A DNA stretch of 62,600 nucleotides, the filler included, from Collodictyon triciliatum (taxonomy: Eukaryota), in NCBI GenBank assembly GCA_043381765.1. It is 4 parts of 4 records of this genome, joined end to end, with 100 filler letters (N's around TTAATTAATTAA, not from the genome) between each part and the next. Parts side by side here need not be neighbours in the genome. Positions count along the whole stretch, not along the records: positions 13,173 to 37,161 come from JBHJMP010000158.1; 3 more parts are not named here. One strand, 5' to 3'. Below the pieces are notes generated by a model. It was not told the origin of the DNA. It made no database searches and was given only the letters and a program-made list of their open reading frames with translations. The position numbers and the translations under genes are program-made. This document shows positions 1 to 62,600 of this stretch, piece after piece (position 1 is the stretch's first letter; the number at the start of each line of letters is the position of its first letter).

Positions 1-11
1 ATCTGTGAAGT

Positions 12-260
12 TCACCTCTTCCCTGATAAGAAAGGAAACCCTGTTTTTTTTTTCCTTCCCAAACGGACTTCTCCACCAGCGTATAGACAGCCTTTACATG
101 CCCACGGTTTTGATTGAACCCACTGATTAAAAAAAAAAACGGTCAAGCCAGCTCTACTGACCGGAAACTCTTTCAATCCAAACATCCTTTTGTTATCACA
201 AGTTCCCTCTTTCTTTGCAGTCATTTTTTCTGCGGTTGTTCTTGTTTGAAACTCTGTCAT
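12..260 (-). CDS. Possible first exon(s) of an unidentified gene, divergent from MECR
   Basis: ATG at 260 opens an 82-aa ORF head-to-head with MECR. No recognisable motif. Confidence 0.25.
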   Translation of the reverse strand: MTEFQTRTTAEKMTAKKEGTCDNKRMFGLKEFPVSRAGLTVFFFNQWVQSKPWACKGCLYAGGEVRLGRKKKTGFPFLSGKR

Positions 261-344
261 TAACTGAACCCTATCTTTTCTTACATTTCTAATCCCTCCT
301 TATTTTTATTTTTTTATTATTATTTGCTCCAGGCTCCTGTTGGA

Positions 345-2332
345 ATGTCGCTCCTCTTCAAAAAGTCACTGTCTTCGTACGCAATGGCCAAAGCAGCTGC
401 AAAGCGTATGTCGACGGCCGCGTGGCCAGCCGAGGCGAAAGCGCTTGTGTACGCAAGCAACGGCGATCCTCGAGTTGTTGTCAAGTGCGTCTCTTGAAAC
501 AAATATACATCATAAGCAAACAAAGACTGTGTCGTTTTATGAAAAACGCAGTCACAATCAACTTGAAATGCTTATTCATCCATGTTTTTTTTTTACCTTC
601 CTACACAATAATAATTTCGTTTGCATTCTGTTTCATTTTATTCAAACACCGATGATCAATTCTCGAATGAGCCATAATGACTCTATAATATATATACATG
701 TTTCTATCTGAATTACGACCTGCTTGCCTGTGAAATCACGGCCAACACAACAGACACGCGACTCTCCCGCTTCCCCAGCAGCTGCAATCCGACGAGGTCC
801 GGCTCAAGTTTCTGCACGCCCCGATTAACCCGTCCGATGTCAACATGATTCAGGGTGGGTATGAAATCCGCCCAACTTTGCCTGCAGTTGGAGGCAATGA
901 AGGCGTTGCTGTGGTGGTTGATGTCGGTGCAAATGTCAAGGGAATCAAGCAAAACGACTGGGTTATCCCATATCGCTCGGCCAACGGTATGTTTGACCGA
1001 CCCGTGCTCATGCTCTCTGGTGATTTTATTTGTTTCATCGGATGGTACGGTGATTTGATGGACTGATTGGTACAGGCTCCTTTGGGACGTGGAGAACTCA
1101 TGCGATTGCAAAGGCTGACGAGTTGCAAGTGGTGCCAAACGATATCAGTGTGGCCAGCGCAGCTACCATCGGTATTAATATGTGCACTGCCTATCGCCTT
1201 TTGGAAGATTTTGCCAAGCTCAATCCTGGTATTTTCATTATTCGATACTGTTTCATATGCCTGATATCCTCCTTTTTTTTTCTCTCTCTCTTCCTATTAT
1301 TTCTCATAACTGTTGGGGAGAAAAGTACCAAAAACAAAATAAAACACTGCTTCCTGTGATATTCCATCCGCTGTACTTTCTTCACCTTTTTGGTGATTTT
1401 TCTTTTCATTATATATATATCATGTTTGGAGTCTTTTAATCAACGCACGTCAAATCTAGGCGACGTGGTTGTTCAAAACGGAGCCAACAGTGCAGTCGGC
1501 CAAGCCATCATCCAGTTGGCCAAATTACGCGGTGTCCACACAATCAATTTCATCCGCCCACGGTTTGTCAACCCGATCAACAGTCGCTGCCATCCGAATC
1601 TATTTTCTTTTTTCTTAACTTCCTTTTATGTTGTCAAATATACCGATGGTTATCTCTTTCTTAATCACTTTCTCTTTTTCTTGATGCAACCACTGCATAA
1701 CAGCCCCACTTATGAGTTTGCTCAGACCGTCGAGCTGTTGAAGTCGCTTGGTGGCACCATCGTTGTTGATGAATCGTATGCAAACACGCAAGCCATGAAG
1801 GACTTGATGCAGGAGTCGAAGCTACCCGGAGCCAAACTTGGTCTGAATTGTGTCGGTGGAGACAGCGGCGTGCTTGTCAACAAATACCTCGGGTTCGTCC
1901 AAGACAATATGAATAATGGAATTATATATGCGTAATTAAAAAAAAACATATAGTAATCAGATATATATTTCCCAGTTTATTTCCTTCTTCCTTTTTTCCT
2001 TCTCTTCTTTATCTCACTTCTTGACACCTCCTTTCAGAGACAACGCCAAGCTCGTGACCTACGGCGGAATGTCCAAGAAGCCTGTGACCATCTCAACCTC
2101 ACAGCAGCTTTTCAAGCAAGTGGACATGCACGGCTTTTGGCTCTCGCGCTGGATTAACGACAACCCCAAAGAAAAGCACGCGGAAATGATCCACCACTTG
2201 GCCGAGGTTATCCGCCAGGGCCAACTTCGAACTTGGATGGAGGTGCATCGCTTCTCCCGCTCTGTGGTTGCCTTTGAGCGCCACTTCGAGCCGTACAGGG
2301 ACCGCAAAATCCTTCTTGACTTGGAGCATTAA
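345..2332 (+). CDS. MECR: Mitochondrial trans-2-enoyl-CoA/ACP reductase (MDR family), about 6 exons
   Basis: Basic, Ser-rich presequence [24 protein letters not shown]. Motifs [71 protein letters not shown] introns and TAA at 2330-2332. Confidence 0.93.
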
Positions 2333-3049
2333 GCACACGGCCGACTTCCCCCACCGCCTCGCGTCCCGGCCCGCTCTCCGATGTGTGTGTGTGTGTGTTT
2401 GGGCAGAGAGGCTTTGCCGTGCTCAGAATTATCCTTTCTCAGTCTTTTTTTTCTTTTTCGAGTTTTTTTTTCTCTTTCATAAAACGTTGCGACCTGAATC
2501 AACCGAGGCGGGCCATTGCCTATATCTTATTATCGTGGGATGAGAGTCTATGTATTTTTTTCCTTTTTTTTCTTTTTTTCTTTTTTTTCTTTTTTTCTTT
2601 TTTTCTTTTTTTCTTTTTTTCTTTTTTTCTTTTTTTCTTTTTTCTCTTTTCTCTTTTTTTTCTTTTTCTTTTTCTTTTTTCTTATCTTGCTGTTTGGATG
2701 ATTAGTGCAGACGAGATTCTTGATTTGTCATCATTTACTCGTGACTGCCAAAACAGGTAATTCCTTTCCGCCAGAAATGCTTGCATTCATGGAAAAATAG
2801 AAAGATTTCAAAAAATGTGGAAATTAATACATGTATGAAGAATTATATACCGAATGAAATTCCTTTGCTGGAAGTTATCTTGTGGGTGAAAAAAATGGAT
2901 GATCCACTCACCCTACTCACAATACCATTTTCTGGCTCATTTCTTCTCGTTGGCCTTCTTTCGCTGCTGTGTCGCAGAAAATCTCTTTTTTTTCTTCTCT
3001 CTTATCTTTCTTTTCTGTTTGCATATTCCTGGTGCCACGGTTGTTGCAA

Positions 3050-6000
3050 ATGATGCCAACTTCGAACCATGCTGAAAAAAGAGTCAGAACAGAAATGTCT
3101 CGCCGCAGAGAAGACGCAACAACCTTGCGACTTAGTTCGGCCCAGGTGTCTTATTTGTATTCTGCTTTTCTTTTCCTTTTCTTTTTCTTTTTCATTTTCT
3201 TTTTCTTTTTCTTATTTTTTCTTTTTCTTTTTCTTTTTCTTTTTCTTTTTCTTTTTCTTTTTCTTTTTCTTTTTCTTTTTCTTTTTCTTATTTGTATTCT
3301 GCGTTTTCTTTTTTCTTTTTTCTTTTCTTTTTCTTTTTCTTTTTCTTTTTCTTTTTCTTTTTCTTTTTCTTTTTCTTTTTTTCTTTTNNNNNNNNNNNNN
3401 NNNNNNNNNNNNNNNNNNNNNNNNNNNNNNNNNNNNNNNNNNNNNNNNNNNNNNNNNNNNNNNNNNNNNNNNNNNNNNNNNNNNNNNCTTTTCTTTTCTT
3501 TTCTTTTCTTTTCTTTTCTTTTCTTTTCTTTTCTTTTCTTTTCTTTTCTTTTCTTTTCTTTTCTTTTCTTTTCTTTTCTTTTTCCGTTTCTTCATCTTTT
3601 TTGAAGTGTTTGTTTTACTTGAAATGCTAATTTGAGTTCACGTAATAAAAGGCCGATGTCCACCCAAAAACACCACCACGCTCCGCCAGAGCAAACGGGC
3701 AGGATGGTAGCACGTCGAACAGAAAGTCAGATTACAGCCCTGTGGCCAAAAGCAGGCAACATATTAATGAAGAAGCCATGCCCAAGACAAAATATCAGTT
3801 TCGAGAACGAGCAGCGAATGTCAAGGTCAACCGCGAGTTTTCTCTTTGAACCCTCCGTGTGTGTGTGTCTATACATTTTGACCCCTCTTTTATTTATTTT
3901 TTATTGAGTGATTAAATTCCAGTATGACTACGAATCGAACTCCTCGTCAGAAAAACAACACACCGTCGAAAAAGCACCAGGTTTTACCTCTCTACTGTGT
4001 ATTCAATCAACGGAATATTTTTTTGACAGCTAATAAGATTGAATTTCCGCTTTTCTATAAACTCTGTGTAATTGATTGCAATTCGTTTACTAATTATCTA
4101 TCAGGCAAGGATAAATCATCAGCTAAAAGGAATCAAAGTGAACGAGATGCTGGCTTGAATATCAATCGAGAGTCCTCTCCCAAGAAAAGCAAAAATCATG
4201 TCCATGCAGAATTACTAGAGAAGAAATCGTATAACCAGGAGGTTCTCCCCACAAGACAAAGCAGCCGGATTCTTGCCTCCACCTCACGAAATCAAAAAAT
4301 GCAGAAAAGATATCAATTGGATAGCGAGAATGAAGATGCAGCGGAGCATTTAGATTCCAGGGAAGATGACGGGGCATATGACGAGAGTGACAGAGATGAC
4401 CCTGATAACCGCAGTGATAATGATTCAGTAGACTCGCATGACTCTGGGGATAATTCAGACGACTCTGGGAACATCCAGGTGCGCGGATTGCGCCGCCAGC
4501 ATACAGGGATACACTATTACAACCATCACAACCACCACGTTCACCAAAGGAGAGCACAAAAACACCTATCCAAGGCAGATACCACATGGCCAAATCACGC
4601 AGCAGAAAAATACATGAATAGGGGAGTTGAGAGCAACGCGCATGCCGCTGGAGACGAATCACAGCACAGTCGACGTCGCATGGTTGAGTATCGTCACATT
4701 CAAAGTCCAGTATTTCATTCGTACAGAACAGGTGATCCAAGAGGAATACATAGAATGAAGGAACCCTTTTCTGCGCTTGGTAAGGAAGGCCAAAAAAGTG
4801 GGAAGGGATACGAAGGCAAGGATGATGGTTTTAATAGACGAGTTATCTGCTCAGAGGATGAATCGAGTGGTGATGCATTTCAATGCCTTATTGAAGAAAG
4901 TGAACGTCAACTAACAGAGGCCCTAAAAATGAAGGAAGAGTTGCCCATGAACCACGAAAGCACAACTAAGAGACGAGCCGAGGAACCTACTTTGGTCGAC
5001 CAACCTGTTGCAAAAACTGAGAGATCAAAACAAAGTCAAAACAATTATAATATCTTATAACCTTTTTTTTTCTTTCATATTTGATTAAAATTCATCCTGT
5101 GCTATGCTGCACTTTTCTAAATGAATATTTCTTTAGAACCTGGAACAAACATTATCGGGACATCTACGCGCTCATCAGCTCGACTACAGCAAATAGCAGC
5201 ACGAACGTCTGATTCAAATGTGGGAGAAGCAGCGCAACAAGACCCTCCAATTCGTGAAGCACAAGCACATAAGCAAAACATATCCGCTGACTCACAATTC
5301 AGCCCAGACAAGAGCGGACACTACACTCTTCGTCCTAGAAAAACTGTAAACTATTCTATGGAAACACCACGTGGGAAAAAAACAAAAGGTTCTTCCGGTA
5401 AATACAAGCATTCAAACAAGTACCTGGGAGGAAGGAGGAAGGATGAAAAAGAGCTGATTCGGTATGTTCTCATGGCAATCATATAATGTCAATTTGATAA
5501 TTCACCCAGGCATCCCACATACAACCTATCACTACAACCTGTAAAATACATGCAAGCACCACTTCATACGTTTTCCTTCTCTTTTGCTTTTTTTTTTGGT
5601 TTTTTTTCTTTTGTATTTTGCTTTTGTATTTTGCTTTTGTTTTTGTTTTTGTTTTTGTTTTTGTTTTTGTTTTTGTTTTTATTTTTCAGCAAAAAGCACT
5701 TATTTATGAGATGCTACAGGCATGTCTCTGGAATGAATGAAAAGGCACACCGTCGTTTCTCTGCAGGCTATGGTTTGATGCCCACTGAGTCAGAAAACTC
5801 CAATGATTCAAGTTCATCGTCTTCGGTACTAGTATATGGCTTATAAAACCCTGATATTTTCTTTATTTGTTTGGAAAAATAAGTCACCTTCTATTACACT
5901 ATTTACATCGAAGAATTTCTGCTATACTAACTAACTTGCTATTTGAATTTTAGTCAACGCCTCATCACAGAAGCCGGCCATCAAAGTCCCGATTCATCGT

Positions 6001-9000
6001 TCGACCCATCAACGATTTAAGCAGAGACAGCGTTGGCGGTAACTCGAAATTCACATATTAAAATGCTAACTATGAGGATTGGTGCTTTGATTTTGATGTA
6101 TTTTGTAACATCAACATATGGTTCGCTCTCTTTTTTTTCTCTTTTTTTTCTTTTTCTCTTTTTCTCTTTTTCTCTTTTTCTCTTTTTCTCTTTTTCTCTT
6201 TTTCTCTTTTTCTCTTTTTCTCTTTTTCTCTTTTTCTCTTTTTCTCTTTTTCTCTTTTTNNNNNNNNNNNNNNNNNNNNNNNNNNNNNNNNNNNNNNNNN
6301 NNNNNNNNNNNNNNNNNNNNNNNNNNNNNNNNNNNNNNNNNNNNNNNNNNNNNNNNNNNTTCTGTTTCTGTTTCTGTTTCTGTTTCTGTTTCTGTTTCTG
6401 TTTCTGTTTCTGTTTCTGTTTCTGTTTCTGTTTCTGTTTCTGTTTCTGTTTCTGTTTCTTTATGTTTTAATTTCGTGTCGTGCCATTAAGCAATCCGAAT
6501 ACTATGTCACCAATTTCCCTAGAAAGTGTCGAAATCGATTGCTCCATCAACTTCGAATCGATTGGTGGTCTAGAAGACCGTAATATCCAATACACTTTGC
6601 ATCACCACATTCTTAACTACTACATACATAATAGAAGAGAAAAAAACAGTTACTGTCCAGTGGCTTTATATTTTTAATTACACTTCTGCCGGCTTTTTAC
6701 CAGATATCAACTCACTCAAGGAAATCATCTTGATGCCATTGATTTACCCGGAGCTCTTCCAAGAGCTTGGATTGACACCGCCTCGAGGAATTCTTTTCGT
6801 AGGGCCGCCTGGCACAGGGAAAACCCTGATGGCTCGCGCTCTTGCTAACGCCTGTAGTTTTGTACGTTTCACAACATAAATGAATGTATTTGCACACCAA
6901 ACTATTGTTATTCTCATATGAGTCAAAGTAAGGATATGCAGTTTAAACGGTTGCCCGCAATTCAAATATTTACAGGGCACCCAAAAAGTGGCCTTTTTTA
7001 TGAGAAAAGGTGCGGATGTTCTCAGCAAATGGCTAGGTGAAACCGAAAAGCATCTTCGGTTACTTTTTGAGGAGGCGAAGAAGAGACAACCCTCCATAAT
7101 ATTCTTTGATGAAATCGATGGCATGTTTTCTTTGTTTACGAATACTAAGATATGATGTTGCAAGCATTCGGTGATACCGTTTGTATCCTATACTTTGGTC
7201 TCTGAGGGTTTGTATCGTGAACGTTGCTAGGATTGGCACCGATTCGGTCGAGCAAGCAGGACCAGATTCACAGCTCGGTTGTTTCTACACTCCTTGCATT
7301 GATGGATGGGCTAGATTCGAGAGGTAACACGCAGATAGACAGGGGACAAAAACTGTTGAGACGAATACTTGAATGAAATATCAACTACCATTGGTTCTCT
7401 GTGTGTGTCCATATGTAATCTGATGTAGATATTGTTCAATTAATATGAAACAGTCTATTTCTGGACATCTGAACACAATCACAAAATTACGAGAGATTCG
7501 AGATAATTCGTGCATTCAAGGGATAAGTGAATATACAATAGAACTATTGCTTACATCTCTCGATTAGGGAGTGTTGTTCTGATTGGAGCGACCAACCGAG
7601 TAGACGCTATAGACCCTGCTCTTCGTCGGCCCGGACGATTTGATAGAGAGTTTCACTTCCCATGTCCTTCTTCAGACGCTCGAAGGTGTTTATTCATTTA
7701 TGTCTTGTATTTTTTTTAAAAAGAAAAAAAAGAGGAATTCAATGCTTTATCATGCTTCTATTCGCTTATGTGTATTTGTTGAGCTTAAAAATATATTCAT
7801 TCTCAATACGCATGCACTTGGTCTCATAATTGGGTATACGAATTTTTCTTTAGGAATATTCTGAAAATTCACTCGAGAAGATGGAACCCACCTCTTTCAG
7901 AGTCGATGTTGGACAACATTATAAAAAAGACAAATGGTTTCAGCGGTGCTGATTTACAGGTTCATATTCCTACTATCGCTCATTTGCTTCTTTTTTTTTT
8001 CTCATTTGAAGCCTTGACAGCGGTATGGATGATGCAATAAAGCCATCCTACATTCCATCAAGTCATAATTGACCTTCGATGTGTTTTGGATATGTATTTA
8101 GGCTTTGTGCACTGAGGCTGCTATGGTATCCATTCGAAAGTGTTTCCCACAGATATATAAATCTACCGATAAGGTTGTGTTGAACCACAGCCACGTACGA
8201 GTAACAGAGACTGAGTTTGATTTTGCCTTGCAAGGTACCTAATCTGGCAATAAATAGAATGACAAGAAAAAGGATGAGCATTATGAGCATTCCATATATC
8301 TTATTATGTCTTCCTGATATGATTTTAATAGAAGTAATTAATTATTCGCAACCATCGCACATGCAACAAAGCATTAAAATGGTACATATCTAGTTATAAA
8401 GTCGACGTCATCTAGAACGTCAGAAACGTCATCTTATCCACTCCCTTCTTACCTTGAACCTTTGCTTGGAAGCTCAGTCAGATCGACTGTCAATCAAATC
8501 AAAAAAATATTTCCTTTTGTCACCCAGCACTCAAAAACTGCGACACAATTGCAGATGCAAACAGCATCTATGCGTAGCTTTTAATTTATCTCGCTGATTG
8601 TTTTGCTTTGCTTTACTTTTTGTTCTGTTTTGTTTTGTTTTTGTTTTGTTTTTTTTGTTTTGTTTTTTTGTTTTGTTTTTTTGTTTTGTTTTTTTGTTTT
8701 GTTTTTTTGTTTTGTTTTTTTGTTTTGTTTTTTTGTTTTGTTTTTTTGNNNNNNNNNNNNNNNNNNNNNNNNNNNNNNNNNNNNNNNNNNNNNNNNNNNN
8801 NNNNNNNNNNNNNNNNNNNNNNNNNNNNNNNNNNNNNNNNNNNNNNNNTTTTTTTTTTTTGTTTTGTTTTTTGTTTTGTTTTCTGTTTTGTTTTCTGTTT
8901 TGTTTTCTGTTTTGTTTTCTGTTTTGTTTTCTGTTTTGTTTTCTGTTTTGTTTTTATTTTTATTATTTATTTTGTATTATGTTTTGCTTTTTGCTTTTTG

Positions 9001-11809
9001 CTTTTTGCTTTTTGCTTTTTTGTTCTTTGATTACAGATAAAATTTCCAGTTTTTATCCTCATCTACCATCGTTAAAATCATACGTGTTTCAGATGATTTA
9101 TGCTTCCGCCCGGTCGTTGTTATTCAAGGAAAAGAAGGGATGGGTCAATCACAGCTTTTGGCATCTGTCTTGCAACATTACAATTCAATAAGGACACAAT
9201 CCATCGATATATATTCCTTATATATGTATCAATCTTCTAAGGTATCTATCTTGGCTGCTCATTCATTTTCCTGTTATAATTGCTTTACAAAATTTTTTTG
9301 TTGAGATTAAAAGAGCCATGAAAAAAGAGTGAATCTGTCCCACATATTGCTGATATTTTGAAGACAGTTGTTGGACGTTTTATAATTAGAACTATTCATC
9401 GTATTCACTGTCACAATTATTCACAACATGGTAATGTATCTCTTGTAGACCTTAGACGAGTCTCTGGTTCATATACTCGAAGAAGCATCCCGGCATTCCC
9501 CAACAATTTTACATTTGCACCGCATCGAACAATGGATTGAACATATATCTACTATATCAGAATCCCTCATACTGAATTTTTTCTGCGCACTGTCACTCAA
9601 TTCCTCTGTTATGCTTCTTGCAACATGCGAAGATACGAATTATGTAATACCTGAAAAGTTCAACAGGCTTTTTCGTCATATTATTCGTTTGGATGATATT
9701 GACACGGTAACAAAATTTTACATATATTCTGCCTGCAAAGATAACTTTTTGAACTCTTCTTTTAATGTTCGGGCAGTGGTTGTGTTCAAGCTTGTGTACA
9801 TATAAACTCCTTTTATTAAAGCATATTTCTTCGTTTCCTTTTTGCATATATGTTTGGAAATTAATTATTATTTACGATAGAAAAACATTTCTTGCCCTTC
9901 TCCATGTACTACTTCTCGATCTTTTTCTTTTAATTCTCTCGTTTTTGCAGGAAAGAATTGAAGGCTTTGTTGGTCATCTGGTGAACGAAATGCTCTCTTT
10001 ACAAATCGAAGAGCATGACTCACATCAACCAAGCGCCTACGCGATGGAACTTCCAAAGTCTTCCATTCCAGGGTTTCAATTCATGTCCCCAAGGCAAATA
10101 AAGAGAGAAAAGGACAGAGAACAGTGAGTTTTGTTTGGAGGATATTGTTGTTAAAAGTCGATAGAAAAAAGTTGCATATACTTCAAGAGTAGTTCATCAA
10201 TACCACTTTCTCCTTTTGTGCTTATAGATTAGAATAAATGTGACAGTCAAAGATGTAATAATTGCTTTTACTATTAGGCAACTTCTTCGACAATTAAGAG
10301 TTGCGTTACGTCAAGTCATGGATAATATATGTTCGAACATGCGCTTCAAAATATTCACCACAGCGGTATGATATTAACACGTATCACTCCATGAAGAACT
10401 TAATTTGCCAAAAAAAAATTATAATCTAACTTCCTATCTTCGGTAAGGTTTCAGACATAAAAAAATAAGTAAATAATAAATTACTCGGTGGATTAAAACA
10501 GGATTCTTTGTATGAAACTGATTTTCAACCTGCTGAGCCGATTGTTACACTGTCCCTTATTCGTGATAAGATTGATAATCGAGAGTACATGACTACTGAG
10601 CTATTTCTTGATGATTTCAAGACCCTTCTACTTCAAGTATCAAACTATAGCAAAGGAGACCGATCCAAAAACATACACAAGGTACACACAGCAAAATCTT
10701 AAGTAATACAGACTTGGCTGTTCTTGTGTGTTTCTGTTTTTCTTCTTTTTTTCTTCACAAAAAATGTGCTGCAATCGTTCTCATAAATGACCAATCCGAA
10801 AAAAATACCATAAATCTTTTTTCTTTTTCTTCTTCTTTTTTTCCCTTATATTCTTTTTAGGCCAACGCAGTGAATGATGTGGCGGCTTCTCTGTGTTACA
10901 AAATCAACCGTGATATCGTTGATGGTTGCCAGGAAATATTTGAGAGAACGAAGATGCAAAGTACTAATTATTGATATGTACTCTTGCATTTGCATTCGTA
11001 ATATTACTTTTTTTATTTTATTTTACTTTTTCTCACAATGTTCAACACATATCTCCTATTTTCAATCGTGTTTAGACACCAGTGCTTTGCCCGACAGCAC
11101 ACAGCAGAACCTCTCCAAGGAAGATTTCATTCTACCAGAAAAAAGCACAGCAACCTTTCCGCCAGAGTCTGAACAGCAACCATCGCCAATCCCATTCGTC
11201 GATATAGACACAGGTAGATAAATACGCATATTGATGCAAAACGCAACTAGAGCAATAAAAGGCTTCGTTGAGAAAAGTATCAGTAGATCATATTTCTCTT
11301 TTCTTCATACTAACCATTTATGCAAAGGAAAGCTAGTGTACGATTCTTTTCATATATAAACATGTGATAAACGGCGGAGCACCTAAACATAGATTACTTT
11401 ATGATAACCCATACTTTCCTAATTCATGATTTGCCTTACAGCTTACAAAAGGACGTTTAGAGACCTTCTCGAGCCGCATCATTCAGAAACGTTGAATGAT
11501 TTGAAATCGAAGTTTGCTACTTTCCTAAGCGCGCTCAATATTGAAGCAATAATCCGCTATCGTTCCCATTTGCTGAGTTTTGTTTTGTCGAAAAAGTATC
11601 AGAGTCTCGAGTCACTCTTTGAAGTAATATTTCATATTTCACTTTTCCTACTTTTCCCAGAAAACAAATATAAATGTGTTTTGCTTCGTTTTTGAAGAAA
11701 AATATATCATACACATGAGCCCATAAGTCTTGTCCTTTCCTTTTCATTAATTATAGTAACAACATTTGATTTCCTTCAGGGTCTGGAGTCTTTTCTTCTG
11801 GGTTCATAA
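3050..11809 (+). CDS. ATAD2: ATAD2/Yta7-like AAA+ ATPase with bromodomain-like region, multi-exon
   Basis: Long disordered N-terminus, then [31 protein letters not shown] (Walker A), [39 protein letters not shown] (Walker B), [20 protein letters not shown] and [23 protein letters not shown]. Bromodomain-like [13 protein letters not shown] at about 10550. The start codon is inferred. Confidence 0.88.
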
Positions 11810-12453
11810 AGACTTATTCTTGAAGCGAACGAAAGGTGTACTGTACAAATAACAACGAATGCTTTCGTCATTCATTCTGTAAGTGTGGCTGACCCACAAG
11901 CAACACCACTACACTTTGCCTTCACAATTATATTTCACTTCACTTCGGGAATAAACTAGAAACAAAGCTGACATCAGAGTCCTCATGTCGAGTATTCGCC
12001 GCTAAACATCGGATTTCCTCCAATAAACCAACCCTCAATCACAGAAGAAAACAAACATTAATTAGCATACCCTCTCTTTTTCTTTTTCTTTTTCTTTTTC
12101 TTTTTCTTTTTCTTTTCATAAATGAAGAGAAAAAAAATTACACGGACTTGCATAAGAAAGCACCTTAGTCAGTATGTCACTTCAATAGAAGTAATAACAT
12201 AAAAGAAATCAACCACTAAATTTAAAATTTACGAGCAAAAGAAGCTCTTTCTTTTTTTCAAATACCATAGCGATGCATACTAACTTGATGCTGTTTCAAG
12301 TCACGCTCGGGTTCTAGATTCGCTCCATGCTGGTCTTTAATATCATCGCAATTTGTTTATGAGTAAATGGTGTGCGGCGTGGATATATTACTAGATAGGA
12401 ACTAGAATAGTCGGCGCTCATCCATACGTCACTGCCTCAAGTTCCTTTTTCAG

Positions 12454-13048
12454 CTACGGCTCATTAATCTCATTTTCATCCAACCAGTCAATGAATGAAC
12501 AAAATCCTCTCCACACATCGTGGAACTGGATGACACGAAATCCAACCGTGTGGCGCGTTCGCTGTCCTTTGGCTTCTTTCACCGGATGGAACTCGAAGGA
12601 GGGGCAATCTGACAAGACTTCCTGCACACGCCTTGATACCTGAGCCATCAATTATGGCAGGTCAAGCAAAGTTTATTTCAAAGGTATTTTAAGAAAAAAT
12701 AATACCATTTTGATGAACAAATAAAAAAAAAAGTTGTGCAGACTGTTTTTACAGTTATACTTACGTAAACACCATCCTCCTGACAAAGCTGGCTTAGCTT
12801 ATCAGACTCTCGGACTGAAATGAATTAAAGGTTAGGGTCTTTCGGAAATTATCATGTGTGTCACATTGGAACGATTTCATTCAAGCTTTTTTTGAACGAG
12901 ATATGCAAAAATATAACTGTAATGCGTTTAGTGAATGAGATGTGACAAAAAAAAAACATCCATTTACCAGCATCCCCGATGACATCATAAATCATTTCCT
13001 GCTTATCTATGCAAGATGGTCATGTCATGAGATGATAAAGCTTATCTC
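12454..13048 (-). CDS. Last three exons of an unidentified gene whose 5' part is lost in the gap
   Basis: Phase-consistent GT-AG exons at about 12968-13048, 12765-12814 and 12454-12639 give ...DKQEMIYDVIGDAVRESDKLSQLCQEDGVYVSRRVQEVLSDCPSFEF...EINEP*. Confidence 0.5.
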
Positions 13049-13072
13049 CTGAAAGAAATCGCCTAATGAATA

Positions 13073-13172
13073 NNNNNNNNNNNNNNNNNNNNNNNNNNNN
13101 NNNNNNNNNNNNNNNNTTAATTAATTAANNNNNNNNNNNNNNNNNNNNNNNNNNNNNNNNNNNNNNNNNNNN
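13073..13172. other. Assembly gap containing an artificial six-frame-stop linker
   Basis: N-run with TTAATTAATTAA at 13117-13128. Confidence 0.95.
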
Positions 13173-13275
13173 AAACAAACAAACAAACAAACAAACAAAC
13201 AAACAAACAAACAAACAAACAAACAAACAAACAAACAAACAAACAAACAAACAAACAAACAAACAAACAAACAAA
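13173..13275. repeat. (AAAC)n microsatellite
   Basis: Perfect tandem AAAC array next to the gap. Confidence 0.95.
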
Positions 13276-13354
13276 AAAGAAGGAGGTGCGTGTTTATATG
13301 ATACGATGCAACAGCCTCCGTTTGTCATGAAACAATTAAGATGAATAGAAGTAC

Positions 13355-14414
13355 CTTGATAAGTCTAGGAATGCGAAGAAATGGAAGATAACTGAACCCG
13401 ATAATTAAAGAACACAAATCGTAAGGGAATTGGGCCAAAATATCCAGAATAAACCAAGAACGCATGTACCGAGAGCGAAGCTTCTTTTGATTAAATCTGA
13501 CAACCTTTATCAAATTTGTTGGATAGGGCTTAGTACTCGTTCTTTAATACAGATACTGATACATTTAACGAGCGAAACATCAAGGCGTATTTTCTATTCT
13601 TTCTTTTATAAGATTTTGGTGAAAACCTCGTCCATGCTTTGAGGTGTATAGAAATTCAGCCAAATATCGATGTAGAAGAAGAAATCAGTCATGTAGTCAA
13701 GGACCAAAATAAATGCTGGTTTTTTATTTAACTTCTTTAGTTCTATTGATCAGAAGCACACTGCTTCGATAATTAGTTGAGTTTTCAGTTATTAGTATAA
13801 ATATCGATATTCCCATTGAGTGTTGAGCATGAATTAAATTTGCACCTGCATAATCAACTTGAAAGGCACATCTGAATGGTATCAATAAAGCGTTGTAGAT
13901 CTTGATATTTAATAAGAAAAAACGAATATTCAGACGTATTTTCTTTTAAAATGATGCACCGAAATTTGGTGAGAGAATGTAGGCACAAACGAGTTCGTTT
14001 CAGATAAATAGCTATGTTTGACAAAAATGCAATTTGATGGATTGATACCGTGAAGCAAAATAGAGCCAGCTCCCAAACAAGGCGAATACGAGAGTAGGGA
14101 TGAAGCAGCGAGACGAGAATGATCACCCAACTGATAGGATGAAATTTCATGATGTTAAACCATGCATACTTTGATTGATGCATCGATATTTACTTATTTT
14201 CTTTTATTTGTGAGACATGTATTGCGCTTGACAAGAATACCTGTTGTTATCATCTCCCTCGAGGCTCTGTTGCAGCAAAAAGAGAAAGAAAGAATAATAA
14301 AAGGCAATAAGTCACCAAAACCTGGCAAGAGAAGACGAAATAGAATGCATTTAGCTGGGTGAATGAATAGTGATATGCCCGTACCAGTCCCTCGACGCTC
14401 TTTGACGGTCGCAT
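13355..14414 (-). CDS. Cyclic-nucleotide-gated/KCNH-type ion channel, 5' part (S1-S4) truncated by the gap
   Basis: Spliced exons give LLHPYSRIRLVWE (S1), IYNALLIPFRCAF, DYMTDFFFYIDIWLNFYT (S2), RYMRSWFILDILAQFPYD (S3) and FLRIPRLIK (S4). These match the voltage-sensor domain of CNBD channels. The start at 14414 is inferred. Confidence 0.8.
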
Positions 14415-15515
14415 GTACTAAGTCGCCTTCAGCGCAGATCCTTTAGAACGGATAAGCAATCAAAAGCTTTAGGAAGGCAAGTAGCGCGCAGTTACCTGAT
14501 ATATCTGAATACCCCACAACGTCGATGATGACAGACCTGCTTACTTTTCTTTAGTATTGAAAACAAGGCCTTGAAAATATCATGATCTACATTCTTTGGT
14601 TCGCTTCGATTTTCCTCCTTCTGTCTCTTTTCTTCACTTTTGGAGGCACAGCGATTTCATCCAACTCAGCATTCAATTTGAAGAGTCTCAAAAGACCCAC
14701 TTAGTCTATCTTTGTTTCTGAGACGATTTCTGCTTCGGATATGACGAAGCTTTTGCCTTCGCCATTCAAAAAAAAAAAAAAACTCAAATATTCGTCTTCA
14801 TGTTTGACTTTGCTTGTGAAAGCCAAAAACCACGATTCTAAGACCGCAGAAAGTCGATCCCATGGAAGGAAGATATGAAAGACAAGACTACAGCCACTTT
14901 TCAAGGGCCTCAATGCGCAAGGGCTATTAAGAAAACACCAAAGCAAGTAAAGGGGAAGAGTACAAAAGATATTTATATATATATAAATAAATAAATAAAA
15001 ATAGCAGCAGCCATGTCTAAGCATTGCCATAAACCCAAGACAAGAGTTCTGCTGCAGGTTTACAAGTGCGGATGAGCCTTCGATTCATAACCAAGCTTCG
15101 GCATTCGCCCCGCGCTTGTTGTCGGCTCACAGGTTTATGCGCTCATTGCGATGCTGCTTTTCAAAGACTTTGAGCCATCTTTTTCTTTTTCTTCATTTCC
15201 TTTATTTTCTTTCTTTTTCTTCCAAATATCTTTTTCAACTATTCGGCCAAAGGATACTTGTTTTCTCGTCATTTCCTGCCTGGTCGCACACGAACTTACG
15301 GATGGGATTCTGTGAAATATTCTAAATTTGGCTTCCACATGTGTCGATGGCCGTTACGGCTGTTCGTTGACCTTCTTGCTGGGTTTACATACAAGGTATC
15401 AGTCACCAAACTGGAGTTTGACAGCTTTTTTTATCACACAGACCGCAAGGTGCACACGAATCAGATCGGCTTGGCTGGTACTTACGACGAATCACCCAAC
15501 CGGGTGTATTAGCAT

Positions 15516-16221
15516 ATGAACTGTGTAGAGGAGCTGAACCCTGTCTACTGGCCATCTGGGCCGATCGCAAATTGCTCGCGACTTGACATCGGCTATAAGA
15601 CCCTGGCCTCAATCCCACCGCCCGCATTCCGCCTAACCCGCCTGGTTCGTTTTTGGGTGAACAACAATTGTTTGACTCGAATACCAGCAGAGGTATCGAG
15701 GCTAAGCAATTTGATAGAACTAGATGTATCTAGCAACTTCTTAACGTGTCTGCCTGTCGAGATATCTTCCTTGAAAAAACTCCAACATCTAGCTTTGTTT
15801 GATAATCAGCTGTCGTGTGTGCCACGTGTAGTATCGACCCTGACTAACCTTCGTTTTCTGGACATATCAATGAATCACATAACCTACATACATGATGAAC
15901 TATCTACGCTCTCTTCCCTCACAAGTTTGGGTCTACACGAGAATCCGGTGTGTCTTGATTTTTCCTCATTCTTGTTACTTTTTTGATATATTCAAGATCT
16001 TGTGTTTTGCCCCCAATTATAACAAACTTCATACCTATAAGATCGAGCAGCTCCCTTTGTCAATCACCGCTCTCGGATGCCTAAATGACTTGGGTATCGC
16101 CAGCATGACCGGTGGAGTAAATATTACTCGCGCCTATCGTGGGATAAGTCAACTTCCATGCTGGAACAATACAAGTCACACTGACTTCTCCTTCATCCGC
16201 GCGCTGAAACTGTATGAATAG
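15516..16221 (+). CDS. Small leucine-rich-repeat protein of about 200 aa, 2 exons
   Basis: Repeated LxxLxLxxNxLxxLP units (LSNLIELDVSSNFLTCLP, LKKLQHLALFDNQLSCVP, LTNLRFLDISMNHITYI). Intron at about 15948-16041. Confidence 0.85.
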
Positions 16222-16566
16222 TAAATTGCCTGCCCAGCTGATGCAAGTTGAGCACTTCCGAGGACCATTTATCTTTCAACGCACTCGCAAATACAGTTTA
16301 CATAAACAGTTCTGGGTAGTTCAAGGAATTAATTGCGTGTTGTAAAAAGTATTCTTCCCTCCTCGGGCACCCTGCACTATCTTTTCACCTGACAAACAAG
16401 GCCTGGCTCAAGACGAAGCTAAGACATTTCCCAAACATAAATATTGGAATAAAAATTTTACAAGATTTGTTTGTTTGCGGGTTTGTTAATTCGTTTGTGT
16501 GAAAAAAATTTTACGATTACTCTATTATATATCCCCAACGTGATTAAATGTAGTTACCACACTGTG

Positions 16567-16896
16567 ACAAAGACAGAGTTGAGAGGAACAGTAAAAAAAA
16601 ATCACAAAATACTCTTGCGCGAGAAAGAAAAGATACAAGGATTTTGGGATATGCATGGCAACAGGTTTACAAAGTGATATTTCTTTTGTTCCCAGGACTT
16701 CTGAAGAGAATCAGCGGCTTGAGACATCAAGAGTATCTTTAATCGATTTAGAGACAGAACTGAGAAAACAAAATTCATGCACGGTCGATTATGAACAATT
16801 TCGAGAATATGAATATGAAATCAAGGTATGAGATAGAATTTTCCAGATTTCATGAACACGTAACTTTTCGAAAGATGAGATGGAGACTGTATGTTA

Positions 16897-16943
<47 letters not shown>

Positions 16944-17316
16944 AAAAAGAAGTGAACAGTTGTTTATGGACCGAATCGAAAAGACATTTGGCAAGGATGT
17001 TGCACTGACATATGGAGACTGGAACAGAAAATGTCTGATGAAGCATTTTATGGCAACAATCGGAAGAGGATTACGAAAAATACTACCCGAACACTTTGAA
17101 ACGGTTAGTGTAGATGAATTTAGAACCTCCAAGGTGCGTTTTAACTGCGAAAAGGAACTGAATATATGAAACCGAAAGGAAAAACAAAAAAGCGTATATA
17201 GATGTCTCATATGTAAAGAATGCAATCGCTCAGAAAGCAAACAAAGTGTATTCTCGACAAGGGACTTTAACAGCGCTAATGATATACTCGACATAGTTAT
17301 TTTTAATCCTTCATAA
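16567..17316 (+). pseudogene. Decayed Fanzor (Fanzor1-type, TnpB-derived RuvC nuclease), C-terminal half
   Basis: Joined frames read KKNHKILLREKEK / LIDLETELRKQNSCTVDYEQFREY / FRKMRWRLYVNK / RSEQLFMDRIEKTFGKDVALTYGDWNR..MKHFMATIGRGLRKIL..FETVSVDEFRTSKVRFNC..*..YRCLICKEC..VFSTRDFNSANDIL. This gives GDW, VDEFRTS, a Zn ribbon and an RDxNSA RuvC-III motif in the expected order. Frameshifts and a TGA at 17167 are present. Confidence 0.85.
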
Positions 17317-17329
17317 TATGCACACACCG

Positions 17330-17490
17330 TCCTCTAAAAAAAAATAGGCTGTCGGGTCTTTCCTGACAGCCTCCACCACTACACAATCTTTGTGAAAAAA
17401 GTTGGCGAGACCTTGGATACCAGCACACCAGGTTTACCAACCTTTCGATTGGTATGCTCCTTCTAATTCTGGAATAAAATACGGCCGATG
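17330..17490 (+). ncRNA. Putative Fanzor omegaRNA (fRNA) scaffold
   Basis: Lies directly 3' of the Fanzor remnant. Contains an 11-bp stem (17346-17372), a 5-bp stem (17382-17394), a long stem-loop (17401-17441) and a possible pseudoknot (17417-17423 with 17449-17455). Confidence 0.55.
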
Positions 17491-17836
17491 TAATGCGGAA
17501 TCGAAGAAAATAAGGTTGGGTCTTGACAAGTGCTGTGCAGGAGCGTAGCTTCATTCAAATTGCCAATCGACATATGCGGCACACTCAATTCCAATGGGTG
17601 ATCCAGAATGACAGGTGTAGGGTGCGTTGTCACAATATGATGGTGTAAATTCCACAAAAGATTAAGCTCATTGCTGATTTGTAATGGAAGACACGAATCG
17701 AAAATTGTGTTGGAACCGTTCCAATCAACTCTGGGATCATAGAGATATCACCGTCGACCGGCTGCATATTGCTCGAGCGGAGCTGGACTGCGTTCAAGAG
17801 GAGGCGTGAGACAGAAGACAAAGCCAAGAGGAAGCC

Positions 17837-17868
<32 letters not shown>

Positions 17869-17924
17869 AAATGGAAATAAAGGAGGAGGAGCCTACTACC
17901 TTCGTTCTAACTGCAATCTCTTAG

Positions 17925-20567
17925 ATGGCTGTCCATGTGGAAATCTCTGAAGAAACGATCGACAAGTGTATGTACGTCGCATTTGGACTGATCATTTTCT
18001 CTGCGGTGTTTGAGCGTACGCTGCACTCCATGGAGCAGGTAGGCGCATTGTTAAGTTACCGCATATATAAGGAAAGAAACAAATAAAAGAAAAAAAAAAA
18101 AGAAAAGAGCACGCTGGGTCACCCAGATAATATTGTGATCGATTTCGTACCTCAGATTCTTAGGATTCATATTTTTTTTCTTTCCTGTTTCTGGTGATGT
18201 TCGATCGGAAAAATACGCATCTTTGTACCAACCCTAACTTCATATCTTCCTCTATTTTCTTCTTTGAAAAGTGGATCAGTATTTACGCTCGGTATTACGT
18301 GGAAACAGTGAACGTGATATACAAGGGTAAGTCACTTATATGTGATTGAAGACCATCAACCCTTCGCCCCGGTCTTGTGTATTTCTTGTCCTAGCGTGGT
18401 GTTTGGGTTGATTATCGAGCTTGAAGGAATATTTATTCGGTTTACATATGCATATTCATTCACATTCACATTCAATATATACTGAATTCTAATAAAAAAA
18501 ACCAAGTTTGCATAGTATTTCTTTGTCTTGGAAATTTTAATTAGGGTATTCTATCATTTTTCAATCAGAGCTCATGATGTTGGGAATCTTATCCCTCTTC
18601 CTGACCTTCCTTACCGCGCTTGTGTCGGATGAAAATTGGAGCTACTCATTTGAGTTTGTGCACTTGGCTCTTTTTATCTCCAGCAGTAAGTCACACAACT
18701 ACGCATGATAATATTTTAGGAGAACTACATTGAATATATAAACTACTTCCAAACAACAAAAAAAACAATCACTTGAGAATAATTCAGTTTGTATTATTAT
18801 CATTATAATGATCATTATGATCATACCCGTCACACTCATTAGTGGTTCATATTATTCTCGCCGTATTGATGGTTATCTTCGGAGTGAAATGGTGTCGATT
18901 CTGGAAAGAGGGCGAGAAGATGGGACTAAGTAAGTTTAAAAATTTAGCTTGATATTATCCAACACCCCCACTCTGACAAACCTGTCATATTAAAACGGTT
19001 TCTTACAAAGATTAAATTACCTTTGGCCCAGTAGATATATCTTTGATTCCATCTCTTTCAATTAATTGAATTCACTCTTTCATGTTCTGTTTGATATCTC
19101 TAGAGGCTGTCGAGTCGAAGCTAGAAGGCTTGCAATACGAAGCTGGATGGAAATTTGTCTTCAGCAATCTGAATATATTCATTCAAAAGAATCTCTTGGA
19201 GTGGAGAATGAATTTTCTTATTGTACGTGAAGTTTTCATTTGGCAGGTGAGATCATTATCTTATTTTTTGCCACATATATGAACAATTCTCTAACTCGAA
19301 AGTGCTTTGAGCATATCCATCGACACATAATTGAACCAAAAGAAACACTGATTAGTCAATCCAGATACTTTCGTTCAAATACATTCTAATTGAGGAGATA
19401 CATATCTAGAACGACCTCGAAGACTGGTTTGACTTTACTATGTACATTCGGAAAAGAGTTCGTGCGGCAGTTCGGCACCTGGTCGTCATTCACTACTCAG
19501 TTTGGGTCATTCTGTTGTGCATCTTGATGGTTGGGCTATTGGCTTACAAGGCCGAATTTCGTTCAGGGGAGGTATGATGCTTGTTATCATGGGGATTAAT
19601 ATGATATTACTACTCGAATAAGTCTGGTTTCATAAGCTGAAGTGACTAATAAAATGTTTTTTTTTTATATATAATCGCGGTTAAGTTGAAGAGGGTATAA
19701 TTAGCTTTTGAACATGTACTTATCAAGCTGTCAACAATTATGTCTCAGGAATCGTTCATCATCACTGCCTGGGTCAATTATTTACTTACTATAATCCTCT
19801 ACCTAAAAAGTCGCCAAATGATGAAGGAATTTATCCGCGACCACAAAACGATGCACCGACGACAAAAGAGCGAAGGTCCAAAAAGGAGAAACTCTACGAC
19901 CTCGTTCTACTCTGCTCTAGAGGAAAAATCCAAGTTTGTATCATTCTTACACACCCCTTCTCGCCAGTGAACATTTTGCCTCGTCTCTTCCCAACTTCCG
20001 ATATCTCTAAAGTAAAATGGGCATTCATTTCTCTCAATCGCATATGCTTCGACACACAGGCGTGCAAATCGCATTATACAAATGGAGGGAGAAGTTCAAC
20101 GCCAAATCTTTTGGTTGGGTTCACCTTCCACTTTTCGAAACAGTCTTCAGTTCGTACTGTTGTTCCATTCTCTTTGGCTTGCTGTATATGTGCTTTACTG
20201 GGCGTCTCGTTTCAGCTCTGCTGCCGGGCACATCAGCGCCTTCGTTCCTGTCGTTTTCATCGCATTTATGGTGACCCGCATCCTGCCCATATTCTCTCTG
20301 ATGTCCAGTGTCGGTTGCCTTACGTGTCAACAAAGCCTGGCGGAGTCCATCGCCAAACAGCGTCTCCTGCGAGAGGAAGGATCAAAAGGCTTGCAGGTCT
20401 CCATGGAAGCCGGAATGGCTTATGTCAACCCAGTTATACTTACCCCGGACAGGGAGGTCAAGATGGGCACGTCTGTCGACCGCCAGAAAGACTTTTCATC
20501 CTTCCTAGACGAGGAACAAGTCGATGCTGACCTACTGGATCTTCCAATCAGCCATGATTCCGATTAG
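17925..20567 (+). CDS. MLO: MLO-family multi-pass membrane protein, multi-exon
   Basis: MLO signatures YKELMMLGILSLFL, VHLALF, WFDFTMYIRK and QIFWLGSP, with hydrophobic helices in MLO order. GT-AG introns are phase-consistent. Confidence 0.78.
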
Positions 20568-20661
20568 AACGTCTATGGAAGATGCCTGCCAAAAGGCAGA
20601 CTTTCCACTGCAGCTGGGGTGTCTTATATTCTCTTTACAGGAGTTGACGCAGCCCAACCGG

Positions 20662-20662
<1 letters not shown>

Positions 20663-20722
<60 letters not shown>
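20663..20722. repeat. (CT)n microsatellite
   Basis: Perfect CT dinucleotide run. Confidence 0.95.
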
Positions 20723-20728
<6 letters not shown>

Positions 20729-21007
20729 TCTCTCCATCTCTTCAGAGTGGCTTGTTGATGCTCAGAGTGCTTCAATCATCGGGTCTTTACAAAGCACCGT
20801 ACTGCGACGTGGAATAAACTGACCATCCCTATCACTGCAGTCGACAACTTCAATACGATTATCTTAATTCTCATTCTCTTGTCCAGTAGGATCGTTTTCC
20901 AGGGGAGCAAGAAACGAAAAGAAAAAAAAGACATGTTCTGCGGTAGTCTAAACCGGAGGTGTAAACGATATCCTGCGAAATAAGAGATGGTGTTAAATAT
21001 TACGCTT

Positions 21008-22720
21008 TTAGATTATCAGGCACATGCCCCTGACACAGTCCTTTCGTTTTCTTTGTAAGTGTTTGAGAGCTCCTCTTCCAAACACAAAGCTTTCACCAGT
21101 AAACGAAGTGGCAGCACATTCGAACCATTCACTACCCTGCAATCCGACTTATGCTGCGTGGCTAACGGATGCCTCATCCACACCCTGAGACTTTACCACA
21201 CCCAAGACCCGCATGACAACCCCGGAACACTGGCCATGACGAGCGACGGTGTGGCCTCCAAAAAGCTGCAAAATCGTTTTACAAAGTACTCCCGATACAC
21301 AGACATAATCGATATCTACCACCGTAAAAATCAAAAAACGAAGAGGAAAATCAAAGCTCAGATGCTACAACTGACCCAGTACCACAGCGCACGGCACCTT
21401 GGTCGTCTTGAATCAGGCATATGAGAACGAAGAGACTAGCTCCGCAACACACTCGCCATGATGTTCATACATCAAATCTGTCAGGAATCATAAGAGATTT
21501 TTGAGCAATAACAAAAGAAAAAGAAAAAGAAAAAGAAAAAGAAAAAGAAAAAGAAAAAGAAAAAGAAAAAGAAAAAGAAAAAGAAAAAGAAAAAGAAAAA
21601 GAAAAAGAAAAAGAAAGAGAAAGAGAAAAAGAAAGAAAAAGAAAAAGAAAAAGAAGCATACGCAATGAAGATTGAGAGCAATCATGTGGCTGTTATCAGA
21701 TTTTGTGCATGGAGAATGCGTGTGAAGCAGTGTCTTATAGTGAAGGAGAGCTAGAATAAGCGAGGAGCGATATAATCTAAAAGCAGGGATGTTTTATCCC
21801 GAAAGCACATCTAAGCAGGTGTGGTGAACGGCTGGGAGATGGCGAATTGTGTGAGTTATGCATGAAATACAAAGCAGATATGATATAGAGTCCACTTTGC
21901 TGAGTGTAGAGAGAGGATATGCAGGATTAATGGGCAGCAGAGGACGAAGGGAGCGTGACGGAGCAGCCCGCAAGACCCATGCATCTTGTCTTTAGAAAAT
22001 CGGGACCGTACTTTTAGAGAGAAGTATTTACCAATCCGCAGCATCAAGGCCTCGCCACAGTAGCTTAAAAAAATAGCCAAAAAAGAAAGAAAATAAAGGA
22101 GTAAGAAAAGACAAGATTTTGGGACAGGGGCACCAACGACAATTATGTATTATGTATTATGGATAAGAAAGGGGTGTGGGAATCTCGGGATGCAGAGAAC
22201 GCGAGCACTGAGAAAGCTTAAGAATAGGGCAAGAGAAGTAAACAAAATGTTTGTTACAAGAGAAACATTGGTATGTAAGAAACATGATAAGAAAAGACCT
22301 ATATTCACTGGCGTAAACAACCATCAAAGGAGGCCGGTCGAAAACACCAGGCAAGAGTAATGCAGCGACTCTCGCAGTCGTCGCTATTGTGTGGGACTCG
22401 GATATGGGAGGGAAAGAGGGAAAGAGGGAGGAGAGGAGGATACTGCCAAGCCATAGTCTACAGAGTCATCGAAAATCAAGCAATCACACCGACTGTAGGT
22501 ACAAAGCTGCTAATTATACTTGAAAGAATCTATCTCCCTTAATACCTCGTCTCTGTTACTTTGTACGGTAAAGAAATGACTTATGCTTTTTGTTTTGTTT
22601 TGTTTGTTTGCTTTATCACTTGCTCTGTCGAATTGGATTAATTTCTCACATTCAAGGTCTGTGTGAGCTTCAACGCCAAGAAATGCATCATACAATCGAC
22701 ACTTGACAAAGTCACTATGG
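21008..22720 (-). CDS. Probable additional small 3' exons of the ankyrin gene, or a separate gene
   Basis: Several AG/GT-bounded, higher-GC blocks with open frames: DFVKCRLYDAFLGVEAHTDLECEKLIQFDR, ARVAALLLPGVFDRPPLMVVYASEY, YCGEALMLRI. The exact chain of exons is ambiguous. Confidence 0.3.
21513..21655. repeat. (AAAAAG)n microsatellite
   Basis: Tandem hexamer array. Confidence 0.9.
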
Positions 22721-22944
22721 CGACACCAAGGAATATCGCATAGAAAGAAGGAAAGAAGGGGAAAAAAAAACTATAGAGTATAAGGATATGTGATTGAACA
22801 GAAAACGGAAAACGAAAAAAAAAAAAGGATAAAGAAGTAAGAAAAAGGAAAAAGGAAAAAGGAAAACAAAAGAAAACAAAAGAAAACACGACTTTCATAA
22901 GCAACACAAGGGGCTTGAACATATCGAATGGTCCTGTACTAGCA

Positions 22945-24536
22945 TCAATCAAGGGCGATGTACAGTTCGTGCAACGGATTACGGTCTATTCGGAGCCAAT
23001 TGGGAAGTGAGTGTGCAGATACGACGAAACGGTGAAGATGAAACGAGTCCACAAGTGTTCGGCGCTCCACACGACGGTTCAGCCCTACAGCTAATTCTAC
23101 AAAACCACCTGCAATATCTGAGTGCTTATAACTCGCCAGATGCATGCCACGCTCGCGGGGGATTGTAATTATGTGTCCTGTGTTTGTGATTGCCTTTAAG
23201 GCCACTCCCCGACCAGGAACCTTGCTACCAAATCTGTCGTCATATCCGTCGTTCTCATCAGCATCGTAGTTCCCGTCCTGATCCTCATCCTCATCATCAT
23301 ACCCACTTTCCAACTGAGCACGCTTCACATCTGCATTCAATTCAGATCGACTCCTAATATATGAAGACAACGTCCGATGCTGCTCACCCCAAAATGCAAT
23401 CACACTCAAGTGAAGAGAGTCCCAGGCGCTGGTAGCCACATCCCACCGAAGGGTGTGTGCTCCTTCACCGAGTCCTGTTCGAGGTTCACCATGATGCATA
23501 TGTACTTTGGTGCCAAGTGTCTTGCTGTTGTTTGTGCTTGTCTGTTGCCCATCCTGGCGGTCAGCGATTGGGACTGAAGTCAACTCAACAGTGTCAGGTA
23601 AGTCTCCAGGAGTAATTTTTACATAGCCTGGATACTCTAGATGCCGATGGTGATAGCCTTGACGGTCACATATCTTCTCCCATAATTCGATGTCAGATGT
23701 CCAATCAAAGCATTTGTCAGTCAACAAAGTATCACGACAGTAGTACTCGAATCGCACAGTCAGATGCACTTTTCTTGACTGTCCCATTTTCATCAGACGC
23801 CAATGAAAAAGTTCTAGGTAATCCGTATCTTGATAAAGTCTTTTTTCTCTCACTTGCTCCTTTTCGAATTTCTTTTGCCTTTCCCAGCTGAAATGAGGCT
23901 CGATATCCCGAAGGCTGCGATTTTCAGAGGCTAAAATGTACATTTGCTCTTCTTGTGTGTTCCTTTCATGCAGGGAAAATTGTAACTCCTCAGATGAAGT
24001 ATCGTTTGTGCAAAGTGGAGTTGCCTTTTCTATACCTGTAGATTCGTCTACCGCGGAGGAATTGTCATCCAAGAGAAGGCATATGTACTCAGCCAATTCC
24101 TTTGGTAAGCATGCCATAGCCCAATCAGAGGCAGATGGTCGGGAAATACACTTATCAGGTTGGAGTTGTATCCTAAGTGTTACATAAACCACAACGAAAA
24201 ATATAAATAAGTAAGTGACAATTATCATTACCAATTATGTTCATGCATCGAAAAAAATTATTGAAATGGTTGTAATGGTCATTTGAAGAAGATGACTTGA
24301 GAAAACCATAATAAAAAAGAGAAAAATAGTTGGGGCAAGCTTTTTGAAAAAGGCCAATAGATTACTTTTCGTTCAGAAGGAATTTATCAATAACGAATGT
24401 TTTCCCGTTGGCAATTGCCCATATCAATGGCGTGTTCCCATTTTTATCACAGGCGTTGATATCAACATCCATCTTTAGGAGGATATCAACAATATCCACA
24501 TTTCCTGCCAAAGATGCGTAGTGGAGGCATGATGCT

Positions 24537-24614
<78 letters not shown>

Positions 24615-27110
24615 GGGAATAAAGGTGTCATGGCTCACTGAAAACAATCGCAATATGGAAAAGGAATTATACCTCCAGAATGATTCGACATATGGGGATT
24701 GGCACCGGCACCAATAAGCATGTTTACAATAGCAGGGTCGCCTATAGCACATGCCACAAGTAAGGCTGAGCTTCCAGTATTATCAGGATGATTGATGGTA
24801 GCCTCATCACATATGTCAAGCAGAATCCGTATACATTCTTGGTTCTTGCTACAAACAGCATACATCTATCCATTTGTGAAAAGTGACGATGGGTGTGTGT
24901 GTCATTTGATGATATAGGATTCATCGCTTCTTTCTTTTTTTTTTTCGCATGATTGTTCATGACGTATAACTCATTCTATTAAAATATGTAATACCAGCGC
25001 CGTCTGGCCTTCGGAATCAGTCAACCCAGCCTTTGACACAAAAAGTCTTAGCTCATATAAAATAGCAGGGTCTCCGATGCAGGACGCCCTGTGCATTATG
25101 CAGATGAGCATTCAAAGTTTCGAGCATTTAGTTTCTCAAAGATACACATACATGAAAACGAATGGCATTATTTGATACTTTCTTTTCCCCTCCATTTGGT
25201 GCTAAATTTCTCCATAAAATATACCAGTGAACCAAACTCTTTCCTTTGCTGTCGCATGAACAAGGGTCGGAGCCGTTCTCTAAAAGATATCGCACCGCTG
25301 TGGGATAGCCTGCATACACAGAATAGAATAGGGGACTGCATCCGTCATTGTCTTGTTTGTTTACCTAGGCGCGAAATCCGTGAGTAATAATTCAACATAC
25401 ATGGAAATGTACTAAAAATTATATCCAAAATACAAAAAAATTCAGCCGCGTTCAAAAAAAAGAACGAAAATGTAAAATTAGGTATATTTTGATCGGAAAC
25501 AATTATTTACCCTGGAACCAGACTTTATTAATAATTTCATAATATCGAGGGAACCAGAATAAGCAGCTGCATGCAAAGGGATTCTTCCAAAGATATCCTT
25601 TTGAATAATTTTGTAATCAAATATGCGATTTGTGTGGTTATTAATTTGGTTATGATTATTTATCCCATTCATATGGATTCCAACATCGTAATTAACAATA
25701 TACTTGGCTGTGGACGTCCGACCCAAAATCAATCAATAGCCTGACGACATCAATATGACCAAAAAAACAAGCAAGAAAAAGAGGTGTCAAGCCATCAGCA
25801 TCTGCCAAATACATCGATTGAAAGTTTGCTGGGATTGTCAAGCGGCTTCTCAAATCGTCCACAAGTCCGAAAGCAGATAAAAGGTGAGTTCTCCAGCGCT
25901 CCTTTTCGTATCAGAAATGAATTCAAACGAAAAGGAAATTTTATTAGCATTCAAATCACTGGTGTGCGAGCAATATAATCAACTCAATAGATTTTTGAGA
26001 TACTTAAATTATATTGTAACTCAAACCTCATCTTTATAGTACAGCTTATCGATGAATAGGGAGCAAATGGCGCTGTCATTATTTCCTAAAGGGAACCAAG
26101 CACAAATTTAATGGCTTATGGACAAATGCGGTAAAGATAAGTTATCGAACGGAACAAACTTAAAAAAAGGGGCCCTGTCTCTGGCAAGTAAAGCTGATAG
26201 AAAGGAGGAAACACCTTGTGAAAATCTGCCGTATTTTAAAATTGCATTTTCTTAGCATTATTCTCATATATAGATGCCATTAAACTATGCCATGATGATA
26301 AATGATCGCTTAGTAATTATTTTTTTAAGAAAAAAAAATTAGGCACGCCGTCCACATTACCCACCAATCTCTTTTCGATGAACAGTCATGATTTTGTGAT
26401 TATGGCACTCAACTTTGCGACCATTAAGGGATGTATGTAGAAAAGAGGGTGTGAATCGGAATATATCTTGGTTTGTGACTTTTGCATTTTCATCGTTTTC
26501 AGAGTCTGAATTCGATGATGGGGATTCATATCCACTTCTTTTGAAAAACTTGCGTTTTTTTTCCGTCAAAAAGTCACACTCATCTTCACTACTTGAAACA
26601 CTCTCGGATTTACTAATTGTACGAAAATCAGGTTTCGATAACTCCTTGCTGGTTGATTGGCTCGATTTAACGCCTAAAGGAGGAGAAGAATCAAAATAGA
26701 AAGGGAAAAAATCCTCCTTTTTTTTTTTTTTGATACATCAAGTTGTGCACAGGATGGAAGTTTTTGCAACATTTATACCAAAAGGTGTTAAGGGTGGCGG
26801 GGTCTTGGATGATAGTAAATCACGATTCGAGTTAGTTGCCTTGATTGCTTTACTAATAATAAATATATTACTGGTAATTGTATGTAATATCGGACTTTAA
26901 AGAATTTTATGATTCCAGCTAGGTTCAATCGGTTTTTTTTTTTTAATACCTTCCTTCATACCCTGTGGTTTTAATATGTGCACTTGTCTGATATTCCTTG
27001 AGTGGCTGGCGACTTGCCACCGTAATGTCTTTATTAATTGTGGGGCAAAAAAAAGCCAAAAAAGCCAAAAAAGCCAAAAAAGCCAAAAAAGCCAAAAAAG
27101 CCAAAAAGGC

Positions 27111-27208
<98 letters not shown>

Positions 27209-28871
27209 GGCGAAATTAGGCGCAATATAGGAACACCCAAAAATAGAAAAGGACAATCAAAGCGTATTCTTAAAATCGAGAAAGAGATGAAGATAAAAAT
27301 TTGAAACTAATTATATGTCCATATATTGGAATTCGAGATTGATGTGGGTGCACATTTAATGACCCGTTAAGAAAAAAAAACTCACCGTACGGGCATTGAT
27401 AACGAGTGAGTTGTCTCGCATATCTCTTGTGAAAAGAAGCCTCAAATAAACTTTCTGAAATCTTAACGCTCTCTTCCATTGGCGTATCTACCCGCTTGCT
27501 AGTAATTCGATTTTTGGAGAAAGTTTTGATCGAAATGCTGACCTATGTTGCAGTAAAAAGCGAATAACAGAAACAGCATCAATCATCAAGACACAGCACC
27601 AAAAAGAGCTACTTTTTTCATGGCTCGATATAAGTGAATGGAAGGAGGTTTGAATTCATATAAGCATGTATTTTTCAGTAGGTAATGAATCGCAACAGTT
27701 ATGGCTGCAACTGCATTTGGAGCCAAATTAAGTTAGATTTTACCTCTTCTGTGTCGTCTTCGATGGGTTCGTTCATGACCGGTGATTTGACTGATACTGA
27801 ATGCGATAACTGTGACGCTGGTCGACAAAAGTCATCTATTCTTGTTTTCTTTACAGAAAATTAATGTGATTTATTTTGTTATCATTTTCTCTTTAATGCA
27901 ATTTTAATAATTGCTGAATAAGGACATAGGTGATAGAAGAAGAAGAAGAAGAAGAAGAAGAAGAAGAAGAANNNNNNNNNNNNNNAGAAGAAGAAGAAGA
28001 AGAAGAAGAAGAAGAAGAAGAAGAAGAAGAAGAAATAGGGGTTTCAATCAATACGTAATTTGGATATGATATTCAAGGAATTTCACAGGGAAAATACATA
28101 CTTGCAATAATAAAGATTCGATTTCATGAGCAGATTTATCGAACATTTGTGCAGAATCAGAATTTGATTCACCCTTCAAATTGGTTTCAAAAATACTAAT
28201 TGCGTTTGTTTGCTTTACTTCCATATCATATTCGGTCTCACCGCCTGATTCATAAATTTTTTCATCAGCTTGGTACGGAGCTGAGCCCTGAAATAATTAT
28301 AAATTAATATGCTATTTTCTGCATTTTTCGAAGAAAAAAATCTTGATTGAAGTTGCTAGATAATCAAAATATCCAGGACAAAGGCATGCATGACATGGTC
28401 ATTTCAAATATGAACTGAAAGAGTTGCGTATGGTCGGAGTTACGGTTTTGCTATAATATTTCTCACCTGACATAATACTACTTCTTGCAGCTCCTCAGCT
28501 CTCTTAGACATAGATAAATGGACGATACATGGATGATAAATATATATATATATATATTAAATGGATGATAAAAGATGCCAAATGGATGATAAAAAGTAAA
28601 TAGAAAAAGTCTATTGGAACGAATGGTGCTTGTTTTCCTGGCTAACCTCCTCATCCTGCTTCGGTTGATCAGAAGCTCCTGAAGTGGGGCGAATCGGCTG
28701 AATCTCCACACTTCCGACAGACTCTGTGGGCGGATTTGTGTTTGATGCAGAGCTTTTCTGAGACGGCGTTTTCAGAAGTGCAGACGACCTTCGCTTCACC
28801 ATTTCATTCGAGGCCACCGACTTTGACTTCATCTCCACAGAGGCGACACGCCTCGAAGCACCGCAGCCCAT
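22945..28871 (-). CDS. N-acylated ankyrin-repeat protein with a large uncharacterised C-terminal region
   Basis: Starts MGCGAS. Ankyrin repeats DIFGRIPLHAAAYSGSLDIMKLLI, AGYPTAVRYLLENGSDP, DNTGSSALLVACAIGDPAIVNMLIGAGANP, LHYASLAGNVDIV..DKNGNTPLIWA. Ends in a long exon at about 22945-24180. Confidence 0.72.
24537..24610. repeat. (AATC)n intronic microsatellite
   Basis: Tandem tetramer array. Confidence 0.9.
27051..27208. repeat. Compound repeat: 9-mer (AAAAAGCCA) about 6 times, then (AAT)n
   Basis: Directly visible, intronic. Confidence 0.9.
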
Positions 28872-29231
28872 ATGGAACCTTTGCTGAAGAGAGGATAGCC
28901 CGTCTGTCTGGTTGTTTGTTTTTCTCTTTTTCTTCTTTTTCTTTTTCTTTTGGTTTCTGGTCTGTGTATCTTTGAGATGATCCCCAGCGCGCAAAGTCTC
29001 ACACCTTGTAAGTCACGCTGCGAAAGTCAGGAGAGGGAGAGAAGACAGGACGAAGCTGAAGTGAAGAATCTTGAGAAGTGAAGATACGAACGGATAATGA
29101 TACTCTGTTCTTTGTTTTTAAAGAATAGAGGAGAGGGTATAATAGTTTGGCTCGAGTAGGAACAGCTTTGCGGGCACTTTCACAGACTTCAAGAGCTATC
29201 TGCGTTCCTCTATAAACCTCGGGCGCAACAA

Positions 29232-29275
<44 letters not shown>

Positions 29276-29565
29276 GCTTTGGGGCTTGTATTGCTTTGGT
29301 AGAGTAGTCTATGTGGGTCACTTTTGCCTCTCTATTTCGCCAATCGCTTTCCTTTACAAACTTTCTTTCCTTCTAGAAACACACAGAGACTCTGGCCAAT
29401 AAAACTCAGAATCTTTCGCAAACACTCACGCAGCCGTCTCTTATCTCAGACGCGGTGATGCCTCTAGTTCTGCCCTCTCTTCAAAGAGATTGAAAGGAAA
29501 CGAGAGAAAGAAAAGAAAGGAAAGAAAATACACAGCGAAAAAGATCCTTTGGATACGTTGCGGTT

Positions 29566-32500
29566 TCATCTTTTAGGAGGCCGACTTCGCATCAGGTACT
29601 GCTTCCACATGTTAAAGGCGCGGCGTATTCTTTTCAGTTCGGCCAGGCGAATGATTTTGCGGTGGAATTGTCTATGCCCTTTCACAGCACTCACATACTT
29701 CCTCCATCTCTGAAACAAAAGGAGTGTCACCTGGTACTGCACCAAAATGCACTGACGGACGAGCTGTCTGGGCTGTGTGTACTCTGGTTTGGGTTTCCGT
29801 CTAGTAGGCGATGAGAAATATGAGCCAAGGGTGATTATCTGGCCGTGTGGACAGCGCATCTATCTGCCTGAAACAAATATCATATTCTCCGCCATGTTAG
29901 ATCAGCAAGTATATAGAAAACTTGCTTTGGTGATACGCAAACGGATCTGTCCTTCGAAGATGCGGTCCATGTTGTTTGGGCTCTTTGGATGGAAAGTGGA
30001 ATCTGTTGTTTCACCAGGATTCAAGGAGTGTATTAGCGTATGAGATTCTATGTGTTGGATGGCATCGTACTTAAGTAGCTCATTAATGGTATAAATGAAT
30101 ATCCGCAATCAAAACGAGCTCGATAAGTAGCAGTACAGTAAAACAATATACCTGGGCACTTGCATTCCAAAACCTGAAGTGGGAGAGCCTTTCAGAGTAG
30201 AAAAGGTCAGACTTCAGTTGATTATGCTGTTTCTTTTTCCGTTGCAAGGTATAATACCTCCAATTGTGAAACATATGGAACATCTTTTTTTGCTGCCTAT
30301 GTGAATAAGCATGCATCCATCTGACCCAAAACCGATCCAGAATGCGACAGCGAACATTAGAATAATTGCGTTCGAGTTCAGCTTTTCGAATGGTAAAATG
30401 CACCCACTCGGAAAACAGTCTACGAAGGGCTTTCTCTCTCCAGAAGGTGAGAGCAATCTTTCTTCTGCAAAGATTTTAAAGACACAAATTAAAAAAAATC
30501 ATTTCTTTTATTCGTATTAACATACACTATGAAATCAGGAGTGATGGATTTAATTGGATGAAATTGTTACTTATTAACAATATAATACATCCAGTTGTTA
30601 AATACACATTTCGTCAAAGTATTGATGTGATGCCTTTCAGGAGTCGATCATAATAGAGGGGGGAAAAAGTTGGCGAGTTATCGTTTTAGGCCACTAAATA
30701 GAGTATGTATGTCTCAAGAAAATAAAAGGTTTATTTTGTGATTGATGCTGTAAAATATGAATCATTGAACTTCAGTTATTGTTGTTGTTATTATTCTAAA
30801 AAAAAAAAAAACCTTTGTGGTTTCCAGTGTCGCCTAACAACATGGCGCCAAAGTCCAAAATGAATTCTATACAACAATAACCATTGAAATAGGAGATAAG
30901 AAAAAAATATTTTTAAAAAAAGAAAAACACTTACAACATCCTTTGTTTGCGCAAATGTTTTTTATGCGCAATAATTATTTTCCATGCAGAGAGAGCCTGA
31001 TACAGTGGATTGAGCATCCTCCATTTATTCATAAATCGATGTATTTTCATCTTTTGGTCTTGGGTTGTAATTCTCCATACCCTAAAGTAGTCATACATAC
31101 GCCTCCTCCTTGACGCATATAAAACTGTGTATATATTGGCTCTTATTTATGTTTCTTGATAATTAATTTACATAATTTTATTTTGTTTCAAATCGCATGT
31201 CCTCTGTTTGTACATATAAACTGAACATAAGCACATATATTTTTGTATGAGATCCGATGAAGACTGACGTTTTTTAACCCTAAGGCGTAGTCTCACTGCG
31301 TGCATCCAATGATGCCAATATTGTCTCATGTAGTTTGATTGACATATGTACGTAAAAGTCCTCCAGTGCATGATTTTTCTCCAATGCAAAAAAGCTCTGT
31401 ATAGGATGCGCATATTTTCTTCATATGAATCCTCAGGACCATCCCATATTAGCTGAACAAATGGCTGGATTTTCTTCAAAGCAGTTCTCTCTGTTCAGAA
31501 ATAGATAAATCGGTAAAAATATGAATTTTTTTTCATAAAATGACTCAAATTTAAAATAATTCCAATAGAATGTGCCATTAAAAAAGTTAATATTTTTTTC
31601 CGAGAATGGTCAATTTTTTTCTACAAAGAAATAGGAAAATCTGCACAATAAAGCCAGTGAAAGATATAAGAGATACAGAGGTGAAAAATTGATATTTTCT
31701 CAGTATTCTTTTATTGAAACTAACGCTCAGAAATACGCTTCCATTTAAGAAAGACATCACGCGTAATCTTGGTGGCATTGTAATGCATGATCTTCAGTTG
31801 AATAAGTTTGAAGTACACCCTTTTTTGAGCATGGGCAGTCAAAGCCTGCGATATGTAGATTGGTAAATATTAGAAGATAAATTCATATTTGATAGTCTAT
31901 CACGCTTAATGCATCTAAATATGGGGGGAATTAACATATTAAAGCGACTCTATCCTTTATGATTTGCATATCATGCATACACCATTTAGTTTTAAACAAG
32001 AATAATACTTTATTATTTGAATATATACACTTACATCCAAACAATTCCGACACAATCGGGCAAAGTAATACAGTTGAGCTTCCATCAAATTTTTCCTCTT
32101 AATTCGTCGGTGGATGGTATACGCCACCAACTTTGATAGGTGCTTTTTTTTCATCAGTAATTTTCTAGCACTTTCCCCACGTTGCTTGCTCCTCCATCCT
32201 CCAATTATCAAACCATCAACTAGTTTTTTAAAAAAGTACTGCTGCATATTCTTCTTATCGTGTAAAACGGCTAATTTTACGCTGTAATTATGATCATTAT
32301 TGAATGAGGGGTTGGGTAATTTAACTAGAAGGGTAACTATAAACGTTTAATAAAAATGATCGAATCGAAAAACCTAATGTGCATCTGAATAATAAAAAAA
32401 AATTAATAAAATAATAAACCTAAAGTCAATGTAGCGTTTACGCCGCAGCCATATTCCAAAGAAAATGGACAAACTTTTCGATCTGTCACAACGCTGCGAT

Positions 32501-35500
32501 TGCTTTTTCAATCTCTGTTTTTGAGTTCTTTCAATCCAAAGCCGAAGACATCTGCGTAGCATCGATTGCTCGGAGAATGATCGGCATATCATATGTAAAG
32601 GCGCTGACCAATACTCGGAAGGGCTAACTCTGATACTTCTTTTCTTCAATGGTAGTGGTTGGACAGTCTCATCACTCCCATGAACTCGTACACTCACATG
32701 TCCTTCTTTAGCAAAAAATGGTGTTTTGTTTTGTTGTTTTAAAAAATTACACATCAAAAGATAACCAGAAAATACTATATCAATCTCCATATGAACTACA
32801 ATCAATTTCACTTCATTTCAATCCAATAAAAGGAAGATATTTACTTCTATCTTGATTTTCTATTATTGATGGATGTTCATTGAAGCTGTCATTGCTGTTG
32901 ATTTCGTTAAGCAAGAATCTTGCTCGGTTGATCAAATAAAAAATTCTGTGGGATGGTATAGATATTGAACGTGCAGCTATCCTCTTCAGTTGAACAGATA
33001 CATCAATTAACTCTTTCATGTCCTTGTCATTCAAGAGTGATACTAATGTAGCCAACTGTGTATCTCTAGCCGAAATTTCATTACTAGATCATTCTAGGTT
33101 AATACAAATGCAATACGCTCGAAAAATGACAAATTGAAGAGAAAAAAAAAAAGGAAAAAAGGAAAAAAAAAANNNNNNNNNNNNNNNNNNNNNNNNNNNN
33201 NNNNNNNNNNNNNNNNNNNNNNNNNNNNNNNNNNNNNNNNNNNNNNNNNNNNNNNNNNNNNNNNNNNNNNNNAAAGAAAAAAAAAAAAAGGAAAAAGGAA
33301 GAAAAAGGAAGAAAAAGGAAGAAAAAGGAAGAAAAAAGGAAGAAAAAAGGAAGAAAAAAGGAAGAAAAAAGGAAGAAAAAAGGAAGAAAAAAGGAAGAAA
33401 AAAGGAAGAAAAAAGAAGAAAAAAGAAGAAAAAAGAAGAAAAAAGAAGAAAAAGGAAGAAAAAGGAAGAAAAAGGAAGGAAAAGGAAGGAAAAGGAAGGA
33501 AAAGGAAGGAAAAGGAAGGAAAAGGAAGGAAAAGGAAGAAAAAGGAAGAAAAAGGAAAAATCGAAAGATCTTTTCCTTGCCAATACCGTATGGATAGAAT
33601 AATTAAAGTATTAAGTACAGTAAGAATAAATATAAAAATGATAGCAGACCTCGGGATAGGGAACCTACTGTAATCTCCAGATTGCAAACGTCCTATAACT
33701 TTGGCCTAAATTCATTTTTTATTTTATTGTTACATTTAGATTTAAGAGCCAAGCTCAAATCACTTTTCTTAAAAAAGAAAAAGAAAAAGAGGAAACGATT
33801 TTTGATGATATCTTAACACCTATTATCATAAATGAATAAGATATTATTACTTTTTTCCTTTATTCGATTCAAAGAAGATATTATTATAATAATATCAAGC
33901 TTCAAGTATGCATCACATAAATAAATAAATAAAAAAAGAACAAATCAAATTTAGTAAATTAAAATCACGAGATATGATGAAACCTTCATTTCCTTCCTAT
34001 AGTTATGCTGGTCTACCCAAGTGCCATAAAAGCACTTCCATGTCGATAATTTTTTGAATCTTTCAGCAACGCTATTGGCCACTCTATGATTCCATTTGAG
34101 ACAAGTATGATGTAAGAGTACAGAGAAATACTTTTGTAGAACTCGGGCCTCTTGAATTTTTGTCACATAGCTACAAACCCTTCTAGTTTCTCTTTTAGTC
34201 TCGGAATACACTTGCCAGCGAACAAAACTTTTTTTTAGCAATTGCAGTCCTGAGAAATTTCCTGCTAGAAGAAATCTTCTCCTTCTCTCCTTCTTCAATT
34301 GTTTATAACTGTACCAATCATCAAAATAGTTTCGTTTGATTCTTCCTAATACAGCCGTTTGAAACTCTAATATTCTTTTCCGTTGACCTATCTTTGCAAC
34401 GACAAAGTTGTACCAAATCTGTAAGATCTTCTCCATTAAGCGGACATTGTAAAAAAAATGCGCATTTTGCTCTCTTTGCCTTGTATTGACTTCGGAATGA
34501 ACTCTATCCCTCCATAAAATAAAATACATTTCATAACATTTTCTAGTTTGTTTCCTTTCATATAGGCAATAAATATCCCTGAGGAGCATTGCCTTTTTTG
34601 TATAAAATAACCACTTTCTCAACACTAGTGTTCCTAATTTTGATAAATGAATAGATTTCAACCGAAGGTACCTCGTTTTCTTGTTGTGTCGATTAACTGC
34701 GTGCACCTTTAAACGAGCAAATGACTGTCTTGACAGGATTTTAGTTCTCCACTCGACTGCTTTCTGTTCTATCGCCTTTTCGAGAACAAGGTGTTTGTGT
34801 TTTTTGTTCCACGTTGAAAATACGAGACTAAGGATTCTCCATCTATGCAGTATATCTGCATGTTTGATCAAATTCGTTTTTTCTCTCCTTTTGATCAAAT
34901 ATGATAGCCAGTTTTGGAAAGACAATGACACAATCCGTAGATTTTTGTTTCCCAAATATCTGTCTGCATTCAACATCATCTCACGTTTCCACAGAACGAA
35001 TGACATCCATCTGGAAAAGTAGCGATGGAAAAGTTTGGAACGGCGGTACTCTGCTGCTCGAATTTGATAGGACATGTACACTGCCAAAGCCTTGGTCTTT
35101 GAGAGCCATTCGTTAAATGCATGTTTTTTGATTTTATTCGACCGATATTCATGAATTATGTTTGCTTGATGTCTTAAATTACTATTTTTGATCCAGTAGC
35201 TCTTCCATATGCCGTAAAACTGTTTCAGAGTCGTATACCTGTAGAGTCTTATCGATAGAGCTATATTCCTCCATAGCTGAAAGATGTATTTACTTTTCTT
35301 TTGTGCAAGAAACATCAAAATAGATTGATCGCGTTGTTTCTGGGTTCTTCTTTGAATGACATATTGAATCCAGCAATCAATTGTTTTTCTCAGCAGCAAC
35401 ATCTTATAAAAACTGACACTCAAAATGTGATTCGCTCTTACTTTTTTACGATATATCATATTGGTTTTAAGGGCTTTGAACCCACGAGAAAGAAGCTCAC

Positions 35501-36437
35501 GATTTCTGCACAAAGTTACATTTTCATTGAACCGTCGGCGGGATACGCTCTTTTGGTACTGAGCCTCCCAGTAGTCGAAGACCTTCCTCATCTATTTTAC
35601 ATATTATTAATATTATGAGAAAATGGCTCTCTCAAATATAAAAAAATACACGATATTATTATTTTTATTGACTAGCGAATGTAGTGGCATAATGGTTCTT
35701 TTTAATCAAGAAAGGAGGACTAGTGTGTCAAAAAAAAAAAAACAGCTTACAAAACGAATTCGAATAATATCTTCAATCTTTTTGATTTTTTTTAGAGGAG
35801 TCATTCTATCTTTCCAAATACCGAAGCAGTATTTTACTAGGCTAACTAAAAGAAAAACGTGTTGCGGATGTTACCATAAATGTGGGTTGTAAGTTGATGT
35901 TTTTTCTCTCGGTGGTTTGCAAAGTGGTACTTAAAAATGAGTAGATTCTGAAAAGCTAGACGAACCGTTCGTATTTTTCACGCACAAATCAACTAGCTTA
36001 CTTCTGGTACCATTCATCTGTGCAAACCCACGAAGAGCATTGAAAACGAACAAAAGCTGATATTTTTTTATTAATCCCTCCACGAGATTAATTTTAACCT
36101 CAGTTCCGTCCCAGTTTGCTTCATTCTTGTCCCACTCATTCTTCCAATATTGAAATTCTAGCGCCTTCTGTTGTGCTTGTGGTGTTCCATATACATTTTT
36201 ACTTCCATAAGCTCGAAGCTCTGGGCGATAAGCTGCATGTTTTACATGAAAAACATTGAAGTATTAAGTTTAATTCTCGAAATGACATAATGAAGTATTG
36301 CAGGTGTAATTTATCGTACGTCGGTGATGGTGCTTTTCACTCGGGGTATAAAGTACAAATGCGAATGTCTCATCAGCTGCCCGACTACGTGAGTGCAACA
36401 TTTCTTGCGCAGCCTTTTCTTCAATCAGTTGCGACAT
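29566..36437 (-). CDS. SFI1: Sfi1-like centrin-binding protein
   Basis: Basic helical protein with many regularly spaced F/L-x-x-W motifs (KVFDYW, YIFQLW, HAFNEW, RYFSRW, LSFQNW, LVFSTW, KSFVRW, RAFNMW), including a 546-codon open stretch at 33951-35591. The first exon (MSQLIEEK) splices in phase to the second. Confidence 0.7.
33273..33558. repeat. Purine-rich (AAAAGGAAG-type) intronic repeat
   Basis: Degenerate tandem array beside an N-gap. Confidence 0.85.
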
Positions 36438-36857
36438 TTTCCCCCATATCTCAGACAGCTTCAACAATAATGATGAGAGCGAGAGAGAAGAATTACATAA
36501 ATGATAGAAATAGATATTTTAAATTGCGTGATTGGTATCAGAGGTAACCAAGTTTACAAGTTTGATACGTGAGAAAAAGAGAAGTCGGCCCACAAAAGTA
36601 AATTCTAATTTGGTTTCCGAATTGAAGAGTCGATTGAGACATATGCTTTGGTACATACATCACGACACCATTGTCGATGCTTACTCAAAACGCTCATATG
36701 GATGGCTCGAATTCGGCAGCTTTTCTCTGTCGCTGATACTGCTTCGAAATCGGGGAGTAGAGACATCCTGGTGCTTTCTAAGTGCGCATTATTTGGCTTT
36801 CACAAAATGGGATACAGAAACAAGGGAGAGTCGTTTGGGAGCAAAACAAAGTCGAAG

Positions 36858-37063
36858 ATGACCTCCGAGTTTTTAGTTTGTAAATGTAGAGAGAAAAGAA
36901 AAGACACTCGTTGAAGTGTAGAAGGGAAGTATGCATATCAACTGTTGAGGTTTGAATTATTTCCAGTCACATTAACGAAGCAAGGTTGATTTCGATTATC
37001 AGTACTTTTTATTTTCAGCTTCATGTTTGATCCCCAGGTACTTCGTTCAGATCTTATCTCGTA

Positions 37064-37161
<98 letters not shown>

Positions 37162-39303
37162 NNNNNNNNNNNNNNNNNNNNNNNNNNNNNNNNNNNNNNN
37201 NNNNNTTAATTAATTAANNNNNNNNNNNNNNNNNNNNNNNNNNNNNNNNNNNNNNNNNNNNAGTATTATTTTTAGTATTATTTTTAGTATTATTTTTAGT
37301 ATTATTTTTAGTATTATTTTTAGTATTATTTTTAGTATTATTTTTAGTATTATTTTTAGTATTATCATTATCATTATCCTCATCATTAAATTCTAATTTT
37401 ATAAAAGTTATGATAGTTACTAATTGCTTCTTTTTTTTCTTTAATGAATATCTTTCTACCATCGGTAATAAAGACGGGACCCTTGTCGTCCGAGAGACGT
37501 CCACAAGTACATATATTTTTTATTAAGCTTTTGACATGATTCCATATAGTTCAGACCTGGTGCTGTCATTCTATTGAAAGAATGAGCAAGTATGAAATCC
37601 AGGCATATCCGACTTAATCCATTTTATCTGTTCATTATCCCGCATATTTCAGGGAAAGAAAAATCATTGAAGTCGCACGATGAACTGCACTTCTGCAATC
37701 CGGATGGTTAGTAAATGAATTTGGAGGAAACATGATTGAGAATAATGCTAAATTTGTCTGGATAGATAAATTGATATATGCCTCAATAGTTGGTAATCCT
37801 ACTATTATTGATTAAAAAACTTTCAGTTGAAGGAGGGTATCCGGATATGACGAGTCTAAACCATCTGAATGAAGCTGCAATTCTTTACAATCTCCGATTT
37901 CGTTTTAAACTCGATACTGTTTATACATATTGGTAACCACAGCACTTTTATATCAAATATATTAGGGCTACGTCAAATTATTTATTTCTTTCAATTTACC
38001 CAAAATGATGAGTTTTGTAATTTTTGTGACAAATAGATATCTTTTTCACAATTTTCATTCAGTGGCCGAACCTGCATTGCCGTAAATCCCTTCAAATGGC
38101 TTGACCTTTACAGTGCCAATAAGATCAAACAGTATCACGACGGCGATCCTGGTCTGCCGATGAACCATAATTCCTTTTTAAAAAAATAATAATGCCAATC
38201 AACTATCTTAAAAAGAAAGTGCATACTTAGAAGGGATGTTGCCTTATATATATTTGTAAGATTATACATCTTGTTTCATATATAATTAGAACAAGAACCG
38301 CCACATATCTTTGCGGTTGCAGAAAATGCCTATAGGTATTCACGATTTTGAATTAATTTTATTGTTCAAATTATACTATCATAGCAACTCTCGCATTTTT
38401 TTTCTGAGCTGACACGCTTAATGTAATATCTGGCAAGCTGTTTGCGAGTAATATGTAAAGTCGATTTGATATTATGAATGGCATACAGGCTAATGTGCAA
38501 ACATCAGAGGAATCAATCCATTCTTGTGAGTGGAGAAAGGTTTTTTCCCATCACTTTATAGTTAACTATATCCTACTATAACTAGCAATATCTTAATTGG
38601 ATGGTAACATTTACAAACACATCAATCTAGTGGAGCTGGTAAGACCGAAACTACAAAATTGCTTCTGAAATACCTGGCTCAGGTTGCGCACACTGGGAAT
38701 CAAGAAATTACTGACCGGGTTCTGCAATCGAATCCTCTTCTTGAGGTTTGCATCCTTCTCTTCATTTCCCCTTTCAATATGTATATGTATCATCTCATCA
38801 AACTCGTGTAGATTAATATGATTTAATCTCGTAATCTTTGACGGATTTTCTAGGCTTTCGGTAATGCAAAAACTGTTCGTAACGATAACAGTAGCAGATT
38901 TGGTAAGTTTATAGAACTCCAATTCAACTCTGATAACCATGTTATAGGAGCAAGTATCCAAGTGAGTCAACATCATCCTACAGTTACCAGAATCTTTTTA
39001 TATAATTTAAGGCATCGTAAGTCTGACGGTTTTTTATATATATTATGTAGACATACCTTTTAGAAAAATCCCGAGTCGTCTATTTATCTCCCAAGGAAAG
39101 AAATTATCATATTTTCTATCAGGTATTGTTTTATTTCATGTTTTTGTTTTTGTTTTTTGCTAGAAAAGGTTCCAATGTTGTTTTGTTTAAATTATGCAGT
39201 TGGTTGCTGGAGCAGATTCTCAGTTAAGAAGTGAGCTTTGTCTCTCTGATGATCCAAAGACTTATCATTACCTAAACCAAAGGCAAGCATACAGTCCCAT
39301 TAC

Positions 39304-39400
<97 letters not shown>

Positions 39401-42400
39401 TAGAACATAATAGAATAACCAATTCTCTTGATACAGAGACATGAGGTAATATTATGTACATATAGCACATGCATGGAGTTGGATGATGTCTCTGATGCAG
39501 AAGGCCTTCGAGATACAAGGAAAGCGATGTCTGTGATTGGTATTTCCGAGTCTGATATATCATCTACATTTAAGGTTTGGCCCTCTTTTATTCATTTTCT
39601 TTTGTATTTTTTAAAATGCGTTAAAAATGCACGTGAAAGGGAGTTATTATGTTGAATATAGTGATGATATATTTCAATATACAGATCATCGCTGGTATAT
39701 TACACCTGGGGCAGATTCGATTTATTACTAGGAGGAGACAAGAGGAGGCCGCCAGCGTAGAGAACTCAACTGATGTAAACAATATTTGCAGTTTTTTTTT
39801 AAAAAAAAAACATTATTGAACAAAAATGGCAAAATTCTATGTAATTGACCACGGATATCAAGGTTTGGGATTTACTATGCCAACACCGTATGATATAGCT
39901 TGAAACTGCCGCAAAGATTCTTCAAATAACACCAGAAAAGCTCAATGAGTGCTTGTGCTTCCGTCGCATCGTCGCGATGAACGAGACATATTCATCTCCA
40001 AATAACGTTCAACAAGTATCGTTCTTATTTGATATGTTAAACCAATCATTCATATGGCATTGTTCTATAGGTTTTAGCTCGCAATGTGAACTAATTGAAA
40101 ATAGGCAACATCTACCAGAGATGCTTTAGCGAAGTTTCTGTATGGTAGATTGTTTGATTGGCTAGTAGAAAGAATCAACCAGCAGACGCGACAAGAAAAA
40201 CTTGTTTGTTTAATGACATACGTCACTCGAATATTTCCATAGAGTATATTCGAATATAAATTATATTTTTTTTCACAGATAAATTATAATTCATAAAAAA
40301 AAAAATTCAGAAAAGGTCGTTCATCGGCATACTTGACATATTTGGCTTTGAGTGCTTTGAAAAGAACAGCTTTGAGCAACTATGTATGAAAAATTACATT
40401 CCAAATAAAATCCGTTATCTCGATTAACTCCAAAATCTAGGTATAAATTATGCAAACGAGAAACTTCAGCAGCAATATACTCAGGATATCTTCAAGGTAA
40501 GCAAACCACTGCTTCATAACTTTATAATGTCTTACCAAACCCTATGTATTTAAGACTGTGCAAGACGAATATGCTGCAGAGAAGATTCCGTGGAGCTTTG
40601 TAGACTTTGTCGACAACCAGGAGTGCCTAAACCTTCTTGAGAGCAAAGTATCGTCTTTTTCTTATTTTCTTTTTCTTTTTCTTTTTCATTTTCATTTTTC
40701 TTTTTCATTTTTCTTTTTCATTTTTCATTTTCATTTGAAGAAAAACTTCACTTTACTTTGGCCGAAGTCTAAATAATTCTCCTTTAATTATAGAGAAACA
40801 AGTTGAGCGAAGTTTCTTAATTTTTTTTTATTTATTTGTTATGCAGATGGGTTTAATTTCCCTTTTAAATGAGGAATGTATGATACCAAAAGGCTCAGGT
40901 ATTATCTGCATCAACCTTTCGCTCTTATGTACCCGACATAAATTATAGCTCTGTATACTGCATCGAATCACTGTGAAGCTGAATAGCGTGGCTTCGATAT
41001 GAAGAAATATCTAGAATTTTTGACATCTCACTAATCAAGAAGAAAAAACTTAGATACAGGGTTGCTTAATAAGCTTCAAACTATTGTGGGAGCCAATAAA
41101 TATTTCCAGAAGGAAAAGCTTGGAAATGAATCCTTCTCCATTCACCATTTTGCAGGTCGACGGTGTCTACTTTATCGAAAACAATTGTTTTTTTCCCTAT
41201 CATTTATATAATTCTTTTTGTTTTCTCTTGTTTTAATTACAAGAGCCTAAAAAAATATTATTGAAATTCTGCATTTTTAGGTAAGGTGACTTATTCAGTA
41301 GCAAGTTTTTTGGAAAAGAACAAGGATACCCTGGTTCCTGATATTGTTTGTTTTTTGTTTTTTGTTTTTTGTTTTTTGTTTTTTGTTTTTTGTTTTTTGT
41401 TTTTTGTTTTTTGTTTTTTGTTTTTTGTTTTTATTATTGTTCTATCGTTCACTCTGCAAATAATCTCATCAACAATTGCATCCGCCAAATACAGGCAACT
41501 TCATCTCCTAACAGCATGGAATAATTTTTGTCAAACCTGTAGGTGACTGCAATGTCTACAAGCACGGACCAGCTTATTAAATTACTCGCAACTACTGGAA
41601 AGGCTGTTGAAAGCGGTGGCAAAGGTTTTTCATTTTTAAATAAATAGATTAGGCATCGTCGAGAAATATCCCCTAAAGGCATCAGCCGCTCTCACTAACC
41701 ATTTTTTCCAGTTTATTCTGCTGTTAAAAGAATAGACCCTGTCTAGATACTTTCCGTATTACTATTATATTTATGTTTACTTATTCAAAAGATTAAAAAA
41801 AAAAAAACAATTTCAGCTGCCCGTGAATATTTTCTTGCGAGCCAGTTTAAGTCCCAACTCACGTCTTTAATGACCACGATACAAGCTACAAATGTTCATT
41901 ACATTAGATGTATTAAGCCAAATGTGCAAAACAAACCTGGAATATACCAAGTAATTATCGAAGCATCATATATCATCCCCTTGCTTCAACCTAATTCAAT
42001 AATAGAACTTTTTTTCATTTATACGATTCGAAAAATCACTTAATCTTTAATTCGAATTACTATTTGAATTCACAGAATATTCATGTTTCCAATCAACTCA
42101 AATATGCGGGAGTTTTAGAGGCTATACGTATAAGGTCTTTTAACTTTATATTATACATTTAATCCCAAAGTAGCATTTAAACGTTTGGTGTAACTGAATA
42201 TATGTGTTAAAATATAGTCGAGCTGCATTCCCAAATAGACTACACCACGACGAATTTTTTGAGAGATTTAAACTATTGTGTATGTCTATTTAATGTATCA
42301 TTTATGTGTTTGTTTGTTTGTTGTTTTCTGGCTTTCTTTATTATTGAATCTCGAATCTTATTCATCGTAGACTGCTTTTGTTTTTACTGTGTGTAGAATC

Positions 42401-43892
42401 TAGAATATAAAATCAACACTTGAATGTATCTTATTTGTTTGTGCTATATGAACACTACAGTATCGGGGCCCTTAGTTTCAAAGCGACCAACAAACTCAGA
42501 AAAACTTCGGTATTGCATTTTGTTTACACTTCTGTTTTGCACATATATATTAGAACACCACTGTTTTCATAGATATTTTTCAGAGCCAATTTTGTTCACA
42601 ATTAGTTTCTCTATATAGCATAATCCACAGTATTTTAAGCGTTCATTTCGAAGACCCAACTATGTATCAAGTTGGAATCACAAGGATATACTTTCGGTAC
42701 GGGAAACTTGAGGAATTGGAAAAGGTTTAGTCCTCTCACGAAAATGAGCTTCAAATGAACTAATAGATTATAAAAAAATTTTGAATTAATTTTAAGGAGT
42801 ATGTTGTTATTTTTCTTTTTCGGTATAGATGCGAGCTGCCAAATTATCGGTTGTGATTATAAAACTTCAAAAGACTATCAGAATGTGGATAAAGGTCTGG
42901 ATATTGTCGGTTTCTTCTCTTCTCTTCTCTTCTCTTCTCTTCTCTTCTCTTCTCTTCTCTTCTCTTCTCTTCTCTTCTCTTCTCTTCTCTTCTCTTCTCT
43001 TCTCTTCTCTTCTCTTCTCTTTTTTCATTTCATTTTATACAGTTCCTCTTGTTTGTAAGCCCCAAACTTATGCATCTATGAGACTGTTGATTGGCTTTGA
43101 TTATCTAGGCAGTGAAATATAGGCGACTTAGAAAAGCAGTTATCAAATCACAGGTTTTATATAATAACTTTGCCTACACCAGACCGTTCTTTTATCCTTT
43201 TTTTTAAAAAAAATTGTTTTCATAATTACTTGTGTTTTGCTTTTAAATATTCTAACAGGCTCAAATCCGAATGCACATACACATGAAGAAGTACAAGAAA
43301 ATACGGCAATCAATTATATTAATCCAAGTAAGTCCCTGATATGCCTCTTGTAATATCTGGTGCTGTCTTTGCATCATACCCTGTCTATTTCTTTAAGAAC
43401 TGTTGCTAAATGGAAATGGGGGAAATTGTAGTCTTTGGCTCGCATGTTCAGGGCTTCAAAAATTGTAAACAAATTGAGACAACGGCGTGCTGCTATGATA
43501 ATACAGGTTTTTACTTTCAGTTGCATTCATCATATTAAATGTAGGATTTAACCAGGATGGGAAACAATCGATGATATTTTGAATGTATCCACAATGCCTC
43601 ATTGAAATATACCTCAGAGAATAGAAAACAAGAATTAGAAAAAAAGTCTAATATTTGCTTCCCTTATGTCCAATAGAAAATTTTTCGTGGCTTCATCAAA
43701 AGGCGTCAATACAAAACCATTCGTAAAGCGTTTGTTCGACTCCAAGCGCTTGTGCGAATGAAAAGGGCTAGAAAGAAGTTCCTTGTCCAACTACAAGAGG
43801 TTACCTCATCCTTCTGCTCTGATTTTTGGTTTTTTTTTGGTTTTTTTGGTTTTTTTTGGTTTTTTTTTGGTTTTTTTTTTGTTTTTTTTTTT

Positions 43893-43971
<79 letters not shown>

Positions 43972-46413
43972 NTTCTTTTCTTTTCTTTTCTTTTCTTTTC
44001 TTTTCTTTTCTTTTCTTTTCTTTTCTTTTCTTTTCTTTTCTTTTTTATACTGCCAACAACCTATAAAGATCGTTCAGCTTTTCACCTTCCATGATAATCT
44101 CCAATATAATAATAGGCACGTGAAGCTGCCAAACTTGAAAATCAGTTATCCTTGCTACAAAAAAGGCTCCAACAGGAGATGAAGGATGTTTGTTTTTTAT
44201 GATTGTTAATTTTTTTTTTAATACTCTTTCATTTACGGCCGAGAATTCCTCTTGAAAATACTCAACAAGATCTAATAGAGAACTGACTTGGAGCGCGAAA
44301 AGCAAATACTTGAAGCTCAGTTGAAGGAGGTAGGTTTGGATATCAGGGAAAATATTTTGCCATCAGATGGACCATCTTTCTTTACTCATAAATTTTACTG
44401 ACCAGTCCGCTTTGTGATAAAGGATGAATCTGCAGAGCTTGAAATGGTGGAAACGTATGAAGAGGAAGTAGTCCATGATGTTCCTATGACACCAAGGTCA
44501 CAAGCCGCTCGCCCACCTCCAAAGATTATCAAAAAGATTGTCTACAAACCCCGCGAAAAGCCTAAGGTTGCTGCCAAGCCTGTTGTCTATCCACCGAAGG
44601 CTGATACAAATTCGGGTATAAAATGGGAACTATTTGTGTAAATATATATCGATTGAATATTTTTTCCTTTATTCGATTTATCTTTCGATTTAAGATAAGG
44701 ATTTTTGAAAGGATTTTGTACAATTCACCCTTGGTAAAGATATACACGAATAATTGGCCATGCTTTTAATCTAAGCTTTCATTTATCATATTTATAGATG
44801 TCCTAAATGATACAAAAGATATGATTGACCTTCTTCAAAGCGAGGTTTGTTTTAATTAGAAATCTTAGAAAGAAGCACCAGTGCAAAACTTAGGTCATAT
44901 ATTTAGCTTTTAATTGGTATTTTAATTTTGGCCCCCTTAACTTATATATTGGCGGTATTATTTATGTATTGATTGATTTTTATTTATTTATTTATTGTTT
45001 GTTTGTTTGTTTGTTTATTAATTTAATTATTAATTTAATTATTAATTTAATTATTAATTTATTAGATTGAGCGAGTCACAAATAGATTAGCCCAAGAGGC
45101 ATCTGCTGTTAGAATGCTCCAAGAAAACAACAAGAAGCTTGAGAACCAGAGCAACTCGCAAGAACTCAAAGTCCAAGCAGACAATGTGAATAAACGACCT
45201 TTGGAACACAGATATCAAGTTTTAGTCGATGAACGCAATGAGGTAAAATAATATAATAACAGCACGATTCATACATTATCTTAATCAAATGTTGTCATTA
45301 ATGGGAACTAACCTATCCAAAAATCCAGCGGGACAGAAGATTACGACATTTGCTGTCAGATTTGCAACAAGTTAAAACCAAGTACCGAAATGAGGTTGGG
45401 GAATATGATAGAGTTAAAAAAGAAATGGCCGATGTTCAGAAGGTAGTCTAATGGTTTTATTTTTTGTTTTTATGAAAATGGAGCGATATTGGGGTCATAT
45501 TGCAATATCTATAATTGTAAGTAAAATGATACCCAAATATCATTATTACAAAGGACATGAAATCAGCCAAAAGGGAACAAAGCAAAATTCAAGCCCAAAA
45601 GAAAAGATTGGACGAGGAAAAAGAAGAAAGTGCTTTTTTTAAAAAAAAAAAAAACAATTTTATTATAAGCTTATCTATATTCAAAATCATAAGTATGAAA
45701 CATGTCAATCTCTCATGCTAAAAGGAAATTCATGCTCCCTTAATTTAACTCCAGATGATTTTGTTAGTGCGAACAATTTTAAATGAATCGTTAACATTAG
45801 TTCTTACAGTCACTAATTTTGCGGTACTTTACTAGTGAAAAGGATGATGAAGTTTGAATCAGCAAAAACATCCAAGCTTAAAGAAAAATTACAGAAAGTC
45901 CTCACAGAGGTAAGGAAGTTATCATATATGGCACGATATAATGGTTTCATGATTCAACCCAATGAAATATAATGCTACAGAATCGCGAGTTGATTCGATT
46001 TAGTTGGCAAGAAGTCCAAGAACATGAAAACCACGAAGGTGAGTAAATCTGATTTTTAAGAGCTTTTTTTTTTTTAATAAATCCCACTGACCAACTAAAA
46101 AAATATGAGCTTTGTTAAAGACTAGTGGAATTAATTCATGTCCATGAAATCATAAGTAGACAACTTTTTTATTCTCCGCTCATTTTTTTTTGTTACTTTT
46201 TCTCGTGGTCTTCTTTTTTTGTGTAAGGAAAATATGCGTACAACATTGATGAATTTGCTTTGCAGGCAGTCAGCCCTCGAGACATGGTTCTATTAATCGG
46301 GTAACATTTCGTTCACACAACACGGAAGCCATATTGCGTATTATTGATTATTTATTTATTCGCTGGTAATAATTTCACTTTTCTCTCTTTTGTCCCCCAG
46401 CATCGGTCTTTGA
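36858..46413 (+). CDS. Myosin heavy chain (class V/XI-like head, about 5 IQ motifs, coiled-coil tail), many short exons
   Basis: [40 protein letters not shown] (P-loop), [76 protein letters not shown] and IQ motifs. The first exon lies across a linker gap, so the start is uncertain. Confidence 0.93.
37162..37261. other. Assembly gap with artificial TTAATTAATTAA linker, flanked by (TTA)n and 12-mer repeats
   Basis: Linker at 37206-37217. Confidence 0.95.
39304..39400. repeat. (ATT)n intronic microsatellite
   Basis: Tandem trimer array. Confidence 0.9.
42912..43020. repeat. (TTCTC)n intronic microsatellite
   Basis: Tandem pentamer array. Confidence 0.9.
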
Positions 46414-47871
46414 AAGTGCTCGGTTTCGAATTTAACTATTCGCGCTCATAAACCAACCGACATGTCAAAACAACCGAAGGGAACGAAGGAATCACCTTGG
46501 GAAAAGGAAGCAATCGAATAAATAAAAAGGCATATTGATGTGATGACTTTCAAATTTTCAGTTATATATTTTCATTTGTTCTAATAATTTTTTTTTCTAA
46601 AAGAATATGTTGTTGAATTTCAATCGTCATTATGATGGGGGTTTATACTTTTTCATCTTCTAAATGAATATCTCCAATATTGACTGCATCTTTATCGCGT
46701 GTGTTGAAGAATCTTTCAGTCAGTGATTATCTATTTTTTGTATCTGGTTTTGGCCTCTTTGGCTTTGGGTTGCGAGCGGACGATGGATACCTCTTAAACC
46801 AATCTCTTCCAGAATAAGTAAAGCACACAAACTAGATTTTTATACTAGTTTGGAATTATATAATTTTGGAAAATATAATTATTATCATTTTATGCTGCAT
46901 ATTGACACATTTTAGTCATCGATGCTATTTTAGTATAGATAATTTATGAATTAGTATGAGAACATCAAAAGACTAATCATTCACGTCTTTCAACTGCTAT
47001 TGCGTGGCAGCCTATCAAAAAAAAATGCACAAAACAAAATAAACTTCCCGTTAAGGTTTGCTCCAAAACAAAAGGCCGAAAGAGACTATCGACAAATGTG
47101 GATTTTCCAACCCGAATGGAATCGAATGGCTTTCCATTCAAGCGATTGAAGTTCTCTCTTCCGCATCCATATAGATTTCACTGAAAAATTCTCTAAATTG
47201 TGACTGCTTGATCCTGCTTGTGATTCGCACCAGAAATCAACAAGAGAAAAGAAAACGAAGTGGCAATTGGAGCGGGAGAAAGAGACAAGCGAGAGAGAGA
47301 GAGAGAGAGAGAGAAGGACGAGCGCAAACGCCAGAAGGACAAGAAGGCTGCCCCGTAAGAATCGCGCTTCGAGGCCAGCAGCAAGGCCGATCTTTGAATC
47401 AAGTCTATTCCTGAAGCAATGGGGCGGTGAAGCAAACGCAAGAGCCAAAGTAATAAAGGTAAAGTAAAGAGAAGGATGGAGGGAAAAACAGTTGGGCTGA
47501 GACCTGAAAAGCGAAGCCATGGAGCTGACAAAGCACAGAGGGAAAAGAGCAGACAAACAAAGCGTTCTTTTATCACTATGAAGGGCATCGGATTTCTGCA
47601 CAATAGATCCTTGTTCTCTCTTGGCACACGACTGCCTCTTGAATAACCAGACTAGCTTGCTCTGCCACCGCCAAGTTTTCCTTCCTTCTTCCTCTTTTCC
47701 CCCTTTTTTCCCCTCTTTTTTCCTCTTTTTTCCCCCCTCTTTTTCTTCATTTACTCCTTTTTTTTTTCTCCCTATTCTTTCTGTAAGAGATTCACAGAAA
47801 ACAAAGCAGCAGCTCAAAGTCGATGCTCTCTATTCTAAGTAGGTGCATAAAAACAGCTCCGGAACACGAAA

Positions 47872-50800
47872 ATGTCTGTGCAAGGACTCGGCCGATCGAT
47901 GAAGAGGATGAGCATCTTCCAAATGCCCGAAGGCACCCATGATGCTCAGGAACTTGGGCGCTGTATGTTATGTTACTCGATGGCTCTCGAATGAACATAA
48001 TAAATACAATAACAATACTTTCATAGCAACGAAGCAAAAGCTGAATGAATTACGTTCAACTTTGCCTTTTCTTTTCTTTTCTTTTTAATTTCCTCTTCAT
48101 TTTAATTCCTCTCTGTATGTCTTGTACTGCTGTTAATTATTGTTATTCATAATCATTTATATGGTAAAAGTCCATCAACAGTTTCAAATAAGCCCAGTTT
48201 ACTTTACCTGCTTTTGCTTAAAAAAACCATCTCACTCAACTGACAGTTATTACACGAGAAGAGCAGGTTCTCTACTCGAGAGGAATCATTTTCTTATTTT
48301 TATACTTTAATAACTCGCAGCTCAACTCAAGCTTCAAGAGCTGAAAAAGAATATCTCTGTGGAAAGTCGCAAGAATTATGCACTCGAGCGACAGATTCGG
48401 ATTCTGGACCAAAAGATTGCGCTCTTGGTGAAGAACCGGATTTCCCTTGAAGAAGCTGAGGCAGCTGCAACTGAGTTGGCTGGACCTACCGGCGAAGTTG
48501 CCCGCCTGAGCTCAGATCGACAGAAATCTGTAAGCATCAGATTGAATAGTGAAAACAATCATTCGAAGAAAAACCATCTTGCGACTGAACAACAACAATA
48601 TTAGTAAAATAATAATGATAATAATAAATAATAATACATAATAATAATAATACATAATAATAATACATAATAATAATAATACATAATAATAATAATACAT
48701 AATAATAATAATACATAATAATAATAATACATAATAATAATAATACATAATANNNNNNNNNNNNNNNNNNNNNNNNNNNNNNNNNNNNNNNNNNNNNNNN
48801 NNNNNNNNNNNNNNNNNNNNNNNNNNNNNNNNNNNNNNNNNNNNNNNNNNNNCATAATAATACATAATAATACATAATAATACATAATAATACATAATAA
48901 TACATAATAATACATAATAATACATAATAATACATAATAATACATAATAATTATAACAGTAATCACAATACGCTCATTAGTTATATGGCTCCCTTTATGT
49001 TGTGTTTTGCTCCTAATATTGCTCAGAAATCACATGAATAACACAATGACTATTTCTTCTGTATAGCACTATGAGAGTCTCTTCTTCCTACTTCAAAATG
49101 AGCCGCAATACATGGCGGGTCTCACCTCTTTCATCAAGACAAACGAGATTGACTCAATCCTTCAGATTGTGATGTTCACGTTGTATGGAAATCAGTACGA
49201 TGCCAGAGAAGAGCATTTGCTTCTGCAGATGTTCCAGGTTTTTGCCTTCTCGTTTAATTCTCCCTTCAAGATTTTATTCAATCAAAAGTGTCAAAGTTAT
49301 TCGAAAAAAAAGTAGTTCATTATGCTGAATGCATAGAGAGTACTTCGCACTGAGGTTGACAATGCCACAAGTATGGGATCTCTGCTTCGTGCGAATACTG
49401 CAATTACAAGAATGATGACAACTTACACTCGGTCAGAATCATAGATTTTCATATCTTCTATCTAGACATTAGAAAATTATCGTTAACTTACTCAAGCAAG
49501 GGGTTATCATTTCTATTTTACACACTATCTAGCAGCACTAATGATGTAAACCTACTACTTATTTTATTTAGCCGTGGGCCAGGACAATCCTATTTAAAGT
49601 CCACTATCTCTGGAATCCTCAACTGGCTGATAAAGTCTGATATCAACCTTGAAATTAATCCGATGAAGGTAAAGTCTTTGTTCATTTGCAAAACATCCAT
49701 TTAATCAATTATTCTCTTGAATAGATAATTACTCTGAAAATAGCACACAATCACTGCATATTAAAGTAGACGTGGGAATACTCATACATTCACCACAATA
49801 CCAAGGTTTACGAAGCTATGATTAACGACGAGGAAGCACAGACGGGACAACCATCAAGCCTGCCTCGCAATGTAACCGCCGAGGTTGCAGCAGAAAATGC
49901 CAAGGTCAAGAGCATTATCGAATCACGTAAGCAACTAACTTGTCGAAGTGTCATATATATTGACAATACAAGAGATAAGTCAATTCACTTTTTTTAAATT
50001 TCATACGAACTCCCCATTTCAAAAAGGATATTACTGCATAGGATCTCAATTACAAATACTAATCCAAATAATAGCGTTCTAAAGTTATGTTTTTTCATTT
50101 AATAAAATTCGGTTCATTTTAATATGAATAAAATTTATATCCTTTATATCTAGGCGCACCAGTTCTTCAGGAAACCGCTGAGAAATTTTTAGAGGTCATT
50201 CTGAAATCACTTCCCGAAGTCCCGTATGGAATTCGATACATTTGCAAGCAAATCTACATATTGACAAAGGTACCTCTTTTGATCTGATGACTACTCGGTA
50301 TATATTTTTATGTCGTAGCGCTATGCAATCTTAAAAAATCGTAAAGGAGCCTCCGTACGGTTATGATTTTATCAAAAATTGCATTAACTTCACGAATATA
50401 TATTCTAGACAAAGTTTCCTCAAGCAACCCGCCAGGAGCTGACCTCGCTGGCTGGTGGATTCCTTTTGCTTCGTTTTATCAACCCTGCCATTGTGACCCC
50501 GCAAGCGTACATGCTTGTAGATGCAAAGCCAGGAACAAATGCCAGAAAGAATCTGACATACGTACGAAATACACCCTGATGGGCATGATATTTCCATGAT
50601 TAGTTTGTCTTTTTTCTTTTCTTACGTGATTGATGGATTTTCACTTTCATGATACATTTTACTAAAACTTCAGCTCGCTAAAATGTTGCAAAACCTGTCG
50701 AACGGAGCAAACTTCGGAGAGAAGGAATCTTACAGTAATTTCACATTCAACGATATAGTCCAGTCGATTAATGCGCACTGTGCAATACGCAACAATACAA

Positions 50801-53703
50801 CATTTGCTATCGCCTTCTCAAATGTAACAAATCAATCATCCCAATACATCAGTGGAGCACGTGAATGGCTTCATCGTGAATAATCGCGAGCGACTAGCGG
50901 AGTTTTTCGACCGATTAATTAGCGTGGAAGACCCCGAAAAAGCCTTGGAGGTATGCTTCATCTGACATGATTGGGAATCTATTCACACAATCAAGATCTT
51001 TATATGTCAGATAAAACCGCCAGCTTAGGGCCAGAATATACCACATTTTTATCAAGGGACACATTTTGTCTGACAATTACCACAATTTCTCAGATGGACG
51101 AAATCATGGGTCTTACAAAAACCGATCTGCAGCTTAACATATCAATAAATGATATATACATAGTCCACTCGCTATTGCACCAGCACATGCAGACACTGGT
51201 AATTTAATAACATGTGAATGAGAAATTAGATTATTATGTCCTTTCTTTCAACAGGGAGGACTTGTTTTTTTTAACTAAAACAATTATCATTTCAAGCGGA
51301 AACATTATGATCATACCACAATCAGGTATGCATTTTTTTATGTACTTTTATTAATACTTGAAAAATTATGCGCAGTGCCCTGATCCAGCCAACCCCCTCA
51401 GGAGAATTCTGAGTGACCTCGGGTCAGTACTCTAACACTCAGCTCTTAATTTTTAGAAATAGCTAAATCACAACACCCTAATATATACATATTGAAAAGG
51501 ATAATTATTGTATGAAAATAAAAATAAAGATTAAAGTAAAGTAAAAAATAGACCCGAAACTGATACACAAGTCAAATCACCGCTCATACCATACATCGTG
51601 TGTTTCTTCATCCTTAAACAGGACTGATATTCCGGAGCAAGTTCCTCGAGCCCAGAACGGCACTGTCAATTTGCACTTATACGATCGCTTTGGAACCCAC
51701 AAATCCGATGGTACTCTTCTTTTTTTTTTCATTTTAAATTTGTCATGTTTACTTGACCTTGAATAATATATCATTCATATGTATGTTTCATGTAGCAATC
51801 ATATAATCATTAAGCTACAGGATTCAGTCCGCCAAAATATCCCTTTGGAATATCAAACCCCAATATGTTAAATTATGCCATATTTTTATTCAATCTCATC
51901 AACCATCTCGTTTATCTTGCTTTTTTTTTTCCGAATAAAAAGGGGAGCCTGTCTCAAAGCATGCCAACGAGCAGATCTACATAGAGACAAAGTGCTTCCT
52001 TATTAGTGTCTTCCAACAATTCCCTGATTTACCCATGTCGGCCGAGTCCCAGGAATTAGGAGGCCTCCTTGCATCTCAGCTACAGTCTGTGAATATCATT
52101 TTTTTCACAAACAATACCAATTATACATGACAAAAGCACTCTACATACATACAGAGCATGTTTTTCTTGAAAATATCAGATATTCGTCCGTCTATGGCCT
52201 GGACGCAGTAATTTTTAAATCATGATATTTACACATTTGCTATAGAGCACCAAGAATCGCGAGCAAACCGCGCGTAGCTGAACAAATACGCAAAATCCTC
52301 TCTGTCTTACCGAAACTGATACAGGATTTCCCGTCCGAATGCGCAGATAACTTCCTTAGACTGAGAGAAGAGGCTGAAGAAGTGAGAGCTTTAAAGAACT
52401 CTTTTTCCTTTTTTTTTTCTTTTTCGCCTTGCCATACTGTTAAGCGTTGCATACACGTTAAAAACCAATTTTTGTATTTGAAACTCTCCATTTTAACAAA
52501 TTAATGTTAAGATGGATATTGCATTGTTATTCGTGCAGGAAATGTGTAACTTCGCCGGATACCATAGTAAAATACAGAAGGAGTTGCCCAGCCTTGAATC
52601 GGTAAGGATGCTTTTATTTTTACACAGTATTTCAGTTAGTCATTATCTTTATCACTATTCCATGTTAATTGCGGTAATTTATTTGTTGTGTGTCAAAGAC
52701 TCAGTCGATCCCTTTGAATCGCGTAGGTGTACCAGACAATCAAGTCACACAACCAGTATCTTCAGGACCAGCTGTCAACATATCAGATGTATCTTGTGAA
52801 TGTCCGTGAGAAGGCATACAACCCCAAGTAAGTATATTATCCATATAATAACATATTAATCCATAAAAACACATAGTAAAGGAGTTTTTGTCATCACATG
52901 CTTTATATTCTGTTTTTGCAAGGATTGAAGCCTCATTGTCCTTTCTTTCCAACTTGCGCAAGACGTATTGTCTATTTTAAACACCTTTTTTTTTCCGACA
53001 ATATCATAAACAATTTTCTTCAGGGATTCAAAGTCGAAGCAAAAAGCTCATGCGGTGAAGGAATTCAAATTCACGCACACCCAGCTTGAAAAAGATGGAG
53101 TTGTCATCGATAGTGATGTACCAGAGAATAAGTATGCATATTTAACCACAAGTCGTTATCTTTGAATCGAATAAAGGAAAAAAAAACTACAAGTCGTTAT
53201 TTTATTAAAAAGAACACGCAGATAACTGAGGAAAGTTTTCCTAACCAAGTGCTCACATCTGCCTCTAGGAAGAGCAATGTATACTTTTTGATTTCCTCGT
53301 CCTCTCCCGGCGTATTTAACGTACAAGTGCACTACAGAGGTGTGATGAAGCCCATTCACGAGACTCAGTTGACTCTAGACGACCTTCTCGAGTGCCAGCA
53401 CAATAATGAGTTGGAGGTATACAAACCCACACACATTCTCTTCTCAATAGTCTGTCTTACGCTTTTTACCGTTTCCGCTCTCGAGTATGCAACATATGCC
53501 GGTTCCTTTTTTTCGTTATTTTTTTTTTATCACCGCCACAAAGAATGTTGCCAAATGGGCGAATGCTTTTGTTCAACCTTCAACAATTGGTATGCAAGGC
53601 TTCGTATTGAACAATGCCTCTCCCTCTCTAGATCGACATGGAGCATGTTCGCCTGAGTACAAACCTTCTTATCCACCTGCTCAAGAAATCCTTCGCTCGC
53701 TAA
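47872..53703 (+). CDS. RasGAP of the Gap1/IqgC (IQGAP-related) type with RasGAP and RasGAP_C regions
   Basis: LERQIRILDQKIALLVKNRI, FTLYGNQYDAREEHLLLQMF, SLLRANT (arginine finger), LEINPMKVY, VPYGIRYICK, FLLRFINPAIVTPQ, LAKMLQNLSN, FGEKE and C-terminal FTHTQLEKDGV...LDDLLECQ. TAA at 53701-53703. Confidence 0.9.
48605..48950. repeat. (AAT)n/(CATAATAATA)n intronic repeat spanning a gap
   Basis: Directly visible. Confidence 0.85.
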
Positions 53704-53849
53704 TTCCATTAACCCTTAATGCTGCTTTTTTTTTCCACGCGCATATTTTACTCCTTAATTCAAGACTATTTCCATCTCTTCTCCAATCTTAATTCGTCAA
53801 CTGTTAAACAAACAGACTATTTCTTGAGTCTTCACCACATTTCTGCACC

Positions 53850-54710
53850 CACCATCCAACCTCTATTTCAGAGATACCACCATAAATGCTTGACATGTCC
53901 ACCCCGTCAGTGATTGAGTTGTACAGAGCATTCTAGACTCGTGGGTCATTTATTATTGCGAACCAAACAGGATGTCAGATGCGCTGAGTCGGTTGGGAGC
54001 ATAATCAAGCTCAGAGAGCATCTTGTGGGTCAATTCTGTCACTTTTTGAGCCAGGGAGCACTTCACAAATGTGTGTTTGATAGAGTCATCTCCACTATGG
54101 CACATGGTGCATTCTGGCGAGGTCATTGCTGCATGGACTACGCGCGCACCTATCCACAGCTCTCTGTTGGAGATATTGAGCAGTAGGAGCGGTGGTTGGG
54201 AAGTAGCTGGTATATGCTGGCTTGCTTCCAGCTTTGTAATTTTTGACTTTTCCTAGTGATGAAGTTGCGGCAGATGTCTTCCAGCTCCTTCAGCCTTTGG
54301 GGATTCAGCACAGTGCCTATCATGTTGTAGATAAGGGTCGACAGCATCACTTGGTTCCACAACCTTACTTTCCCCACGTCCGAGAGATGAAAGTTGCTCC
54401 ACACTGATATTTTCGACTTGATGTCCTCAACCAGGCTTGTCCATATGCTATCCGATTGTGGACCGAATATGATAACAAGATACTTGAGTGGATGTCAAGG
54501 TGGCTTCCACACAATGTTCCCTGGAAACATAACTCCATCCTGAAACCCAAAAAGAATTTGCATTTGTCTTGTCGTAGTTGATATTCCCGCCGACAGCTCG
54601 TGTGTATTCTTGCATGCATTTGTTGGCGAGTGTGGCGCCTTCGAGAGACCGCATGATGAATGCTGTGTCGTCTGCATATTGAAGTAGCAGTTGGTTGCAT
54701 ACCTTGTTTT
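53850..54710 (-). mobile_element. Degenerate, 5'-truncated non-LTR (L1/Tx1-like) retrotransposon ORF2 fragment
   Basis: Minus-strand LQYADDTAF (YADD at 54667-54678), GGNINYDKT, LKYLV (YLG-like), HLSDVGKVRLWNQVMLS and a CCHC finger CTMCHSGDDSIKHTFVKC at about 54060-54115. Frameshifts and stops are present, and there are no introns. Confidence 0.8.
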
Positions 54711-54989
54711 CGTTTCGGAAGTGGTTTGAAAGGTAGCAAGCCCTTAAACTTAAAATGCACCAAGATTAACTTTTTGTACAAAAAAAAAGCTCAAAGATTG
54801 CACCCTAAGCGACAGCAGTCGAAAATATCTAATTATCAAAGTATTTTTGTTCGACCAGTTGCAAGGCATATCTAAATAAATCGGGTTAAAAATCTATAGA
54901 GAGCTATGCGTATTTTCATTTAATTTCAGAATCTTCACTTCATTCCAAAAATTAGATTCTTCGATTTTTATCATCCTTGTGAGACCTCA

Positions 54990-56930
54990 TCATAAAATGC
55001 CTCGTGCCCACCCCATCATCCCTCTTCAGATAAAATCATATAGATTATCGATGTTCTGCACCAAGTAGATGTACTTCAAATCTTTATTTTTTTTTTGTTG
55101 GGTGCATTGGCACATCAATTTCAAGCAGACTGGTCCCAATGAAGCTCAAGACGTATGATAGTGGATTTCTCCACTAATCAGATCTCGAATCTTTCTTTTT
55201 GCAATCAGTTGAACTTTGTCGCTTCTAAGTATTTTGCAGACTTTTTAATAAAAACTATTACAACAATTAAAAATAAACGCTGAGTAATTACTTCAACCGG
55301 TTTCATGTTTTCTTCCTCTCCAGCGATGGTATTGCGAAGCTTATGTAACATGTTTGTTGTGTTGTCAATGACAAATTTACTAGCTTCCACGGCTCCTGTC
55401 TGAATGCTTTGCAGCACTGTTCCATTTTCTGATTCTCCGTTTTGGGTGCTCTATCCGATATAGATGCCGACGGTTTCAATTTAGAATAGAATAAATACTT
55501 GCGATTTGTGGGGGGTTCGTATCAATATCGTAATCACGAGACAATAGTACCATTGAGCTAGACTTTCCAAGATCATTGAAATCACCACAGTCGCTCTTAG
55601 ACGATGATTTCGATTGTGCCTGCTTGAATATATTATTGGATCCCATTTATATTTGTGAGCTCATCGTAATACAGTAATGAAGATCAAGAGTTTAATGAAC
55701 CTGATTGCAATCATTCTTTGGAGAGTTGCCCCATTCTTGTTTCGACTGACCAGAGTTGCGAGTATGCTTATCAACCTCCGAGAACTTGTCTTGCTTTCCT
55801 TGCTGGTACTGTTCCGAAGAAGGTTTTTTAGAAGAACTGGCCGAATTGAAATGTTTATTGAATTCGTGGCCATGTTTCTCATCTTTCTTGGTGTCAGCAT
55901 TCAGCATATCCTCAATATCCTAATCAGAATATATTTATCAAAAAAAATTCTGTGAAAATTGTCCTTTGTGTTGATTTTTTTTTCACTACTCAGTCTACAT
56001 TCATAAGTAACTTCAATACCACATTCCTAGTATTTAGTGCCGACGATGTTTTGGTGGTTGCAGCCTTATCCAGAGGGGTCTTCCATCCTTTATTGAGACC
56101 CTATTACATTTATATTATTTAATCGCCCCTATCGATAGTTATGGAATTATTTTCCAAAAAATATTACTAAGGAATCATGATGTTTCGATTCGTCCATATT
56201 TGAAGATCCTTCTCCAAGGTTGTTTGACGAATGAAGATTGCTTTGCTTGAAAGACGTCGTAGAGTTGTGCAATCCATTTGTAGAGATAGAGGGGCTATCG
56301 ACACTTTTTTTCATATCTCTGTCTCCATTATTGGTAGGCGTTGATTCTTTGTGGGGTGGATTTGAATGCGTCGAAGACTACGAAATTGTTTTCTCTTAGG
56401 AGCAACTTTTTCTGTAAACGACACACTGAAATAGATTCACCAAAATGACTATATTCTTATATCATACTATTTTTTTTACGAGATAAAGGTTGGAAATGAC
56501 ATCTCCATTGCTTATCCATATGCCCCTTCATCTATTGTGGTTTCATACCTTGGAAGATGACCCCAAATGGTCATACATTCGACTAACTTCCTTCTCCGTT
56601 TTCTCCTACAAAGCACGATATTTAAAATACGTTTTCTTCCTTATTCAATTGTTATGCACTCTACCAATTTCGAATCTTGATGAGAGGGGGTTGACTTTTG
56701 AAAACCAGTAGAAGCCGGCTCAAAACTAGGTTTTTGAGAATCGGCCGTCGAGGAAGCTGTGCTACGTTTCCCATATTCCCCTCCTTTCCAAGTTGTATCA
56801 GCAAGGTAACGAAGCTGAAAATTACGAGCCAAACGTCCCTTACGGAAGATGATGCTGGAAATATAGTTCATCTTGACGAAAAGAAGCGTATTATCTCCTG
56901 GGGATTGTCTTTCTGATGTTCTTGATTATT
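54990..56930 (-). CDS. 3' portion of an unidentified Ser/Asn-rich low-complexity protein
   Basis: Multiple GT-AG exons. A phase-consistent end reads ..NTIAGEEENMKPVE|IRDLISGEIHYHT|GMMGWARGIL*. The 5' end is lost at the gap. Confidence 0.5.
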
Positions 56931-56989
56931 GTAATACTATATTAGTATACTCGTAAAATCTCCCTTAATGTAATTTTATATGATTTTCC

Positions 56990-57043
<54 letters not shown>

Positions 57044-57143
57044 NNNNNNNNNNNNNNNNNNNNNNNNNNNNNNNNNNNNNNNNNNNNTTAATTAATTAAN
57101 NNNNNNNNNNNNNNNNNNNNNNNNNNNNNNNNNNNNNNNNNNN
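57044..57143. other. Assembly gap with artificial TTAATTAATTAA linker
   Basis: Linker at 57088-57099. Confidence 0.95.
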
Positions 57144-57903
57144 GGCTTGAGAGCCTCGTGCAATACAGCTTCCTGAACAGCCTGCTGAAACACGCCCGCA
57201 TTCTTCGCTACTCTGACCGCAAGCGAAGAGAGATGTGGGAATGTATCGTAAGATATCTCCCACAGCATATCCAACCCCTGCTGTCCACGCAACCAATCAA
57301 CCAGTTGGGCCGCCCACCTGACCAACTCGCTATCACTGATTTCTTTCCAGTGCTACCCTCTCCACGGTAGTGTCTTTCCTACTCATATTTGCTCTTGCCA
57401 AGGACTTTGGTGGCCTTTCTGCTCATACATGAAATGAAATAAAAAATAGACGAACCATTGAGGTGTCCCCCTCAGGTATTCTCTCTTATTGATGGCTCTA
57501 TTAACATTATTAGTATAAATTCCAGATATGAGTAAAAGAATTGCGTTGCCAGCCAAATTCACTGAGCGTTCGATGCACAAGTTCCAAAAGTGGGACAAAC
57601 CTTAAATTCGCCACAGCCACGCCTATGTCTACGCAAGGGATGACGCTGGCAGCCACATCACCGGGTGAGTCACGGCGGGAAAAATCGTTGGTCGCAGAAG
57701 TCGTCCGAATGCGATCGCGTCGCACACTGCGCACGGCTCATGCGACTCGTCGTCATCCTCCGCGGCAGACGCCCACGGGCAGTCGGAGAGATTGGACGAT
57801 ATATGGTTCGGCCATGGTCTCCCGTTCGCGCGGTAGTGGCTACGCGATTTGCTGCGCCATTGAGATGTGAAACTGGTGGGTGCTTTGCTGTTTGGGCCAC
57901 ATC

Positions 57904-58541
<638 letters not shown>

Positions 58542-58644
58542 GTGCAGCTGATGAAAACAAAGACGAGCCACAAGTATTATTTCTCATCAATTCATGGCCT
58601 TGATATTGATCTTTGCCTGTGTATTCAATCTAACACTGAGCTTG

Positions 58645-62490
<3,846 letters not shown>

Positions 62491-62502
62491 ATATGTATAA
62501 CT

Positions 62503-62517
62503 TATTATTATTATTAT

Positions 62518-62600
<83 letters not shown>
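62503..62600. repeat. (TTA)n/(AAT)n microsatellite at the window end
   Basis: Directly visible. Confidence 0.9.

What the first reader, a model, noticed from the sequence alone, without database searches (positions are those of the whole stretch)
16567..17316. Hidden Fanzor (eukaryotic RNA-guided TnpB-like nuclease) relic between the LRR and MLO genes
Seen: an intronless, fragmented + strand coding remnant. The ORF track shows only a poly-K 92-aa piece of it. Joining frames gives ETEL..NSCTVDYEQF, FRKMRW, YGDW, MKHFMATIGRGLR, VDEFRTSK, a half-mutated Zn ribbon (RFNC...CKEC) and TRDFNSA, with the Asp codon at 17263-17265. Known: this motif order, with the catalytic Glu in the DE-x-x-TS position and a C-terminal RD-x-N-x-A, characterises Fanzor1-type RuvC domains in eukaryotes and giant viruses. 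Inference: the N-terminal half, including the RuvC-I Asp, is missing, so this copy is inactive. It implies that a Fanzor family, possibly undescribed and possibly with intact copies, has been mobile in this genome.
Basis: partly seen in the sequence, partly recalled or inferred. Interest (0 to 1): 0.88.

Follow-up and report, generated by a model that had tools for sequence, protein, structure and literature searches.

The report
Broken Fanzor1 nuclease gene remnant
This is the decayed tail end of a Fanzor1 gene, a transposon-borne RNA-guided DNA cutter of eukaryotes and giant viruses, lying dead between two ordinary host genes; it is a real but ordinary relic of a known kind.

Summary
Window 16567-17316 (+) holds the C-terminal ~30% of a Fanzor1 gene, read in four collinear pieces over three frames. 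It has a 2-nt deletion near 16811, an A48 tract at 16893-16940, an in-frame TGA at 17167-17169 and one lost zinc-ribbon cysteine. A 97-member family HMM ranks these four pieces first among 3340 six-frame pieces of the window (E 5.8e-25, 3e-8, 5.7e-4, 0.11). The only solved structure matched is Parasitella parasitica Fanzor1 (E 7.1e-5). The relic keeps the counterparts of SpuFz1 E541 and D606. Nothing matches the N-terminal ~400 residues, including the RuvC-I Asp, so it is inactive.

The nearest intact relatives are about 50% identical. They sit in 3.3-kb Tc1/mariner-type elements (DDE_3 transposase plus Fanzor1, ~30-nt inverted ends, TA on both sides) on giant-virus-like metagenome contigs. 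Runs of two coded organisms hold many 90-99% alike contigs over 16544-17413. A second frameshifted copy is on record (P0157). So the relic belongs to a multi-copy family. Whether intact copies exist could not be tested, because no genome is held.

Verdict: a new member of a known kind, of modest interest.

The parts
16567..16641 (+). 5'-most recognisable piece of the relic (frame 1, ..VKKNHKILLREKEK..), just downstream of where the RuvC-I motif would be. Weak homology may reach back to about 16516.
   Evidence: Subfamily HMM positions 398-416, E 1.7, not significant alone; 16 of 3000 shuffles reach its score. tblastn with L008 Fanzor residues 376-414 matches 16516-16629 at 37.5% as part of a linked set. 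An identical contig of run X4 ends at 16555.
16700..16810 (+). Frame-2 piece (..LIDLETELRKQNSCTVDYEQFREY), HMM positions 413-442.
   Evidence: E 5.7e-4 and 3.3e-3; 1 of 3000 shuffles.
16809..16892 (+). Frame-0 piece (..EFSRFHEHVTFRKMRWRLYVN), HMM positions 440-476. The frame change at about 16811 is a 2-nt shortfall relative to other copies.
   Evidence: E 0.11 and 0.016; 0 of 3000 shuffles. Loose-end letters of other copies in X1, X3 and X4 read through in one frame and are 2 nt longer here (table 7).
16893..16940 (+). A48 homopolymer inside the coding remnant. It stands where relatives have only a short Lys-rich stretch (..VYtkKSE..), so it is an expansion or insertion, and it shifts the frame.
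   Evidence: Sequence; alignment to the subfamily HMM; listed as a repeat.
16942..17166 (+). Best-kept piece: GKRSEQLFMDRIEKTFG..YGDW..MKHFMATIGRGLRKIL..VDEFRTSKVRFNCEKELNI. It includes the Glu at 17116-17118 (counterpart of SpuFz1 E541), TS at 17125-17130, and the first zinc-ribbon pair with Arg (17137-17139) in place of the first Cys.
   Evidence: HMM E 5.8e-25 and 1.5e-28; PDB hit PpFz1 E 7.1e-5; alignment to SpuFz1; relatives and P0157 have C-x-x-C here.
17167..17169 (+). In-frame TGA stop between the two halves of the zinc ribbon.
   Evidence: P0157 and the metagenome relatives have sense codons here. Some contigs lack one letter at 17192/17193 (table 4), which fits a short local double frameshift in the window's copy (inference).
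17170..17316 (+). Second zinc-ribbon half (C 17203, C 17212, C 17221), the RuvC-III motif TRDFNSA with Asp at 17263-17265 (counterpart of SpuFz1 D606), and the stop at 17314-17316. Compared with relatives, about 30 C-terminal residues (..RPxAFxR..) are missing or diverged.
   Evidence: HMM E 3e-8 and 1e-14; hhalign; alignment to SpuFz1.
17317..17440 (+). Non-coding 3' tail that is still part of the repeated family. It contains an 11-bp hairpin at 17346-17372. It is the candidate place for the guide (omega) RNA scaffold and the element's right end. This role is inferred, not shown.
   Evidence: Contig cover of X1 and X3 continues to 17413-17500. A diverged X4 copy matches to 17440 and then runs on unlike. 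Fold of 17290-17450: -36 kcal/mol, z -2.82, 1 of 200 shuffles as good.
15513..16221 (+). Upstream neighbour: last two exons of a leucine-rich-repeat gene (exons to 15947 and 16042-16221, intron 15948-16041). It is a host gene, not part of the relic.
   Evidence: Pfam LRR_8 E 5.6e-16; GT..AG joint skipping 94 nt in one X3 contig (table 5).
17925..18038 (+). The identity is only weakly supported here.
   Evidence: Pfam Mlo PF03094 E 0.023, below cut-off, for the piece at 18541-18705; none for the other pieces.

Best explanation
Window ~16567-17440 (+) is a dead, 5'-deleted copy of a Fanzor1-carrying mobile element. It sits in the 1.7-kb spacer between an LRR gene and an MLO-like gene of a microbial eukaryote.

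Intact Fanzor1 proteins are RNA-guided, RuvC-type DNA endonucleases. Their guide RNA comes from the 3' end of the element, and they ride in DNA transposons.

This copy keeps only the last ~190 codons. These cover the linker after RuvC-I, the rearranged RuvC-II region with its alternative Glu, the zinc ribbon and the RuvC-III Asp, plus ~124 nt of 3' tail. The first ~400 codons are gone, including the guide-RNA and DNA recognition lobe and the RuvC-I Asp.

What remains is broken by at least two frameshifts, a 48-nt A-tract, an in-frame stop and a Cys-to-Arg change in the zinc ribbon. It cannot make a nuclease.

It is one member of a repeated family in this lineage. The nearest intact relatives ride in Tc1/mariner-type transposons in giant-virus-like genomes, so the ancestral element was probably of that type. 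That last step is inferred.

Shown: the homology, the lesions, the absence of the N-terminal part, and the multi-copy signal.
Inferred: the element type, the mode of truncation, and any guide-RNA role of the tail.
For: Homology:
- Long relatives in the 5.8-billion-protein search score E 1.2e-28 and 5.6e-28 at 48-50% identity.
- hhalign gives probability 99.9, E 1.7e-32.
- The family HMM ranks the four collinear pieces first among 3340.
- The only PDB hit is Fanzor1. The relatives match three solved Fanzor1 proteins over their full length.

Catalytic residues: Glu at 17116-17118 and Asp at 17263-17265 align with SpuFz1 E541 and D606 (PMC10432273 passages).

Loss of the N-terminus: nothing in the window matches HMM positions 1-397 or residues 1-375 of relatives at a significant level.

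Lesions.

Family size: 5726 representatives at E<=1e-3 and 1118 at <=1e-30.

Multi-copy signal:
- 80 (X1) and 74 (X3) contigs at 90-99% likeness pile up on 16544-17413.
- Up to 14 contigs cover one site.
- Summed depth there is 17-267, against 0-6 on the LRR exons.
- P0157 is a second copy, frameshifted at a different place.

Relatives' context:
- DDE_3 transposase hits (tblastn with the L005 DDE_3 protein) in 43 of 82 loci; read directly in L005 and L008, the transposase lies upstream of Fanzor1 on the opposite strand.
- 28-38-nt inverted ends with TA on both sides in L005, and similar ends in L008 and L009.
- Neighbours include ribonucleotide reductase, Hsp70 and a capping enzyme-methyltransferase, on 173-254-kb contigs.
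Against: - No transposase, inverted ends or target-site duplication are recognisable around the window's copy, so the element type is borrowed from relatives that are only ~50% identical.
- The depth figures are sums over contigs and may mix organisms and RNA with DNA. They are not copy numbers.
- The 5' limit is uncertain (16516-16597).
- Pfam alone does not reach its cut-off (E 0.16).
- The A48 tract could partly be an assembly artefact, since reads were masked there.
Confidence: 0.9

Rival explanations
1. The relic is a leftover of an integrated giant-virus genome fragment (an endogenous viral element), not of a host-resident transposon.
For: The closest intact relatives (L005, L008) lie on 173-254-kb metagenome contigs. 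Their neighbours are typical of giant viruses: ribonucleotide reductase small chain, Hsp70, a capping enzyme with N7-methyltransferase, and an SNF2 helicase. A giant-virus MAG also holds a Fanzor fragment (L001). Bao and Jurka 2013 propose viruses as vectors of Fanzors (PMC3627910, passages).
Against: The flanks are host-type genes within 350 and 500 nt; a spliced intron was seen in the LRR gene. No other ORF tested in the window matched a viral family: 0 of 8 further pieces had any Pfam family at E<=0.01. Identity to the viral-context relatives is only ~50%, and the tree places the relic on a long branch beside them rather than inside them. Many 90-99% alike copies in related organisms fit a dispersed repeat better.
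Confidence: 0.07
2. The 5'-deleted copy is not wholly dead. Like the 'ghost' loci of Spizellomyces punctatus, it may still supply a guide (omega) RNA from its 3' end and tail (~17200-17440) to intact Fanzor1 proteins made elsewhere in the genome.
For: The 3' end of the ORF and ~124 nt of tail are retained and shared with other copies. The tail holds a stable 11-bp hairpin (z -2.82). Saito et al. 2023 report 134 ghost loci that lack the ORF yet yield working guide RNAs (PMC10432273, passages). Run X3 shows one spliced joint (side 23 nt, under the tool's 30-nt caution), which hints that it is RNA, and it covers 17327-17413.
Against: No conserved structure could be tested, because the sequences of the other copies were not available. 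Rfam finds nothing. RNA cover may come from other copies. No intact Fanzor1 of this family is known: the best long protein is 50% identical. The right end and guide junction are undefined.
Confidence: 0.1
3. It derives from a Fanzor2, an IS607-type TnpB or another TnpB-like gene rather than Fanzor1.
For: The shared C-terminal motif (TS, zinc ribbon, RD) is common to all TnpB and Fanzor proteins (PMC3627910). The weak Pfam hit is to the generic Cas12f1-like TNB domain.
Against: At E up to 10 the relic hits only PpFz1 in the PDB. The relatives' profile hits three Fanzor1 structures, and no TnpB, Fanzor2 or Cas12 chain at E up to 1. NCBIfam, which holds the prokaryotic TnpB models, gives 0 hits for 3 of 3 proteins.
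Confidence: 0.02

Closest known systems
Fanzor1 RNA-guided endonucleases (SpuFz1 of Spizellomyces punctatus, PpFz1 of Parasitella parasitica, GtFz1 of Guillardia theta)
   Same: Same C-terminal architecture and motif order: G-D-W, then [DN]-E-[FY]-x-T-S with the alternative RuvC-II Glu, then the zinc ribbon, then R-D-x-N. The similarity is significant: PpFz1 E 7.1e-5 for the relic, and SpuFz1 E 3.8e-49 for its relatives.
   Different: Only the last ~30% is present. The RuvC-I Asp and the whole recognition lobe are missing. The frame is broken, there is an internal stop, and one zinc ligand is lost. The relic and its nearest relatives are only distantly related to these solved proteins.
Tc1/mariner elements carrying Fanzor1 in giant viruses (e.g. 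PGv-1 of Phaeocystis globosa virus, Bao and Jurka 2013)
   Same: The nearest intact relatives (L005, L008, L009) have this build: a DDE_3 transposase and Fanzor1 between ~30-nt inverted ends. TA flanks both ends in L005, the only locus whose junctions were read.
   Different: In the window no transposase, inverted ends or TA duplication are detectable. Identity to these relatives is ~50%. Whether the metagenome elements are close kin of PGv-1 was not tested.
Partial Fz genes and 'ghost' loci of S. punctatus (Saito et al. 2023: 42 loci, 19 full-length; 134 ghost loci)
   Same: A multi-copy family with many incomplete copies. The 3' end of the element is retained.
   Different: The ghost loci are ~550-nt units with both inverted ends and no ORF. 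This copy keeps 750 nt of decayed ORF and has no recognisable ends.

Membership tests
Fanzor1 | Significant sequence similarity to established Fanzor1 proteins, better than to Fanzor2, TnpB or Cas12 | tested here: met
   Relic: the sole PDB hit is PpFz1, E 7.1e-5. Relatives' profile: SpuFz1 3.8e-49, PpFz1 1.2e-43, GtFz1 2.9e-35, and no other nuclease at E<=1.
Fanzor1 | RuvC-I Asp (SpuFz1 D383, family motif G-x-D-P-G) | tested here: not met
   No match to this part in the window. If the weak homology is extended, a Lys codon (16504-16506) stands at the aligned place (read from the sequence, not significant).
Fanzor1 | Alternative RuvC-II Glu in the [DN]-E-[FY]-x-T-S motif (SpuFz1 E541; the rearranged site of Jiang et al. 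2023) | tested here: met
   GAA at 17116-17118 inside VDEFRTS; aligned with E541 through; papers read in passages. That the Gly of YGDW stands at the canonical Glu position is recalled, not tested.
Fanzor1 | RuvC-III Asp in R-D (SpuFz1 D606) | tested here: met
   GAC at 17263-17265 in TRDFNSA.
Fanzor/TnpB | Full motif D-X(125,275)-[TS]-[TS]-X-X-[C4 zinc finger]-X(5,50)-RD (Bao and Jurka 2013) | tested here: not met
   TS and RD are present. The first D is absent. The first Cys of the finger is Arg (17137-17139), and a TGA splits the finger. The relic descends from a member but is not a working one.
Fanzor1 | Intact open reading frame of about 600 or more codons | tested here: not met
   Three frames, one internal stop, and ~190 of ~630 codons kept.
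Fanzor1 | Guide (omega) RNA encoded at the 3' end next to the element's right end | tested here: inconclusive
   A ~124-nt tail is shared with other copies and has an 11-bp hairpin. There is no Rfam match. No covariation test was possible.
Tc1/mariner-borne Fanzor1 element | DDE transposase, terminal inverted repeats, TA target duplication | tested here: not met
   In relatives: DDE_3 hits in 43 of 82 loci, inverted ends in L005, L008 and L009, and TA on both sides in L005. Absent around the window's copy.

The most novel reading that the evidence does not exclude
The host lineage, an unnamed microbial eukaryote (its words also turned up in small shares, not habitat evidence, in freshwater metagenome runs), may carry a still active, transcribed, multi-copy Fanzor1 family. 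That family would be at most ~50% identical to any long protein in a 5.8-billion-protein collection. The window's 5'-deleted copy may still act as a 'ghost'-like source of guide RNA from its retained 3' end and tail. Intact copies would be a new Fanzor1 lineage, related to giant-virus mariner-borne ones, living in a cellular genome.
Probability: 0.2. Interest if true: 0.45.

Novelty: new member of a known kind. Interest (0 to 1): 0.27.

Why it matters
The relic is a correct annotation of a stretch that ORF tracks miss. It shows that a Fanzor1 family, whose nearest kin ride in mariner-type transposons of giant viruses, has spread in this eukaryote's lineage. That adds one data point to virus-to-host traffic of RNA-guided nucleases. 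It also flags the genome as a place to look for intact Fanzor1 genes. The relic itself has no function that the evidence supports. Fanzor1, its partial copies and its giant-virus links are already well described.

Tried and rejected
1. Whole-genome search for intact copies: no genome is held for this window.
3. Pfam on the pieces: only sub-threshold hits, PF07282 at E 0.16 and an unrelated RYYR-CCHC at E 0.14. NCBIfam: 0 hits.
4. Rfam and tRNA scans of the whole window: nothing.
5. Inverted or direct repeats that could mark the element's ends within 14500-19500: only short, weak pairs of the kind expected by chance. These include 16574-16592 / 17715-17733 (19 nt, 84%).
6. The inverted end of the L005 element searched in the window with up to 3 mismatches: 0 matches.
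7. DDE_3 transposase of the relatives against the window: best E 0.76, so none.
8. Other copies inside the window: none, only microsatellite matches.
9. Viral-contig scan: 2 loci, both holding only a fragment matching residues 47-158 of the query, with no full gene.
10. Nucleotide similarity of the window's flanks to any of the 82 loci: coding region only.
11. Host taxon: a language-model atlas look-up of a 429-aa neighbour ORF gave no usable hit. The organisms of the runs are coded. I ran no further search on this.
12. Freshwater metagenome runs hold only small shares (0.05-0.15) of the stretch's words. That is not evidence of habitat.
13. The parts of 17501-17848 without contig cover are not evidence of anything.
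14. Reading the frame breaks as introns. A 31-nt GT..AG stretch (16665-16695) would join frame 1 to frame 2. It is a third of the length of the one confirmed intron (94 nt), and relatives need no intron there, so this was not adopted.
15. Literature on Fanzor pseudogenes: a search for 'Fanzor' with 'pseudogene' gave 3 papers, none on the subject (listing only).

Full report
**Observation**

The remnant runs through four collinear pieces:
- frame 1 at about 16567-16641
- frame 2 at 16700-16810
- frame 0 at 16809-16892
- frame 1 again at 16942-17313

An A48 tract (16893-16940) lies between the third and fourth pieces. An in-frame TGA at 17167-17169 lies inside the fourth. The Asp codon is at 17263-17265, as claimed. 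The Glu of VDEFRTS is at 17116-17118. In the first zinc-ribbon pair, relatives have Cys where the window has Arg (17137-17139).

**Is it more than chance?**

Pfam alone does not settle it: PF07282, the Cas12f1-like TNB domain, scores E 0.16, below its cut-off. Other tests are decisive.
- The 145-residue read-through (P0001, X at the stop) has a single hit among 177,635 distinct PDB sequences at E up to 10. That hit is Parasitella parasitica Fanzor1, E 7.1e-5.
- In the 5.8-billion-protein collection it finds three long proteins, with E 1.2e-28, 5.6e-28 and 7.5e-13 at 48%, 50% and 34% identity.
- The alignment of these three (A1) matches SpuFz1 over its whole length (E 3.8e-49), then PpFz1 (1.2e-43) and GtFz1 (2.9e-35). 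No TnpB, Fanzor2 or Cas12 chain appears at E up to 1.
- hhalign of A1 against the relic gives probability 99.9, E 1.7e-32.
- I built a profile from 97 of the 153 family proteins then in hand (those of 560-720 residues). I searched it against all 3340 six-frame pieces of the window. It ranks the four relic pieces first to fourth, in the right order along the profile: positions 413-439, 440-476, 460-544 and 553-591, with E 5.7e-4, 0.11, 5.8e-25 and 3e-8.
- A profile of the 11 closest relatives gives 3.3e-3, 1.6e-2, 1.5e-28 and 1e-14.
- Residue shuffles of the two weak pieces reach the real score in 1 of 3000 and 0 of 3000 trials.

**What is kept and what is lost**

Through the alignment, the relic's Glu (17116-17118) corresponds to SpuFz1 E541 and its Asp (17263-17265) to D606. 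Both are metal ligands of the SpuFz1 active site, together with D383 and N385 (Saito et al. 2023, PMC10432273, passages read). The Glu in this position is the 'alternative' RuvC-II glutamate of the rearranged Fanzor site (Jiang et al. 2023, PMC10530073, passages).

Nothing in the window, on either strand, matches profile positions 1-397 or residues 1-375 of relatives at a significant level. The recognition lobe and the RuvC-I Asp are therefore gone.

The 5' limit is uncertain:
- The piece VKKNHKILLREKEK (16576-16632) aligns to positions 398-416 with E 1.7 only. 16 of 3000 shuffles score as well.
- A linked tblastn segment reaches 16516.
- An identical contig of run X4 stops at 16555.

**Lesions**

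- Other copies, seen as loose-end letters in runs X1, X3 and X4 (table 7), read through the break near 16811 in one frame. They are 2 nt longer there, so the window's copy has a 2-nt deletion.
- The A48 tract stands where relatives have only a short Lys-rich stretch.
- At the TGA, the metagenome relatives and P0157 have sense codons.
- Some contigs lack one letter at 17192/17193 (table 4). This suggests a short double frameshift in the window's copy, which is an inference.

The Bao and Jurka motif D-X(125,275)-[TS][TS]-X-X-C4-X(5,50)-RD (PMC3627910, passages) is thus only partly present.

**Relatives and their context**

An exhaustive profile search found 5726 representative proteins at E<=1e-3 and 1118 at <=1e-30. 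The family is therefore very large. None of the best 150 is more than ~50% identical to the relic.

A metagenome scan returned 80 loci with mostly uninterrupted genes of about 600-650 codons; with the 2 viral-contig loci, 82 loci were held. The 13 closest are 46-52% identical to the relic's C-terminal 120 residues.

In a tree of 78 loci plus the relic (205 profile columns, FastTree LG+gamma; the 4 of 82 loci without a long matching ORF were left out), the relic sits on a long branch. It falls in a clade of 15 with support 0.968, and its nearest neighbour is L009 at distance 1.10. This tree holds only sequences chosen for likeness to the relic and has no named references.

Two of the closest loci lie on contigs of 254 and 173 kb. 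Their neighbours include ribonucleotide reductase small chain, Hsp70, a capping enzyme fused to an N7-methyltransferase, and an SNF2-type helicase. Together these look like giant-virus genomes.

In L005 and L008, directly upstream of the Fanzor gene and on the other strand, lies a DDE_3 (PF13358) transposase. tblastn with the L005 DDE_3 protein finds homologues in 43 of 82 loci, including 6 of the 13 closest, the others being too short to tell. In L005, L008 and L009 the pair is enclosed by inverted ends of 32, 33 and 38 nt (100%, 97% and 92% complementary). In L005 the 28-nt end is flanked by TA on both sides. This is the Tc1/mariner-with-Fanzor1 build described for giant viruses by Bao and Jurka.

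None of it is detectable in the window:
- no transposase (best E 0.76)
- no match to that inverted end
- no convincing repeats
- no second copy in the 62.6 kb

**A multi-copy family in the host lineage**

Public runs hold only small shares of the 2.6-kb stretch. I laid four of them.

The LRR exons are covered by single contigs at depth 0-6. By contrast, 16544-17413 is covered by many short contigs:
- 80 in X1, split 20/25/35 at >=99, 95-99 and 90-95% likeness
- 74 in X3, split 7/26/41
- up to 14 contigs over one site
- summed depth of 17-267

The tool warns that these sums are not copy numbers and may mix organisms. Even so, the number of distinct variants over one site shows a repeated family. 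One X3 contig skips 15948-16041 with GT..AG ends (side 23 nt), which hints that X3 is RNA. In that case copies of the family would be transcribed. This is not proven.

The cover continues ~100-125 nt past the stop. A diverged X4 copy matches to 17440 and then runs on unlike. That tail holds an 11-bp hairpin at 17346-17372. The fold of 17290-17450 has z -2.82, and 1 of 200 shuffles folds as well.

A search among proteins of similar length found P0157 (136 aa, NCBI, a 582-nt contig), which is 71% identical. It reads the window's out-of-frame +2 translation at 16943-17035 and the Fanzor frame at 17041-17280. It is therefore another copy, frameshifted at a different place. It keeps the C-x-x-C that the window lost.

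No long protein closer than 50% was found. This is weak evidence against annotated intact copies.

**Explanation**

The stretch is a 5'-deleted, decayed copy of a Fanzor1-bearing mobile element in the spacer between an LRR gene and an MLO-like gene. The LRR gene is confirmed (Pfam E 5.6e-16). The MLO-like gene is only weakly supported (PF03094, E 0.023).

The relic cannot encode a nuclease. The element type (Tc1/mariner) and an ultimate giant-virus link are inferred from relatives.

Rivals:
- A leftover of an integrated giant virus. This is unlikely given host genes within 350-500 nt and a dispersed family.
- A 'ghost'-like guide-RNA source. This is possible but untested.
- A non-Fanzor1 TnpB relative. 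The evidence excludes this.

**Comparison and novelty**

Fanzor1 has been described since 2013 and shown to be an RNA-guided endonuclease in 2023. S. punctatus alone has 42 loci with full or partial genes and 134 ORF-less ghost loci. A decayed partial copy is therefore a new member of a known kind.

The supplements that list catalogued Fanzors were closed, so I cannot say whether this host's family is already listed.

Noticed in passing
window 17685-17921 (+), mainly 17703-17830: A piece just upstream of the MLO-like start aligns weakly to the RuvC-I part of the subfamily profile, positions 368-422 (VGTVPI.. for vGaDPG.., TAFKRRRET for tAFqRRTEs). E is 0.67 among 3340 pieces, yet 0 of 3000 shuffles reach its score. 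Its second half is a (GAAA)n/(GA)n microsatellite. It has no contig cover from the repeated family. It could be chance, or an older second fragment.
   Followed up: partly
L005 6618-9929; L008 6627-9949; L009 6588-9912: Complete 3.3-kb Tc1/mariner-type elements on giant-virus-like metagenome contigs. Each holds a DDE_3 transposase (- strand) and a 634-aa Fanzor1 (+ strand) between 28-38-nt inverted ends. TA flanks both ends in L005, the only one whose junctions were read. The right end starts only ~15 nt after the Fanzor stop.
   Followed up: partly
L001 6001-6336 (116.7-kb giant-virus MAG) and L002: Only a fragment matching residues 47-158 of the Fanzor1 query, 55% identical, with no full ORF around it. 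This is apparently another Fanzor1 relic, inside a giant-virus genome.
   Followed up: partly
window 16665-16695: A 31-nt GT..AG stretch with a pyrimidine run. Removing it would join frame 1 to frame 2 of the relic exactly. It is much shorter than the one confirmed intron (94 nt), and the surrounding ~88 nt have no counterpart in relatives.
   Followed up: no
window 15948-16041: A 94-nt GT..AG intron of the LRR gene, seen spliced out in one contig of run X3. One X1 contig runs through it unspliced.
   Followed up: partly
window 17346-17372: A perfect 11-bp hairpin with a 5-nt loop, 30 nt after the relic's stop and just after an A9 run. It lies within the tail shared by other copies.
   Followed up: partly
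P0157 (136 aa, NCBI source, 582-nt contig): A called ORF on another degenerate copy of the same family. Its first 34 residues are the out-of-frame reading of the Fanzor DNA. The rest is in frame and 71% identical to the window's relic.
   Followed up: yes
window 3100-3600, 6100-6470, 8580-9000, 33100-33600, 48500-49000: Long microsatellite tracts, each interrupted by a run of N (assembly gaps). The window comes from a draft, repeat-rich eukaryotic assembly of ~36% G+C.
   Followed up: no
The other pieces give nothing, so the name is plausible but not confirmed here.
   Followed up: partly
P0002, P0003: The protein collection's precomputed Pfam column lists PF26935.1 for these Fanzor1 relatives. 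The Pfam copy searched here did not report that family, so its meaning is unknown to me.
   Followed up: no
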